A stretch of DNA of 64,000 bases, from NCBI GenBank assembly GCA_963828735.1, contig CAWHFW010000005.1, positions 896,001-960,000 on the forward strand. The letters are read 5' to 3'. Positions 1-64,000 of this stretch are shown one piece after another. The position numbers were made by a program, and so were the translations under genes. The first letter of the stretch is position 1. Each line of letters opens with the position of its first letter. The DNA comes from an uncultured Gemmatimonadales bacterium. Lineage in GTDB: Bacteria > Gemmatimonadota > Gemmatimonadetes > Gemmatimonadales > GWC2-71-9. A model generated the notes under the pieces. That model made no database searches. It was not told where the DNA came from and worked only from the letters and a program-made list of their open reading frames with translations.

Positions 1-1
1 C

Positions 2-340
2 GGCGTATCCGTCGGACAGAGCTCGGTGCTGATGTACGACGCCGCCCTCCGGCTGCGCGTCCCCCTGACGAGAGGGCTTCCGATCTCGCCGTTCGTACAG
101 GGTGGGGCCGGGGCGGTGCGCCAATCGTTCGACGTCGGTCCGGCCTCTACACACGCGACCAACGTCGCGTACAATGTCGGTGCCGGGGCGGACGTAGGCC
201 TCGGCCGCCGGCTCGGCTTTCAACTGATGGTGAAAGACTATATCGGGAAGTTCGACGCGCGGGAGGCGACGTCGATCAACGTTGGGACGAAGACCACGCA
301 CAACTGGGCCGTGAGCGCAGGGCTACGGCTCGGCCTCTGA
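2..340 (+). CDS. Outer-membrane beta-barrel protein, C-terminal part (runs off left edge)
   Basis: Open frame from base 2 to TGA at 340; amphipathic strands PFVQGGAGAV, YNVGAGADV, final strand WAVSAGLRLGL. Confidence 0.65.
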   Translation, partial: GVSVGQSSVLMYDAALRLRVPLTRGLPISPFVQGGAGAVRQSFDVGPASTHATNVAYNVGAGADVGLGRRLGFQLMVKDYIGKFDAREATSINVGTKTTHNWAVSAGLRLGL

Positions 341-411
341 TCCTGTACCGTCACTGGCGCCGTCGGCGTGTTCTTTCTGGTGCGCCGACCGGCGTCCGCG
401 ATCCATGCACG

Positions 412-1074
412 TCAACGTGATGGCGCAGACGTGACTGCCGCCCACCGCGCGGGTGTCCGCTCGACTGCCGATCCGCCGTCCGTCTGCCCGGGCCAGCCAT
501 ACCACGTGCTCGGATCGTCGTCGTGAATCACGAAGGCGATGCCAGGCCGTCGCCCGGCTTCGCCCGCAAACCACGCCGGGTCGAGCCGCAGCACCACGGA
601 CCAGCCCGCCGTGTCGTCCGAGGAGGATACCTCCCAGCCACCGCCCGCATGCTCGGCCCCGACTCGCCAGTCGGGGTCATCGCGCGGCGGTTCCCAGCGC
701 CCAGCCCGTCCGCGATACACCACGCTGCTGTCCAGCACGCGCCGGATGGAGAACAGGAAGTCGTCATGCCCCGGCGCGGCCGTGCGATCACCGGACAGGT
801 CGAGGCACACCTCCAGCGCATCAGACCACGAGAGGCTGCGGTCGGGGACCATCGCGACCACGAAGACGGTGTCCGAGGCACGGATCAGCCACACCAGCGC
901 GCGGCCTTGCCGGGTCTCGAGCGTCACCTGAGGGGTGCCCCACCCGACGGTGTCGGGCCGCGCCTGGGCGGACGGAGCGGTGGGTACGTCTCGGATGGCG
1001 AGGGAATCGCCGTGGTCGAGCGGAACCGCGGCGCCCTGGAGCGCGGCGAGGGCGGCGGCGAGGAGAAGGGCCGT
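412..1074 (-). CDS. Secreted hypothetical protein, DOMON/CBM9-like beta-rich domain; start codon non-canonical or uncertain
   Basis: Frame of ORF 412..927 stays open to the TAG at 1078 and adds a signal-peptide-like ALLLAAALAALQG; motifs DALEVCLDLSGD and GWSVVLRL. Confidence 0.5.
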   Translation of the reverse strand, partial: TALLLAAALAALQGAAVPLDHGDSLAIRDVPTAPSAQARPDTVGWGTPQVTLETRQGRALVWLIRASDTVFVVAMVPDRSLSWSDALEVCLDLSGDRTAAPGHDDFLFSIRRVLDSSVVYRGRAGRWEPPRDDPDWRVGAEHAGGGWEVSSSDDTAGWSVVLRLDPAWFAGEAGRRPGIAFVIHDDDPSTWYGWPGQTDGGSAVERTPARWAAVTSAPSR

Positions 1075-1077
1075 GGG

Positions 1078-1569
1078 CTAGTCCGCGTCGGCGGGCGTGA
1101 GCGGCACGAGGCGGCCACGAGGCGGGATGCCGGGCTCGAGCTCCAGAATTCCGACCGACGCGGGAAGATCGAACCGCCGAGGCCCCGCGCCTCCCGGATT
1201 CATCACGGTCACGACCGTGTCCACCAGCGTGAGCACCGGCCGGTGGGTGTGGCCGAAGACGATGATCTCCGCGTCGGGAAACTCCGCCTGTAGCCGGTCC
1301 GGGGTGGGCGAGCCGAGCTGGTCGCCGTGCGTCACGATTATCGTGAAGCCGTCGAGCTCCACGCGGGCGACCCGAGGCAGTCGGTGTCGCAGCGCCCAAA
1401 CGTCGGTGTTGCCATAGACCGCGGTCAGAGGCGCGATCGCCTGCAGCTCGTCGAGGATGGCCTCACGTCCCACGTCGCCGCCATGCAGGATGTGATCGAC
1501 TCCGCTGAACACGTCGAACACCTCGGGCCGCAGGAGCCCATGGGTGTCGGAGAGTACGCCGATCCGCAT
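1078..1569 (-). CDS. YfcE/MJ0936-family metallophosphoesterase
   Basis: MRIGVLSDTHG, HGGD, GNTD, THGD, FGHTH, NPG calcineurin-like motifs; own ATG at 1569 inside the fused 567-aa ORF. Confidence 0.9.
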   Translation of the reverse strand: MRIGVLSDTHGLLRPEVFDVFSGVDHILHGGDVGREAILDELQAIAPLTAVYGNTDVWALRHRLPRVARVELDGFTIIVTHGDQLGSPTPDRLQAEFPDAEIIVFGHTHRPVLTLVDTVVTVMNPGGAGPRRFDLPASVGILELEPGIPPRGRLVPLTPADAD

Positions 1570-1580
1570 TTCGGCTTCCG

Positions 1581-2781
1581 TCAGTCGACCCGGCGGGCGG
1601 CGGCCACCCGCGCGATGACCGCGTTGAACGCCTGAAGCACCTCGGGGCCCGTGAAGGTGCAGTGCCCGTAGCGGTCGGGTGCCTGCTGCTGGAGCAGGTC
1701 CGAGGCCGCGCTCGCCGCCACCTTGCCCGCGTACCGGTCCTCCTGGCTGGCAGGGACGATCGGATCCCCCAGCGTGTGCAGGGTCCCGGCGGGAATCGTG
1801 AGCGCGCCCGAGGTCTCGAACGCGTCGAGGGCCGCGCGCGCGATCGGATCCGCGCTCACCCGCGCGACGCCGGCGTTGAGCGCGTCGTCGTCGGACGAGC
1901 CATGATACGTCGCGACCCTGGTTGTCGTACGGCTGGCCGCCGAGACGGGCCCGTGCGTCGGGCAGTGCGAAGATGTCGTACCAGAGGATGCCGAGCACGG
2001 TCGCGCCGGCGGACGGCAGGTCTTGCGGATCGTGCGGCGCGCCGGCCACGGTCAGAAGCTCGAGCGTGGTCGCGGCGTCGGCCTGGAGCGCGGCGGTCAC
2101 TTTCGGTACGTAGATCGTGTTCCACTGCGCGCGCACGGTGTCGGGAACGTCCACCGGTCCCCCGGGGATCACGCCCGGGAAGTAGTAGTCGAACAGCACG
2201 CGAAAATCACCGAGATAGTCGACCTGGCCCGCGAAGTCGCCGATCGGCCCGCACATCGCGAGCGCCGCATCGAACAAGTCGTCGTGCTGTTCGGCAGTCA
2301 GGGCGGCGACCAGACCCCCCTCCGACACGCCGACAACGACGACGCGGGACGGGTCGGGCGTAAAGCGCCCGCGGATCTCCTCGACCAGCTGGGCCACGTC
2401 GTCTACCGCCTGATCCGCCACGAGCCCGTTCGCCCGGTAGCTGGTGGTGGCGTACCCGTACCCCAGGCCGTTCACGATCTGCTCGATCGGCTGACCCTCG
2501 ACGGCGTCGTCGGGAATCGCCAACGGCTCGTCGGCCGAAACGTAGCCATGCGCGTAGACCACGAGGTCGCCGTTCCAGGCGGCCGGAAAGCAGACCCGGT
2601 ACAGCGCCGGAGATTGGGAGAGGGTCCCTTCGCGGCAGCCGGCCGTCACCGGCTCCTCCTGGTTGCCCGGCGACTGGGAATCGTCGCCGCCGCAGGCGGC
2701 CGCCTCGAGCACGCCAAGGATCAGCGCGACACGGGCGAGACGACGCGGGAGGGAAAGCGGAGATCGTGGGCAGGCGTTCAT
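1581..2781 (-). pseudogene. Alpha/beta-hydrolase lipoprotein split by a +1 frameshift near 1911 (pseudogene or sequencing error)
   Basis: Lipobox AAAC, YAHGY, nucleophile GVSEGG in the first frame; C-terminal half (TYHGSSDDDALNAGV, DPIVP, YGHC) continues in another frame ending at 1581. Confidence 0.75.
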
Positions 2782-2801
2782 GACGTGCTCACAGGCGGAA
2801 G

Positions 2802-3404
2802 CTAGGTGAGCGCCGGATCGTCACCGGTCCAGCGGCGCGCAATCTCGATGTCGAGCTCGAGCTGATCGAGTACCCGCTGGACGATGAAGTCCACCAGCTC
2901 GGCGACGGTCGCGGGCCGGTGATAGAAACCGGGCGCCGCGGGAATGACGACGGCGCCGGCTTCCGTGACCGCCACCAGGTTGCGGAGATGCACGAGCGAC
3001 AGCGGCGTTTCGCGCGGGACGAGGATCAGCTTCCGCCGCTCCTTGAGCGTCACGTCCGCGGCGCGCTCCACCAGCGAACGGCTGGTGCCGCCGGCGATGG
3101 CCGCCACGGTGCCCATCGAGCAGGGACAGACGACCATGCCGTGCGTGCGCTGCGAGCCGGACGCCGGCAGCGCGCCACGATCGTCGTCGGGGAACGCGGT
3201 CACCGATCCCCAATCGCTGCCCGTGCTCACCCGCAGAGCCTCCATCGACTCGATGCCGCACTCGTCCCGCAGCAGACGCATGCCGTGGGTCGAGGCGATG
3301 AGCCAGACCGGCACCTGGTGGCGCGCCAGCACGTCGAGGAGGCGGACACCGTAAGGCGCGCCGGATGCCCCGGTGAGGGCGAGCACGACGGGATGGCGGG
3401 TCAC
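2802..3404 (-). CDS. ubiX: Flavin prenyltransferase UbiX
   Basis: ALTGASGAPYG, ASGS, PCSMGT, RAADVTLKERRKLILVPRETP, PGFY. Confidence 0.95.
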   Translation of the reverse strand: MTRHPVVLALTGASGAPYGVRLLDVLARHQVPVWLIASTHGMRLLRDECGIESMEALRVSTGSDWGSVTAFPDDDRGALPASGSQRTHGMVVCPCSMGTVAAIAGGTSRSLVERAADVTLKERRKLILVPRETPLSLVHLRNLVAVTEAGAVVIPAAPGFYHRPATVAELVDFIVQRVLDQLELDIEIARRWTGDDPALT

Positions 3405-3556
3405 CGTCCCCGCCGGTTGGGCGTCGGAGAGCGCACCGGGTGTTTCGGCTGGGCGTGCGGTGGCGGGCGTCGCGTGGGCTGCGGCGTCGGCCGGGATGGG
3501 GAGCCCGAGGTTCCGCGCCGACCGTCTCGCGGCTCTGGGCGAGGCGGCGTGTTCAT
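3401..3556 (-). CDS. Putative 51-aa Pro/Arg-rich small protein, translationally coupled at both ends
   Basis: ATG overlaps the ubiA stop (ATGA) and its TGA overlaps the ubiX GTG (GTGA); fills the gap exactly. Confidence 0.35.
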   Translation of the reverse strand: MNTPPRPEPRDGRRGTSGSPSRPTPQPTRRPPPHAQPKHPVRSPTPNRRGR

Positions 3557-4455
3557 CGCGACAGCCGATCGATCAGGGCGAACGCGAAGACGGTGAGGCT
3601 CATGACCCCGTTCATGGTGAAGAACGCCGCATCGAGGCGGGACAGGTCGCCGGGGCGGACGAGTCGGTGCTCGTAGGCGAGGATGCCCGCCGCGACGGCC
3701 AAACCGGCGAAGTACCAGAGGCCGAAGTCCGCACCCCACCCGAAGAGCGCGAGCGCCGGCACCGTCGCGCCATGCAGTACCTTCGCCAGCCGGATGGCCC
3801 GCACCTCGCCGAGGCGCACGACGGCGCTTCGAAGTCCATGGGCCTGGTCGAAGCCCTCGTCGGGCAGCGCGTAGAAGATGTCGAAGCCGGCGACCCAGGT
3901 GGCCACCGCGAGCGTCACCGAGAGCAGCAGCCACGCCGGACGGCTCCAGTGCCCGGTGACCGCGAGATACCCGCCGACCGGCGCAATCGCGAGGCTCATC
4001 CCGAGCCAGAGGTGCGGCCACCAGGTGAAGCGCTTGGTGAGACTGTACGTCAGGATCCAGGCCAGCGCGAGCGGACTGAGCAGGAAGCAGAGCGGGTTGA
4101 GCTTCCAAGCGGCGAGCAGGAACAACGCGGCGGCAACGATGATCGAGACCCATGCCTGAACCGGGGTCAGCGTCCCACGCGGCAGCTCCCGGTTCCGCGT
4201 GCGCGGGTTGACCGCGTCGAACCGGAGATCGGCGACGCGATTGAATCCCATCGCCGCCCAGCGGGCCGCCGAGAACGCCACCACGACGAGCACCACCATG
4301 CCGATCGTGACGGGGGCCGTTCGCGAGGCCGCCAGCACGCCGAGCAGCGCGAACGGCAACGCGAAGAGCGTGTGCGGAAGCTTGACGAAGTTCACGTAGC
4401 GGACGAGGAGCGACTCGCCGGCGAATGTCTGGCCCTCGCGCGCGGGAGAGGTCAC
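3553..4455 (-). CDS. ubiA: UbiA-family polyprenyltransferase (MqnP-like, menaquinone)
   Basis: HTLFALPFA, AMGFNRVADLRFDAVNPRT, YSLTKRFT, GFDIFYALPD, AFFTMNG; GTG start overlaps ubiD stop. Confidence 0.9.
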   Translation of the reverse strand: MTSPAREGQTFAGESLLVRYVNFVKLPHTLFALPFALLGVLAASRTAPVTIGMVVLVVVAFSAARWAAMGFNRVADLRFDAVNPRTRNRELPRGTLTPVQAWVSIIVAAALFLLAAWKLNPLCFLLSPLALAWILTYSLTKRFTWWPHLWLGMSLAIAPVGGYLAVTGHWSRPAWLLLSVTLAVATWVAGFDIFYALPDEGFDQAHGLRSAVVRLGEVRAIRLAKVLHGATVPALALFGWGADFGLWYFAGLAVAAGILAYEHRLVRPGDLSRLDAAFFTMNGVMSLTVFAFALIDRLSR

Positions 4456-5930
4456 AGGCGGATGCCCAGCCGCGGCCACAATTCGTCGACCCGCCGCTTG
4501 GTCTCATCGTCCATCCGGATCAGGTCCGGCCATTCCCGCGTGAATCCCTCTTCCTTCCACTTCCGCGTCGCGTCGATTCCCATCTTGCTCCCGAACGTGA
4601 AACCGCGGCTCGCGTGGTCAAGCACGTCCACCGGCCCCATCGTGAAGCGCACGTCGCGCTCGGGATCGATGTTGTTCAATGCGATCCACCACGCCTCATC
4701 GGGGTTTTGCACGTTGACGTGCTTGTCCACGATCACCAGCACCTTCGCGAGCGACATCAGCCCCTGCCCCCACAGCGCGTTCATCACCTTGTAGGCCTGA
4801 CCCGGATACTGCTTGTCGATCGAGACGAACACCAGGTTGTGGAAGATGCCGGCGGCCGGCATGTGGTAGTCCACGATCTCGGGGACGGTGAGCTTGAGCA
4901 GGGGCAGGAAGATCCGCTCGGTCGCGTGTCCCAGGTAATAGTCCTCCATCGGTGGCGGACCCACCAGGGTGGCGGGGTAGATCGGGTCGCGCCGAGCCGT
5001 CATGGCGGTGACGTGGACCAGGGGATAGAGGTCGGCGAGAGAGTAGAAGCCGGTATGGTCCCCGAACGGTCCCTCGAGCACGAGCGCCTCGGCTGGATCG
5101 ATGTATCCCTCCAGCACCATCTCCGCCTCGGCGGGCAGTTCGAGATCGCAGGTGACGGCACGGACGAGCTCGACCGGCTCCCGGCGCAGGAAGCCGGCGA
5201 AGATGAACTCGTCGATCGTGGGCGGCAGCGGCGCCGAGCCGGAGTAGATGCTGGCGGGGTCGCCTCCGAGCGCGATGACGACGGGCATCCGCTCACCGCG
5301 CTCCGCCATTTCCCGCCAATGCGCGGCGCCCACCTTGTGCCGCTGCCAGTGCATCGCGAGCGTGTTGCGCCCCAGCACCTGGACGCGGTACATCCCGACG
5401 TTCCGGATGCCGCGCGACGGATCGGTCGTGATCACCATCGGCAGGGTGATGTAGCGCCCGCCGTCCCCCGGCCAGGTCGTGAGAAACGGGACGTCGTCGA
5501 GGTTCACGGCGTCGCCGCGAAGGACGACGTCCTGGCACGGGGCGCGTCCGCCCTTCATCCGGGGCGGAAACTTTCCGATCTCCGCGAGCTTCGGAAGCAT
5601 CGCCAGCTTGCCGAGCAGTCCCTCGGGGACCTTGATATTGAGCATGTCAGCGATGCGGGCACCGATGCTGTCGAGCTCCTCGACGCCGAGGGCGAGGCAC
5701 ATCCGGCGCATCGAGCCGAACAGGTTGATGGCCACCGGCTGCGAGCTCCGGCGGCCGTCCTCGAGGAGGACGTGCTCGAAGAGGAGCGCGGGGCCGCCGC
5801 CCGGGCTCTTCATGCAGCGATCGGCGATCTCCGCGACCTCGAGACGCGCGCGAACCGGCTGCGTGATCCGGACGAGCTCGCCGAGGCGGTCGATGTCCTG
5901 GATGAACTGGCGGAGGTTGTCGAGGGCCAT
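4452..5930 (-). CDS. ubiD: UbiD-family prFMN decarboxylase (MqnL-like, menaquinone)
   Basis: WPGDGGRYITLP, RNVGMYRVQ, EGPFGDHTGFYS, GSKMGIDATRK. Confidence 0.95.
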   Translation of the reverse strand: MALDNLRQFIQDIDRLGELVRITQPVRARLEVAEIADRCMKSPGGGPALLFEHVLLEDGRRSSQPVAINLFGSMRRMCLALGVEELDSIGARIADMLNIKVPEGLLGKLAMLPKLAEIGKFPPRMKGGRAPCQDVVLRGDAVNLDDVPFLTTWPGDGGRYITLPMVITTDPSRGIRNVGMYRVQVLGRNTLAMHWQRHKVGAAHWREMAERGERMPVVIALGGDPASIYSGSAPLPPTIDEFIFAGFLRREPVELVRAVTCDLELPAEAEMVLEGYIDPAEALVLEGPFGDHTGFYSLADLYPLVHVTAMTARRDPIYPATLVGPPPMEDYYLGHATERIFLPLLKLTVPEIVDYHMPAAGIFHNLVFVSIDKQYPGQAYKVMNALWGQGLMSLAKVLVIVDKHVNVQNPDEAWWIALNNIDPERDVRFTMGPVDVLDHASRGFTFGSKMGIDATRKWKEEGFTREWPDLIRMDDETKRRVDELWPRLGIRL

Positions 5931-6048
5931 GGGGGTCGATGCTAGGGGTGGGCCATCGGTCGAACCGGAGTCATCGCGGCGGCAACGGCCGCCCGCTCGG
6001 CGTCACCGCTCCGGACGACGCGGAACCTCGCCCGCGCGCCCGCCGTCC

Positions 6049-6786
6049 TCACGGCGCCACGTCCCGCGTCCCCACGTGCAGGGCGCACACGCCGCCCATG
6101 AACAGCTCGAAGGCCACCTCCCGAAATCCCTGCGCCTCCAGCCGGCGGGCGAGCTCGGGTGGCTCGGGAAACGCGAACGTCGACGCTGGTAACCACGTAT
6201 AGGCGGTCGTATGTTTCGAGATCGAGCGGCCGATCCACGGCAGCACGCGCCGGAAATAGAGCGTATACAATCGTCGCAGCAACGGGTGGCGCGGCAGCGC
6301 CATTTCCAGGATCACGAGGCGGCCGCCAGGCTTGAGCACGCGGGCGGCCTCGGCGAGTCCCGCATCGAGGTCCGCCAGGTTTCGCACTCCCCATCCGACC
6401 ATCGCGCCGTCGAAGGAGGCGTCCGGGAACGGCAGCTCGAGCGCGTCGGCCGTCACCGGCGCCACCCGGCGGGCCTTCGACCGCCCGAGACGCAGCATGG
6501 CGGGGACGAAGTCGGCGCCGGCGACGAACCCGCGAAAGCCGCGCGTCGTCGCGAGAGCGGCTGCGAAGTCGAGGGTTCCCGCGCACAGGTCGAGGTAGAT
6601 TCCGTCCGGCTTCCGCTCCCACCCCAGCCGACCGATCGCGTAGCGCCGCCAGCCTTGATCGAGCCGAAGGCTGATGATGCGGTTGAGGCGGTCGTAGGTG
6701 GGGGCGATCGCGGTGAAAACGTCCCGGACATAGGCCCGCTTCTCCGGGCCGCCCGAGACGGGTAACTCACGATCCGAGGCTAACAT
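6049..6786 (-). CDS. menG: Demethylmenaquinone methyltransferase UbiE/MenG
   Basis: FTAIAPTYDRLNRIIS, LDLCAGT, ADALELPFPDASFD, RVLKPGG, AYTWLPAS. Confidence 0.9.
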   Translation of the reverse strand: MLASDRELPVSGGPEKRAYVRDVFTAIAPTYDRLNRIISLRLDQGWRRYAIGRLGWERKPDGIYLDLCAGTLDFAAALATTRGFRGFVAGADFVPAMLRLGRSKARRVAPVTADALELPFPDASFDGAMVGWGVRNLADLDAGLAEAARVLKPGGRLVILEMALPRHPLLRRLYTLYFRRVLPWIGRSISKHTTAYTWLPASTFAFPEPPELARRLEAQGFREVAFELFMGGVCALHVGTRDVAP

Positions 6787-6794
6787 AGGCGCTC

Positions 6795-6824
6795 AATGTA
6801 GTCCTGCGGCGAGAGCCTTGGCAA
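6795..6824 (-). promoter_or_regulatory. Sigma70-type promoter for menG, probably leaderless
   Basis: TTGCCA-N18-TACATT, 8 nt upstream of the ATG. Confidence 0.55.
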
Positions 6825-6836
6825 GGCGGCGCGCGG

Positions 6837-7442
6837 GTGGCTGACACCCCGGAGTGGTTCCGCCTCACCGACCAGGAGGTCGTCCTCATGGCCCGGGCGG
6901 GCCGCGAGACGGCCTACCGGGAGCTGATCCGCCGCTACGAGCGGCCGATCTTCGCGTTGCTCTACCGCATGGTGCGCGACCGCGAGCTCGCGGAGGACTT
7001 GGCGCAAGAAACCTTCATCAAGGCGCTCAACGCCATCGAGTCGTACCGTCCGGAGTTCAAGTTCTCCTCCTGGATCTTCAAGATCGCCAACAACGCGGCC
7101 ATCGATCACCTCCGGCGGCGTGAGCTGGATACGCTGTCCCTCGACGGCTCACCGCACGCCGCGACGCCCGAGGCCATGCAGGCCACCGCCCTCCAGATCG
7201 GCGCGCGACAGGAATCGCCGCTCGACGCGGTCGAGGCGAAGGAGCTGGGGGGCGCCATCGAGGCAGCCATCGGCCGGCTCAGACCTGAATACCGATCCTG
7301 CATCCTGCTGCGCCATGTCGAGGGGCGCGCCTACGAGGAAATCGCCGAGATGCTGGACCTCCCGCTCGGCACCGTCAAGACGTACATCCACCGGGCCCGC
7401 AACGAGCTGCGACAGACGTTGGCCCACCTGCGCGAAGAATGA
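6837..7442 (+). CDS. ECF sigma factor, SigW/RpoE-like
   Basis: AEDLAQETFIKA, KFSSWIFKIANN, YEEIAEMLDLPLGTVKTYIHRAR. Confidence 0.95.
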   Translation: MADTPEWFRLTDQEVVLMARAGRETAYRELIRRYERPIFALLYRMVRDRELAEDLAQETFIKALNAIESYRPEFKFSSWIFKIANNAAIDHLRRRELDTLSLDGSPHAATPEAMQATALQIGARQESPLDAVEAKELGGAIEAAIGRLRPEYRSCILLRHVEGRAYEEIAEMLDLPLGTVKTYIHRARNELRQTLAHLREE

Positions 7443-7466
7443 AACCTCCCCTGTTCCCCGACCGTA
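7440..7466 (+). promoter_or_regulatory. SigW-type ECF promoter overlapping the sigma stop codon
   Basis: TGAAAC-N17-CGTA, ending 13 nt before the anti-sigma ATG. Confidence 0.65.
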
Positions 7467-7479
7467 GGAGGGTCCACTT

Positions 7480-8088
7480 ATGACCCCTGTTTCCGGCCAC
7501 CATCTCTCGCCCGAGGATTTCGACGCGTGGCTCGCCGGCGCGCTCGCGCCGGCCGCGGAGGAACACCTGGCCGGCTGCCTCGCCTGCCGCGAGCGCGCCG
7601 AGACCGAGCGGGAGGTCGTCGCGCTGGTCGAGGCGCTCCCGCTGATGGGCCCCACGCCCGGCTTTGCCGATCGGGTCATGGCGCGCGTAACCATTCCGAG
7701 CGCGGTGCACGAGCGGACGCTCGACCTGCTCCGCCGTCGGGTCTTCGCCACGAAGCGCTCGCTGGCCATTGCCGCCAGCCTCCTTGTCCTCGTCGCGGGC
7801 TCGATGGCCGGCAGCATCGTGTGGACCCTTGGCCATCAGGAAACCCTGGCCGCGCTCGGCGGCTGGCTTAGCGCCCAGGCCGGTCAGGCCGCGTGGCTGG
7901 GGGTCCGAGGCATCGCGTCGAACTTCATCGAGCAGCCCTGGTTCGCGGGGCTCAAGGCGCTGGCCGGGAGCCCGGGTCGTCTCGGGATCGCCTCCGCCGT
8001 CACCCTCCTCGCCTACCTGAGCGGAGTGCTCGCGCTTCGCCGCCTCCTGGCTTTGCCGACGCAGCGGGTGGCTCATGTCGGCGCATAG
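7480..8088 (+). CDS. ZAS (zf-HC2) anti-sigma factor with transmembrane helices
   Basis: HLAGCLACR (HxxxCxxC), PGFADRVM, two hydrophobic segments; directly downstream of sigma. Confidence 0.8.
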   Translation: MTPVSGHHLSPEDFDAWLAGALAPAAEEHLAGCLACRERAETEREVVALVEALPLMGPTPGFADRVMARVTIPSAVHERTLDLLRRRVFATKRSLAIAASLLVLVAGSMAGSIVWTLGHQETLAALGGWLSAQAGQAAWLGVRGIASNFIEQPWFAGLKALAGSPGRLGIASAVTLLAYLSGVLALRRLLALPTQRVAHVGA

Positions 8089-9361
8089 GCGGCTCGCCAC
8101 ACTCCTGGCGCTGGCGGCATTGACCGCCCCGAACATCGCCTTCGCCGCCCCCCGGCTTGATCCGACGGGCTCCCGGGCGGTCGAGCTGGTCCACGGGTTC
8201 TGGACACTCGTATCCGATGTCGCGGGCCCGGCCGACGGCACCCAGACTCCTCATCCCGCTCCGCAGGCCATCCCACAGGCTCCGAGCACGCAGGCGCCGG
8301 TCCGCCTCGACGACCTGAGCAAGCCCGGCTCGGTGGAAGCGCAGCTGCGGGCCGCGCTCCGCCCTCAGGATGGCACCGTCCGGGTCACGGTGGCCAACGG
8401 CGTCGGACGACTCGGCGACTACAGCATTGGCTCGAACGAGACCGTGTCGGGTCACTTGCTCGTGGTGCAGGGCACCGCGGACGTCTATGGCAAGCTGCTG
8501 GGCAATCTCGTTACCGTCGAAGGCGACGTGGTGCTGCACCCGGGCGGTGTCGTGTCGGGCGACATCCTGACACTCGGCGGCGAGGTGCGCGACGAAGGAG
8601 GCGAGATCGGCGGCGAGGTGCGCACTTTCCGGTCAGCCACCGTGCTCACGGCGCCGATTCGGACCCAGGCCGCTCCACCCAGCGCCCTCGAGACGGTGTT
8701 CCGGCGGCTCGCCGGCGTAGTGGGCGTTTTCCTCACGCTCGGCGCGCTCGGGTTCGGGCTCGTGATGTTCGGGCGGCCGAACCTGGAGGTCGTATCAGAC
8801 ACGGTCTCGCACTCGTTCGGACGCGCCTTCACGACGGGCCTCCTCGGCCAGCTGCTCCTTCTGCCGACGTTCGGCATGCTCGTCGTCGGCCTCATCCTCA
8901 GCGTGGTCGGCATCGTGCTGCTGCCCTTCGCCGTCGTGGTCTACGCGCTTCTCGTGATCGTCGCGGCGGTCGGCGGCTATCTCGCCGTCGCCCACGCGAT
9001 GGGCGAGACCTACACCCGTCGCCGGCTCGCGCTCGGCGTGATGATCGGGTCGCCCAACAGCTACCGGTACCTGCTGGTGGGCCTCGGGGCCATGGCGGCG
9101 TTCTGGCTCGCCTGGTCCGTGTTCGGCTGGGTGCCCGTGGCCGGCGATCTGATCCGCGGCGCAGCCATCCTCGTCACCTGGCTGCTGGGCACCGCCGGTT
9201 TCGGCGCCGCGCTGCTCAGCCGCGCCGGCATCCGCGAGAACTTCGCCGGGCGCCTCATCCCGCCGGAGGCGCTCACCGACGAATACCTCTGGGCCACGCC
9301 GCAGTTCGGGGTGACGGCCGCCAAGCGTCCCGGCTCCCGCACGCCCACGCGAGGCCTCTGA
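8075..9361 (+). CDS. Membrane protein with bactofilin-like beta-helix region and multi-TM C-terminus
   Basis: Signal peptide, V-x-G-D/N-L/V repeats (VSGHLLVV, LLGNLVTV, VSGDILTL), about five TM helices. Confidence 0.7.
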   Translation: MSAHRRLATLLALAALTAPNIAFAAPRLDPTGSRAVELVHGFWTLVSDVAGPADGTQTPHPAPQAIPQAPSTQAPVRLDDLSKPGSVEAQLRAALRPQDGTVRVTVANGVGRLGDYSIGSNETVSGHLLVVQGTADVYGKLLGNLVTVEGDVVLHPGGVVSGDILTLGGEVRDEGGEIGGEVRTFRSATVLTAPIRTQAAPPSALETVFRRLAGVVGVFLTLGALGFGLVMFGRPNLEVVSDTVSHSFGRAFTTGLLGQLLLLPTFGMLVVGLILSVVGIVLLPFAVVVYALLVIVAAVGGYLAVAHAMGETYTRRRLALGVMIGSPNSYRYLLVGLGAMAAFWLAWSVFGWVPVAGDLIRGAAILVTWLLGTAGFGAALLSRAGIRENFAGRLIPPEALTDEYLWATPQFGVTAAKRPGSRTPTRGL

Positions 9362-10206
9362 TGCGCGGGCTTCTGCTCTCCGCGCTGGCGCTCGCACTCG
9401 GGGCGTCCGGTGCCGCCGCGCAGGTCATGCGGCCGTTCAGCACCTACCGTCAGTGGCACGGGGAGACGAGCACCGCGGCCCGCTTCGAGTTCGCGGCCGG
9501 CGCGCTCCGGCTCGCCGCCGGGCGGCCGAACGAGCTGTACCGGATGGACGTGCTGTACGACGACGAGCGCTATCAGCCCGTGAGCGACTTCGACGCGGCG
9601 CGCGGCAACGTCGTGCTCGGCCTGCGCGCGGCTGGGAACGGCGGGCTTCGCGTCGTCTCCAAGAGCCAGCTTCGTCAGACCGCCTCGGTGACTTTCTCTC
9701 CCCGGAGCGACCTCTCGCTCGGGGTGGCGCTCGGCGCGGTGGACGGGGACCTCGAGCTCGGCGGCCTCAGGCTCACCGCGTTCGACCTGGAGGCGGGCGC
9801 GAGCCGCGCGACCGTCCGGTTTTCACAGCCCAACGCGGCGCGGTGTCGCGAGGCCACGCTGAGCGCCGGAGCGGCGGAGCTCACGGTGCTCGGACTCGGC
9901 AACAGCCGGTGCGAGCGGATCGCGTTCGAGGGCGGCGTGGGCCGGGTGACGTTGGATTTCGGCGGGGCCTGGACCACGAGCTCGGCCGTGACGGTAAAGA
10001 TGGCCCTCGGCGAGGTGGCGCTCCGACTGCCGCGGGAGGTGGGCGTCCGGCTCACGCTCGACAAGTTCCTGGCCACGTTCGAGCCCCAGGGCTTCGTCCG
10101 GCGAGGCAACAGCTATCTGTCGCCCGGCTACGACCAGGCGACGCGGCACCTGGACATCGACATCACGACGGCCGTCGGAGGCGTGACGGTCGACTGGCTG
10201 GATTGA
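9361..10206 (+). CDS. Secreted beta-solenoid protein (LiaF/DUF2154/toast-rack-like)
   Basis: Signal peptide; repeated x-GAG/GAV/GVG/ALG-x-x-x-L units; ends LDIDITTAVGGVTV. Confidence 0.6.
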   Translation: MRGLLLSALALALGASGAAAQVMRPFSTYRQWHGETSTAARFEFAAGALRLAAGRPNELYRMDVLYDDERYQPVSDFDAARGNVVLGLRAAGNGGLRVVSKSQLRQTASVTFSPRSDLSLGVALGAVDGDLELGGLRLTAFDLEAGASRATVRFSQPNAARCREATLSAGAAELTVLGLGNSRCERIAFEGGVGRVTLDFGGAWTTSSAVTVKMALGEVALRLPREVGVRLTLDKFLATFEPQGFVRRGNSYLSPGYDQATRHLDIDITTAVGGVTVDWLD

Positions 10207-10251
10207 TCGCGCGCCCTATCGCCGGGCCGTCTCCCCGCTAGCTTCCCCTGC

Positions 10252-10869
10252 ATGTCTCCTCTCGAGACCCTCGGCTTCGCCCTCGGGACCTCGTTCGCTT
10301 CCGGCCTCAATCTGTATGCGACCGTCGCGGCGGTGGGCCTCTTCGAGCGGCTCGGCATCGTGCAGCTGCCGCAGCAGCTGCATGTGCTGTCGCACCCGGT
10401 GGTGCTCGGGGTGGCGGTCGCGCTGTTCGTGGTCGAGTTCGTCGCCGACAAGATCCCGTACGTGGACAGCGTGTGGGACGCGGTGCACACCTTCATCCGG
10501 CCACCCGCCGCCGCCTTCCTCTCCTACAGCGCGTTCGCGAGCGGCGTCCCCGAGCAGTGGAAGATCGGGGCCGCCCTCCTCGCCGGCAGCGTCGCGCTCA
10601 CCTCGCACGGCGCGAAGTCCACGGCCCGCGCGGCCGCCAATGTGAGTCCGGAACCGGTGAGCAACTGGACGCTGAGCTTCGCGGAGGACTCGATTGCCGT
10701 GTTCCTCTCGTGGATGGCGGCGACTCATCCGATCCTCACGGCGGGCATCGTCGTGGCGCTCGTGATCCTGGCGCTCCTCCTGATGTGGCGGCTGTTCCGG
10801 TTCGTGAAGCAGGTGGTGACCCGGCTCGGTCGCCGGCCCGGCGAGGCGGCGGCGCCGACGACGCAGTAG
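10252..10869 (+). CDS. DUF4126-family membrane protein
   Basis: ASGLNLYATV, EFVADKIPYVDSVWDAVHTFIR, SPEPVSN...SFAED. Confidence 0.85.
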   Translation: MSPLETLGFALGTSFASGLNLYATVAAVGLFERLGIVQLPQQLHVLSHPVVLGVAVALFVVEFVADKIPYVDSVWDAVHTFIRPPAAAFLSYSAFASGVPEQWKIGAALLAGSVALTSHGAKSTARAAANVSPEPVSNWTLSFAEDSIAVFLSWMAATHPILTAGIVVALVILALLLMWRLFRFVKQVVTRLGRRPGEAAAPTTQ

Positions 10870-10895
10870 CGACGCGCCGGCACCGTCGGCCGAAT

Positions 10896-11654
10896 CTATC
10901 CCAGCCTCGCCCGAATCCTCCCTCCCACTCCGAGCCCCAGCCGACGCGCCGCCGAGCCGTCCCGCACGGCAATCTCCACCGCGCCCCCCGATCCCACGTA
11001 CGCGAGCAACCCGCCCGCGGGCACGTCGCCGAACGTGCGCCGGAGCGGGCCGATCTCCAGCCCCTCCACCTCGAGCACCGCATACGGGGGCACGACATCG
11101 GTCGTCAGGTTGGTCACCAGCGTGCCGAACCGGTCCACGTAGACGATCTGCCCGATCACGGATTTGCCCTCGTAGTGCGGCTCGTCGTGGGTGAGCCGGA
11201 CGGGGATCGTGGTCAACGGCTCACCGAGCATGTGGAGCGGTGCTCCGCAGGCAAGGGCGGCCGCGGCCGGGGCGAAGAGGTCGCGGCCGTGAAAGGTGGG
11301 CGCCGCGTCACCTGGAACGGGAAGCACGACGGCCTCGACTTCCGTGTCGCGAAGCACGCTCGTGAGCAGGCCGTTGTCCGGTCCGACGAACCAGTGGCCA
11401 TGGGCCCGGAAGGCGAGCGCCGCGCGCGCGGTACCGACGCCGGGGTCGACGACGGCGAGATGGACGGTATCGCGGGGAAACCGGGACCACGCGCGCCCGA
11501 TCAGGTACGCGCCGGCCCGTATGTCGCCCGGCGGCACCGCGTGGGTCACGTCCACGAGGACTGCCGACGGACAGCGGCCGAGCAGCACGCCTTTCATCTC
11601 CGCCACGTAGGAGTCCGACGTGCCGAAGTCGCTGAGCAGGGTGATGAGCGGCAT
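10896..11654 (-). CDS. SAM hydroxide adenosyltransferase / chlorinase-fluorinase family (DUF62)
   Basis: ITLLSDFG, VVDPGVGT, GPDNG, TFHGRDLFAP, YVDRFG. Confidence 0.9.
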   Translation of the reverse strand: MPLITLLSDFGTSDSYVAEMKGVLLGRCPSAVLVDVTHAVPPGDIRAGAYLIGRAWSRFPRDTVHLAVVDPGVGTARAALAFRAHGHWFVGPDNGLLTSVLRDTEVEAVVLPVPGDAAPTFHGRDLFAPAAAALACGAPLHMLGEPLTTIPVRLTHDEPHYEGKSVIGQIVYVDRFGTLVTNLTTDVVPPYAVLEVEGLEIGPLRRTFGDVPAGGLLAYVGSGGAVEIAVRDGSAARRLGLGVGGRIRARLG

Positions 11655-11668
11655 GCCCAAACCTAACG

Positions 11669-13105
11669 TCACGCCCGCGCCTTCTCCCACGCGCCCCACT
11701 GCCACAATGCAGTCATCGCGCCGGCGCGGGCCATTGCGGTGACCGCGAGCATCCACCAGATGCCGACCAGGCCGAAGCTCGCCGACACGATCTCCGCCAG
11801 TGGCACCCGCAAGGCGCTGATGCAGACCACCGCGATCATCGTGTAGAACGTGTAGCCCGCGCCCGTGAGGCCGCCCTCGAGCACGTTCTCGTAGGCCATG
11901 ACGACCTGAGCCACGCCAACGGCGCGGAGGTAGAGCGAGGCATCGCGGATGACGGCCGGGTCGGTAGTGAACACGCCAACCAGAGCGCCTGGCGCGAGCA
12001 GGAACAGGATCGCGAGCAGGCACGGCCCCACCGAGGCGATCCGGGCCGTCAACCACCCCGCCTCCCGCGCCCGCGCGGGCTGACCCGCGCCAAGGTTCTG
12101 CCCCACGATCGTCTCGGCGGCCAGTCCGAAGCCGATGCAGATCATGTAGCTCACGCCCTCGATCTTGTGGCCCACGCCGAGGGCCGCGATCGCCGGGGTG
12201 CCGAACCGCCCGACCACCCGCACGAGCAGCATGTAGATCACGCTGAAGAGCACGCCCGTGAGCATTGTCGGCAATCCGACCCGCACGATCGTGCGCGCCA
12301 CGGGAGCGCTCCAGCCCAGCCGGAGCCCTCCCCGCCGCCGCAGCAGCTCGAAGCCGACGATGAATCCCAGGCCTCGGGTGAGTACCGTCGCCAGGGCGGC
12401 GCCGTAAACGCCCAGCGCGGGGAACGGGCCCCAGCCAAGAATCATCAGCGGATCGAGCACGAGATTGAGGAGCACGGAGGCCCCGAGCAGAACGAACGGC
12501 GTCCGCGTGTCGCCGCCGCTCCGGAACGCCGCGGTAACCACGTAGTATCCGTAGATGAGCACGGCACCGGCGAGCTGCACGACCAGGAACTCGCGTGCGA
12601 GCTCGGCCACGCGTCCCTCGGCGCCCATCACCCGGAAGATCGCAGGCAGGCTCGCCACGCCGCCGACGGCTACCAGAATGCCGAGGCCGCTCGCGAGCAG
12701 CAGCGCCGTGCCCGCGGCACGAGCGGCGCTCTCCGGATCACCTTCCCCGTGGCGGCGCGACGCCACCGCGGTGAGGCCGACGCCCACGAGCTCGCCGATG
12801 GACACGATCACCCAGACGGTGTAGCTCGCGAGCGAGACCGCCGCGAGCGCCTCCGCGCCGAGGGTGCGCCCGACCCAGAAGGTGTCGGTGATGTTGAACA
12901 GGACCTGGAACAGGGTCGTGCCGACGGCGGGAAGCGCGAGCCGGAGGATCGCCGGGCGAAGGGGACCCTCGATGATACCGGTGGCGTCCACGCGCGGCGG
13001 AGGCAGCGCGGGGCCGGCGTCGTGCTGGTCGGCGTACAGACCGGCAGGTGGGACGGTGGGATCGGACGCCGCGCTCTCGAGGCGTCTCGTTGAGCCCTCG
13101 GTCAA
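11669..13105 (-). CDS. MATE-family efflux transporter
   Basis: NITDTFWVG, GDTRTP, NLVLDP, GVYGAALAT, VGQNLGAG; about 12 TM. Confidence 0.9.
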   Translation of the reverse strand: MTEGSTRRLESAASDPTVPPAGLYADQHDAGPALPPPRVDATGIIEGPLRPAILRLALPAVGTTLFQVLFNITDTFWVGRTLGAEALAAVSLASYTVWVIVSIGELVGVGLTAVASRRHGEGDPESAARAAGTALLLASGLGILVAVGGVASLPAIFRVMGAEGRVAELAREFLVVQLAGAVLIYGYYVVTAAFRSGGDTRTPFVLLGASVLLNLVLDPLMILGWGPFPALGVYGAALATVLTRGLGFIVGFELLRRRGGLRLGWSAPVARTIVRVGLPTMLTGVLFSVIYMLLVRVVGRFGTPAIAALGVGHKIEGVSYMICIGFGLAAETIVGQNLGAGQPARAREAGWLTARIASVGPCLLAILFLLAPGALVGVFTTDPAVIRDASLYLRAVGVAQVVMAYENVLEGGLTGAGYTFYTMIAVVCISALRVPLAEIVSASFGLVGIWWMLAVTAMARAGAMTALWQWGAWEKARA

Positions 13106-14212
13106 CTAATTCCGAAGGATGGGGAGCGCGGCGCTTTGGCCGACGGTCTTCCGGCGGAGGTCGGCCGCGATCCGGCGGAGGCTTTCCGCGGCGGGGCTGT
13201 TCGGGTTGGCGATCAGCACCGGCTGGCCGGCGTCGGCCTGCTCGGCCAGGTGGGGCTGGAGCGGGATCGTGCCGAGCATGGGGACACCGATCTCCTCGGC
13301 CAGGCGTTGTCCGCCCCCGGAGGAGAACAGCTCGAAGCGCCGGCCGGTCTCGGGATCGGTGAACGCGCTCATGTTCTCCACGACCCCGATCACCGGGACG
13401 CCCACCCGCTCGAACATCCGGGCGCCGCGCAGCGCATCGCCGACGGCCATTTCCTGCGGCGTCGTCACGATCACCGCGCCCGAGACCTGGGTAGCCTGCA
13501 CCAGTGAGAGCTGCGCATCCCCGGTGCCCGGTGGCAGGTCCACGATGAAGTAGTCGAGCTCTCCCCAATTCACGTCACGGAGAAACTGGGTGACGATCTT
13601 CATGATGATCGGGCCGCGCCAGATGGCCGGCGCATCGCGCTCGACCAGGAAGCCGAGGGACATCAGCTTCACGCCATGGGCCTCGAGCGGCTGGATCTTG
13701 CCGCCGACCACCGGCGGCTTCTCGAAGACGCCGAACATACGCGGGACGTTGGGGCCGTAGATGTCGGCATCCATCAGACCCACGCGCGCGCCATCCTGGA
13801 CCAGGGCGACCGCGACGTTCACCGCGACGGTGGACTTGCCGACGCCGCCCTTCCCCGACGACACCGCGAGGATCCGGCCCAGGTTCGGCTGCGCGGCGGG
13901 CATCGGCGCGCCGGCCGGCGGGCCGGCATCGGACGGTGGGGCGTGCGTGGTGCGCGCGGGGCCGGCTGGATTGGTGACGGTGATCTTGATGTCGTCGCGG
14001 CGCACGCCGTCGACACCCTGGACGGCGGTGCGCGCCTGGCGGACCAGGGTGGCCGGATCCTCGGGGGCGAGCAGGAACGTGAAGCTCACGCCGCCCTGAT
14101 CGGTCACGGACAGATCGCGGATCATGCCCGCCGAGAGCAGGTCGTTGTCGAGCCGCGGATTCTGGATGGCGGCGAGGGCGGCGACGACCCGCGCCTCGAG
14201 CGCGTCGCCCAC
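13106..14212 (-). CDS. mrp: Mrp/ApbC/NBP35 P-loop ATPase (Fe-S carrier family), cysteine-free
   Basis: SGKGGVGKST, DADIYGP, WRGP, DLPPGTGD, TTPQ, ENMS; GTG start overlaps nifU stop. Confidence 0.93.
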   Translation of the reverse strand: MGDALEARVVAALAAIQNPRLDNDLLSAGMIRDLSVTDQGGVSFTFLLAPEDPATLVRQARTAVQGVDGVRRDDIKITVTNPAGPARTTHAPPSDAGPPAGAPMPAAQPNLGRILAVSSGKGGVGKSTVAVNVAVALVQDGARVGLMDADIYGPNVPRMFGVFEKPPVVGGKIQPLEAHGVKLMSLGFLVERDAPAIWRGPIIMKIVTQFLRDVNWGELDYFIVDLPPGTGDAQLSLVQATQVSGAVIVTTPQEMAVGDALRGARMFERVGVPVIGVVENMSAFTDPETGRRFELFSSGGGQRLAEEIGVPMLGTIPLQPHLAEQADAGQPVLIANPNSPAAESLRRIAADLRRKTVGQSAALPILRN

Positions 14213-14442
14213 TACACGGCCTCCACGTGCTTCACCTCGGGGACCGCCTCCCGAAGGCGAAGCTCGATGCCCTGCTTGAGCGTGACGGCGGACGCCGCGC
14301 AGCCGTGGCACGTGCCGCCGAGCCGCAGCAGGAGCGTGCCGTCCTGCTCGTCGAAGTCCACGACCTCCACCTGGCCGCGGTGCGACGCGATGTAGGGCCG
14401 TAACGTGTCGAGAGTCTTTTCGATGCGGTCGATGGTATCCAT
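14212..14442 (-). CDS. NifU C-terminal-domain (Nfu) protein
   Basis: LRPYIASHRG, LGGTCHGC, TLKQGIE. Confidence 0.9.
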   Translation of the reverse strand: MDTIDRIEKTLDTLRPYIASHRGQVEVVDFDEQDGTLLLRLGGTCHGCAASAVTLKQGIELRLREAVPEVKHVEAV

Positions 14443-14502
14443 GGGCCCCGGGCGGCAATTCCTACTAGGTCGTTCGGCAATATAGGGGGAGACAGGAGTC
14501 GG

Positions 14503-15543
14503 TCAACGGGCCGAGCGATGGGCCCGCCGCCCGTTCTCCGCCAGGAAGGCGCGCGCCGCCGTGAGCACGGTGGACTGGACCTCAGCCAGCGAGCCCGGCA
14601 ACGCCAGCCCGGCGGCCTTCGTGTGGCCGCCGCCGCCGAATCGTTTGGAGAACGCGGCCACGTCCACGTCCCCGACGGACCGGAGCGATACCTTCACGCG
14701 GCCCTGGCTCACCTCGCGAAAGAGGAGCGCCATGCGGACGCCCTCGATCGACCGGGGGAATTCCACCACGCCCTCGAGATCGTCGGACGAGACGCCCAGG
14801 CGCTCGATGGCGCCGGGGGGCACCGTCACCCACGCGAGCCCGCACTCGGGCTCGACGACGAGCGTCTGCAGCGCTTCCGCGAACAACCGCGGCCGGCCTT
14901 CGGGCGCGCGAGCGTAGACCTCGAGGTAGATCTGCTCGGGATCCACCCCGACCTCGAGCAGCTCCGCGGCGACTCGCAGGGTGCGCGGCCGGGTGTTGCT
15001 GAACCGGAACCCGCCAGTGTCGGTCAGGATCGCGACGTAGAGCCCGCGCGCCGCCTCCTGGGTGAGCGTCCATCCGTTGGCGACGGCCAGTTCGAAGACG
15101 AGCTCGCCGGTCGCCGCCGCGTCCGGATCCAGATAGCGCGGTCCGGCCGGCAAGAGGCCCTCGCTCACGTGGTGGTCCACGCAGGCGACGGGGACGCCGC
15201 GGGCGCGGACGGTCTCGCTCAGCATGCCCAGGCGTCCGAGGTCGGAGATGTCCAGGACGACGATCGTGTCCGCCCGCCGCAGCTCGCGAATCGCTTCGGC
15301 GGTACGATCGACTCCGGGAAGATCCTCGAACAGAAACTCGAAGCGAGCTGGCGTCGGAGTGGGATTCGTGATCACCGCGTCGATGCCGCGGTCGCGCAGG
15401 AGGTGGGCGAGGCCCGCCTCGCTGCCGAGGCCGTCGCCGTCCGGGTTGACGTGCGTGGTGAGGCAGACCCGCTGCCCGGGCACCAGGGCCGCGGCGAGGG
15501 ACCGCGCCATCGCAGTCCGGTCGGGGGCGAGGATGAACGACAT
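14503..15543 (-). CDS. nrnA: DHH/DHHA1 phosphoesterase (NrnA-like nanoRNase/pAp phosphatase)
   Basis: HVNPDGD, DHH, TDTGGFRF, SLRS, GGGHTKAAG. Confidence 0.9.
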   Translation of the reverse strand: MSFILAPDRTAMARSLAAALVPGQRVCLTTHVNPDGDGLGSEAGLAHLLRDRGIDAVITNPTPTPARFEFLFEDLPGVDRTAEAIRELRRADTIVVLDISDLGRLGMLSETVRARGVPVACVDHHVSEGLLPAGPRYLDPDAAATGELVFELAVANGWTLTQEAARGLYVAILTDTGGFRFSNTRPRTLRVAAELLEVGVDPEQIYLEVYARAPEGRPRLFAEALQTLVVEPECGLAWVTVPPGAIERLGVSSDDLEGVVEFPRSIEGVRMALLFREVSQGRVKVSLRSVGDVDVAAFSKRFGGGGHTKAAGLALPGSLAEVQSTVLTAARAFLAENGRRAHRSAR

Positions 15544-15581
15544 GGCGGGAAGTTAACAGGGAGGAGAGAGCCGTGAAGACG

Positions 15582-15607
15582 GAACGGGGCGCCGAGGCGC
15601 CCCGTTC
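15582..15607 (-). terminator. GC-rich hairpin after the permease genes (terminator-like)
   Basis: GAACGGGGCGC-cgag-GCGCCCCGTTC, perfect 11-bp stem; weak U tract. Confidence 0.5.
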
Positions 15608-15639
15608 GATCCCGATCTTCGTGCCTTCCCCGCCGCGCG

Positions 15640-17118
15640 CTAGCGAGCCATCTGCACCTTCGAATGCCGCCGCCCGTACAGGAAGTAGATCGCCAGCCCG
15701 ATGGCCATCCAGATGATGAGCCGCGCCCATGTGTCCACCGGCAGACCAGCCATGAGGTAGAAGCACGCGAGGATGCCGGCCACCGGAACGAAGGGAACGA
15801 GCGGCGTCCGGAACGGACGGGGTCGCTCGGGCTCGGTGTAGCGGAGCACGAGGACGCCGGCGCAGACGATCGCGAAGGCGAGCAGCGTGCCGATGGAGAC
15901 GAGCTCGCCCAGCAGCCCGATCGGGAGCAGCCCGGCGAAGATCATCGCCGCGACGCCCGTGACCATGCTCGCCAGATACGGCGTCCGGAACTTCGGATGG
16001 ACCTTGCTGAACACGGGAGGCAGCAGGCCGTCTTTCGACATCGTGTAGAAGATGCGGGGCTGGCCGAGGAGCATGACGAGAATCACGGAGCTCAGGCCGG
16101 CGATCGCGCCGATCTTCACGATGGGCCGGAGCCACGCGAGACCCGGGCCCGCCGCGTTGATGCCGACCGCGATCGGGTCGGGGACGTTGAGCTGGGTGTA
16201 CTTGACGATGCCCGTGAGCACGAGCGCCACCGCGATGTAGAGCACGGTGCAGATGGCGAGCGAGCCGAGGATGCCGATCGGCATGTCGCGTTGCGGATTC
16301 TTGGTCTCCTGCGCCGCGGTCGAGACCGCGTCGAATCCGATGTAGGCGAAGAAGATCACACCGGCGCCGCGCACGACCCCATCCCAGCCGTACTTGCCCG
16401 GGCCGGTCGCCGCGGGGATGAAGGGCTCCCAGTTCTCCCGGTTGATGTAGGCGATGCCGCAACCGATGAAGAGGAAGACGACCGTCAGCTTGATGATGAC
16501 GATCAGGTTGTTGAAGCTGGCCGACTCCGAGATGCCGATGATCAGCAGGATGGTGATCAACGCGACGATGATCATCGCCGGCACGTTGAGCACGGCCCCC
16601 GTGCTCGACCATCCCTCGGTGAACAACCGCCACACGTTGAGGCCGGCGTCGGGCGGCGCCGTGTGGACGTACGGCGCGGACGTGTACTGCGGCGGGATGT
16701 TGATCCCGATGTCCTTGAGGAACGAGACCACGTATCCCGACCAGCCCACCGCGACGGTCGACGCGGCGAAGAGGTACTCGAGGATGAGGTCCCACCCAAT
16801 GATCCACGCGAGGAGCTCGCCCAGCGTGGCGTAGCCGTACGTGTAGGCCGAGCCGGCGATCGGGATCATCGCCGAGAACTCGGCATAGCACAGGCCGGCC
16901 AGTGCGCAGGCGGTGCCCGCGAGGATGAAGGAGTAGACGATGGCCGGGCCGGCATAGTTCGCCGCCGCCTGCCCCGTGAGCACGAAGATGCCAGCGCCGA
17001 TGATGGCGCCGATGCCGAGCGCCACGAGGTTCACGGGGCCCAGCGCCCGCTTGAGGCTTTGATCGGACCCGACCTCGGCCTGCAGCGCGGAGATGTCCTT
17101 GCGGGCAAAAAGGCTCAT
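15640..17118 (-). CDS. APC-family amino-acid permease (CAT-like)
   Basis: [39 protein letters not shown] overlaps upstream stop. Confidence 0.93.
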
Positions 17119-18608
17119 GAGCGGCTCCGTTCCTGTTGCAGGACGCTGTGCTTCCGGCCGTAGCCGAAGTAGATCACGAACCCGATCACGAGCCAGACGA
17201 AGAGGCGGATCCAGGTGTCGGCCGGGAGCGTGGCCATCAGCCCGAGGCACGCCAGGATCCCGAGGATGGGGACCAGGGGCACCAGCGGCGTGCGGAAGGG
17301 CCGCTCCAGGTCGGGCCGCGTCTTGCGCAGGATCCACACGCCCGCGCACACGAGCACGAAGGCGAGCAACGTGCCGATGTTGACCAGCTCGCCGAGAATC
17401 TGGATCGGGAACGTGCCCGTGATGACCGCGACGATGATGCCGACGTAGATCGTCGAGAGGTACGGCGTCCGGAACCGGGGATGGACCTTGCCGGCCCACG
17501 GCCCGATGAGCCCGTCACGCGACATCGAGTAGAACACCCGGCTCTGGCCAAGTAGCATCACCAGCACCACCGACCCGAGCCCGAGGACGGCCCCGATGGT
17601 GATCAGGGGACGAAGCCAGCTCAGCTGCTTCACCTGCTCGACCGCATACGCCACCGGGTGCGGCACGTTGAGCTGGTCGTAGCGGACGAGGCCGGTGAGC
17701 GTGAGGGAGACGAGGATGTAGAGAATGGTGCAGACGACGAGCGAGCCGAGAATGCCGATGGGCATGTCCCGCTGCGGATTCCGGGCCTCCTGCGCCGCGG
17801 TGCTCACGGCATCGAAGCCGATGTACGCGAAGAAGATCAGACCGGCTCCGCGGAACACGCCGCTCCAGCCGAACTCGCCGAAGGTCCCCGTGTTGGGCGG
17901 AATGAACGGGTGCCAGTTGTCCGCGTTGACGTAGCGGGCCCCGAAGATGATGAACAGGAGCACCACCGCGATCTTGAGGATGACGATCAGGTTGTTGACC
18001 TTGGCCGATTCCTCGATGCCCACCACGAGGATCCAGGTGGCAAGGAGCACGATCACCATCGCCGGCAGGTTGAACAGCGTGCCGGTCTGGTTCCAGCCCA
18101 CGTGCGCGCAGGAGGCCACGGTGTTGGCCACGTCGGCCGCGCTGCAGAAGCGAAGGGGCGCCGAGGTGATCGCGGTCGGAAGATGCACGCCGAAGTAGTC
18201 GAGCATGCTCACGAAGTATCCCGACCAGCCGACGCCGACGGTCGCGGCGCCCATGGCGTACTCGAGCACCAGGTCCCACCCGATGATCCAGGCGACGAAT
18301 TCACCCATCGTGGCGTAGGAGTAGGTGTAGGCGCTTCCCGCCACGGGAACGGCGCTGGCCATCTCCGCGTAGCACAAGCCCGCGAGGCCGCAGGCGACCG
18401 CCGCCACCACGAACGAGAGCGGGACGGCGGGGCCCGCGTGCAAGGCGGCCGCGAGCCCCGTGAGCACGAAGATGCCCGCACCGATGATCGCGCCGATGCC
18501 AAGCATCGTCAGGTTCAGCGCCCCGAGGGTGCGTTTGAGAGACCGTTCGCCGGTCGCATCCGCCTCGGCGCGCAGCGCCGAGACGGACTTCGTCGCCCAC
18601 AAGCTCAT
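17115..18608 (-). CDS. APC-family amino-acid permease (CAT-like), tandem paralog
   Basis: Same motifs as 15640..17118. Confidence 0.93.
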
Positions 18609-18675
18609 AGACTGGTCCTCGAAGGATGGAGATGCGCCGCACCGGACGGGTGGCGCCGCCTGCGACCTGCGACTG

Positions 18676-18778
18676 CCGTCCTCCCGAGCGACGCGAGAGA
18701 TCCCGGCCGCGACGCGGGGATCCTGCTGCGCCGTTCCGAGCCCGGAGCGAACATCCCCCGCCGTGCTCGGGATGACGG
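18676..18778. repeat. REP-like palindromic element (CGTC-type ends)
   Basis: Terminal inverted repeats CCGTCCTCCCGAGC ... GCTCGGGATGACGG plus internal GATCCC-CGCG stem. Confidence 0.55.
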
Positions 18779-18797
18779 TGTGTGCGCGCCGACCTCG

Positions 18798-20255
18798 CTA
18801 CGCGCTGTAGTTCGGTGCTTCCCGCGTGATCGTCACGTCGTGCGGGTGCGACTCGCGCAGGCCCGCGGAGGTGATCTGAACCATCTCGACGTCGCACTGG
18901 AGCTGCTGCACGGAGGAGACGCCACAATAGCCCATGCCGCTACGGAGCCCGCCGACCATCTGATACAGCACGTCGGCCACGGGCCCCTTGTAGGGGACCC
19001 GCCCCTCGATGCCCTCGGGCACGAGCTTGGAAGGCGCCATCTCACCTTCCTGGAAGTAGCGGTCCGCGGACCCGTCCTGCATGGCGGAAAGGCTGCCCAT
19101 GCCACGGATCATCTTGAATCGGCGTCCTTCGGCGAGCACCGACTCACCGGGACTCTCCTCGGTGCCGGCGAGCATCGAGCCCATCATTACGGACGACGCT
19201 CCGGCCGCGAGCGCTTTCACCACATCGCCGGAATACTTGATGCCGCCGTCGGCGATGACGGGCACGTCGTCCGCCCCGCGGAGCGCGTCCATGATCGCGG
19301 TGACCTGCGGGACGCCCACGCCCGTGACGACGCGTGTGGTGCAGATGCTGCCCGGACCGATACCGACCTTCACCGCATCCACGCCCCGGCGAACCATCTC
19401 GCGCGCGCCGGCCTCGGTGGCCACGTTCCCCGCGATCAGCTGGGTATCGGGAAATCCCTCGCGCAGCTGGCTCACGGTGCGCAGGACCCCCTCGCTGTGC
19501 CCGTGTGCGGAGTCGATCACCAGCACGTCCACGCCCGCGTCAACCAGTCGGCGCGCGCGTTCGCTGGCATCCTGGCCACCGCCCACCGCCGCGGCCACCC
19601 GGAGGCGCCCGTGCTGGTCCTTGTTGGCGTTGGGATGCTCGCGCCGCTTGAAGATGTCCTTGACCGTGATGAGGCCCTTGAGGACGCCTTGAGCGTCCAC
19701 CACCGGCAACTTTTCGATCCGGTGTTTCGCCAGGATACGCTCGGCGTCGTCCAGGCTCGTGCCGACCGGCGCCGTAACCAGATTGTTCTTGGTCATGGCC
19801 TCACGGATCGGCTGCTCGAGATTCCGCTCGAACTGGAGATCGCGATTGGTGATGATCCCGATGAGGCGCCCCTGCCCGTCCACGATCGGCACCCCGGAGA
19901 TCTTGAACCGCCGCATCAGCTGATACGCCTCACGGAGCGGCCGGTCGGGTCCGAGCGTGATCGGGTTGAGGATCATGCCGCTCTCGCTCCGCTTCACCCG
20001 GTCCACCTCGGCGGCCTGCCGCTCGACCGTCATGTTCTTGTGGAGCACCCCGATGCCGCCGGCCCGGGCCATCGCGATGGCCATGTCGGCCTCGGTCACG
20101 GTATCCATGGCGGCGGAGACGAGCGGAATGTTGAGCGGGATCGTACGGGTAAGGCGGGTGTTGGTCGCTACTTCGCGCGGATGAACGGCCGAATACCTCG
20201 GCACGAGGAGGACGTCGTCGAAGGTGAGGCCGGGCTTCGGACGGATGACGCTCAT
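18798..20255 (-). CDS. guaB: IMP dehydrogenase with CBS pair
   Basis: [47 protein letters not shown]. Confidence 0.97.
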
Positions 20256-20361
20256 GCGCTCGTGGTCACGGGGAGGACGCGAGATGACCGCTTCATACAC
20301 GACGGCCCACCGCTTCCCCGGAGGGCGGTCGGCAGGCCGAGTGAAAGTGGTTCCATCACGA

Positions 20362-20391
20362 AGTCTAGGGGGCGGGTACGGGGGAGCGCAA
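20362..20391 (-). promoter_or_regulatory. Sigma70-type promoter upstream of guaB
   Basis: TTGCGC-N18-TAGACT. Confidence 0.5.
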
Positions 20392-20411
20392 GCGGGCGCG
20401 TGGGGCCTGAC

Positions 20412-21887
20412 TCATGCCGCCCCCCGCCGCCAGAGGTAGTAAATGGGAACGCCGAGCGCGACGATGACCACGCCCGGCCAGGTGTAGAGCGGCTTCTCGA
20501 ACAGCAGGATGACCATGAGCCCGGCGTTCGCGACCAGGTAGAGGGCCGGCAGCGCCGGATACCCGAAGGCCTTCACCGGTCGCGGCAGCTCGGGCCGCAG
20601 GCGCCGCAGACGGAACAGCGCGAGGGTCGTGAGGAAATAGAAGACGATGGCGGCGAAGATGACGTAGTCGAGCAACTGCCCGTACGTGCCGCTGACACAC
20701 AGGATGCTCGCCCACACGGCCTGGGCCACGAGCCCGAACACCGGCGTCCGGAACGTGGGATGCAGCACCCCCGCGCGCGCGAAGAACAGGTTGTCGCGCG
20801 CCATCGCGTAGTACACGCGCGGCCCAGAAAGGATGAGGCCGTTGTTGCAGCCGAAGGTCGAGAGCAGGATGGCCACTGCCATGACCGTGGCCGCGCCCGC
20901 GCCCAGCGCGACCTCGACGGCCGCCGTGCCCACCCGATCCTGCACCGCGTACTGGATCCCGCGGGCGAGCACGTCGTGCCCGTTCGGGTCGCCTGCGAAC
21001 GGGAGCATGTTGAGGTAGGCGACATTGGCCAGGATGTAGAGCAGGCTCACCGTCCCCGTTCCGATCGCGAGTGCCCGAGGCAGGTTGCGCGTCGGGTTCT
21101 GCACCTCCGCGGCGGCGAACGTGACGTTGTTCCACGCATCGCTCGAGAAGAGCGAGCCCACCATGGCGGCGCCGATCACCGGGATCACCGCGACGCTCCA
21201 GTCACCGGTGCCCCAGAACGCCGCGAAGTTGGCGGCCGCGATGTCGGGCTGCCGGAACACGGTGAGGCCGAGCAGCACGAGGGCCGCCAGCGCGCCGACC
21301 TTGGCCACGCTGAAGACCGTCTGGATCGCGGCGCCGAGCGTCACGCCGCGGATGTTGGTCGCCGTGAGCACCGCGATCATGACGATCGCCACGATGCGCT
21401 GGGGCGAGAGGCCGAGTTGGATCGCGTCGGTCGCGCCGGGCAGGCGGAGCTGGCCGAGGGGGAGGAACACGTCGGGACTGATGCCAGGCAGCAGCACGCT
21501 CAAGAACTTGGAGAACGCCACGCCCACCGCCGCGATCGTACCGGTCTGGATGACCGCGAACAGCGTCCACCCGTAAAGAAAGCCCGCCAGCGGAGACAGG
21601 CCCTCACGCAGGAACACGTATTGGCCGCCGGCGTTGGGCATCATCGCCGCGAGCTCGGCGTAGACCAGCGCACCGGTGACGGTCATCGCGCCGGTCACGA
21701 CCCAGACGACGAGCAGGGCGCCGGGTCCCCATGCACCCACCTGCCGACCGATGTCCGCCGAGACGATGAAGATCCCCGACCCGATCATCGAGCCGACGAC
21801 CAGGGACACGGCAGCGAGCGGCCCGATGCCGCGGATGAATTCCGTTGGGCCGGACGTGGTCGCCGGTGCCTCGGTCGCCGTGGCCAT
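20412..21887 (-). CDS. APC-family permease (LAT/SteT-like)
   Basis: GSMIGSGIF, AGGQYVFL, SSDAWNN, PRVYYAMARD. Confidence 0.92.
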   Translation of the reverse strand: MATATEAPATTSGPTEFIRGIGPLAAVSLVVGSMIGSGIFIVSADIGRQVGAWGPGALLVVWVVTGAMTVTGALVYAELAAMMPNAGGQYVFLREGLSPLAGFLYGWTLFAVIQTGTIAAVGVAFSKFLSVLLPGISPDVFLPLGQLRLPGATDAIQLGLSPQRIVAIVMIAVLTATNIRGVTLGAAIQTVFSVAKVGALAALVLLGLTVFRQPDIAAANFAAFWGTGDWSVAVIPVIGAAMVGSLFSSDAWNNVTFAAAEVQNPTRNLPRALAIGTGTVSLLYILANVAYLNMLPFAGDPNGHDVLARGIQYAVQDRVGTAAVEVALGAGAATVMAVAILLSTFGCNNGLILSGPRVYYAMARDNLFFARAGVLHPTFRTPVFGLVAQAVWASILCVSGTYGQLLDYVIFAAIVFYFLTTLALFRLRRLRPELPRPVKAFGYPALPALYLVANAGLMVILLFEKPLYTWPGVVIVALGVPIYYLWRRGAA

Positions 21888-21973
21888 GGGCAGCTCGGGA
21901 AAGGAAGTGGTGGGGCGCCAGGCGGGGAGCCTTGGCCCTGCGTGTGATTCGAATGCCCTGCGGGCCTGCAGGA

Positions 21974-22336
21974 TCAGCTTCCGGTGTTGGACTCCGGCGG
22001 CGGCGGCGACGGCGACTCGAGCGCGGGCTTGGAGGCCGACTCGGCGGCCTTGACGGCCTCGTCCACCACCGCCTGGCCGGCGGCCGCCAGCCCCTTCATG
22101 ATCTTGGCCGCGCTATCCATGACGCCCATGGTCCCGCTGATCGCCTGGATCGGAAGCTTGCCGGCGCGCATCGTATCCTCGACGGTTTCCGTGATCTTCG
22201 CGAGGATGCCGGCCGGTCGCGCGCGCTCCGCGTACTTGCTGTCCAGGAACTCGATGTAGTCGAGGATCTGGTAGCCGCGCTCGTCGTCCAGCGCGTCGAG
22301 GAGCCGGCCGATCCGCTGCTTGAGAAGATCGTTCAT
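21974..22336 (-). CDS. Hypothetical helical protein (DUF2281-like N-terminus)
   Basis: Coding-like codon use; QILDYIEFLDSKY; co-oriented between SH3 gene and permease. Confidence 0.7.
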   Translation of the reverse strand: MNDLLKQRIGRLLDALDDERGYQILDYIEFLDSKYAERARPAGILAKITETVEDTMRAGKLPIQAISGTMGVMDSAAKIMKGLAAAGQAVVDEAVKAAESASKPALESPSPPPPESNTGS

Positions 22337-22343
22337 CAGAATC

Positions 22344-23435
22344 CTAGTTTCCGTCCATGCCGGAGACCACCGACACCAGCTCCGCGACCGGCGTCGTGAG
22401 AAACTTGGTGCGAGCCGCCCGAATGTTGACGCGGAGCACCAGCTCCTGGAGCGGTGGGAGCGACTCGAACTCCGCTCTTCGCGACGCGGGAATGGTCACG
22501 TAGACGAACCCGGGCTCGGGCAGGGGTCCGCGGGTCAGAAGATACGGCTGGCCGGGCGGCATCTCGCTCCGAAGCTCGTCCGCTTCCTTGATCGCGATCA
22601 CCTGGACGCGCCACTCGACCGTCTGGCCGACGAAGCGGCCCGGGTCGGCGTGGACTTCTTCGGCCGTAACGCCGACCATCGCCCCGCTGTCGCTCGGCGC
22701 GATCGCGTCCGCCGGGATCCATCCCTCCACCTGAACCTTCACCAGGTCGCCAGAGCGGGCGAGGACCCTGGCCGGAGTACCGCCCTGCAGGGTCCCAAGC
22801 GTGCCGCCCTCGACGGCCGCCGCCAACGGCGTCTCACGCGCGGTCTGAATCCGCTCACCGCCTCCGTCCACGGCGGGCGGAGCAGCCGGGGAAGCGGGCG
22901 CCGCGGGTCCGCGCGGCTTCGGCGACGTCGGCTGCTGTACGACCGCGGGCGCCGGGGCCAGAGCGGTCTTCTCCGGCGCTGCCTTGGCGGGTGACGTCGC
23001 GATCGCCTTCCTCGGAATCCACCCCTTCCGGCGGACCTGAGTCCAGCCGCCCTTCTGGCCCACCCGCTCGAGCAGCGTCCCCTCGCGCACCCGACCCACG
23101 ACCGGCCCGTTCGGGCTGCTCCGGAGGTTCTCGCCTTCGTCCGGCGTGACGACCAGGTCGAACCCATCGCGCCGGGTGCGTTCCGTGGACTCGGTGAAGA
23201 TCCACCCCTCCACCACCGCCGGGTGCCACCCGCCGCGTGCCCGGCCGGCCTCCACCGGAGCCCCCGCCGGGAGCGAGACCAGCGGTACCCCTTCGGGGTC
23301 CTTGTACAGGTCGGCGGGCGCCGCGAGGGCCGTCTCCTCCTGGGCCGCGGCGGCAGCCGCGAGCACGAGGACGGCGACGAGCACGCAGGCTGGAAGGCGA
23401 AGCAGGCCGGGACTAGATTGCGGCGCGTAACTCAC
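22344..23435 (-). CDS. Secreted protein with bacterial SH3-like repeats and C-terminal OB-fold-like region
   Basis: Signal peptide; ENLRSSPNG, GWTQV...GWI, VQVEGWI repeats; Pro-rich linker. Confidence 0.7.
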   Translation of the reverse strand: MSYAPQSSPGLLRLPACVLVAVLVLAAAAAAQEETALAAPADLYKDPEGVPLVSLPAGAPVEAGRARGGWHPAVVEGWIFTESTERTRRDGFDLVVTPDEGENLRSSPNGPVVGRVREGTLLERVGQKGGWTQVRRKGWIPRKAIATSPAKAAPEKTALAPAPAVVQQPTSPKPRGPAAPASPAAPPAVDGGGERIQTARETPLAAAVEGGTLGTLQGGTPARVLARSGDLVKVQVEGWIPADAIAPSDSGAMVGVTAEEVHADPGRFVGQTVEWRVQVIAIKEADELRSEMPPGQPYLLTRGPLPEPGFVYVTIPASRRAEFESLPPLQELVLRVNIRAARTKFLTTPVAELVSVVSGMDGN

Positions 23436-23465
23436 AGTCCGGCATTGTAGAACACGCGGAGACTC

Positions 23466-25016
23466 ATGTCAAACGGCAGCGCCCCGCACCGGGTCGTCCT
23501 GGTCGTGCTGGACGGCTGGGGGTACCGGCAGGAGCGCGAGGGAAACGCGATCGAGCTGGCCTCGACTCCGGTCTGGCACCGGCTCTGGGAGAGCTACCCG
23601 AGGACGCTGCTGGACGCGAGCGGGCTGGCTGTCGGCCTGCCAGAGGGGCAGATGGGCAACAGCGAGGTCGGGCACCTCAACCTTGGCGCCGGCCGGGTCG
23701 TGCCCCAGGACCTGGTGCGGATCTCCCAGAGCATCCAGAGCGGCGAGTTCTACCAGCTGCCGCCGCTCGTCGAGCTGTGCACGTCGCTCCGGCAGACGGG
23801 CGGCACCCTCCACCTGGTCGGCCTGCTCGGTCCCGGCGGCGTCCACGCGCTCGACCGCCACCTGCTGGCCTGCGTCGAGCTGGGGATCCGGCAGCGGGTG
23901 CCCGCGATCGCCATCCATGGATTCCTCGACGGCCGGGACTCCGCGCCCACGCTCGGCGCCGAGGTCGTACGCACGCTGCTGCTCGACATGCGGCGGATCG
24001 CCGGGCAGCGCGTGGACATCGCCTCGCTGACCGGCCGCTACTTCGGGATGGATCGGGATCGGCGGTGGGACCGGACCCGGCTGGCGTACGATGCCATGGC
24101 GCACGGCATCGGGACGCCGGTCGAGCATCCGGTGCTCGCGGTCCAGGCGGCCTACCAGCGAGGCGAAACGGACGAGTTCATTCGGCCGCTGGTGCATCAC
24201 CGGAACGGGGTGCCGGTCGCCACCATGCGCGAGGGTGACGGCGTCCTGTTCTTCAACTACCGCAGCGACCGCATGCGCCAGATCGTGGGCGCGCTCGCGG
24301 TGAACGACTTCGACGCGTTCGACCGAGGGGATCGGCCGGCGCTCTCCTGCGTCACGATGACGCAGTACGATCAGACGTTTCCGCTGCCGCAGGCGTTTCC
24401 CCCGTTCAGCCTCGCGCGGATTCTGGCCGAGGTGCTGGCCGACCACGGCCGGAGCCAGTTCCGCACCGCGGAGACCGAGAAGTACCCGCACGTCACGTAC
24501 TTCTTCAACGGCGGCTACGAGCCGCCGTACCCGGGGGAAGAGCGCTGTCTCATCCCGTCGCAGCGCGTAGCGACGTACGACCTGGCCCCGGAGATGAGCG
24601 CGGCCGGCATCACCGACGCGCTCTGCCGCACCATCGAAGGCGGCCACCACGATTTCATCCTGTGCAACTACGCGAACGCCGACATGGTGGGGCACACCGG
24701 CGTGCTGCCGGCGGTCGTGAAGGCGGTGGAAACGGTGGACCGGTGCCTCGAGCGGGTGCTCGTGAGTGCGGAGCGGGCCGATACCAGCGTCCTCATCACG
24801 GCCGATCACGGCAACTGCGAGATGATGGTCGACCCCGTGACCGGCGGGGTGCATACGGCGCATACGACGAATCCGGTGCCCCTGGTGGCGGTGCGCGCGG
24901 GGGCCGACACACTCCGGCGCGGCGGCTCGCTCCGGGACGTCGCGCCGACCGTGCTGAGCCTGATCGGGATCGCGCGCCCGTCGGAGATGACGGGGCGGGA
25001 CCTGCGGGACTGCTGA
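23466..25016 (+). CDS. gpmI: 2,3-bisphosphoglycerate-independent phosphoglycerate mutase
   Basis: LDGWG, GQMGNSEVGH, DGRD, AETEKYPHVT, DMVGHTG, ADHGN, TAHT. Confidence 0.97.
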   Translation: MSNGSAPHRVVLVVLDGWGYRQEREGNAIELASTPVWHRLWESYPRTLLDASGLAVGLPEGQMGNSEVGHLNLGAGRVVPQDLVRISQSIQSGEFYQLPPLVELCTSLRQTGGTLHLVGLLGPGGVHALDRHLLACVELGIRQRVPAIAIHGFLDGRDSAPTLGAEVVRTLLLDMRRIAGQRVDIASLTGRYFGMDRDRRWDRTRLAYDAMAHGIGTPVEHPVLAVQAAYQRGETDEFIRPLVHHRNGVPVATMREGDGVLFFNYRSDRMRQIVGALAVNDFDAFDRGDRPALSCVTMTQYDQTFPLPQAFPPFSLARILAEVLADHGRSQFRTAETEKYPHVTYFFNGGYEPPYPGEERCLIPSQRVATYDLAPEMSAAGITDALCRTIEGGHHDFILCNYANADMVGHTGVLPAVVKAVETVDRCLERVLVSAERADTSVLITADHGNCEMMVDPVTGGVHTAHTTNPVPLVAVRAGADTLRRGGSLRDVAPTVLSLIGIARPSEMTGRDLRDC

Positions 25017-25047
25017 CGTGACCGGAAACCCTGGCGAGAGGACGCGG

Positions 25048-25794
25048 ATGGTGAAGCGCACGGCGGAACGTGGCGTGGGACGGAAGACAATCCAGCTGGC
25101 GGCGGCCGTCGTGCTCGTCCTGGCGCCGGCTCGAGGCGCGGCCCAGGTGGGGCACCCGCCGAGCTCGTCTCCGTACCGCGACATCCGCAAGGGCCACCAG
25201 ATCACGCTGACCTACGGGCATTTCGGCGGGGACGGCGGTGACCTCGGCGTCGGCCCGCATGACGGCCCCGCCTACGGCTTCCGCTACGATCTGCGCACCG
25301 GCTCCACGATCCAGTTCGGGCTCGGCCTGGCGTACGCGGAGCTGCAGCGCCTCATCGTGGACCCGTTCGTCGAGGTGGCAAACCGGGTGTCGGGGCCGGT
25401 GGACCAGAACGTCACGATGGCCGACGTGAACATTCAGTTCAACATGACGGGAGGCAAGTCGTGGCACCGGCTCGCGCCTTTCCTGGGTGCGGGCGTCGGC
25501 GTCACGTTTCCGAGTTCCACGCCCCAGGATACGAGCCGGTTCGAGTTCGGCCACAAGATCTACCTGGCGCCGTTCGTCGGCGTGCGCGTGTTCGTGAGCG
25601 ACCGGCTGTCGCTCCGCGGCGAAGCCCGGACGGTTTTCTGGAAGCTCAAGTATCCCACGACTTTCGCGGATGAACCGGTGCTCGATCCGGGTCTGCCTCC
25701 GAACTCGCACGCCGTGATCCCCAACGGCAACCTGGACGAGTGGGACTCGAGCTCCTGGCTGCTCGTGGGCCTCGCCTATTCCTTCTCGCCTTGA
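25048..25794 (+). CDS. Outer-membrane beta-barrel protein
   Basis: Signal peptide, PFLGAGVG, LSLRGEAR, C-terminal VGLAYSF. Confidence 0.7.
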   Translation: MVKRTAERGVGRKTIQLAAAVVLVLAPARGAAQVGHPPSSSPYRDIRKGHQITLTYGHFGGDGGDLGVGPHDGPAYGFRYDLRTGSTIQFGLGLAYAELQRLIVDPFVEVANRVSGPVDQNVTMADVNIQFNMTGGKSWHRLAPFLGAGVGVTFPSSTPQDTSRFEFGHKIYLAPFVGVRVFVSDRLSLRGEARTVFWKLKYPTTFADEPVLDPGLPPNSHAVIPNGNLDEWDSSSWLLVGLAYSFSP

Positions 25795-26219
25795 CGACCC
25801 ACGCGTCGCTGTCCCGGATCGTCGGATTCCGCGCGCTCCACCGCTTCTATCGGCCGGAATGGAGCGAGGCCCGGAACCGGGAAGCGTTCGGACCCTTGTC
25901 CGACCCGCCCGGTCATGCGCACGACTACCAATGCCTCGTCACCGTGTCCGGTCCGCTGGCGCCGCTCCACGGGATGGTGATGGACCTGGTGGCGCTCGAC
26001 CGCATCCTGCACGAGGAGGTGGTCGCGCGCTTCGACGGCCGCCACCTCAACCTCGACATTCCCGAGTTCGCGTACGGGCGGCTCCTGCCGACGTGCGAGG
26101 CCATCGCAGCCCATGTCTACCCGCGGGTGGCTGGCCGCCTGCCCGCAGGGGTCCTGCTCGACCGGGTCCGCATCGCCGAAGACCCGAGCCTCTATGCCGA
26201 GTGCATCCGGCTGCCCTGA
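25791..26219 (+). CDS. PTPS/QueD-family (6-pyruvoyl/6-carboxy-tetrahydropterin synthase-like) protein, variant active site
   Basis: FRALHR, NREAFG, GHAHDY, GMVMDL, HLN, PTCE; TTG start overlaps upstream stop. Confidence 0.85.
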   Translation: MTTHASLSRIVGFRALHRFYRPEWSEARNREAFGPLSDPPGHAHDYQCLVTVSGPLAPLHGMVMDLVALDRILHEEVVARFDGRHLNLDIPEFAYGRLLPTCEAIAAHVYPRVAGRLPAGVLLDRVRIAEDPSLYAECIRLP

Positions 26220-26338
26220 CCGGCCCCAATCCGCCTCGGCCTGTGTGGGCCCCCGGCGGCCGCGCCGTCTCCACGTTTCAAGCGGCGCCGGACGCGGAGT
26301 GAGTCGCATGCGCGCGCGCCGCCTCACCCCGGCCGTCG

Positions 26339-26752
26339 ATGCCGCCTGACCGGTCACGGGTGGCCGAGATCCTTCGCTCGGCCCGACGCATCGCGGTGGT
26401 GGGGTTGAGTCCCAAGCCCGAGCGGCCCAGTCACGGCGTCGCCAGCTATCTCCAGCGGGCAGGCTACACGATCATTCCGGTCCGACCGACCGGCCGCGAG
26501 ATTCTGGGCGAGCCGGTGCAGCCCAACCTGCGCGCCGCCGCCGCCACGGGTCCGATCGACGTCGTCGACATCTTCCGGCGGTCGGAGTTCGTTGCGGGGC
26601 TCGCGGACGATCTCCTGGCGGTGCGCCCGCGGCTCGTCTGGATGCAGGTCGGCGTCCGCGACGACGCCACCGCACGCCGCCTCGAGGCGGCAGGGATTCC
26701 CGTCGTGATGGACCGGTGCCTGGCCGTGGATCACCATTCGCTGGGGGGCTGA
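26339..26752 (+). CDS. CoA-binding protein (YccU family)
   Basis: IAVVGLSPKPERPS, IDVVDIFR, VWMQVG, VMDRC. Confidence 0.9.
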   Translation: MPPDRSRVAEILRSARRIAVVGLSPKPERPSHGVASYLQRAGYTIIPVRPTGREILGEPVQPNLRAAAATGPIDVVDIFRRSEFVAGLADDLLAVRPRLVWMQVGVRDDATARRLEAAGIPVVMDRCLAVDHHSLGG

Positions 26753-26757
26753 ATCGG

Positions 26758-27552
26758 ATGAGAGAGTCCGTCGCCGTCGCCGTCGCGATTCTCGCGGCGT
26801 CCGGAACACCGCTCGCGGCGCAGGCGACGCGCGACCAGCCGACGCTGATCTTCACCGTCTCCGCTTCGTTCCTCGACGGCATCAGTCTCTGGACGGTGGC
26901 GGACCAGCCCGTGGCCGACAACAGCATCACCACCCTCACCGACCAGTTCTTCCTCAAACGGAACGTCAAGAAGACGTTCGGCGCCGGCTTTTCCGGAACG
27001 TACTACAAGGGCGCACACCTCGGCCTCACCGGCGAGGTGTTCCTGCTCGGACTGGGCTACGACGACGAGTGCGTGATCGCCGAGCCCGCGCAATCCGAGC
27101 TGAACGTGGAGCGGTGCAACTCGATCAACGACCGCGAGCGCTCGGCGGCGTCCGTCACCACGTCGGCCGGCGTGGTGTACCGGGTCGGCGCGGACGAGTT
27201 CATCTCGCCATTCCTCCGCGCCACCCTCGGGGTCCTGATCAACAACCAGAGCCCGTTGCTCGTGGTGGGTGAGGCCAACAACGGCGCCGAGCTCATCATC
27301 TACAACGACGAGCAAAACGGCACCCGCATCCGCCCCGCGTTGACCCTCGGCGTGGGCACAACGATCGCCGCCGGGCGTGGCTACCAGATCCGCTGGGAGA
27401 TCCGTGACAACATCGCCGGGATCCAGCAGGTCACCGGCCCGTCGCCAACACGCGGCGCGGTGCCCCCGCACGAGACCGCGTACCGGCACATCTTCAGCCT
27501 GAGCGTCGGGCTCGACGTGATTCTCGAGAAGCGGCGCGGGAGACGCTACTGA
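26758..27552 (+). CDS. Outer-membrane beta-barrel-like protein
   Basis: Signal peptide, amphipathic strands, SPFLRATLG, YQIRWEIRD; basic tail EKRRGRRY. Confidence 0.6.
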   Translation: MRESVAVAVAILAASGTPLAAQATRDQPTLIFTVSASFLDGISLWTVADQPVADNSITTLTDQFFLKRNVKKTFGAGFSGTYYKGAHLGLTGEVFLLGLGYDDECVIAEPAQSELNVERCNSINDRERSAASVTTSAGVVYRVGADEFISPFLRATLGVLINNQSPLLVVGEANNGAELIIYNDEQNGTRIRPALTLGVGTTIAAGRGYQIRWEIRDNIAGIQQVTGPSPTRGAVPPHETAYRHIFSLSVGLDVILEKRRGRRY

Positions 27553-28172
27553 GCGACTCGCCGGCCCGCGGAGCGGTGCTCGCGGGTGGCGGCGCCACCC
27601 GGTTCGGGGGCCGCCCGAAGGGGCTCGAGCGGGTGGGTGGCGAGCGAATCCTCGACCGCCTGGTCCGCACGCTCACCGACGCGCTCGGAGCCCCGCCGAT
27701 CCTGGTGGCCAACGCCCCGGACGCCGCCGCGTGGCGCCCGGATCTCCGGGTCGTCGCCGACGTGCGGCCCGGTCACGGCTCGCTCGGCGGGATTTACACC
27801 GCTGTGATCGAGGCGCCCGCCCCGGTCGTCTGCGTCGCGTGGGACATGCCCTTCGTCTCGGCGCCGCTGGTGCGGGCGCTCGCGGCCGGGCTCCCGGGTC
27901 ACGATGCGATGCTCCCGTGGAGCGAGGGTCGCCGCGGGGTCGAGCCGATGTGCGGCGCGTATGGCCCCGGCTGCCGGGACGCGATCGCCGCCAGCCTCGA
28001 CGCCGGCGAGCTTCGTGCCGTCGGCTTCCACCCGCGCATCTCTCTCGGTATCCTCCCTCTGTCCGATGTCCGGCGCTACGGCGATCCGGAGCTCCTCTTC
28101 TTCAACGTCAACACGGCGGACGACCTCGCGCGCGCGGACGGCCTGTGGCGTCAACACGGATCCTCTCCATAG
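27549..28172 (+). CDS. mobA: Molybdenum cofactor guanylyltransferase (probable CTG start)
   Basis: GAVLAGGGATRFGGRPKG, GSLGGIYT, WDMPF, FFNVNT. Confidence 0.9.
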   Translation: MSDSPARGAVLAGGGATRFGGRPKGLERVGGERILDRLVRTLTDALGAPPILVANAPDAAAWRPDLRVVADVRPGHGSLGGIYTAVIEAPAPVVCVAWDMPFVSAPLVRALAAGLPGHDAMLPWSEGRRGVEPMCGAYGPGCRDAIAASLDAGELRAVGFHPRISLGILPLSDVRRYGDPELLFFNVNTADDLARADGLWRQHGSSP

Positions 28173-28678
28173 TCGGTCGCAAGGGCGCCGGAAAGACGAC
28201 GCTCACCGTCGCGCTGGCCAGTGAGCTCGCGCGCCGCGGCCGGCGCGTGATGACGATGAAGCACACCCATCACACCGCCGACGTGGACCGCCCCGGCACG
28301 GACAGCTGGCGGCACTTTCAGGAGGGCCGTGCCGAGCGTGTGCTGCTCGCGACGCCCGGCATGCGCGTGCTGTTCGAGCGGGGCGAGGACGAGTACGACC
28401 CGATTGCCCTGGCGCGACGCTATCTCTCCGACGCCGACGTCGTCCTGGCAGAGGGCTTCAAGGACGCGCCGATCCCGAAGATCGAGGTGTTCCGCTCGTC
28501 GGTGGCCTCGTCGCCGATCTACGACGCCGGCTCCGCGGAGGCCGCCTTGTGGGCCGCTCTCGTGACCGACGACCTCGACTTCGAGGCGCCCACGAGGGTG
28601 ATCCACTTCCAGGACACGATGTGGCTCCAGCTCCTGGCCACCATCACGCTGGAGCACGCACGGGCGATCGACCCGTGA
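28145..28678 (+). CDS. mobB: Molybdopterin-guanine dinucleotide biosynthesis protein B
   Basis: GRKGAGKTT, KHTHH, GTDS, EGFK, PKIEV. Confidence 0.9.
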   Translation: MASTRILSIVGRKGAGKTTLTVALASELARRGRRVMTMKHTHHTADVDRPGTDSWRHFQEGRAERVLLATPGMRVLFERGEDEYDPIALARRYLSDADVVLAEGFKDAPIPKIEVFRSSVASSPIYDAGSAEAALWAALVTDDLDFEAPTRVIHFQDTMWLQLLATITLEHARAIDP

Positions 28679-29928
28679 ACGCCCCCCTGGCCGCCGCTGA
28701 CGCGGCGCGCCGGATCCTCGACGACATCCACCGCCAGCCAGCACTCCGCGTCCCGCTCGACGACGCGCTCGACAGCGTGCTCGCCGAGGACGTCGTGAGC
28801 CCCATCGACATTCCCCCCTGGAACAACTCCGCCATGGACGGCTACGCGGTCCGCGGCGACGACCTCCGGGGCGCGACCGCGGAGCGGCCGGTCCGACTCC
28901 GCGTCGTTGAGCACGTCCCCGCCGGGTCGTTCCCGACATGCACCCTGGGGCCCGGCGAGAGCACGCGGATCTTCACCGGAGCCCCGATCCCGGCCGGCGC
29001 CGATACGGTCGTGCGGCAGGAGGACACCGATCAGGGCGCGGACGAGGTGGCGATCCTTCGCGGGCCGGAGGCGGGTGTCAACATCCGCCCCGCCGGCGAG
29101 GATATCCGGCGCGGCGCGACCGTGCTCACCGCCAACACGGCGCTCGGCGCGGCGCAGCTCGGCGTCCTCGCGTCGCTCGCGGTGGCGCAGCCGCTGGTCT
29201 ACCGGCGGCCGCGGGTCGCCATCCTTGGCAGCGGCGACGAGATCGTCGATGTCGACCACCCCGAGGAGATCCTGAGCGGCCGGAAGATCGGGAGCAGCAA
29301 CACGCATACACTCGTGGCACTGGTGCGAACCGCGGGCGGCAAGCCGGTCAACCTCGGCATCGCTCGCGACACCCCCGCGAGCCTGCGAGAACACCTTCAA
29401 CGAGCGCTCGACTGCGACCTGCTCGTCACGACGGCCGGCATCAGCGTGGGCGAGCACGACTACGTGCGATCGGTGCTGGATGAGCTCGGCGCCGAGCAGC
29501 GATTCTGGCGGATCCGGATGCGTCCGGGCGCGCCGGTCGGATTCGGGCAGGTGGGCGGCATTCCGTGGATTGGGCTGCCGGGCAATCCGGTGAGTACGAT
29601 GGTGACGTTCGAGCTGTTCGTCCGGCCGGCGATCCGCAAGATGAGCGGCCATCTGCTCCCGTTCCGGAGGAGCGTGCCGGTGCGGCTGACTCAGGCGGTG
29701 TCGCTCAAGCCGAGGCTTCAGCACTTCCTGCGCGGGGTGGTGACGTCCCGGGACGGTCGATCCGAGGCCCGGCTTACCGGTCCACAGGGCTCCGGCCTCC
29801 TCACTTCGATGGCGCTCGCCAACGCCCTCCTGATCATTCCCGAGGGCCAGCTCGAGACACCCGCCGGCACGCAGGTCGAGGCAATCATGCTCGACGACCC
29901 GTCTCACCAGACGGAACCGGGCTTCTAG
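28675..29928 (+). CDS. moeA: Molybdopterin molybdenumtransferase
   Basis: SAMDGYAV, IFTGAPIP, SGDE, SVGEHD, GLPGNPVS, QGSG. Confidence 0.95.
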   Translation: MNAPLAAADAARRILDDIHRQPALRVPLDDALDSVLAEDVVSPIDIPPWNNSAMDGYAVRGDDLRGATAERPVRLRVVEHVPAGSFPTCTLGPGESTRIFTGAPIPAGADTVVRQEDTDQGADEVAILRGPEAGVNIRPAGEDIRRGATVLTANTALGAAQLGVLASLAVAQPLVYRRPRVAILGSGDEIVDVDHPEEILSGRKIGSSNTHTLVALVRTAGGKPVNLGIARDTPASLREHLQRALDCDLLVTTAGISVGEHDYVRSVLDELGAEQRFWRIRMRPGAPVGFGQVGGIPWIGLPGNPVSTMVTFELFVRPAIRKMSGHLLPFRRSVPVRLTQAVSLKPRLQHFLRGVVTSRDGRSEARLTGPQGSGLLTSMALANALLIIPEGQLETPAGTQVEAIMLDDPSHQTEPGF

Positions 29929-30339
29929 CGCGCGGACCGTTGCGAGCGCGCCGACTGTGACGGCCCCGGGCACTTCCGCGCCTGCGATCTTCGTACCCTC
30001 GTGATGGCCGGTTCGGCCGAGCAGCCTCTGGCGCCTCAGCCGTCACCGCTGCGAGGCACACCAGCTTCAGCAACCTCCACTACCTCCTCCCCGCGCTGAC
30101 CGACCGCTCGTCCGCGCCCGGCGCCCGGGCGATATCCCGACCCGAGACCCGCGGACTCTCGCGCCCCTCGGAGCGACCCCTCGACGCCACGCCGACAACC
30201 TGCGCTGCACGAACGTGGTCGTGCGCCCAGGTGACTACCGGGTGACTCGAGAGTGACCGGGTGCCGTAGACTCGGCGCAGACGTGCGTACCGCTCAATGC
30301 GCTTACTCACACCCGGCGCGCGCCCGCCAGGGAGGAGCT

Positions 30340-30651
30340 ATGCAGGTTCGGATCTGCGATGGCGGACGGGAATCCGTCCTGCCGGCCTCGATGGAGGTAG
30401 TCGAGCAGGCCTTCGCGCTCAGCATGCCGTTGCGTATCGGCACGGAGATCACCGTGGCCCACGGAGGCCGTTGGCTCGCGGCGCTCGCGCTCGAACCGGG
30501 GGTCGTCCGGCAGGGTGAGGAGCCACTCCAATTCCTGCTGTCAGGCGGGAATGCCGGGACGGCCGTCGTCACCGGCCGCCTCGGACGGACGGAGGTGCTG
30601 CGGCGGTTTCGGCACTTCATCGAGGGAGGTCCGGAGAACCCGGCCGGGTGA
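30340..30651 (+). CDS. Hypothetical protein (103 aa)
   Basis: Strong SD GGAGGAG just upstream of ATG; protein-like composition. Confidence 0.55.
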   Translation: MQVRICDGGRESVLPASMEVVEQAFALSMPLRIGTEITVAHGGRWLAALALEPGVVRQGEEPLQFLLSGGNAGTAVVTGRLGRTEVLRRFRHFIEGGPENPAG

Positions 30652-30672
30652 GGGCGTGTCGGAGCGGCGGCC

Positions 30673-33378
30673 CTACCGGACGTCGAGCTCCAACTGCCAG
30701 ATGTCGCTCTCGCGCTCGGCGGTGGTGAAGTAGACGCGCTTGCCGTCGGTCGCGAACTCCGGCCGCGAGGAGGGACGTGAGGGATCGTCGAAGCGGACGA
30801 GCAGCCGGGGCTCCCCACCGTTGGCGGACACGGCCCAGAGGCTGGTACGCCCCCCGGCATCCAGCGCCTTGTAGTAGATCGTCCGCCCATCGGGTGCCCA
30901 CTGCGCGAGGAGCGGTGCCGGCGCGACGGCCGGGTCGCGGGATGTCACCAACATGCGGGGAGGCCCTCCACTGGGCGCCACGAGCCAGAGCCCGTAGCTC
31001 CGCACGTACACGATGGACCGTCCGTCGGGAGACCATCGGGCATCCTGGCCGCCATCGGTCGTGATCTGTCGCGAGACGCCCCACCGCCCTCCACTGTCCC
31101 GCTCGACCGCGTATAGCTCGAACCGGCCCGTTCGGTCGGAGTGAAAAACGAGCTGCCGCCCATCCGGCGACCAATCGGGGAAGCGTTGGTTCCCCGAATC
31201 AGCGGTCACCGCGTCCCCCTGCCCCCCTTCGACGGACATGACGAAGAGCCGGCGGCGGCCCTGCCGGAACCCGTAGTAGGCCAGCTCCCGAGCATCGGGA
31301 GACCACGACGGCATGAAGTCGTCTCCGTCATCCTCGGTGAGAAGCTCCGGCTCCCCACCGGAGACCGGGATACGGTAGATGGCCTGGTGGCCGCTTCGAT
31401 CCGAGTCGAACGCGAGCGACCGTCCATCCGGCGAGAGCGCCATCCCTTCGATGGACTGGTGTCCGGTCGTCAGTGGCACGGCGGCCGCGGAGGATACGGG
31501 CCCCGCCGGTGGAACCGGCAGCGACCAGATGTTCGAGTAGTCCGAGAAGTCGGCGTAGATGACCCGCTTGCCATCTCGCGACAGGGCGATGCCGTGGAGC
31601 TCGAGTCCGGTGGTCAGTCGTTCCGGCGCGACGGCGGCCCTGCCCTCTCGCCCCACTTCCACGCGGTAGACGTCGCGGCTGCCATCGCGGTTGGAGATGA
31701 AGAGCAGGCTACGGCCGTCGGGCATCCACTGGGGAGAAGTGTTGAGGGAGGACGCATCGGTCACCGGGGTCGGCGTGCCGCCCGATGCGGCCACGATCCA
31801 GATCGAGCTGGGAGCGATGTTCCCGATGGCGTTCGGCGCGTAGACGAACGCGGCGTTTCCGGAGACGAACGCCAGCCGTGAATCGTCGGGCGACCAAGCG
31901 AACGAATGGGGCTGGTCCACGGTGGCGATCCTGGTCGGCGGTCCGCCGCCCGAGGCCCGCACATAGATGTCGCGACCCACCGCGTACGCGATGCGCCGCC
32001 CATCCGGTGACCACGCGAGATAGCTCGGTCCCTCCTCGCTCAGCGCGCCCTCGCCGTTCACCAGGGGGCCTGGCGCCGCCGAGACCAGCACCTTCAGCGT
32101 CCCACCGAGCGCAGGAACCAGGTAGATCGTGCGGCCAGCCTCGAAGCTGAGGCTGGTTCCGTCCGGCGACCAGCGCGGCCAATGCTGATCGCCCGCCAGA
32201 CTCTCGGCCACGGCGATCGTTCGCCCCCCCGAGAGCTGACGGACGTAGACCCGAAGCTGGCCACTGGGCCCCGCGGCGTACGCGAGGAGTCGTCCATCGG
32301 GCGACAGCGACGGATGAATCTCCAGTCCAGGCTGGGAGGTGATCCGGCTGATCCTGCCGACGCGAACCGCGGACGTCGCCGGGGGGCGGAGCAGTGCCGC
32401 CGCGGCCAGCGCGGCCACGGCCACCGCTCCAAGGGCCCAGGGCACCAACCGGTTGCCGGCGGGTCTGATCTCATCCTGCACTTGGAGCGGCGCGGCCGCC
32501 GGCACGGCCGCGATGTCCGACAGCACGGCCTCGGCAGACTCAGATGCCCCGTGAGGCACGACCGAAGGCGGGGTCCGACGTGGCTCGAGCGCGAGGGCGA
32601 TTGGCTCACCCGGGGACACCCGCGAGGCCGCAGGAGCCGCAGTGGCCGTCAGCGCGGCAAACGCCGCCGACTGTCTCCGGATGGTCGCGGCCAGTTCCAC
32701 CACCGCGTGGTCCGGCGGCGCCTCGAGCTCCTGTTGCACCAGGACCTCGTACACCCGCGCATGCTGCATCGCGCCCGGACGGTCGCCGGCCGCCACCAGC
32801 GCTTCCATCAGGCCGATCGCAACCCGGGCGTTCAGCGGATCCTGAGCCGCGAGCTTGCGCCACCACTCGGCGGCCTGGACGCGATCGCCGCCCTCTGAGG
32901 CCTGGTGGGCGAGTCGCTGGAGGGCGCCCGCATAGTCTCGGGCGAGGCCCGCGCGCTCCTCCTCCAGCCAGCGCTCGAACTCGGGTGCGTCCGAGATATG
33001 GAACCCGTCGAGGAACGGCCCGATATATTCGGCGGCGGCGCGCTCGAGATGCCCGGCCTTGATGGCCACAGTGAACGCGGCGAGGTCGGAAGCGACGAAA
33101 TCGGGATTGAGGCGGAGATCGCGCGTGCCGAGAAACACCTCGTCGGCGCCCATTTCCTGACGCAGAGCGTACAGGGCCTGGTTGAGACCCTTGCGGGCGC
33201 GTTCCTCGTCGCTCTCGGACCAGAGCAGGCCCAGGAGACGGTCGCGTGTCAGTCCGTGCTCGCCCGTCGAGGCGAGCAGGGCGAGCAACGCCAGGCGTCG
33301 CGGCTGGGAGGCGGCACCTGTCAGGCGCTGCCCGTCCCGCTCGAGAAACAACCTGCCGAACGTATTGAGACGTAACAG
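30673..33378 (-). CDS. Membrane-anchored SARP/BTAD transcriptional regulator with C-terminal TolB-like (PD40) beta-propellers; probable CTG start
   Basis: RRLALLALL, LNQALYALR, GPFLDGF, FERWLEEER, DPLN; one TM helix; about ten WSPDG-type repeats. Confidence 0.85.
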   Translation of the reverse strand: MLRLNTFGRLFLERDGQRLTGAASQPRRLALLALLASTGEHGLTRDRLLGLLWSESDEERARKGLNQALYALRQEMGADEVFLGTRDLRLNPDFVASDLAAFTVAIKAGHLERAAAEYIGPFLDGFHISDAPEFERWLEEERAGLARDYAGALQRLAHQASEGGDRVQAAEWWRKLAAQDPLNARVAIGLMEALVAAGDRPGAMQHARVYEVLVQQELEAPPDHAVVELAATIRRQSAAFAALTATAAPAASRVSPGEPIALALEPRRTPPSVVPHGASESAEAVLSDIAAVPAAAPLQVQDEIRPAGNRLVPWALGAVAVAALAAAALLRPPATSAVRVGRISRITSQPGLEIHPSLSPDGRLLAYAAGPSGQLRVYVRQLSGGRTIAVAESLAGDQHWPRWSPDGTSLSFEAGRTIYLVPALGGTLKVLVSAAPGPLVNGEGALSEEGPSYLAWSPDGRRIAYAVGRDIYVRASGGGPPTRIATVDQPHSFAWSPDDSRLAFVSGNAAFVYAPNAIGNIAPSSIWIVAASGGTPTPVTDASSLNTSPQWMPDGRSLLFISNRDGSRDVYRVEVGREGRAAVAPERLTTGLELHGIALSRDGKRVIYADFSDYSNIWSLPVPPAGPVSSAAAVPLTTGHQSIEGMALSPDGRSLAFDSDRSGHQAIYRIPVSGGEPELLTEDDGDDFMPSWSPDARELAYYGFRQGRRRLFVMSVEGGQGDAVTADSGNQRFPDWSPDGRQLVFHSDRTGRFELYAVERDSGGRWGVSRQITTDGGQDARWSPDGRSIVYVRSYGLWLVAPSGGPPRMLVTSRDPAVAPAPLLAQWAPDGRTIYYKALDAGGRTSLWAVSANGGEPRLLVRFDDPSRPSSRPEFATDGKRVYFTTAERESDIWQLELDVR

Positions 33379-33473
33379 GTTGAGCTCGGTGATTTTGGGG
33401 TGACCGGACCGGGCGATCTTACGAGGACTATTCTAGGAGCCGCCTTCCCTCGCAGCAAGACATCGGAGTTCCT

Positions 33474-33905
33474 ATGCGAGCCGAATCGGAGCGCCTGGTG
33501 CGTGAGAGCTGGGCGCAGTTCGAGCCGGTGGCCGAGCAGTCGGCGGCCTTCTTCTACGACAAGCTGTTCGAGCTCGACCCCAATGCCCGCCAGCTCTTCG
33601 CCTCGACCAACATGGAGGCGCAGGGCCGCAAGGTGATGCGGATGTTCGCGGAGATCGTCCGCCACCTGGATGAGCCGGAGGATCTCGTTCCGGAGGTGGC
33701 GGACCTCGGCCGGCGGCACGTGGACTACGGCGTACAGGATTCTCAGTACGATTCGGTGGGCATCGCCCTGCTCTGGACGCTCGCGAGTGCGCTCGGTCCG
33801 GCCTTCACACCGAGCGTTCGCGACGCCTGGACAGAGGCCTACCTCTATGTGTCCAGCGTGTTGCGGCGCGCCACGACGAAGGAGCATGAGGCTCGCGGCT
33901 CCTAG
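33474..33905 (+). CDS. Single-domain globin (flavohaemoglobin/Vgb-like)
   Basis: FYDKLFELDP, QLF, LGRRHVDYGV, YDSVGIALL, DAW. Confidence 0.9.
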   Translation: MRAESERLVRESWAQFEPVAEQSAAFFYDKLFELDPNARQLFASTNMEAQGRKVMRMFAEIVRHLDEPEDLVPEVADLGRRHVDYGVQDSQYDSVGIALLWTLASALGPAFTPSVRDAWTEAYLYVSSVLRRATTKEHEARGS

Positions 33906-33967
33906 CGGCGCACGGCGCCGAGGACCGACAGCGGCCTGACTGGCGCAAGTTGTTGTGCGATGACGGC

Positions 33968-33996
33968 TTGACTCCATTGATGGCCCCGCCTAGATT
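33968..33996 (+). promoter_or_regulatory. Sigma70 promoter of the riboswitch-htpX-terC transcript
   Basis: TTGACT-N17-TAGATT about 10 nt before the aptamer. Confidence 0.75.
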
Positions 33997-34006
33997 CAGG
34001 TCGTCA

Positions 34007-34130
34007 GAAGGGGAGTAGCTTATCCGCCGGTGGGCGGACAATTGGATCGTCAAGACTGTCCGACCTCGGTCGGGCACGGTCCAGTTGGGGTGAGGGAGGC
34101 GCCATCTCCCGCCATCAGAGCGAGACCTTC
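34007..34130 (+). ncRNA. yybP-ykoY: yybP-ykoY (Mn2+) riboswitch aptamer
   Basis: GAAGGGGAGTAGC 5' end, CGTCAAGAC loop, GCGAGACCTTC 3' end; upstream of a terC operon. Confidence 0.9.
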
Positions 34131-34174
34131 GTCCACGCGAAAGCGGAGCGGACGGGGTTTCGCTCTTTTCTTTT
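34118..34174 (+). terminator. Riboswitch expression-platform intrinsic terminator
   Basis: GAGCGAGACCTTCGTCC pairs with GGACGGGGTTTCGCTC, followed by TTTTCTTTT; overlaps aptamer 3' strand. Confidence 0.85.
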
Positions 34175-34208
34175 GGCCCCACTCACGACAGATCTGACAG
34201 AGGAGCGC

Positions 34209-35045
34209 ATGAACAACATCAAGACGCTGGTCCTGATGGCCGGTCTCATGGGCCTGTTCCTGCTCGCCGGCCAGCTGCTCGGCGGATCGCAGGGGCTGAT
34301 GCTCGCGCTGATCCTGGGCAGCGCCTTCAACTTCATCATGTACTTCTTCTCGGACAAAATCGTGCTCCGGATGTACGGCGCGCAGATCGTGACCGAGGAG
34401 CAGGCGCCCGAGCTCTTCCAGCTGGTGGACCGGCTGCGTCAGCGGGCTGGACTGCCCATGCCGGTCATCGCCGTGGCGCCGCATGAGCAACCGAACGCGT
34501 TCGCCACGGGGCGAGGCCCGAACCACGCGGTGGTCGCGGTGACGACGGGCATTCTCAAGCACATGCCTCAGGAGGAGCTCGAGGGCGTGATCGCCCACGA
34601 GCTGGCGCACGTCAAGAACCGCGACATGCTGATCACCACGATCGCCGCAGGAGTCGCCGGCGCGATCAGCAACCTGCCGTACCTGATCATGTTCGGGGGC
34701 GGCCGCGGCGACGACGAGGGCCACCCCTTCGCGCGGCTCGCGCTGCTGCTGCTCGCGCCGATCGGCGCGATGCTGATCCAGTTCGCGGTCTCGCGTCAGC
34801 GGGAGTACGAGGCGGACCGGGTCGGCGCGGAGATCCTGGGTCGGCCGATCCCGCTCGCGAACGCCCTGCGCCGACTGGACGCCCTTGCACACCGGATTCC
34901 GATGGATGTGGCACCGGCCGCGGCGCCGCTCGCCCAGGTCAACCCGCTGGCCGCCCACGGCGGCGGCTTCACGCGACTCTTCAGCACCCACCCGCCCACC
35001 GAAGAGAGAATTGCGCGGCTGGAAGCGATGGCGGCGGGCCGGTAA
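34209..35045 (+). CDS. htpX: Zinc metalloprotease HtpX (M48)
   Basis: PNAFATGR, AHELAHVKNRD, SRQREYEAD, FSTHPPTEERI; SD GAGGAG. Confidence 0.95.
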   Translation: MNNIKTLVLMAGLMGLFLLAGQLLGGSQGLMLALILGSAFNFIMYFFSDKIVLRMYGAQIVTEEQAPELFQLVDRLRQRAGLPMPVIAVAPHEQPNAFATGRGPNHAVVAVTTGILKHMPQEELEGVIAHELAHVKNRDMLITTIAAGVAGAISNLPYLIMFGGGRGDDEGHPFARLALLLLAPIGAMLIQFAVSRQREYEADRVGAEILGRPIPLANALRRLDALAHRIPMDVAPAAAPLAQVNPLAAHGGGFTRLFSTHPPTEERIARLEAMAAGR

Positions 35046-35981
35046 GTGGGTCACCACGGCCTCGCCGTCTGGCTGGGCTTCACCGGCATCGTCGTGGCCC
35101 TCCTGATCCTCGACCTGGGGGTGCTGAACCGCCGGACGCACGTGCTGTCGTTCAAGGAGGCCGTGAGCTGGAGTCTCGGTCTCATCGGCCTGGCCTTGGC
35201 GTTCGGCGCGTTCCTGTGGTGGCAGGAGGGAGGCCAGCACGCGCTCGAGTACTACACGGGCTACCTCATCGAGCTCTCGCTCAGCGTCGACAACCTCTTT
35301 GTCTTCATCCTCATCTTCAACTACTTCGGCGTGCCGGCGGAGGCACAGCCGAAGGTGCTCAAGTGGGGCATCCTCGGCGCGATCGTGATGCGGTTCGTCA
35401 TGATCCTGCTGGGCGCCCTCCTGCTCGCGCGGTTCGACTGGATCATCTACGTCTTCGGCGGCATCCTGATGCTCACCGGGCTCCGCATGCTGTTCCAGAA
35501 GGACCAGCGGATCGAGCCGGACAAGAACCCGATCGTACGCATCGCCCGCAAGGTGCTGCCCTTCGCCGGCGCCTACGATGGATCCCGGTTTACCAGCCGT
35601 ACCAGCCGAGGGCGGTTGCTCGCCACGCCGCTCCTCCTGGTGCTGCTGGTGGTGGAGTGGTCCGACCTCGTGTTCGCGATCGACAGCATTCCTGCCATTT
35701 TCGCCGTCACCCGCGATCCGTTCCTGGTCTACAGCTCGAACATATTCGCGATCCTCGGGCTTCGGGCGCTGTTCTTCGTCGTCGCCGGGATGATGGACCG
35801 CTTCGTCTACCTCAAGCCCGGCGTCGCGCTGATCCTCGTGTTCGTCGGCGGAAAGATGGCCGTGAGCGCGTGGGTTCACGTCCCGATCGTCGCGAGCCTC
35901 GCCGTCATCCTGCTCACGCTGGCGGCGGCCATCGGGTTCTCACTCGTCCGGAGCGCGCGGGAGGCGCAGGCGGCGGCCTAG
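35046..35981 (+). CDS. terC: TerC/Alx-family metal-homeostasis membrane protein
   Basis: GYLIELSLSVDNLFVF, DLVFAIDSIPA, SNIFAILGLR. Confidence 0.95.
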   Translation: MGHHGLAVWLGFTGIVVALLILDLGVLNRRTHVLSFKEAVSWSLGLIGLALAFGAFLWWQEGGQHALEYYTGYLIELSLSVDNLFVFILIFNYFGVPAEAQPKVLKWGILGAIVMRFVMILLGALLLARFDWIIYVFGGILMLTGLRMLFQKDQRIEPDKNPIVRIARKVLPFAGAYDGSRFTSRTSRGRLLATPLLLVLLVVEWSDLVFAIDSIPAIFAVTRDPFLVYSSNIFAILGLRALFFVVAGMMDRFVYLKPGVALILVFVGGKMAVSAWVHVPIVASLAVILLTLAAAIGFSLVRSAREAQAAA

Positions 35982-36030
35982 CGCGCCCCTCCTGGGTTGC
36001 ACGCGAGCCCGGCGTCCGCATCTTCCCCCT

Positions 36031-37371
36031 ATGCCACCATCCTCCCTGCTCGCCCGCCTGGGCCTCGACCGGCCCGAGCTCCGCGCCTGGGCCATGTACG
36101 ACTGGGCCGCCTCCTCGATGCAGACCACCATCATGGTCGCGGTCTTTCCGATCTACTTCGTGAAGGTGGCGGGCGCCGGCCTCGCCGAGGGTGGCGCAAC
36201 CCAGCGGCTCGCGACGATGAACTCGGTGGCACTCGTGATCATCGCGCTGGTCTCGCCCGTGCTCGGCGCGGTGTCGGACTACGGGGGGAACAAGAAGCGC
36301 TTCATCGCCGGCTTCACGGCGATCGGCGCGGCGGCCGTGGCCGGTCTCTTCTTCGTTCAGCGTGGCGACCTCGCGCTCGCGAGCTGGCTCTTCGTCGTGG
36401 CGCTCATCGGAGTGGCGGGGGGGTTCGTCTTCTACGAGGCGCTGCTGCCGCACATCGCGCGGCCGCACGAGATCGACCGCGTGTCGACGGCGGGCTACGC
36501 GATGGGCTACGTCGGCGGCGGGATTCTCCTCGCGTTCAACCTGGCGTGGATCCAGAAGCCGGCCTGGTTCGGGCTGCCGGCGGGCCCCGGCCTGGACGAG
36601 CACGCCGCCACCCTGCCGGCCCGGCTCGCCTTCCTGAGCGTCGCGGTCTGGTGGATCGCGTTCTCCGTGCCGCTCTTCCGGCGGGTGCCCGAGCCGCCCC
36701 GGCGGCTCGAGTCGGATGAGCGGGCCGGGCTGAGCCCGGTGCGCGTCGCGTTCGTCCGCCTCGCCGAGACGTTCCGCGAGCTCCGCGGCTACCGCCAGGC
36801 GTTCCTGATGCTGCTCGCGTTCCTGATCTACAACGACGGCATCCAGACCATCATCAAGATGGCGACGGCGTACGGCACCGAGCTCGGTATCGGGCAGAGC
36901 GCCTTGATCGGCGCGATCCTGCTGGTCCAGTTCGTCGGCATCCCATGCTCGTTTCTCTTCGGCATGGTGGCGGGTCGGATCGGCGCAAAGCAGGCGCTCT
37001 TCGCCGGCCTCCTCGCCTACACGGTCATCAGCATTCTGGGCTTCTACATGAAGACCGCGGCGCACTTCTACGTGCTGGCGGGGCTGGTGGGCATGGTGCA
37101 GGGCGGGACGCAGGCGCTCAGCCGGTCCCTGTTCGCCAGCATGGTGCCGCACCACAAGAGCGGGGAGTTCTTCGGGTTCTTCAGCGTGTTCGAGAAATTC
37201 GCGGGCATCTTCGGCCCGCTCATCTTCGCGGGGACGATCGCCGCCACGGGATCGAGCCGGAACGCGATCCTCAGCGTGATCGCGTTTTTCGCGGTGGGCG
37301 CCGCGATCCTGGCGTGCGTGAACGTGGAGGACGGGCAGCGGGCCGCGCGGGCCGCCGACCAGACAGCCTAG
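36031..37371 (+). CDS. MFS transporter (UMF1/Atg22-like)
   Basis: WAMYDWA, GYAMGYVGG, YNDGIQT, GGTQALSRS, EFFGFF. Confidence 0.9.
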   Translation: MPPSSLLARLGLDRPELRAWAMYDWAASSMQTTIMVAVFPIYFVKVAGAGLAEGGATQRLATMNSVALVIIALVSPVLGAVSDYGGNKKRFIAGFTAIGAAAVAGLFFVQRGDLALASWLFVVALIGVAGGFVFYEALLPHIARPHEIDRVSTAGYAMGYVGGGILLAFNLAWIQKPAWFGLPAGPGLDEHAATLPARLAFLSVAVWWIAFSVPLFRRVPEPPRRLESDERAGLSPVRVAFVRLAETFRELRGYRQAFLMLLAFLIYNDGIQTIIKMATAYGTELGIGQSALIGAILLVQFVGIPCSFLFGMVAGRIGAKQALFAGLLAYTVISILGFYMKTAAHFYVLAGLVGMVQGGTQALSRSLFASMVPHHKSGEFFGFFSVFEKFAGIFGPLIFAGTIAATGSSRNAILSVIAFFAVGAAILACVNVEDGQRAARAADQTA

Positions 37372-37994
37372 CTCGCCACCGCTCCGCATTCCACGTTGAG
37401 CCGGACGGTCACGGTCTTGCCGGGCAGGACCGTGAACGGTTGCGGGTTGCCGCCCACGAGCTGGCAGGGCTCGTCCACGTCCTTGAGCGTGACGAGATGC
37501 CTGCCTCCAGTCAGGTCGGGGAACGTTTCGCGCGCGCTGTCGTCGATGACCCGGCTCGGCGCGCCGGCAACCGTCAGCTCGTAGCCGTCCGTATCGGGTC
37601 TATCGCCGATGGTCGTGACGAGGACCAGGAATCCGCCCGTCGTCGCCTTCGCGCAGCGGACCTCGAACGTGAGCGACGCGGTGCCGTCCGACCCCACCAC
37701 CACGGACTGCGGATTGGCGCCGTTCACCTGACAGTTCTCCGCGAGCCCCGACAGACGGACGCTGTGGGCGCCGGTCGTCAGGTCCTGCAGCGTAACGCTG
37801 CCGTCGGATGCGACGAACTGCTCGGCGCCGCCGTCGATGCTGATGCTGAACCCGTCGGTGTCCGGATCGATCCCGGCCGTATTGATGACGACGAGGATTC
37901 GGCCGTCGCTGGAGACGGCGATAAATGTGTCTTCACAGGCGGCGAGCGGGCCGAGCAAGGCGAGCGCGATGGCGCTCGCGAGACGTCTCCACAT
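37368..37994 (-). CDS. Lipoprotein with two tandem Ig-like repeats
   Basis: Lipobox LAAC; repeats DTDGFSISIDG...HSVRL...NC and DTDGYELTVAG...HLVTL...PC. Confidence 0.75.
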   Translation of the reverse strand: MWRRLASAIALALLGPLAACEDTFIAVSSDGRILVVINTAGIDPDTDGFSISIDGGAEQFVASDGSVTLQDLTTGAHSVRLSGLAENCQVNGANPQSVVVGSDGTASLTFEVRCAKATTGGFLVLVTTIGDRPDTDGYELTVAGAPSRVIDDSARETFPDLTGGRHLVTLKDVDEPCQLVGGNPQPFTVLPGKTVTVRLNVECGAVAS

Positions 37995-38019
37995 GGGATC
38001 CTCCGGACGCTGAAGCTAC

Positions 38020-38048
38020 TTGCCGCGCCTTGGCGCTCTCCCTAATTT
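38020..38048 (+). promoter_or_regulatory. Sigma70 promoter of the lysine/DAP operon
   Basis: TTGCCG-N17-TAATTT. Confidence 0.55.
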
Positions 38049-38140
38049 GCGCCTGATCAAAAGTACGTGGCGGAAGGCGCTTCCGCCTCATCACCAACCG
38101 GAGCCCTGCCGCGCGCCTCGCCGGCGGGGCGCTTGCATTC

Positions 38141-39157
38141 ATGGACGCATTGCCCGATCCCCTGGCGCTGACCCGCGCGCTCGTCGCCCTGGAGACCCCG
38201 ACCGGCGCCGAGGGCCCGGCCACGGATCTGCTGGATGCCGCGCTCTCCCGCGCCGGGTACCGGACCGTCCGGCAACGGGTCTCGCCAGGGCGCGACAACC
38301 TGCTCGCCTTCCGCGAACCGCCGGCGCTCGTGTTCTCGACCCACGTCGACTGCGTTCCTCCCTACATCCCGCTCTCCGAGGACGCGACGGCCATCCGCGG
38401 CCGGGGAAGCTGCGACGCCAAGGGGCTCGCGGCCGCGATGGTGGCCTCGGCGGAGCAACTGGCGGCCGCCGGGGAGCGCCGCATCGGCCTCCTCTTCCTG
38501 GTCGGCGAAGAAAACGGCTCGGACGGCGCCCGCGTGGCCGCCGACCTCGGGCCGCGCGGCCAGTTTCTCGTGAACGGCGAGCCGACGGAGAACCGGCTGT
38601 CCATCGGCCAGAAGGGCTCGCTTCGGGTCGATCTCCACGCCACCGGCCGCGCCGCGCACTCGGCCTATCCGGACGAAGGCCACAGCGCCATCGCCGCCCT
38701 GCTCGACACGCTCGGCCGGATCCGCGCGATGCCACTGCCGACCGATCCCCTGCTCGGCTCGTCGACGCTCAACGTCGGGCTCATCCGCGGCGGCGTCGCG
38801 CCCAATGTGTTCGCGCCCGAGGCAACGGCGCAGGTGCTCATCCGGACCGTCGGCGCCACCGACGGGCTCAAGACCGCCATCCAGGCCATGGCCGCCCCCG
38901 GCGTGTCCATCACGTTCCCGGTCGAGCTGCCGAGCCACAAGAGCGGGGCCGCGCCGGCCGGCTGGGAGACGACGGTCGTGAGCTACGCGAGCGATCTGCC
39001 ATTCCTCACCACCTGGGGCGAGTCCTACCAGCTCGGCCCCGGCACCATTCGTGTGGCGCACACCCCCCACGAGCACATTCTCAAGGCCGATCTGCTCCGG
39101 GGCGTCGAGCTGTACACCCGGTTGGCCACCGACCTCCTCGCGCGCGAGGCGTCATGA
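38141..39157 (+). CDS. M20 deacylase (ArgE/DapE family), probably DapE by context
   Basis: THVD, GRGSCDAKG, GEE, GEPT, AH; first gene of the dap operon. Confidence 0.85.
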   Translation: MDALPDPLALTRALVALETPTGAEGPATDLLDAALSRAGYRTVRQRVSPGRDNLLAFREPPALVFSTHVDCVPPYIPLSEDATAIRGRGSCDAKGLAAAMVASAEQLAAAGERRIGLLFLVGEENGSDGARVAADLGPRGQFLVNGEPTENRLSIGQKGSLRVDLHATGRAAHSAYPDEGHSAIAALLDTLGRIRAMPLPTDPLLGSSTLNVGLIRGGVAPNVFAPEATAQVLIRTVGATDGLKTAIQAMAAPGVSITFPVELPSHKSGAAPAGWETTVVSYASDLPFLTTWGESYQLGPGTIRVAHTPHEHILKADLLRGVELYTRLATDLLAREAS

Positions 39158-40215
39158 CAGCCAAGATCCCCGTCAGCGTGCTCGGGGCCACCGGCACGGT
39201 CGGGCAGAAGTTCGTGCGCCTCCTCGCGGATCATCCCTGGTTCGAGGTCGCGGCGGTGGCGGCGTCCTCCTCGAGCGCGGGGAAACGCTATGGCGACGTG
39301 GTTCGGTGGCGGGAACAGGTCCCGATCCCCGAGCGGATCGCCGACCTCATGGTCCAGGAATCCGCGCCGCCGCTGCCGGGCCCGATCGTGTTCGGGGCGC
39401 TGGACGCCGAGGTCGCAGGGCCGATCGAGCAGGCGTTCGCGGCCGCGGGACAGTATGTCGTCACCAACACCCGGAACCACCGGATGGACGCGGACGTCCC
39501 GCTGCTCATCCCGGAGGCGAACCTCGACCACCTCGACCTCGTGGACCGGCAGCGTCGGGCCCGAGGTTGGCCCGGGGCCATCGTCGCCAATCCCAACTGC
39601 TCGACCGCGGCCATCGTCCTCGCCCTGGCTCCCCTGCATCGGGCGTTCGGGATCGAGAAGCTGTTCCTCTCCACGATGCAGGCGGTCTCGGGCGCCGGCT
39701 ACCCTGGCGTGCCGTCGCTCGACATCCTCGGCAACGTCGTGCCGTTCATCGGCAACGAGGAGGAGAAGATCGAGCGCGAGAGCCGGAAGATCCTCGGCGC
39801 CCTGGGCGCCGACGGCGTCCTTCCGGCGACGTTCGCCGTCAGCGCGCATACGAACCGGGTTCCCACGGTGGAGGGCCACCTCGTGGCGGCGTCGGTGGGC
39901 TTCACGCGGCGCGTGACGCCGGACGAAGCATCGGCGGTGCTGCGCGGTTTTCGTCCCAATCCGCGGGTCGCGTGCCTGCCCTCGACCCCCGACCCGGTCA
40001 TCGAAGTGGACACGCGAGCCGATCGCCCGCAGCCGCGGCTGGACATCGATCGCGGGCGGGGCATGGCGGTGACGGTGGGCAGGATCCGTCCCTGCCCGAT
40101 CCTGGATCTCCGGCTCGTGCTGCTGGGCCACAACACGATCCGTGGCGCGGCGGGCCAGGCGGTGCAGATCGCTGAGCTGCTGGTGGCGGAAGGCCGGGTG
40201 GACCGGCCTGCATGA
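39154..40215 (+). CDS. asd: Aspartate-semialdehyde dehydrogenase (archaeal/fungal-type)
   Basis: LGATGTVGQ, ANPNCST, QAVSGAG, PQPRLD, HNTIRGAAG. Confidence 0.95.
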   Translation: MTAKIPVSVLGATGTVGQKFVRLLADHPWFEVAAVAASSSSAGKRYGDVVRWREQVPIPERIADLMVQESAPPLPGPIVFGALDAEVAGPIEQAFAAAGQYVVTNTRNHRMDADVPLLIPEANLDHLDLVDRQRRARGWPGAIVANPNCSTAAIVLALAPLHRAFGIEKLFLSTMQAVSGAGYPGVPSLDILGNVVPFIGNEEEKIERESRKILGALGADGVLPATFAVSAHTNRVPTVEGHLVAASVGFTRRVTPDEASAVLRGFRPNPRVACLPSTPDPVIEVDTRADRPQPRLDIDRGRGMAVTVGRIRPCPILDLRLVLLGHNTIRGAAGQAVQIAELLVAEGRVDRPA

Positions 40216-41564
40216 TCGTCGCCAAGTTCGGCGGCACGTCGGTGGCGGACGCGGACGCGATCGAACGGCTCGCGCGGATCGTGCGCTCGCGCGTGGCTGC
40301 CAGGCCGGTGGTCGTCGTCAGCGCGCTGGCGAACGTGACCGACGCGCTGCTCGCGCTGGCGCCGCTGGTACAGGCGGATGACCGCGCCGGCGTCGAGGCG
40401 GCGGTGGCCGCCCTGGTGGACCGCCACGTCGCCATCGCCCGGGCGCTGCCCGGCGGGGACGCGGCGATCCCGTACATCGCGGCGGACGCGGACGGACTGC
40501 GTCGGGAGCTCCGGGCCGCGCTCGGCCGCATGCTCCTGCCCGCGGAGCTGGACGCGGTCGCGGGATACGGTGAGCTCTGGAGCAGCCGCCTGGTCGCGGC
40601 CGCGCTCGAGGACACCGGGACCGTCGCCAGCTGGGTCGACATCCGCGCCCTCCTGGTGACCGACGACCGCTTCGGGCGCGCCACGCCCCAGATGCAGGCG
40701 CTCACGACGCGAGCCCGCGAGTGTCTGCGGCCCCTGGTGGAGGCGGGACGGGTCCCCGTCACCCAGGGGTTCATCGGCGCGACGGCCGATGGCAGGCCCA
40801 CCACGCTCGGCCGCGGTGGCTCGGATTTCACGGCCGCGCTTCTGGGCGCGGCACTCGGCGTCGAGCGGGTCGAGATCTGGACCGACGTGAACGGCCTCAT
40901 GACGGCCGATCCGCGGATCGTCCCCTCGGCGCGCACCCTCCGGGCGGCCAGCTACGAGGAGGCCGCGGAGCTCGCCACCTTCGGCGCCAAGGTCCTCCAT
41001 CCCGCCACGGCCCTGCCGCTGGTGCGGGCGGGCATCCCGATCGTCGTCCTCAATTCGACCCGCCCCGACGACCCGGGCACCGTCATCGAGCCCTCCGCCG
41101 AGCTCGAGCGGCTGGGCGACTCGCCGGTACGATCGATCAGCTGGAAGCGCGGCATCACGGTCGTCAACGTGCGGGCCCCGCGTATGCTCGGTGCCCACGG
41201 CTTCCTCCGGGCCATGTTCGAGGTGTTCGAGCGCCACGAGGTGGTGGTCGACGTCCTCGCGAGTGGCGAGGTGAGCGTGTCGCTCACGGTCGAAGACCGG
41301 AGCCGCCTCGACGTGGTAGTGCGGGACCTGGGCGAGCTGGGTGAGGTATGGATCGAGAGCGGGCGAGCCATCGTGGCCGTCGTCGGGATTGGCATGCGCT
41401 CCACACCCGGCTTGGCCGCCAGACTGTTCCGCGCGGTCCAGCCCGCGAACGTCGAGGTGATCTCCCAGGGCGCGTCGGCGATCAACGTGACGTTCGTCGT
41501 GCGTGAGGAAGACGGACCGGACGTCGTGCGGCGGCTGCATCAGGAGTTCTTCGGTACCTGCTGA
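40212..41564 (+). CDS. lysC: Aspartate kinase with ACT domains
   Basis: KFGGTSV, TTLGRGGSD, WTDV, GAKVLHP, SQGAS. Confidence 0.95.
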   Translation: MIVAKFGGTSVADADAIERLARIVRSRVAARPVVVVSALANVTDALLALAPLVQADDRAGVEAAVAALVDRHVAIARALPGGDAAIPYIAADADGLRRELRAALGRMLLPAELDAVAGYGELWSSRLVAAALEDTGTVASWVDIRALLVTDDRFGRATPQMQALTTRARECLRPLVEAGRVPVTQGFIGATADGRPTTLGRGGSDFTAALLGAALGVERVEIWTDVNGLMTADPRIVPSARTLRAASYEEAAELATFGAKVLHPATALPLVRAGIPIVVLNSTRPDDPGTVIEPSAELERLGDSPVRSISWKRGITVVNVRAPRMLGAHGFLRAMFEVFERHEVVVDVLASGEVSVSLTVEDRSRLDVVVRDLGELGEVWIESGRAIVAVVGIGMRSTPGLAARLFRAVQPANVEVISQGASAINVTFVVREEDGPDVVRRLHQEFFGTC

Positions 41565-41602
41565 CCGCCGTCGGCCACTCATCTCGGAAGGCCAGCGATT
41601 TC

Positions 41603-42301
41603 ATGCGCATCGCGATCGTCGGCAACGGCAAGATGGGGCAGGCGGTGGCGCGCCTGGCCGAGGCACGGGGCCACAGCATCCACACGATCGTGGCCGCGCC
41701 GGAGAATCCGGCCGGCGCGGCGCTCACGACCGATCGTCTCGCGGGCGCGGACGTGGCCATCGAGTTCACCCGACCCGACGCGGCGGCCGCCAACCTGGAG
41801 CGCCTCATCGTGGCCGGCGTGCCAGCCGTGACCGGGACGACCGGCTGGCGGAGCGAGCTGCCCCGGATCGAGGCGCTGGTGGCGCGTCACGGCGGCGCGC
41901 TGCTGCACGCCGCCAACTTCTCAGTCGGCGTACATCTCTTTCTTCACGCCGCGCGCGATCTTGCCCGCCGCTTCGCCGGGCGGGCGGAGTTCGACGCCTT
42001 TATACTGGAGGAGCATCACGCCGCGAAGCTCGACGCGCCGTCGGGCACCGCGCGGGAGCTGCAGGCACGGCTGACCGACGGGGATGGTGCCCGCAGCTTC
42101 CCGATCACCTCGATCCGTGCCGGCGCGACGCCGGGGACGCATCTGGTGGCGTACGACGGCCCGTACGAGCGGGTGACGCTTTCCCACGAGGCCCGGAGCC
42201 GGGACGGCTTTGCGGCGGGCGCGGTGGCGGCCGCGGAATGGCTCCCTGGCCATCCGGGCGTGCACACGGTCGAGGACATGCTGTTCGGAGCCGGCGGATG
42301 A
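41603..42301 (+). CDS. dapB: 4-hydroxy-tetrahydrodipicolinate reductase
   Basis: GNGKMG, EFT, GTTGW, EEHHAAKLDAPSGTA. Confidence 0.95.
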   Translation: MRIAIVGNGKMGQAVARLAEARGHSIHTIVAAPENPAGAALTTDRLAGADVAIEFTRPDAAAANLERLIVAGVPAVTGTTGWRSELPRIEALVARHGGALLHAANFSVGVHLFLHAARDLARRFAGRAEFDAFILEEHHAAKLDAPSGTARELQARLTDGDGARSFPITSIRAGATPGTHLVAYDGPYERVTLSHEARSRDGFAAGAVAAAEWLPGHPGVHTVEDMLFGAGG

Positions 42302-43185
42302 CACGCTTCGAGGGCTGCGGCACCGCGCTGGTCACGCCATTCGCCGAGGACGGCACGCTCGATGTTCGGGCCCTTCGCGCGCTCGTGGAATGGCAGATCG
42401 CGGAAGGCATCGACTTTCTCGTGCCCTGTGGCTCGACAGGCGAGGCGCAGACGATGGACGACCGCGAGCGCGAGCAGGTCGTCGCCACCGTGGTCGAGAC
42501 CGCCGCCGGACGGGTGCCCGTGATGGCCGGCGCGACGAGCAACGACACCCGCCGGGCGGTGGACGAGACCCGGCGCATGTGCGCGCTCGGCGTGGACGGG
42601 ATCCTCAGCGCGACCCCCTACTACAACAAGCCCACGCAGGAAGGGCTCCGGCGCCACTTCCTCGCCGTGGCCGATGCCTCCACCCGTCCCGTCTGCGTCT
42701 ACAACGTGCCGGGCCGAACCGCCGTCAACCTCCTTCCCGCCACGGCGCTCATGCTCGCGGAGCACCCGAACGTGGCGGGCATCAAGGAGGCCAGCGGCGA
42801 TCTCCGACAAATCATGGAGATCCTCCGTCACCGCCCCGACGGCTTCGCCGTGCTCTCGGGTGACGATTGGCTGGCCTTCTCCGTTGCGGCGGCCGGCGGC
42901 GATGGGCTGATCTCCGTCACCTCCAACGAAGTACCCGGTCCGATGACCGAGCTGGTTCACCTCTCGCGCGCCGGCAGCCTCGAGGCGGCCCGCCGCTGCC
43001 AGTACCGCCTCCTGCCGCTCATGGACGCGAACTTCCTCGAGACCAACCCCACGCCGGTGAAGGCCGGCCTCGCGCTGCTCGGCAAGATCCGCGACGTCCT
43101 GCGGCTGCCGCTCGTGCCGGCCGCTCCGGCGACACGCGACGCGCTGCGAGCGGGCCTCGTCACGGCCGGCGCCCATGTCCGCTGA
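42298..43185 (+). CDS. dapA: 4-hydroxy-tetrahydrodipicolinate synthase
   Basis: ALVTPF, GSTGE, PYYNKP, YNVPGRT, GIKEASG, SGDD. Confidence 0.95.
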   Translation: MTRFEGCGTALVTPFAEDGTLDVRALRALVEWQIAEGIDFLVPCGSTGEAQTMDDREREQVVATVVETAAGRVPVMAGATSNDTRRAVDETRRMCALGVDGILSATPYYNKPTQEGLRRHFLAVADASTRPVCVYNVPGRTAVNLLPATALMLAEHPNVAGIKEASGDLRQIMEILRHRPDGFAVLSGDDWLAFSVAAAGGDGLISVTSNEVPGPMTELVHLSRAGSLEAARRCQYRLLPLMDANFLETNPTPVKAGLALLGKIRDVLRLPLVPAAPATRDALRAGLVTAGAHVR

Positions 43186-44023
43186 CGTCGCGGAGCTTCA
43201 GGCGGCGCTCGCCCGGTTCACGGGGTCCATTGCGCCGGAGGACGAGGCCGGCGCCCGCGTGGTGTTCCTCGAGCTCAAGGCCGCGCTCAACGCCGGACGG
43301 GTCCGCGCCGCCGAACGGCAGGCGGACGGCACCTGGCGCGCCAACGCCTGGGTCAAGGCCGGAATCCTGCTTGGCTTCCGCCTCGGCCGGGTCCAGCCCG
43401 CCGCAACCGGAACGCCGTTCCCGTTCTACGACAAGGACACGTATCCACTGCGCCGCGTCGGCCTGGAGGACGGCATCCGGATCGTTCCGGGCGGCTCCGC
43501 GATCCGGGACGGCTGCTACGTCGCGCCGGGGGTCGTTTGCATGCCCCCGACGTACATCAACGTCGGCGCCTGGGTCGGCGAGGGCACGATGGTGGATTCG
43601 CACGCCCTGGTCGGCTCGTGCGCGCAAATCGGCCGCCGGGTCCATCTCTCCGCGGCGGCACAGATCGGCGGCGTGCTCGAGCCGGCCGGCGCGCTGCCGG
43701 TCATCATCGAGGACGAGGTGCTGGTCGGGGGGAACTGCGGGGTCTACGAGGGCACGATCGTTCGCGAGCGCGCCGTGCTGGCGCCAGGCACCCTGCTGAC
43801 CGCGGGGACCGCCGTCTTCGACCTGGTGCACGATCGGGTCTACCGCCGCGACGGCGACCGTCCGCTCGAGATCCCCGCCGGCGCCGTCGTCGTTCCGGGT
43901 ACGCGGCCGGTCCGGTCAGGCCCGGGGGCGTCGGCCGGGATCGCGCTGTACGCCCCCGTGATCGTGAAGTATCGGGACGAAAGGACCGAGACCGCCGTCC
44001 GCCTGGAAGAGCTGCTGCGCTAG
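43175..44023 (+). CDS. dapD: Tetrahydrodipicolinate N-succinyltransferase
   Basis: WVKAGILLGF, VGSCAQIG, IGGVLEP, hexapeptide repeats. Confidence 0.95.
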   Translation: MSADVAELQAALARFTGSIAPEDEAGARVVFLELKAALNAGRVRAAERQADGTWRANAWVKAGILLGFRLGRVQPAATGTPFPFYDKDTYPLRRVGLEDGIRIVPGGSAIRDGCYVAPGVVCMPPTYINVGAWVGEGTMVDSHALVGSCAQIGRRVHLSAAAQIGGVLEPAGALPVIIEDEVLVGGNCGVYEGTIVRERAVLAPGTLLTAGTAVFDLVHDRVYRRDGDRPLEIPAGAVVVPGTRPVRSGPGASAGIALYAPVIVKYRDERTETAVRLEELLR

Positions 44024-44201
44024 GTCATTCCGTGAGACAAACTGGCTGTCCAAAACGGCTGTTCCCTTTTCTGATCTTGCAGTAGCTTCGAATCGCTTCC
44101 ACAATTGGCAATCTGGTACGTCTGCGCTGCCCGCTCCACGCTTTGTGGTCCGGGGCTGGTCCACCGCGCGTCGCGAAAGGTGACGGCGGAAGGGAGTCGT
44201 G

Positions 44202-45911
44202 ATGGGTGCCATCTTTGGGATCGTCGGTGACGGCTCATTGGCCGAAGTGCAGGCCATGGGGAGGGCCGTCGTGCATCGCGGGGGGCACCAGGAGTATTGG
44301 TCGCCCGCGGCCGGAGTCTTCTTCGGGCAAGCCGATCACCGACCGTTCGAGGTCGGTGACTCGTCCATGGCCACGGATTGGAACGTCGCTGGTGACCAGT
44401 CGAGCCTGCCGGAACGGTTCTCGAAGGATGGCCCCGCCGCCCTCGCCGCCCTCCGCGGAACCTTCTCCATCGCCCTCTGCGAAGGTCCCGGACGGGTGTG
44501 GCTGGTGGTCGACCACATCGGCTTCAAGACCCTGTATTACACAGTGCTCCGCGACCGCCTGGCGTTCGCGAGCGAGTACAAGTCGCTCCTGACCCTGGCC
44601 GACCTGCCGCTCGAGCCCGACCGCACGGCCATTCAGCACTATCTCGCCACCAAGTATCCTCTCAACGGGCGGTCATTCCTGGCCCGGACTCGCTCGATCA
44701 AGCCTGGCCACCTGCTCCAGTGGCGGCACGGCCAGGCGAAGACTTCGACCTATTGGAGGCCCGGCACGGCGGTCGTCGAGCGGTCGGACGCCGAGCACGT
44801 CCAGGTGGTCCGTCAGGCGCTGCTCGATGCGGTGCTTCGCGACGTCAGCCCGTACGAGCAGATCGGGATCACCCTCGGCGCCGGCATCGACGCCGCTATC
44901 GTACTCGGCGCCGTTCGCCGCGTCGCGCCCGACGTCCGCGTCTCCTCGTTTACGATCGGCGCCGGCGAGAACGACTGGGAAATCGCCGGCGCCCGTGAGA
45001 CTGCCGCTCTGTTCGGGACCGACCACCACGAGTACGTCTTCGACCCGGCAGCGATCCCGACCGACCTCCCGCGCCTCGTCTGGCTCACCGAGGATTGCAG
45101 TGGCCGCGAGGAGGCGATGCTTCAGATGCACGTCGTGGCGCACGCATCGGCGCACACGAAGGCGATCTTCGGCGGGCACAACGCGGACGCGATTTTCGGC
45201 GGCATGCCGCGTCACCGGCTGGTCGGCTTCGCCGAACGGCTGCCGCTGCTCAACACACCGCTGCAGGAGCTCTTCCAGCTCACGCAATGCGCCGCGGTGC
45301 CGTCGAGTCTGGCCGGCCGTTTCCTGCAGCGCGCCGTGTACGGCAACACGCCACCGCTCGCTCTTCGTGTGCCGGGTGCCCACGGGACCTCGAGCGTCTA
45401 CTGGAGCACGGATTTCAACGGTTTCATCTGCGCAACCGTCCAGGGCAACGCCGCGTTCACCTACCTTGAGCCCTACCACGCACTGAGTGGCGCCTCATTT
45501 CACTCGCCGTTCGTCGATCCGGACCTGATCGCCACCAGCCTGACGGTGCCGAGCCGACTCAAGACCGGCTGGCGCCGTCAGAAACGGGTGCTGCGTGACG
45601 CGGCGGCGGGCATCGTTCCGCTCGCGATTCGATCCCGGAAGAAGGCGATCCAGCGACTCGACGTGCACGGCAAGATGGGTGAGGTGCTTGCCGACCTCGC
45701 CGGCGAGTGGCTGCTGGACAGCGCGATCGCCCAGCACGGGCTGCTGACGGAGGCGCAGCTGCGCCAGGCCCGGCTCGAGCGCTCGCGCGCCCGCCAGAGC
45801 CGCGAGGTGGCGCTTCGGCTCTGGTCGGTTCTCTCGCTCGAGTGTTGGGCCAGGCACTTTCTCTCCGCCCACCATCGCGGACCCTTCGCGACGGACGTGC
45901 GCCAAGGCTGA
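44202..45911 (+). CDS. Divergent asparagine-synthetase (AsnB)-like protein, copy 1
   Basis: HRG, LRGTFS, DHIGFKTLYY, FASEYKSL, NADAIFGG, SPFVD, KRVLR; catalytic motifs degenerate. Confidence 0.85.
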   Translation: MGAIFGIVGDGSLAEVQAMGRAVVHRGGHQEYWSPAAGVFFGQADHRPFEVGDSSMATDWNVAGDQSSLPERFSKDGPAALAALRGTFSIALCEGPGRVWLVVDHIGFKTLYYTVLRDRLAFASEYKSLLTLADLPLEPDRTAIQHYLATKYPLNGRSFLARTRSIKPGHLLQWRHGQAKTSTYWRPGTAVVERSDAEHVQVVRQALLDAVLRDVSPYEQIGITLGAGIDAAIVLGAVRRVAPDVRVSSFTIGAGENDWEIAGARETAALFGTDHHEYVFDPAAIPTDLPRLVWLTEDCSGREEAMLQMHVVAHASAHTKAIFGGHNADAIFGGMPRHRLVGFAERLPLLNTPLQELFQLTQCAAVPSSLAGRFLQRAVYGNTPPLALRVPGAHGTSSVYWSTDFNGFICATVQGNAAFTYLEPYHALSGASFHSPFVDPDLIATSLTVPSRLKTGWRRQKRVLRDAAAGIVPLAIRSRKKAIQRLDVHGKMGEVLADLAGEWLLDSAIAQHGLLTEAQLRQARLERSRARQSREVALRLWSVLSLECWARHFLSAHHRGPFATDVRQG

Positions 45912-45971
45912 GCCGAGGGATCCGACCAACACCGGCATCACCCGGACGAGGTCACCTCAGGACATCCCCGC

Positions 45972-46394
45972 ATGCCCTCCCACACCCATTACCTCTGGTT
46001 CGAGACCAAGCGGCGCCAGGAGATCATCGACATCACCGACCAGGTGGAGACCCAGGTCGGGGCCAGCGGCGTGCGCGAGGGCTACGTGCTGGTCTCCGCC
46101 ATGCACATCAGTGCCTCGGTCTTCGTCAACGACCATGAATCGGGACTCTGGCACGACATTCTCCACTGGCTCGAGGGCAGCATCGCCCCCTGGGACCCTG
46201 GCCGGTATCGCCACAACGAGACTGGGGAGGACAACGCGGCGGCCCACCTGCGGAGCCTCACGATCGGGCACGAGGTACTGGTGCCGATCACCGCCGGCCG
46301 GCTTGATTTGGGGCCGTGGCAGCGGGTGTTCTACGGAGAATGGGACGGACAACGCCGTAAGCGCGTGATCATCAAGGTGCTGGGAGAGGCCTAA
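45972..46394 (+). CDS. yjbQ: YjbQ/UPF0047 protein
   Basis: [35 protein letters not shown]. Confidence 0.92.
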
Positions 46395-46537
46395 TCTTTC
46401 GCTTTTTGCAATTGTTTGTACGTTGCAAGGCACATCCCCTTAGTCATCGTCGTCAAACCGGCCCCGCCAGCGCCCCATCCCGGGGGCGGCGGATCACCCC
46501 GCTGGTGTCGACCGGTCGGGCGACGGAAACGGAACGC

Positions 46538-48247
46538 ATGGGCGCGATCTTCGGTATCGTCGGCGAGGGCTCCCTGGCAGAGGTGAGGGCCATGGGGCAC
46601 CCTGTCGCGCACCGGGGTGAGTATCAGCGGGTGTGGAGTCCCGCGCGGGGCGTCTACCTGGGCCAGGCCTCCCACCGGCCGTTCGAGGTGGACGAGGCCT
46701 GCCCGGTGGCCACGGACTGGAACGTACAGGGTAGCGGCGCCTCCCTGCCCGAGGGGTTCGCGCGCCTGGGGAACGAGGCCATCGCCGCGCTCCGTGGCAC
46801 CTTCGCGTTGGCGCTCTGCGACGGCCCGAACCGCATCATCCTCGCGGTCGACCAGGTGGGCTACAAGAGCCTGTTCTACACCGTGCTTCGGGGCCGCTTC
46901 GCATTCGCCAGCGAGTACAAGTCGCTTCTCACGCTGGCCGACGTTCCCATCGAGCCCGACCGCACCGCCATCCAGCACTACCTGGCCACGAAATATCCGC
47001 TTGGCGGCCGCTCGTTCCTCGCGCGCGCGCGCTCGCTTCTGGGCGGGCACATGCTGGAATACCGCGACGGCAGTGCGACGGTGGCGACCTATTGGAAGCC
47101 CGCGACCCAGGTCGTGGAGCGCTCGCGCGAGCAGCACGTGACGGTTGTACGGGACGCGCTGCTCGAGACGGTGCATCGCCAGATCCACACCTACGAGCGC
47201 GTGGGCATCACCCTGGGCGGCGGCCTCGACGCCGCGCTCGTACTTGGCGCAATGCGGAAAGTGGCCCCGGACGTCAGGATCTCGTCCTTCACCGTCGGCG
47301 CTGGCGAAGGCGATTGGGAGATCATCGGTGCGCGCCAGACCGCGGGCGAGTTCGGCACCGAACACCGCGAGTGCCTGTTCGACCCCTCGACGATTCCCAC
47401 GGAGCTCCCCCGGCTCATCTGGCTCACCGAGGACTGCGGTGGTCGCGAGGAGGCGATGCTGCAGATGCGGGTGCTCCGCGAAGCCGGCGCGCAGACCGGC
47501 GTCGTCTTCGGTGGCCACGGGGCCGACGTGCTCTTTGGGGGAATGCCGCGGCACCGGCTCGTCGGGCTGGCCGAGAAGCTGCCGATGCTCACGACGCCGA
47601 TCCGCGAGCTGTTCCAGCTCTCGCAGGCCTCGGTGCAGCCGAGCACGTACATCGGACGCGCGTTCAAGGCGGCGGTCTACGGGCGGACTCCGCCCGAGGC
47701 GCTGCACGTCCCCGGCGCCAACTGGGCCGGCGTGTACTGGAGTCCCGAGGTAAACGAGTTCATCCGCACGACGATCCAGCGCATGCACTCGTTCAATTAC
47801 CTCGAGCCGCAGCACGAGACGGCCGGCGCCGCGTTCCATTCGCCGTTCCTCGACCCCGACATGATCGCCACGAGCCTGACGGTGCCCGGCTGGCTCAAGT
47901 CCGGGTGGCGGCGTCAGAAGTGGGTGCTGCGCGAGGCGGGCGCGGAACTCCTGCCGGCGGCGATCCGGAACCGCAAAAAGGCCATTCAGCGGCTCGAGGT
48001 ACAGGGCGAAATGGGAGCGGTGTTGTCGGACCTTGCGGGTCGTTGGCTCATGGACAGCGCGATCGAGCAACACCGGCTCCTCACGCCCGACCAGATCCGA
48101 GCGCTTCGGCGCGAGCGCGACCGCGCGCGGCAGAGCCGCGAGGTGGCGCACCGTCTCTGGTCCGTCTTGTCGCTCGAATGCTGGGCGCGGCATTTCCTCT
48201 CGGCGCGGAGAAGCGCGCCGGTACAGGCGCCGGCCGAGCCTCAGTAG
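46538..48247 (+). CDS. Divergent AsnB-like protein, copy 2 (full-length paralog of copy 1)
   Basis: MGAIFGIVG start shared with copy 1; FASEYKSL, GGGLDAA, GADVLFGG, SPFLD. Confidence 0.85.
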   Translation: MGAIFGIVGEGSLAEVRAMGHPVAHRGEYQRVWSPARGVYLGQASHRPFEVDEACPVATDWNVQGSGASLPEGFARLGNEAIAALRGTFALALCDGPNRIILAVDQVGYKSLFYTVLRGRFAFASEYKSLLTLADVPIEPDRTAIQHYLATKYPLGGRSFLARARSLLGGHMLEYRDGSATVATYWKPATQVVERSREQHVTVVRDALLETVHRQIHTYERVGITLGGGLDAALVLGAMRKVAPDVRISSFTVGAGEGDWEIIGARQTAGEFGTEHRECLFDPSTIPTELPRLIWLTEDCGGREEAMLQMRVLREAGAQTGVVFGGHGADVLFGGMPRHRLVGLAEKLPMLTTPIRELFQLSQASVQPSTYIGRAFKAAVYGRTPPEALHVPGANWAGVYWSPEVNEFIRTTIQRMHSFNYLEPQHETAGAAFHSPFLDPDMIATSLTVPGWLKSGWRRQKWVLREAGAELLPAAIRNRKKAIQRLEVQGEMGAVLSDLAGRWLMDSAIEQHRLLTPDQIRALRRERDRARQSREVAHRLWSVLSLECWARHFLSARRSAPVQAPAEPQ

Positions 48248-48258
48248 GCAGTGACCGG

Positions 48259-48308
48259 AAGCGAGTGAGGGGGGAGCGGCGTTTCGCCTCGCTCCCCCTC
48301 ACTCGCTT
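48259..48308. terminator. Long hairpin between convergent genes (bidirectional terminator)
   Basis: AAGCGAGTGAGGGGGGAGCG ... CGCTCCCCCTCACTCGCTT, about 19-bp stem. Confidence 0.7.
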
Positions 48309-48328
48309 TCATGTCCCCTTGTCCCGCA

Positions 48329-50209
48329 TCACCGTTTCCGGCGCGCCACCGCCGTCGCACGCACCGCCCCGGTCGCACGCTTTCCCGCATCCTTCACGGC
48401 CGCCTCGATCCGCTGCTCGCCCGCTGCCGGGCCCAGTACCCACCGCACTGCCACGCGGCCGGCGCTGTCGGCCCGCGCTCGCGCGGGCGTCACGTTGCCG
48501 GACTTCGCGGCGAACGTCACCAGCGCGCCCGCGACCGGGTTTCCGAAGGCATCGACTACGAACGCCTCGACCGGATGCTCGATGGCCTGCCCCGCCACGG
48601 CCGTCGCCGGAACGCCTTGGAGCGTCAGCTTGGCCACGGGACCCGGCCGGGCAACGGCTGTGAGCTCCACGGGCCGCTCCACCCCCTCCGCGGACGCCGA
48701 GAGGCGCTGTGCGCCGGCCGCCGCGCCTAGTGTCCAGGCGATGCCGGCGCGGCCGGTCGAGTCGCTCGGGATCACGCGCTCACGCACGGAGCCGCTCGCG
48801 GGGCGCACGGTGATCCTCACACCCGGCACCGGATTGCCGGCCCGGTCGCTCACGCGGAGCTCGACCGCCGTGGCCAGCGGCTGTCCGACCGTGCCACGCG
48901 GCGCCGCGCCGCGGACCAGGGCGAGCGTCGCCGGCGCTCCGGCCCGCGCCACCGCCTCGATCGCGAGCCGCGGCGCGCCGCGACCGCCGCCGACCTGAGC
49001 CCACGCGCGCTGCGCGCCTGCGTGTGAGCCCAGCGTCCATCGCGCGCGCGCCTCGCCGAGAGAATCGGTCCGCGAGCTCTCGCCAACCATACTCCCGCCG
49101 TCCTCCGCGCTCCACGCGACCAGCACGTCCGCCAGCGGACTTCCCGTGGAATCGCTCACCCGCACCGCGACCGGATCGTCCAGGGGCTGGCCGACAATCG
49201 CGCCCGCCGATGGGCCGACGGTGGCGAGCCGCGTATTCTCGGCGAGGGGGTCCGCGTCGGCGGTGACGGCCGTGGCGACCGACGAGCGGCTCTCCACGGC
49301 CAGCGTCAACCGTTGGCGCCCCGGTTGTGTCCCGAGGATCCACGAGGCTCGCACCAGGCCTTCCGCGTCGGACGTATCGGAGGTGTGCTCGACGCGCCCG
49401 GTGCTGTCGGCCACGCTGAACCGCACGGACACGCCGACGAGGGGGCGGCCCCCGCGCGAGACGATCTGCGCGCGTACCGGCGTCGCGAGGCGCCGGCCCA
49501 CCTGCGCCCGCTGGCCATCGCCGGCCTGAATGGTGATGGTGGCCGCGACCGGATAGACCTCGAGCGGGAGCTCCGCCGTGAGATCGCCGTCGGAAGCGAC
49601 GAGCGTCGTGCGCCCGGCCGCGACTGCGCTCACGCGTGCCGCGGTATCGACAGCGGCGACGGATGGATCGGCGGAGCGCCACGCGATGGCTTGACCGGGC
49701 ACCGCATGCTGCCGGGCGTCCACCACCCGTGCGACGAGGCGCAGGGTCGTGTCCTCGGGGAGACGGAGCAGCGTATCGCCGTAGATGCGAATCGCCGCCG
49801 GCCGCGGGCGCACCACGATGCGAGCCTGCGCGATCCGTCCCCCCGCCGCGGCCACTACCGTCGCCGCCCCGGGCGCGCGCGACACGACCGCCCCGGCACT
49901 GTCCACGGAGATCACGGAGGTATCGGTGCTGGTCCATCCCACCCGCACGCCCGGGAGCACACTGCCATGCGCGTCAGTGATGGTGGTGGCGAGCTGCAGG
50001 GTGTCGCCCAGCGACCAGGCGGTGTCGGCGGCCGGGGCGACCCCGATCCAGCGCACGTCGGCACCGGCGATGGACCGCACCGAGGAGAGGATCGAGACGA
50101 GGGCGGCACCCGCCGACAGCGAGCCCGCCCCCCACTTCCACGCCCGGACGATCCAGGGCGACCGCGCGTCAAGCACGGCCGCGCTTCGTCTCGACGAGAC
50201 CGAGGTCAC
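48329..50209 (-). CDS. Membrane-anchored surface protein with tandem Ig-like (Big_2 and invasin/Big_1-type) repeats
   Basis: N-terminal hydrophobic anchor; WTSTDTSVISV and WRSADPSVAAV; four units ending D-x-x-G-x-x-x-x-x-W-x-LG. Confidence 0.8.
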   Translation of the reverse strand: MTSVSSRRSAAVLDARSPWIVRAWKWGAGSLSAGAALVSILSSVRSIAGADVRWIGVAPAADTAWSLGDTLQLATTITDAHGSVLPGVRVGWTSTDTSVISVDSAGAVVSRAPGAATVVAAAGGRIAQARIVVRPRPAAIRIYGDTLLRLPEDTTLRLVARVVDARQHAVPGQAIAWRSADPSVAAVDTAARVSAVAAGRTTLVASDGDLTAELPLEVYPVAATITIQAGDGQRAQVGRRLATPVRAQIVSRGGRPLVGVSVRFSVADSTGRVEHTSDTSDAEGLVRASWILGTQPGRQRLTLAVESRSSVATAVTADADPLAENTRLATVGPSAGAIVGQPLDDPVAVRVSDSTGSPLADVLVAWSAEDGGSMVGESSRTDSLGEARARWTLGSHAGAQRAWAQVGGGRGAPRLAIEAVARAGAPATLALVRGAAPRGTVGQPLATAVELRVSDRAGNPVPGVRITVRPASGSVRERVIPSDSTGRAGIAWTLGAAAGAQRLSASAEGVERPVELTAVARPGPVAKLTLQGVPATAVAGQAIEHPVEAFVVDAFGNPVAGALVTFAAKSGNVTPARARADSAGRVAVRWVLGPAAGEQRIEAAVKDAGKRATGAVRATAVARRKR

Positions 50210-50210
50210 G

Positions 50211-50627
50211 CTACTGCATCCGGTCGCACAAGGGGATGCCTTCCTCGCCAGCCATCTCGCGGTCCTCGTCGGTCCGCGGCGCCTCGGCCTTGTCGAGCGA
50301 GCCCACGAAGACGACGCAGCTGCGTCCCGGCTGGTTCTGGTGCGTGGCTTTGGCCTGCCACCCGCTGTCGCCGGCGAGCAGGATCTCCACGCGCACGCCG
50401 TAGTCGGGCCGCACGTCGAGACCGTCCGCCGACGACGCATAGATGCCATGGGCGGCGCGATAGCGCTCCTGGGCGGCGGCAACCGAGCGCAGGGCGCCCT
50501 TCAGCACGGATGCCGGCGTGGCCTGCCAAGCGGCGGCTACGCTGTTCTGCGCGGCAAGCGCGCCCGCCCCGCCGAGCGATGTCGCGGCGAGCAGCGCCAG
50601 CATGAGCGAAACCCTGCGGGTCGACAT
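50211..50627 (-). CDS. Secreted pilin-like protein without class III signal peptide
   Basis: SD GGAGG; Sec signal; LRSVAAAQERY...GIYAS helix motif; GWQAKATH; C-terminal Cys pair. Confidence 0.65.
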   Translation of the reverse strand: MSTRRVSLMLALLAATSLGGAGALAAQNSVAAAWQATPASVLKGALRSVAAAQERYRAAHGIYASSADGLDVRPDYGVRVEILLAGDSGWQAKATHQNQPGRSCVVFVGSLDKAEAPRTDEDREMAGEEGIPLCDRMQ

Positions 50628-50976
50628 ACGTCCTCCCTGCATTGGCGAACGTGGGGCAGGTGGCCAGAGATCATAGGAGGCCAGTTGATACTGCCGGGCG
50701 CCCTTCCGCCACGCAATCCGCAGGATCCGGACAGCGTTCAATCCATTGTCGGTACCGACTGCAGGGAATGCCGAGGGGGACGGATGTTGGCGGGGGGACG
50801 AGACTTACAATACTGCAAAGGCGTGCGCGTTTGGGCTCGACCGTCGGCGCCTGGTTGGGGGAGAGCGACTACGCGGCCCGGTTGATGAGGTCGTGTGCTT
50901 CCTCGACGACCGCGCGACTCTCGACCGGGTCCCGCTCGAGGGCGGCGAAAGCTCGACCGACTTGCCGGCGGACTCC

Positions 50977-51002
50977 TACATCGCGCGATTACATCGCGCG
51001 AT
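50977..51002. repeat. 13-bp tandem duplication at the 3' end of the ETF-QO gene
   Basis: TACATCGCGCGAT x2, each containing the palindrome ATCGCGCGAT. Confidence 0.8.
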
Positions 51003-52644
51003 ACTTCGGCCCGCTTCCGCCCTCGCGCGGCGTCCACCGGGGGCCGAGCACGTCGGTGGCCTTGCAGTCGATGCAATTGGGCGGGTTGACCCTGAGCTCG
51101 TCGCCCACCCGCTCGTAGACGCCGGCGGGACAGACGTGCGAATAAAAGTCCGCGACCTCCGGGTGAATGTCGCGCCCGAGGAGGAGATGCGAGGGAATCG
51201 TGTCTCGCGTCGCGTTGCCCGATTTGAACACCGCGTCCAACTTGCTGAACGTGAGCCGGCCATCGGGCGTGAAGCGGGTGGGCGCGCTCACCGTTCGCCC
51301 GGTGCGCGCGTCCTCCTCCATGGAGATCATGCCGCCGGGAAATCGGCCGGCCGTGAGGGTCATCAATCCCGCCTTCACGCCGCCAGCGTACAGCCCGTTC
51401 TTGAATGCGAGTCGCATGTTGCGGGTGCGATGCAGGTCGGCGAGGACATAGCTGCCCTCCAGCGCGTGATCGTACGCCGCCAGCGCGCCGGCCGACACGT
51501 CACCGCGCTTGAGCGCCGCGTAGGCCGCACGCGCCGCGTAGATCCCCGACTGCATCGCGTAGTGGATTCCCTTGAGCGACGGCACGTCCACCAGCCCCAG
51601 CGTGTCGCCCACGAAGAGCACGCCCTCGCCGCTCCGGCGCACGGGCAGCGCGTAATACCCGCCTTCGGGGATCGTCTTGGCGCCCCACTCGATCAGCTGG
51701 CCACCCTCGAGCTGCCGCCGGAAAAGCGGATGCAGCTTCATTCGCTGCAGCAGCTCGTGCACGTCGAGGTTCGAGTCGTGGTAGTCGAGCCCGACCACGA
51801 GTCCGAGCGCGACCTGGGACTGGCCGAGCGGATACATGAAGCTCCCGCCGAAAGCATCCGGCGGCAGCGGCCAGCCGAGCGTATGGACGACGGCGCCGAG
51901 TGGACGCGGCACCTCCCACAGCTCCTTCACGCCGAGCGCGAACAGCTGCGGATTGGGCGACGAGACGTGCTGCCATTCGCGCCATGCCTGGCCGAGCAGC
52001 CCACGGGTCCCTTCCGCCACGACCGTCACCTTCGCGGTGAGGTCAGTGGGCTCGGTGAAATTGGCGCCCCGCGTGCCGTCACGCGCGAGGCCCGAGGGCG
52101 TGGTCCGCACGCCGCGCACCGCCTGCCCGTTCACCAGCAGTGCGTCCACCGGGAAGCCGGCGAACAGGTTCACGCCGAGGCCCTCGGCGCGGTCGCCGAG
52201 CCATCGGACGATCTCGCAGAGCGATGCGGTGTAGAAGCCGCGATTGTGCATGGTCGGCGGCGTCGGGATCCGCTGGGCCCGGCGCTCGGTCATGAAGTAG
52301 ACCGCCTCGTTGGGCACAGCCTGGCGGAAGGGAAGGTCGGACGGCTTCACATCGGGACACAGCTCGCGAAATGCGCGTGGATTGACCACCGCGCCGGAGA
52401 GACTGTGCTCGCCCAGGCTCTCGGCCTTCTCGAGCACCCCCACGTTGAGCTCGGGCAGGCCGCCGCCCGCTTCCCGATCGCGCTTCGCCAGCTGGGCCAG
52501 CTCGATCGCGCAGGCCAGTCCGGCGGGGCCGGCGCCGACGATCAGCACATCCATCTCGATCGCTTCGGCGCCCGGCGGATCGCGGAGAATGACGCGCTCG
52601 ACAGGCAGCGGCGGCTGGTGGATGATCGGGAGAATGGTTGACAC
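50989..52644 (-). CDS. ETF:quinone oxidoreductase (FixC/FixX-fused type)
   Basis: VGAGPAGL, LSGAV, GVKELW, GAKTIPEGG, KGIHYAM, CPAGVYE; SD GGAGGAG. Confidence 0.93.
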   Translation of the reverse strand: MSTILPIIHQPPLPVERVILRDPPGAEAIEMDVLIVGAGPAGLACAIELAQLAKRDREAGGGLPELNVGVLEKAESLGEHSLSGAVVNPRAFRELCPDVKPSDLPFRQAVPNEAVYFMTERRAQRIPTPPTMHNRGFYTASLCEIVRWLGDRAEGLGVNLFAGFPVDALLVNGQAVRGVRTTPSGLARDGTRGANFTEPTDLTAKVTVVAEGTRGLLGQAWREWQHVSSPNPQLFALGVKELWEVPRPLGAVVHTLGWPLPPDAFGGSFMYPLGQSQVALGLVVGLDYHDSNLDVHELLQRMKLHPLFRRQLEGGQLIEWGAKTIPEGGYYALPVRRSGEGVLFVGDTLGLVDVPSLKGIHYAMQSGIYAARAAYAALKRGDVSAGALAAYDHALEGSYVLADLHRTRNMRLAFKNGLYAGGVKAGLMTLTAGRFPGGMISMEEDARTGRTVSAPTRFTPDGRLTFSKLDAVFKSGNATRDTIPSHLLLGRDIHPEVADFYSHVCPAGVYERVGDELRVNPPNCIDCKATDVLGPRWTPREGGSGPKYRAM

Positions 52645-52753
52645 GACGACTCCTCCAGGTGGTCCGAGCGGCTCGGCAGAATATAACCGCCAGCGGGGAC
52701 TCGCAGGTCGGCGTCGCGCGTCCGTCACACGATCATCCAGCTACTTTTCCCGG

Positions 52754-54013
52754 ATGACGACACCCCCCATTCCCGGCTTCCGTTCCGTCCCGTTCACCGG
52801 CGTCATCTACGTGATGGCCGAAGCCGCGCGCCGCGGCTTTCGCTACGGGCATCCCGACTGGTGCAATCTCGGCCAGGGCCAGCCCGAAACCGGGCCGCTG
52901 CCGGCCGCGCCGCCGCGAGTGCAGCAGGTGCAGATCGGCGTGAACGACCAGGAGTACGCGCCGGTGCCGGGGATCTGGGAGCTGCGCCGCGCCGTGGCCG
53001 AGCTGTACAACACCCTGTACCGGCAGGGGAAGCGGTCACAGTACACCGAGCTGAACGTCTGCATCTGCGGTGGGGGGCGCGCGTCGCTCACCCGCGCGGT
53101 CGCGGCTCTCGGCGAGGTGAACCTCGGCCATTTCCTGCCCGACTATACGGCGTACGAAGAGCTGCTCGACATCTTCAAGCTGTTCACGTCCATTCCCATC
53201 CTGCTGGACGGTGCCCAACGCTACCACTTCGATCTCGAGGCGCTCGAGCGCGAGATCACAGGCCGCGGTCTCTCCGCGCTGCTCCTGTCCAACCCGTGCA
53301 ACCCGACTGGCAAGGTGATTCACGGCGACGAGCTCGCGGCATGGGTCGGGCTCGCGCGCGAGGTCGGCTGCTCGCTCCTCGTCGACGAATTCTACTCGCA
53401 CTACATCTGGACCGAGACGGCGGATGACTCGGGAATGGTCTCGGCGGCGCGATACGTGGAGGACGTGGATGCCGACCCCGTCGTGCTCTTCGATGGCCTG
53501 ACGAAGAACTGGCGCTACCCGGGGTGGCGCATCACCTGGATCGTCGGACCGCACGCGGTGATCGAGGCGGTCTCGAGCAGCGGGTCGTTCCTCGACGGGG
53601 GTGGCAGCAAGCCGCTCCAACGTTCGGCTGTCCCGCTGCTCGATCCCGCCGTGGCATGCGCCGAGGCCGCCGCCATCCGGCAGGTTTTCCTTCGGAAGCG
53701 GAGGATCCTGGGCGACGGGCTTCGCGACGCGGGGGTGCGCTTCGACCTCGAGCCCGAGGGGACGTTCTACTGGTGGGGCGACGTCTCGGCACTGCCGCCG
53801 TCGCTCAATACGGGGATGGCGTTCTTCCAGCGCGCGCTCGAGCGGCAGGTCATATGTGTGCCGGGAGAGTTCTTCGACGTGAATCCCGGCAAGCGCCGGA
53901 GCGGGCGGCCGTCGAGGTTCCGGAACTACGTGCGGTTCTCGTTCGGGCCCGAGGAGCGGGCCGTCACGGAAGGCGTGCGTCGGATTCAGGAGATGGTGCA
54001 GGCAGGGAGCTGA
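52754..54013 (+). CDS. PLP-dependent aminotransferase class I/II
   Basis: NLGQGQPE, SNPCNPTG, DEFY, GLTKNWRYPGWR, VRFSFG. Confidence 0.92.
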   Translation: MTTPPIPGFRSVPFTGVIYVMAEAARRGFRYGHPDWCNLGQGQPETGPLPAAPPRVQQVQIGVNDQEYAPVPGIWELRRAVAELYNTLYRQGKRSQYTELNVCICGGGRASLTRAVAALGEVNLGHFLPDYTAYEELLDIFKLFTSIPILLDGAQRYHFDLEALEREITGRGLSALLLSNPCNPTGKVIHGDELAAWVGLAREVGCSLLVDEFYSHYIWTETADDSGMVSAARYVEDVDADPVVLFDGLTKNWRYPGWRITWIVGPHAVIEAVSSSGSFLDGGGSKPLQRSAVPLLDPAVACAEAAAIRQVFLRKRRILGDGLRDAGVRFDLEPEGTFYWWGDVSALPPSLNTGMAFFQRALERQVICVPGEFFDVNPGKRRSGRPSRFRNYVRFSFGPEERAVTEGVRRIQEMVQAGS

Positions 54014-54097
54014 GCGGCCGAACGGAAGGCAAAGACAATCCGGGACTCTCATCCCGCCGGAGCGAGCCTCGACCCGCGCGGGCCGAGCGCCGAGCCG

Positions 54098-55081
54098 TCA
54101 GGTCGAGCGCGCCTTCCGCACCTCGTCGGTCAACCGCGGCACCACGTCGAACAGGTCACCCACGATCCCGTAGTCCGCGATCTTGAAGATCGGCGCGTCC
54201 TTGTCCTTGTTGATCGCGACGATCGTCTTCGCCGTGCGCATCCCCGCCAGATGCTGGATCGCGCCCGAGATGCCCACGGCCACGTAGAGATCGGGACTCA
54301 CCACCCGTCCCGTCTGACCGATCTGATCGGTAGGCGGACGCCAGCCGTCGTCGGTGACGGCCCGCGTGGCCCCCACGGCGGCATTGCCGAAAGCGGCGGC
54401 GAGATCCTCCACCAATTTGAAATTTTCCGCGGCCCGGAGACCGCGCCCGCCACTCACGATGACCGGTGCTTCGCCGAGATCCAGCGTGGCCGCCGGTTGC
54501 TGAGCGAGCTCGGTCACGACCACTCGCGCCGACGCGGGATCGCCGACTGGCGCGATGGTCTCGATCCGCGCTGTGCGCGGGTGCTCGGTCGCCGGGATGG
54601 CCCCGGGCCGAAGCGAGACGATGGCCGGAGTGCCGGTGAGCCGCAGGGTCACGATCACCTTCCCCGTGTATGCGGGGTGCTGCGCGAGCACCGCATCATC
54701 ACGCATCTCGAACGAGATCACGTCCGAGGCGAGTCCGACGCCGACTCGTGCCGCCACCCGCGGCGCCAGGTCGCGCCCCTCGGCCGAGGCCGAGAAGAAG
54801 GCGACGCGGTAGGACCCACCTTTGAGTCGCTCGGCCGCGGTGGCCGCGAACGTTTCGGGTGCGTAACGATCGAGTCCGGCGTGCTCGACCACGGCTACGA
54901 CGTCCGCCCCGAACCGCCCCAACGCCTCCGCATGCGCCGCGATGCCCGGGGCACCAACCACCAGCGCGTGGACCTGACCGCCCATCGCGTCGGCCGCGCG
55001 ACGCGCCGCCGCGACCGTTTCGAAGGCCACCTTGCGAAGCTCGCCGCCCCGCGATTCCGCGAAGGCGAACATGTCGGCCAT
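54098..55081 (-). CDS. etfA: Electron transfer flavoprotein alpha subunit
   Basis: [33 protein letters not shown]. Confidence 0.96.
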
Positions 55082-55833
55082 CAGAGGACCTTCGCTTCCG
55101 TGCGAAGCCGCCGCACCAGCTCGGGGACCGCGTCGGGCCCTTCCCCGACGAACTTGGGTCCGCTTCGCTCGGCGGGCAGCGCCATCGCCTCGACCGTGAG
55201 CCGCACCTCGCCCAGGGCCGCCGGGCGCACGTCCAGCGGCTTCTTCTTCGCGGCCATGATGCCCTTGAGCGTCGCGAGGCGCGGCCGCGCGATGCCTTCA
55301 TCGATCGAGAGCACGGCTGGGAGGGGGAACTGCACCGTCTCCGCCGCGCCCTCGAGATCGCGCCGCGCGATGCCGCGGCCGGCCGAGACCTCGAGATGCG
55401 AGATGGACGTGACGCAGGGGAGATCGAGCAGCTCCGCCACCATCGGGCCGACGGTGCCGCTGGCGGTGTCGGTCGCCATGCGACCGAACAGGATGAGATC
55501 GAATCCACTGGCGGAGAGCTCGGCGGCCAGCGCGCGCGCCACGGCGAGGCCGTCCACGGGCACGTCGTCCGCCTTGAGCTGCACGGCGCGCGAGGCGCCC
55601 ATGGCGAGGCCCTTCCGCAGCGTTTCCTGCACGCCGTCGGGACCGAGCGAGACGAGGACCACCTCACCGCCTCCCTGCTTCTCGACGAGCTGCAGCGCGA
55701 CCTCGAGGGCGTACCCGTCGAAGTCGCTCATGTCGTACTTGAGCCCAGCCTGATCGAGGGACTTGCGGTCGGCCGCGATGTTGAACCGCAGCTCCATGTC
55801 CGGCACCCGCTTGAGGCACACCGCGATCTTCAA
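55081..55833 (-). CDS. etfB: Electron transfer flavoprotein beta subunit
   Basis: VCLKRVPD, ALE, LAMGA, PRLATLKGIMAAKKKP; TTG start with SD GGAG. Confidence 0.95.
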   Translation of the reverse strand: MKIAVCLKRVPDMELRFNIAADRKSLDQAGLKYDMSDFDGYALEVALQLVEKQGGGEVVLVSLGPDGVQETLRKGLAMGASRAVQLKADDVPVDGLAVARALAAELSASGFDLILFGRMATDTASGTVGPMVAELLDLPCVTSISHLEVSAGRGIARRDLEGAAETVQFPLPAVLSIDEGIARPRLATLKGIMAAKKKPLDVRPAALGEVRLTVEAMALPAERSGPKFVGEGPDAVPELVRRLRTEAKVL

Positions 55834-56046
55834 ACCAACGCTCCCGGGAGAGGTCCAACGCCAGCCGGCGAACTGGCCGCAAACCTAGTCGCACCCCGGA
55901 GCGGATGCCAGACGCGTCGCGCGCGGACGGCCGTCTGTTTTTTCGGGGAGCGCCGCTTCGGTGGGACCACCTTGCAGCGGGGCACGGAGCACACTCGAGA
56001 GCGGCACCGCCAGGTGCCAAAGCTGAGGCGTGCTCCCTACCCTGCG

Positions 56047-56919
56047 TCAGCCGTTCACGACCTTCGTGCCCCTCCTGTCCGACCCCGGGCGCACGATCCG
56101 GCGCCGATCCGCTCCCGATCTCGGCGTCCAGCCCTCCTCGAACGCCACGACCCGCGGTGCCGCGACCACGGCGTCGGGGGCGCCAACGACGGTCACGCTC
56201 TGCTCCTGGCCAACGCGGCTCCGGACGCCGTGGGTGCCAAGGCGTGCCAGCAACTGCGCGGCGCGGTCCCGGCCACCCAGCCCGAACGCGAGCCCGGTCG
56301 CGAGGGCCAGCGCGCCGACGACGCCCACCATGAGGGTATTGATCAGCGTCGTGGCGATCCCGAGCTGGTTCACCGCGACCACGACGGCGAACGCCCACAC
56401 TGCGATCTTCGTCGCAGCGGCCAGCACGTCCGCGTTCGCCAGTCCGGCCGAGGTGGCCGACCCCCGAACGATCCGGGAGAGCGCGTTCGCGGCGAGTCCG
56501 CCGATCACGAGCGCCAGGAGACCCACGAGCAGGTTGGGAAGCCAGAAGAGAAGCTGCTGGAAGACGCTCGACACCGCCGGCAGGCCGAGCGCGTCGAAGG
56601 CGACCACCATGGTGAGGAGCCACGCGCACCACTTGGCTACGCTCGCCACGACCGCCGATGCCTCCTGCGTCACGCCCATGTTCTCGACGAAGGCGGCGAA
56701 TCCCGAGCGTCGAGCGAGATCGTTGAAGTGAACGGCGCGCAACAGAGCGACCGTACCCTTGAAGATGAGCGATGCGATCAGCCAACCGATGACGAGTACG
56801 GCCGCGAACGCGATGATCCGGGGAAGTGCCGAGAGGAGGGTCCCGAGCGCGCCGGTGAGAGAGGCGCGAACCGCCTCGCCCAGGCTACGGACCGGGCCCG
56901 CCACCGCCGTGGCTTGCAT
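56047..56919 (-). CDS. CmpX/MscS-type TM-helix-repeat membrane protein
   Basis: Repeated LPRII..VLVIG and LPNLL..ALVIG; LAFGLGGRD; SD GGAGG. Confidence 0.8.
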   Translation of the reverse strand: MQATAVAGPVRSLGEAVRASLTGALGTLLSALPRIIAFAAVLVIGWLIASLIFKGTVALLRAVHFNDLARRSGFAAFVENMGVTQEASAVVASVAKWCAWLLTMVVAFDALGLPAVSSVFQQLLFWLPNLLVGLLALVIGGLAANALSRIVRGSATSAGLANADVLAAATKIAVWAFAVVVAVNQLGIATTLINTLMVGVVGALALATGLAFGLGGRDRAAQLLARLGTHGVRSRVGQEQSVTVVGAPDAVVAAPRVVAFEEGWTPRSGADRRRIVRPGSDRRGTKVVNG

Positions 56920-57124
56920 GGGATGCCTCCGCCGCTGATGAATCGTCCGTCTTGGGGCGACGTGCGTGGCGCCATCCGGCAGAGGCGCCGGCGACGGTAC
57001 TCGATCGCGATCGTCCGCCCCCGCGACGATCGCCGGACCGCCCCCCTGGCGGGGGCGTCCAGGTGGGACACGCACCCATCATAAGGTATCCATCGAGCGC
57101 CTGCGATCCCCGGCCTTGTAGCCT

Positions 57125-59362
57125 TTAGTCCATGCCGGCGCCCCCGCCCTGGCCCGGTCCGCCCAGCGTCGTCCGCACGACGAGGCGGAACGCCCGGCGT
57201 TGATTGGGCGTGAGAAATCGTTCCACCGCGGCGCCGGCCGGGTTGCCCTGATTGATGTTGAACGTGCCGAAGACCGCGCTCTCGTTCTGGAACAGGTTGG
57301 TGACGATGCCGTTGATCTCCCAGCGGCCGAATTCCACGCCAACCCGGGCGTCGGCCACGAAGTAGCCGTCGAGGGGAGCCGTGACATTGGCCTCGTCGCC
57401 GCGGAGAAACTGTTTGCCGGTGTACCGGGCGTCCGTGCCGACCGAGACGTAGCGGCCGAGCCGCGCCAGGCCGCCGAACTTGATCTGGTGGTCCGGGACC
57501 TGGGGGAACCGCGCTCCGGGCGAGACGTCGTTCTCGGTCGGAAAGGGGTTGATGACTTCCGGATCGTCGGCCGAGCGGATGGTGAAGATGTCGGCCGCGC
57601 TCTGAAAGCTGGCGTGCGTGTAGGCGTAGTTGAGGTAGAGCGAGTGGCCCGCCGGGAAGGCGTACGTCGCCCCGGCCTCGAAGCCCGTCCGGCGCGTCTT
57701 GGCGATGTTCACGAAGAACCCGTCGACCGTGCTCCCTGAGGGCTCGTTCGCGTCACCGAACGGGGTGAGAAAGATGTCGTTCTTGACGTCGGTGTAGTAC
57801 ACCGAGCCGCTGAGCGAGACGCGGTCGTTCGCGTAGCGGAAGCCTCCTTCGAGCGTACTTGCCGTGACGGGCTCGAGCGGCGGGTCGTCGCCCAGAGCGA
57901 ACGGCAACGGGCACGGCGCCTCGGGATCCGCGCAAGCGTTCTCGATCACGGCCGGCGCCCGGAACGCCTGACCCCACGAGGCGAAGAACGAGCCGCCGGG
58001 CATGACCTCGACGCTGGCGCCGAGCCGGGGGTTGAAGCGCTCGTAGGTTGCCGTCGTATCGCCCGAGTGATCCAGCTCGTTCTCGAAGGGGATGCGCACA
58101 TAGTCGTACCGGGCCCCGGCGGACAGCGTCACCTTGTCCATCGTGAGGTCGGCGGCGGCGAACGGCGCCACGTCCCAGAGGGGACTCCGCGCCGCCGTGG
58201 TCTGCGTGCGCCCGACGCCGAACTTGGTCGAGTCGGAGAAGATGTCGATCTCGACCCGCGTGACCTCGCCGTCCACGCCCCCCCGGAGGCTCAGCGCCGT
58301 CGTCTCGTTGAGCACCGTGGTCCACCGGTAGTCCGCGGTGTACCCGAAGCTGTTGTTGTAGCTGATCCCGAACGCGTCCGGATCGTCTTCCTGGTTGATG
58401 TTGAGCCGCTCGGCGCGGTGCCGGCGGAAATACGCCGTGACCGAGGCGCGGCCCAGCCCGAACTGCTTGTAGGCCTGCAGCGAGCCCTGGTAGGCCCAGA
58501 GCTTCTCGTAGTCATTCGCGCTCAGGTTGGAGTCGGGAGACGCGGCGAAGATCGACTCGGGCAGGGAGCCCGCGGTCTGAGCGCTGTCGCGCGAGTAGAA
58601 CGCCTGGAAGCGGATGCCGCTGGTCTCGCCCAGCTTCCCGACGTTGAGGAAGCCCTGGTAGCCCTGCTCGCCGGTCACCTGTCGCCAGCCATCCTCACGG
58701 TTGAAGTCGCCGCCGACGTACCAGTCCAGACCGCTCTTGGTCAGGCCCGAGACGTGGGCCTCGGCCCGGGCGGCGCCGAAGCTTCCGCCCGAGAGCTCGA
58801 TCGTGCCCGTCGTCGGGCCGGTGCCGCGCGCGGTGACGAGGTTGACCGCGCCACCCAGCGCATTCCGACCCAGCAGCGACCCGTTGCCCGACAGGATCTC
58901 GATCCGGTTGATGTGGTCCATTGGAAGCAGGTCGAAGTTGACCTGCGACGCCTCGGGCTCGTTCATCCGAACGCCATCGAGGAACACCGCCACGCCCTGC
59001 GGCAAGCCGACCACCGGCGAAGAGTAGAATCCGCGGCTCGAGAGATTGAGCTTGTACGGGCTCCCGAGATCGTCATAGGTCGAGAACCCGGCGACGCTCT
59101 TGAGCGCGTCGGAAAGGATGCGGGGCTCGTAGGCGTCCACCTGCTCCGCGCTCAGCGTGGTCACGCGGGCGGGCACGCCGGAACCCACCGTCGGGCCGGC
59201 GGCCGGTTGAATGCTCCCGACGACCTCGATCGGCGGGAGCTCGTGCACGGTCGTGTCCGCTCGCGCCTTGGCCGTATCCGCTTTCGTCGTGTCGGCCTGG
59301 GCCACCAGGGCGGCCGGAAGCACGACCAACAGGGCAGCCGCGAGCAGGCTCGTCAGTTTCAT
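57125..59362 (-). CDS. TonB-dependent receptor (no STN domain)
   Basis: Signal peptide, TonB-box-like ELPPIEVVG, plug RGF..LDGV..RIEILSG..ALGGAVNLVT, barrel GARYD, FRAP, NLF. Confidence 0.93.
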   Translation of the reverse strand: MKLTSLLAAALLVVLPAALVAQADTTKADTAKARADTTVHELPPIEVVGSIQPAAGPTVGSGVPARVTTLSAEQVDAYEPRILSDALKSVAGFSTYDDLGSPYKLNLSSRGFYSSPVVGLPQGVAVFLDGVRMNEPEASQVNFDLLPMDHINRIEILSGNGSLLGRNALGGAVNLVTARGTGPTTGTIELSGGSFGAARAEAHVSGLTKSGLDWYVGGDFNREDGWRQVTGEQGYQGFLNVGKLGETSGIRFQAFYSRDSAQTAGSLPESIFAASPDSNLSANDYEKLWAYQGSLQAYKQFGLGRASVTAYFRRHRAERLNINQEDDPDAFGISYNNSFGYTADYRWTTVLNETTALSLRGGVDGEVTRVEIDIFSDSTKFGVGRTQTTAARSPLWDVAPFAAADLTMDKVTLSAGARYDYVRIPFENELDHSGDTTATYERFNPRLGASVEVMPGGSFFASWGQAFRAPAVIENACADPEAPCPLPFALGDDPPLEPVTASTLEGGFRYANDRVSLSGSVYYTDVKNDIFLTPFGDANEPSGSTVDGFFVNIAKTRRTGFEAGATYAFPAGHSLYLNYAYTHASFQSAADIFTIRSADDPEVINPFPTENDVSPGARFPQVPDHQIKFGGLARLGRYVSVGTDARYTGKQFLRGDEANVTAPLDGYFVADARVGVEFGRWEINGIVTNLFQNESAVFGTFNINQGNPAGAAVERFLTPNQRRAFRLVVRTTLGGPGQGGGAGMD

Positions 59363-59396
59363 GGACCGCGATCCTCGGAAGCTATGAGCGGGATTT

Positions 59397-60002
59397 TCAG
59401 CGAAGCAGGAAGGTGTCCGGCATCCGGTGATCGTGACCTTCGGGGCGACGCTCGTAGATCGCGGCCATCACGACCCGGTCGGGCGGCACGCCGACCACGA
59501 GCAGGGCATCGTCGCTCGGCCCGCCGCCATCGAAGTCGAGGCAGCAGTGCTCGGTGGTGACGAGGCCCGCCCCCGCGCCGTCGCGAATCGAGGGCTGGTC
59601 GCCGCGGTCCAGCCGGATGAGGTCCCCGGGGGAGAAGGTTCCCGAGTGGTCGTGATCTTCGTAGAGGCGGAGGTGGTGGACCTTCGCGTCGCGCTCGGCG
59701 ACCAGGGTGATCCCGTCATCTGCCTCGCCCCCGCCGTCCAGGTCGTAGCAGCAGCGGTCGATCTCGACCGGCCGCGGCGACCTGAGGAGCGAGGCGGCGA
59801 GCAAGGCGACGATGACCGATGCCGTCACTCCCCAGGCCGCGCGGAGAAACCCGAGGCGACGACCGGTGTCGGCTGGCCGCTCGCCCCGACGCACCCGGCC
59901 CGCGATCTCGGCGCCAAGCGACGCGCGCGGCTCGAACCGGATGTCGCTGAGCGCGCGATCGAGCTCGGCCAACTCTGGCGGAAGGTCAGGCTCGCCGTTC
60001 AT
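59397..60002 (-). CDS. Putative single-TM anti-sigma factor with Cys/Asp-rich periplasmic repeats
   Basis: ATG overlaps sigma stop; short cytoplasmic helix, TM, then CCYDLDGGGEADD, DHDHSGTFSPGD, CCLDFDGGGPSDD. Confidence 0.7.
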   Translation of the reverse strand: MNGEPDLPPELAELDRALSDIRFEPRASLGAEIAGRVRRGERPADTGRRLGFLRAAWGVTASVIVALLAASLLRSPRPVEIDRCCYDLDGGGEADDGITLVAERDAKVHHLRLYEDHDHSGTFSPGDLIRLDRGDQPSIRDGAGAGLVTTEHCCLDFDGGGPSDDALLVVGVPPDRVVMAAIYERRPEGHDHRMPDTFLLR

Positions 60003-60556
60003 CGGGCGAGCACCTTCCTGAGCCGGCCCAGCACGCGCCAGAGCCGGGTGCGCACGTTCCCTTCGCTGATGCCGAGGATCTGCGCCATCTCGGCGGTGTC
60101 GAGCCCGCTGCCGTAACGGAGCCCGACCAGCTCGCGGTCCGCCGTGCCCAGCGTCGCTACCGCGTCAAGCAGCTGTCCGATTTCCTCTTCCCGGAGCAGG
60201 CGCTCCTCAGGGGAAGGCGCTTCGTGGGCCAGATCGTGCATCGTGCCGATCGCGACGTACTGGCGGAGCCGCGCGCGCCGACGCCAGTCGGCCAGGACAT
60301 TTCGAGCCGCCGCGAGGATCCAGGTCTTCGGTGAGCCCTTCAGGGGATCGAACCGCTCGACCGCGCGGACGACCTTGAGGAATGTCTCGGCGGTCAGGTC
60401 CTCGGCGACGTCGACCAGCGGGACGTGGAAGCGAAAGTAGTTGTAGACGGCCGAACCATGCGCCTCAAACCATTGCCGACAGAGGACTTGCGCCTCATCG
60501 ATCGGGGCGGGGGCTGGCGGCGCATCGCGATGGGGTGGTTGGGAAGCCGGGCTCAC
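59999..60556 (-). CDS. ECF sigma factor
   Basis: AEDLTAETFLK, TWILAAARN, EMAQILGISEGNVRTRLWR. Confidence 0.93.
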   Translation of the reverse strand: MSPASQPPHRDAPPAPAPIDEAQVLCRQWFEAHGSAVYNYFRFHVPLVDVAEDLTAETFLKVVRAVERFDPLKGSPKTWILAAARNVLADWRRRARLRQYVAIGTMHDLAHEAPSPEERLLREEEIGQLLDAVATLGTADRELVGLRYGSGLDTAEMAQILGISEGNVRTRLWRVLGRLRKVLAR

Positions 60557-60566
60557 GCCAGATAGA

Positions 60567-60592
60567 TACGCGCCAGATCGAATTTCGTCACG
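60567..60592 (-). promoter_or_regulatory. Candidate autoregulatory ECF promoter
   Basis: CGTGAC-N16-CGTA ending 10 nt before the sigma GTG; no SD. Confidence 0.4.
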
Positions 60593-60694
60593 CCCAGGTC
60601 CAGCAGCGCGACTCAGGCGCAGTGGATGATTAGGCCCGGCATGTCGGCGTGCACTTCATCACAAACGCACGAGACCCGTGCGTGACGCCCGGGG

Positions 60695-61894
60695 CTAGAA
60701 GGCGGGCAGCCCCGTGATCGCCTGCCCCACGATCAGCGAGTGCATGTCATGGGTGCCCTCGTACGTGTAGACCGACTCGAGGTTGGCCATGTGCCGCATG
60801 GAGTGGTACTCGACCAGGATGCCGTTGGCGCCGAGCAGGCGACGCGCCTCGCGGGCCGCATCGCAGGCCATGCTGACGTTGTTGCGCTTGCAGAGCGACA
60901 CGTGGTCCGGCGTCATCGTGCCCGCGTCCTTGAGCCGACCGAGCTGCAGGGTCATGAACTGTGCCTTGGTGATCTCGGTCAGCATGTCCACCAGGCGCAC
61001 CTGCTGGATCTGGGTCTGCGCGATGGGCTTGTCGAACATCACGCGGTGGCCGGCGTAGCGGAGCGCCTCGTCGTAGCACGCCATCGCCGCGCCGATCGCC
61101 CCCCAGGCGATGCCGTAGCGCGCCTGCGTGAGGCACATGAGCGGGCTCTTGAGCCCGCCGGACTTGGGCAGGATCGCGTCCTTCGGCAGGTGCACGTCCT
61201 GCAGGTGGATCTCGCTCGTGTCGCTCGCGCGAAGGGAGAGCTTCCCCTTCTGGTCCTTCGCCGCGTAGCCCTTCCTGTCGGTCGGCACGATGAAGCCGCG
61301 GATGGACTTGGGATCGTCCACCGCGCCCGTCTTGGCCCAGACGATCGAGACCGTGGCCTGCGAGCCATTGGTGATCCACATCTTGGTGCCGTTGAGCACC
61401 CAGCCGTCCTTCGTCTCCCGCGCCGTCGTGATCATGCCGCCCGGGTTCGAGCCGAAGTCGGGCTCGGTCAGACCGAAGCAGCCGATCTCCTGCCCGGTGG
61501 CCAGGAGCGGAAGCCAGTGCTTCTTCTGCTCCTCGGAGCCGAAGGCGTAGATCGGGTACATCACCAGCGCGCCCTGCACCGACGCGAACGAGCGGATGCC
61601 GGAGTCGCCCCGCTCCAGCTCCTGCATGATCAGCCCGTACGCGACGTTGTTGAGCCCCGCGCAGCCGTATTCCTCCGGCAGGTTGGCGCCGAACAGCCCC
61701 AGCTCCGCCATCCCCGGGATCAGCTGCTTGGGAAACCGGCCCTCGATGTAGGCCTCACCGATGACCGGAATCAGGTTTTCGTCGACCCAGGTCCGGACCG
61801 TGTCACGGACGGCGCGCTCTTCCTCCGACAGGAGGGTGTCGAGGTTGAGGAAATCCACGCCGGTGAATTGGGATGCTGCAGCTGCGGTGGCCAT
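60695..61894 (-). CDS. gcdH: Glutaryl-CoA dehydrogenase-type acyl-CoA dehydrogenase
   Basis: ELERGDSGIRSFASVQ, CFGLTEPDFGSNP, KMWITNG, NLESVYTYEGTHD. Confidence 0.9.
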   Translation of the reverse strand: MATAAAASQFTGVDFLNLDTLLSEEERAVRDTVRTWVDENLIPVIGEAYIEGRFPKQLIPGMAELGLFGANLPEEYGCAGLNNVAYGLIMQELERGDSGIRSFASVQGALVMYPIYAFGSEEQKKHWLPLLATGQEIGCFGLTEPDFGSNPGGMITTARETKDGWVLNGTKMWITNGSQATVSIVWAKTGAVDDPKSIRGFIVPTDRKGYAAKDQKGKLSLRASDTSEIHLQDVHLPKDAILPKSGGLKSPLMCLTQARYGIAWGAIGAAMACYDEALRYAGHRVMFDKPIAQTQIQQVRLVDMLTEITKAQFMTLQLGRLKDAGTMTPDHVSLCKRNNVSMACDAAREARRLLGANGILVEYHSMRHMANLESVYTYEGTHDMHSLIVGQAITGLPAF

Positions 61895-61960
61895 GTCGTC
61901 GCCTCGTGCGGGGTCTCGGAATGGCGGGTAAGATAGCCGGGACCCCTGCCCGGCGCAGCC

Positions 61961-63118
61961 TTAGACGGCTACCACTGGTCGCTCGCTTGCGCGGACGGCG
62001 CGGTCCATGACGGCGAGGTAGGCGGCCGCGATGCGGTCCGCGTGGTCGATGGGCGTGGCACCGGCCGCCAACCCCATCATTCGCAGATTGTTACGCGAAG
62101 GGCACTCACGCTGCAGAAACCGGATCCATGCGAGGACGTCGTGCTGGACCAGAAAGCCGGTGACCAGGTGCCGCACGGCGACCGGCGGACGGTCTTCCAC
62201 GGCAGGAACCGCGACGGGTCGCGCCGAGCTCAAGCATTCCGAGACCGTGAAGGCCGGGTCTCCAGCCTCGAAGGAGACGCACAGGTCGGCAGCCGCAATG
62301 TGCGCCGCCAGCGCCTCGTCCGTCGTGGGGGCGTGGAAAGTGACGAGAGCGCCCGGACCGGCAATACGCTCGAGCGTCTTTCGGCGCTCTCCGTGGCCCA
62401 ACACATGGAGTCGAAGCGACGGATCGCCGACGCGCTGAACGGCTTCGATGAGAGGCGCCAGATCGGTGCCTCGCTCGAGTCCGTCGGCGGCCAGCACGAT
62501 GCGGTGGGTTGGATCCAGTCCAAGCCGTCGGCGCGCTTCGGTCTGGTCCTTCGGCGCGAACGTCGTACGATCGATCGCGGGCCCGATGACCGTGATGCGG
62601 TCCGGACTCACGCGCCACCGTTCGACGATGGCGTCGCGGATCACCACGCTGCCGGCCACGATGTCGGAGGTCTGACGCAGGTACCGTCCGGAGGCACGGA
62701 AGCCGAGCCATGTATTGCCGACGTCCAGGGAGCCAAGCCACGAGGCCGTGGGGAACCGGTCCAATACGGAGATCGCCGGGACGCCGCGCTGGGCGCACCG
62801 GGCGGCCAGCTTGCCCGACATCGGCCAGCTCCCCTCGAGCACCATTTCGAACGAGCTGGCGCGGCGTTGGACGAAAACGCCGAGGGCACGGCGGGAAGGC
62901 ACAAGGTCGGACGCCGGTGCCCGGTCGCTTTCCAGCGCGGCCACAGCTACCCCAGGTACCTCGACCTCATCGATCAGACGCCGGAAAACGACGGCGACCT
63001 CGGCATCCCTGGCGAGGGCACGTGCGAGGGTAAGTACTTGCCGTGAATGGCCGGAGCCCCGGCGGTAGCTCGCGCCCGGGGCCACATAGCAGATGGAAAG
63101 CCGCCTTGTCCGAAGCAT
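61961..63118 (-). CDS. Divergent GT4-family glycosyltransferase-like protein
   Basis: GT-B layout: ICYVAP, ITVIGPAID, LHVLGHG, AAADL, TGFLV; start uncertain. Confidence 0.7.
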   Translation of the reverse strand: MLRTRRLSICYVAPGASYRRGSGHSRQVLTLARALARDAEVAVVFRRLIDEVEVPGVAVAALESDRAPASDLVPSRRALGVFVQRRASSFEMVLEGSWPMSGKLAARCAQRGVPAISVLDRFPTASWLGSLDVGNTWLGFRASGRYLRQTSDIVAGSVVIRDAIVERWRVSPDRITVIGPAIDRTTFAPKDQTEARRRLGLDPTHRIVLAADGLERGTDLAPLIEAVQRVGDPSLRLHVLGHGERRKTLERIAGPGALVTFHAPTTDEALAAHIAAADLCVSFEAGDPAFTVSECLSSARPVAVPAVEDRPPVAVRHLVTGFLVQHDVLAWIRFLQRECPSRNNLRMMGLAAGATPIDHADRIAAAYLAVMDRAVRASERPVVAV

Positions 63119-63173
63119 GCGGAAGGGAACCTGGTGGCTCGGTTGCAGTTGGGAACGGAACGCCCTGCAAGGT

Positions 63174-63190
63174 CGCAAGTCTGGTACCAG
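63174..63190 (-). promoter_or_regulatory. Sigma54-type promoter upstream of the GT4-like gene
   Basis: CTGGTACCAGACTTGCG: GG-N10-GC, one mismatch to TGGCAC-N5-TTGC. Confidence 0.55.
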
Positions 63191-63606
63191 CTTCGGGGCG
63201 GGCGCAAGTCGACCAGACGCCGGAGGATCGGAGCAGATGGCCGAGTAGTTGCGAAATCCCGTCTTGGGCTGAAGCTTTATCCTAACCCGGCTAAACATTT
63301 CCTTGCAGTCGCTCACCTTGGCGGACCTGCGTACCGTGGCCGACGGAAGGCGCAGGGCACGACGTGTGCACGAGGGGGGCGAGGATTTGGCTGCGCGATA
63401 GGTTGGTTCGGCCACTCTAATTGTTTCCCGATTTACAGATGGAATCGGCTAGACACGGCAGTTGACAGGCCGGCGGGCGGGGTTCAGGGGTCAGAACCGC
63501 CTCGGCTCGACCACATGCTGTGTCTGTCGCGCAACAGATTTCCCGGGCGCGGCCCGGGCGAACGGCGGCGGGAAACTCGCCTCCCACGATGCGCGGAGAG
63601 GTTCGG

Positions 63607-64000
63607 ATGCGGATTCTGATGACCTCGTACGAGTTTCCGCCGATCGGCGGTGGTGGGGCGGCCGTCGTGGCCGGCCTCTCCCGGGAGTTGGCCGCGAGCG
63701 GTCACGAGATCGACCTGGTGACGATGAGCTTCCAGGGTCACCCGCGAGAAGAGGTCGTTGATGGCGTGCACCTGTATCGCGTACCGTGTCTCCGCAAAGC
63801 CAAGCACAGCTGCACCACCCCCGAAGCCTTCTCCTATCTCGCGGGGGCGATGCCGACCATCCACCGCCTGATAACCAAGAACCATTACGACGTGGCCCAC
63901 GCGCACTTCATCCTGCCGGACGGTCTCCTGGCCTGGCAGGCGAAGCGCTACTCGGGCTTGCCCTACGTCATTACGGCGCACGGCACCGACGTGCCGGGAT
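63607..64000 (+). CDS. GT4-family glycosyltransferase, N-terminal part (runs off right edge)
   Basis: MRILMTSYEFPPIGGG, GHEIDLVT, YDVAHAHF, PYVITAHGTDVP; SD GGAGAGG. Confidence 0.88.
   Translation, partial: MRILMTSYEFPPIGGGGAAVVAGLSRELAASGHEIDLVTMSFQGHPREEVVDGVHLYRVPCLRKAKHSCTTPEAFSYLAGAMPTIHRLITKNHYDVAHAHFILPDGLLAWQAKRYSGLPYVITAHGTDVPG

Follow-up and report, generated by a model that had tools for sequence, protein, structure and literature searches.

What might a cell sense with an ECF sigma factor, an unnamed single-helix membrane protein and a TonB-dependent receptor (TBDR) encoded one behind the other? Three such genes lie on the minus strand of the window, meaning the whole 64,000-nt stretch of DNA that was analysed and to which all coordinates refer. 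The evidence below suggests that this three-gene unit of XoxF-bearing soil Gemmatimonadota likely senses a periplasmic rare-earth metal and tunes its own uptake.

Gene order and promoter of the unit

The unit consists of a 185-residue ECF sigma factor (59999..60556), a 201-residue candidate membrane anti-sigma of an unnamed family with 832 homologs, here called the partner (59397..60002), and a 745-residue TBDR (57125..59362). The sigma factor matches Pfam Sigma70_r2 and r4_2 as well as TIGR02937, all over cut-off, and with regions 2 and 4 only it is of the ECF type; among NCBIfam rows the BldN family comes first, with 110 bits where 206 are required. As a preliminary description of the locus had stated, the sigma stop overlaps the partner start (ATGA at 60002-59999), and 34 bp separate the partner stop from the TBDR start. 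In all 80 genome loci, every one from Gemmatimonadota, the receptor adjoins the partner; the sigma factor does so in 75. The sigma/partner/receptor unit is confirmed, and conservation of the motif residues and of the promoter (below) shows that the pattern is not due to chance. Parts of each of the three genes are found in contigs from four soil metatranscriptomes; DNA carry-over is possible and none of the pieces listed bridges two of the three genes, so these contigs show neither expression nor co-transcription.

The autoregulatory promoter suggested upstream of the sigma gene proved to be real and conserved. It spans 60566..60591, with a -35 element GTGAC (60591-60587), a 16-nt spacer and a -10 element CGTAT (60570-60566) that ends 9 nt 5' of the sigma GTG start, so that the mRNA is probably leaderless or has a short leader. 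The motif GTGAC-N16-CGTA, with its fixed spacer, occurs in 74 of 76 upstream regions versus 0.18% of 20,000 random windows, and matrix sites are found in 79 of 80 loci, 71 distinct sites among them having trained the matrix. Where the sigma gene is not adjacent, the promoter is kept with the partner (L004, L006, L011, L017, L065) or the receptor (L065). Similar -35 elements are given, in the part of the source consulted, for ECF278s1 (GTGAC/GTATA) and ECF118 (TGTGAC/AACC), which have other anti-sigmas and belong to other taxa.

In the genome-wide scan, the site 5' of the sigma gene is the best match to the promoter matrix, and only 12 matches exceed a score of 12. A scan for sigma-70 promoters and terminators found none. 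A regulon that includes xoxF was rejected, the promoter site standing before xoxF on its strand in 0 of 20 loci; sites at xox loci are scattered and inconsistent (L241, L248, L253, L255), with a weak one (11.9) before xoxJ in L212. The regulon looks small, comprising the operon without xoxF.

The surroundings of the unit consist mostly of gcdH and etfAB: gcdH flanks 69 and etfB 58 of the 80 close loci. A lutB-like gene flanks only two of them, PepSY only one and lanM or lutE none (0/80), and the receptor here lies outside a lut cluster. In several genera (L223, L224, L225, L226) the receptor stands at the gcdH-etf locus without the sigma pair. Such an arrangement would be expected if sigma and partner were an envelope- or redox-stress pair with a disulfide switch, linked to the receptor through inherited gene order at this locus. 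We regard this explanation as quite improbable, as the regulon is very small by the standards of stress sigma factors and the link between the partner's periplasmic module and the receptor is found again in other families, alongside a second sigma lineage and at a distance from gcdH and etf (see below).

The partner and its periplasmic domain

The partner had been taken for an anti-sigma factor, and two lines of evidence agree. zf-HC2 scores above the Pfam cut-off at the N-termini of its relatives P0171, P0244 and L212, and a complex with the sigma factor was predicted with a score of 0.82 against 0.00 for the best control, a model value that may reflect resemblance to solved sigma/anti-sigma pairs. 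The mark applied to this score is reached by 116 of 157 solved pairs and by 2 of 215 mismatched pairs; contacts shared by runs amounted to at least 72%, with a partner pLDDT of at least 71. In this model, a cytoplasmic two-helix anti-sigma domain (residues 7-44; 59871..59984) is predicted to bind sigma regions 2 and 4. The only hydrophobic stretch of the partner follows as a putative single transmembrane helix (residues 55-73; 59784..59840; mean Kyte-Doolittle 2.08), and seven K/R residues before it and two after it suggest that the N-terminus is inside.

The periplasmic part carries the duplicated Cys-Cys/Asp motif that had been described on either side of a 12-residue loop. The first Cys-Cys/Asp loop, CCYDLDGGGEADD (residues 84-96; 59715..59753), lies between strands in the structural model and is almost fully conserved, with C85, D96 and G97 in every one of the 126 rows of alignment A2 and C84 and D89 in 125. 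The central D-x-D-x-S...D loop, DHDHSGTFSPGD (residues 116-127; 59622..59657), keeps D116 in 124, D/N118 in 120 and D127 in 120 of the same 126 rows. The second Cys-Cys/Asp loop, CCLDFDGGGPSDD (residues 153-165; 59508..59546), has C153, C154, D158, D164 and D165 each in 125. None of the four cysteines and nine motif aspartates varies among the 120 close homologs aligned. Over 100 central loops, the ligand pattern at positions 1/3/5/9/12 is D, D/N, S/N/D/T, S/T/D and D; positions 1, 3, 5 and 12 were preset by the search pattern, and the unbiased counts are therefore those of alignment A2.

A fold of the full-length partner built from 40 rows was poor (pLDDT 53.6), and the domain folded with 126 rows was used instead (pLDDT 85.6). 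It has seven strands and zero helices; the predicted fold of residues 78-184 is a beta repeat of seven strands bearing three acidic loops. The label "EF-hand" given to the 12-residue loop thus holds for its sequence pattern but not for its structure: no helix-loop-helix is seen, and the model places beta strands on either side, so the loop is EF-hand-like in sequence only.

The HMM and Foldseek searches that had been proposed for the anti-sigma matched it to no characterised family. Pfam and NCBIfam gave no match to the partner, and FecR was absent even at a Pfam E ≤ 1, in line with the claim that the protein is not FecR-like. A partner-profile search of PDB sequences returned one chance row only (E 1.1), and Foldseek with the periplasmic-domain model found no match at E ≤ 0.001. 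The best VIA-align result for this domain had Z 4.9 and rmsd 4.9 with 79 aligned. Fold searches returned only beta-meander and propeller-blade matches and gave no evidence of a new fold.

The invariant cysteine pairs could also be read as thiol ligands in a domain sensing another metal (Ca, Cu, Ni or Zn) that the receptor imports; of 21 zf-HC2 relatives with a single repeat, nine have no cysteines from the motif onward other than Cys-Cys. This reading is improbable. The loops are rich in carboxylates, H152 is the only conserved His or Met, and cysteines in the periplasm are usually oxidised.

The receptor and its association with XoxF

The TBDR was described as lacking an STN domain, and Pfam assigns to it only a Plug (from residue 63) and a barrel, with STN absent; a FecA-type relay is therefore unlikely. 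The three motifs quoted for it are all found in the sequence, and the suggested resemblance to LutH was borne out by search and phylogeny. The LutH reference was, in place of the AM1 protein, a synteny-defined TBDR from the L109 cluster lutA-B-C-(D)-E-F-G-TBDR-lanM-lutI, chosen with the lut gene order of PMC7391723 (in part) as a guide. A search of the genome with this reference found the present receptor as its sole match (E 1e-64), at an identity of only 27.6%, and both share the plug and C-x6-C-x-L...DPP motifs. In a FastTree tree, which includes six long outgroup rows and is to be read with a long-branch warning, the Gemmatimonadota receptors (support 100) group with the LutH clade of Proteobacteria (support 97), and PqqU falls elsewhere; M. 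flagellatus LanP was placed by domain resemblance only. Judged by sequence, the receptor is a LutH-family TBDR and the only one in the genome. Phylogeny does not let TBDT substrates be read securely (PMC12124388, in part).

The closest solved TBDR by sequence is the PQQ transporter PqqU (YncD; E 1e-14, 21.6% identity), and PqqU is described as widespread in Gemmatimonadetes in a section of PMC12124388. Identity of the receptor as PqqU was rejected. Of the PqqU binding positions, Y99, K274, R365, N477 and R536 are not kept in the receptor alignment and only R304 aligns with Arg, NF041535 (PqqU) scores 90 bits on it against a cut-off of 1200, and PqqU finds its best matches elsewhere in the genome (E 2e-44 and 4e-40, versus 7e-16 for the receptor). 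Four Burkholderiaceae relatives adjoin pqq genes. Three of eight proteobacterial relatives examined are without PQQ or lanthanide neighbours; those of L083 are nickel- and copper-related, and the position of the Ideonella relative by nickel- and copper-related genes favours import of another metal.

The nearness of PqqU and the Burkholderiaceae pqq neighbours would also suit a quinoprotein cofactor-supply operon, in which the loops are structural Ca2+ sites and the signal is a ligand or protein docking on the beta domain (a metal-chelator complex, metal-PQQ or apo-XoxF). Loops of the Dx[DN]xDG type commonly bind Ca2+, often in a structural role (PMC3123361, in part), and XoxF itself has been proposed as a periplasmic signal (PMC11845868, in part). 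Such an operon is an unlikely explanation, given the loss of five of six PqqU binding positions, the better PqqU matches elsewhere in the genome and the fact that the invariant residues of the domain are mostly the carboxylates themselves.

Taken together, the evidence favours lanthanides over the broader "Ca2+, lanthanide or another metal" proposed earlier. A look-up of xoxF and pqq genes in genomes carrying the unit had been proposed. For the Cys-Cys/Asp module, 79 genomes matched, of which 26 were dropped (G118, G147 and 24 of family f7) for matching in the N-terminal helices only or weakly. In a set of 401 genomes, in which kin are not independent, XoxF occurs in 47 of 53 with the module versus 30 of 348 without it, and the receptor is present in 72 of 77 XoxF genomes. 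XoxF is missing in 6 of 53 genomes with the module and in 20 of 92 with the receptor. When the own genus is left out, the XoxF rate is 32/37 for the module, 51/70 for the receptor and 4/48 for a control TBDR. The D-Y-D motif is present in all 20 sampled XoxF loci (20/20). The genome itself encodes XoxF, pqqBCDE and lutB-, lutE- and lutF-like genes; searches of it for lanM and lutA/C/G/I gave no match.

All 53 module genomes carry the receptor, which, like the second sigma lineage, argues against a stress pair held in place by inherited gene order. This lineage (24% identity) is paired with a zf-HC2-type N-terminus fused to the same Cys-Cys/Asp module. Of its nine loci, seven have the module immediately 5' of a receptor of the same family, one has it before a two-PepSY protein and a lutB-like gene, and in one it is convergent with xoxF-J-G-lutB-PepSY. 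The tracking of XoxF and these lut, xox and PepSY neighbours would be unexpected for a Cu, Ni or Zn sensor.

Proposed signalling and comparison with known systems

On balance, a lanthanide-responsive anti-sigma that controls lanthanide uptake through the sigma factor and the LutH-family receptor is somewhat favoured. By prediction, the partner keeps the ECF sigma factor inactive, and its Asp-rich loops would sense periplasmic lanthanide by binding Ln3+ and its cysteine pairs may form disulfides that brace the loops. The metal-loaded domain would be stable, leaving sigma bound. Under scarcity, the apo domain could be cleaved or loosened, the former by analogy with the regulated proteolysis by which anti-sigmas are removed. 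Freed sigma would then drive GTGAC-N16-CGTA, tuning its own operon, and more receptor would be made, likely importing lanthanide for the XoxF-type dehydrogenases of the cell. In M. extorquens, La represses the lutH promoter (PMC7391723, in part), and the receptor being "switched on" by the metal, as first described, may well be a scarcity response instead; we lean modestly towards scarcity rather than presence as the activating state.

A bolder form of the proposal would make the Cys-Cys/Asp beta repeat a new lanthanide-selective fold that directly controls sigma, a one-protein periplasmic sensor shared by two sigma lineages in Gemmatimonadota and setting rare-earth uptake in abundant soil methylotrophs; this is a tentative reading, held at rather less than even confidence. 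The 12-residue loop itself argues against lanthanide loops, ending in Asp and lacking the lanmodulin-type proline that marks lanmodulin hands (PMC10875860, in part). Lanmodulin folds as a bundle of helical EF-hands that have Pro at loop position 2, whereas the present domain is all-beta with R/V/L/A there. Like the Dx[DN]xDG calcium loops of EF-hands, lanmodulin and calcium blades (PMC3123361, in part), the loop sets Asp-x-Asp-x-(Asp/Ser/Gly) between secondary-structure elements; it differs in having no flanking helices, a preceding Cys-Cys and a place within a four-strand repeat of about 50 residues with no fold match.

No earlier description of the sigma/partner/receptor system was found in the literature covered, which lay outside subscription journals, and "lanthan" does not occur in the searched part of the PMC7826278 ECF supplement. 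For Gemmatimonadota, XoxF systems have been seen in metagenomes only (PMC10875860, in part), and a review names as likely lanthanide sensors, in the part consulted, only two-component systems and XoxF itself (PMC11845868). If correct, the proposal would add a novel type of lanthanide sensor and account for the control of uptake in Gemmatimonadota with XoxF; the acidic domain would be a new scaffold for lanthanide binding, and the unit could readily serve as a genetic biosensor of rare earths. Bacterial lanthanide sensing is unsettled, and the unit offers a direct test through a 110-residue soluble domain, a defined promoter and a rebuildable sigma/anti-sigma pair.

In the Cnr system, a separate helical protein senses Ni/Co and the output is efflux. 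CnrH-CnrY-CnrX (ECF291; group in PMC7826278, in part) resembles the present unit in placing an ECF sigma factor under periplasmic metal sensing through a membrane anti-sigma, whereas in the present unit a single chain combines the putative sensor, an all-beta acidic domain, with the anti-sigma, and a likely importer is the target. FecI-FecR-FecA (ECF239/240/242/243 type; PMC7826278, in part) shares the order sigma, single-TM anti-sigma, TonB receptor; here FecR and STN domains are absent, the partner has candidate ligand loops of its own and the autoregulatory promoter is conserved. LutH of Methylorubrum extorquens (META1p1785, Mext_1853) belongs to the same receptor family in a sister clade; the consulted part of PMC6850437 reports no sigma or anti-sigma near Mext_1853, and the receptor here is not within a lutABC/lanM cluster. 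MxbDM, MxcQE, MxaY/MxaB, PedS2/R2 and sigma-54 activators are alike in the proposed sensing of lanthanide status at the envelope and its relay to transcription (PMC11845868, PMC9988556, PMC7391723, each in part). These are two-component or sigma-54 systems that act mostly on dehydrogenase genes, whereas the present unit is an ECF/anti-sigma pair whose visible target is the uptake receptor.

Gene order and promoter

The unit lies on the minus strand and comprises an ECF sigma factor of 185 aa with Pfam regions 2 and 4 (60556..59999), a 201-aa partner that overlaps it at an ATGA (60002..59397) and a 745-aa TonB-dependent receptor that starts 34 bp past the partner (59362..57125). Every motif quoted in the preliminary description was found in the window sequence, and its statement that the receptor lacks an STN domain agrees with a Pfam search, which returned Plug and barrel only. 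The layout is similar to that of FecIRA, but the unit fails both defining tests of that system. The known lanthanide regulators named in PMC9988556 and PMC11845868 are two-component and sigma-54 systems, and the portion of PMC6850437 covered places no sigma near lutH in M. extorquens PA1. Literature searches and the ECF supplement (PMC7826278), in the parts covered, gave no description of this sigma/partner/receptor system. The unit is a real and conserved ECF variant, undescribed in the sources covered.

Of 94 confirmed genome loci, 80 were kept, all from Gemmatimonadota. The receptor is present in 80/80 and is directly downstream and co-oriented in 78, with sigma upstream in 75. The autoregulatory promoter proposed ahead of sigma was recovered as GTGAC-N16-CGTA with a single spacer length in 74/76 regions, versus 0.18% of 20,000 random windows, and a matrix from 71 distinct sites located it in 79/80 loci. 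Sites outside the training set directly precede the partner where sigma is absent or not in its usual place (L004, L006, L011, L017, L065), and at L065 an untrained site also precedes a convergent receptor. The window site has the top score among 12 matrix hits in the source genome. None of these 12 hits is at xoxF or pqq, and none of 20 xoxF loci checked has the site before xoxF; the regulon therefore looks like the operon itself.

The partner and its periplasmic domain

The partner has a single membrane helix (residues 55-73) with basic residues on its N-terminal side. A predicted complex of its residues 1-55 with sigma scored 0.82 against 0.00 for the best control (the score mark is reached by 116/157 solved and 2/215 mismatched pairs), a value that may owe something to resemblance to solved pairs. 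The predicted contacts involve regions 2 and 4 of sigma, with contact agreement of at least 72% between runs and partner pLDDT of at least 71.

No family or relative of the partner was found in Pfam, NCBIfam or PDB, while 832 homologs were collected at E<=0.001. The Cys and Asp motifs singled out in the preliminary description are conserved: C84, C85, C153, C154, D87, D89, D95 and D96, together with E115, D116, D118, D156, D158, D164 and D165, are invariant in 120 aligned close homologs and nearly so across 126 diverse rows. They belong to a periplasmic unit of ~50 residues, Cys-Cys-x-D-x-D-G-G-G-x-x-D-D-G...Y-E-D-x-D-x-S...G-D-x-x-R, which occurs in one or two copies; in the window partner one unit is complete and the second lacks the final loop. 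A profile search over cluster representatives gave 163 matches, and among the 150 listed the unit is joined to an HxxxCxxC N-terminus in 27. The zf-HC2 cut-off is passed by P0171, P0244 and the L212 protein.

The domain is modelled as seven strands without any helix (pLDDT 85.6, pTM 0.79), and the three acidic motifs lie in its loops. Despite the EF-hand-like sequence pattern noted earlier, it is therefore not an EF-hand; the loops are instead Dx[DN]xDG-like, a type that recurs in many folds (PMC3123361). Fold searches with the domain gave no clear match, which is no proof of a new fold. The loops could be structural Ca sites, with an indirect ligand as the signal, although we regard this as fairly unlikely; sensing of another metal by the domain has a slim chance.

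The receptor, lanthanide metabolism and direction of control

The suggested resemblance of the receptor to the LutH family was supported by a source-genome search and a tree. A search of 72,556 plasmid records gave 11 matches at E<=1e-30, of which eight were examined: one adjoins lanmodulin (E 5e-38 to PDB 6mi5), four adjoin PQQ dehydrogenase or pqq genes and three have neither kind of neighbour. Relatives of the lanmodulin-adjacent receptor led to L109, a locus whose genes are arranged as described for the lut cluster (PMC7391723). The L109 receptor, LutH by synteny, matches only the window gene in the source genome (E 1e-64; 27.6% identity). In a 44-row FastTree with a thin, long-branched outgroup, 22 Gemmatimonadota receptors (support 100) join 16 proteobacterial LutH-family rows (support 97). 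Identity as PqqU was rejected: 5/6 PqqU binding positions (PMC12124388) are not retained in the alignment, and E. coli PqqU prefers two other source-genome loci.

Six PQQ dehydrogenase loci are present in the source genome, one of them an xoxF-J-G cluster that also holds a lutB-like gene. The genome further carries pqqBCDE, with lutE- and lutF-like genes after it. A D-x-D that follows the WD is a marker of lanthanide use and was present in 20/20 sampled XoxF loci. The survey covered 401 genomes of the phylum, with the receptor in 92, XoxF in 77 and the partner's Cys-Cys/Asp module in 53 (79 matches minus 26 dropped); the receptor is present in 53/53 module genomes. When xoxF was looked for alongside the unit, and with the caveat that kin are not independent, XoxF was found in 47/53 module genomes versus 30/348 others, the receptor in 72/77 XoxF genomes, and XoxF in 21/65 genomes with a control receptor taken from the source genome; outside the genus of the source, XoxF accompanies the control receptor in 4/48 and the module in 32/37.

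Nine distant loci (14 were fetched, five without the module) carry a sigma of another lineage, with 24% identity to the window sigma. At seven of these the module is followed by a receptor of the same family, at another by a two-PepSY protein and a lutB-like gene, and at the last it converges on xoxF-J-G-lutB-PepSY. This recurrence is the strongest point for the lanthanide link. Lanpepsy (LanP) is also a two-PepSY protein (PMC9988556), a likeness in domain content. Against the link, gcdH and etfAB are the usual neighbours in the 80 kept close loci, and several genera have the receptor at a gcdH/etfAB locus without any sigma pair. That the unit serves envelope or redox stress is improbable in our estimate. 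On balance, we lean towards a lanthanide-responsive anti-sigma controlling lanthanide uptake, which makes the partner a testable candidate lanthanide sensor.

Because the receptor lacks STN, the signal likely arrives at the partner within the periplasm, bypassing the receptor. The acidic loops, presumably braced by disulfides, would bind Ln3+, and the loaded domain would hold sigma bound; lanthanide scarcity would then release sigma and raise receptor production. This fits the fourfold repression of the lutH promoter by La (PMC7391723) and the lower level of a LutH-like protein with Ce in M. trichosporium (PMC12482762). A receptor of M. flagellatus is La-induced (PMC9988556), so the opposite sign of control is a serious possibility, if somewhat short of an even chance.

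Neighbouring genes and variant loci

The genes bordering the unit (50989-55833 and 60695-61894, minus strand) are ordinary housekeeping genes, presumably ETF-quinone oxidoreductase-like, etfA, etfB and acyl-CoA (glutaryl-CoA-like) dehydrogenase. An MscS-type TM-helix gene (PF05552; 56047-56919, minus strand) comes after the receptor, and its cluster occurs in 21/80 loci; MscS has been reported next to xoxF3 in Verrucomicrobia (PMC10875860).

Elsewhere in the source genome, a PqqU-like gene (C2:488719-490915) and pqqE (C5:1224947-1226039) are both broken into two frames, perhaps owing to assembly indels. A PQQ dehydrogenase with D-Y-D is located ~5 kb from a second PqqU-like receptor (C2:973353-982379), and overlapping-frame repeats indicate an apparent pentapeptide-repeat ORF between xoxG and the lutB-like gene (C5:2261053-2262195).

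At L030, L059, L064, L069, L079, L014, L019, L020 and L055, the -35 element lies within a GC-rich inverted repeat upstream of sigma, perhaps the upstream gene's terminator serving also as promoter. L004, L006 and L011 carry promoter, anti-sigma and receptor without sigma in a different genomic context and are probably second copies whose expression is driven in trans. At L075:1635-6381, a single receptor comes after two sigma/anti-sigma pairs in tandem, and genome G066 has two module copies. Downstream of the operon at L052 are a two-PepSY lipoprotein and a further copy of the receptor (10971-11504 and 13035-15248), and a second promoter-like site at 12071 lies ahead of a small ORF similar to the N-terminus of the anti-sigma. 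A strong matrix site (20.9) in genome G111 is divergent from xoxF (L255:873, minus strand). In P0268 and P0270, the same N-terminal anti-sigma helices are joined to a TonB C-terminal domain (for P0268 by a Pfam match) in place of the Cys-Cys module. Weak matches in the N-terminal part only adjoin ECF sigmas in family f7 (L215-L217).
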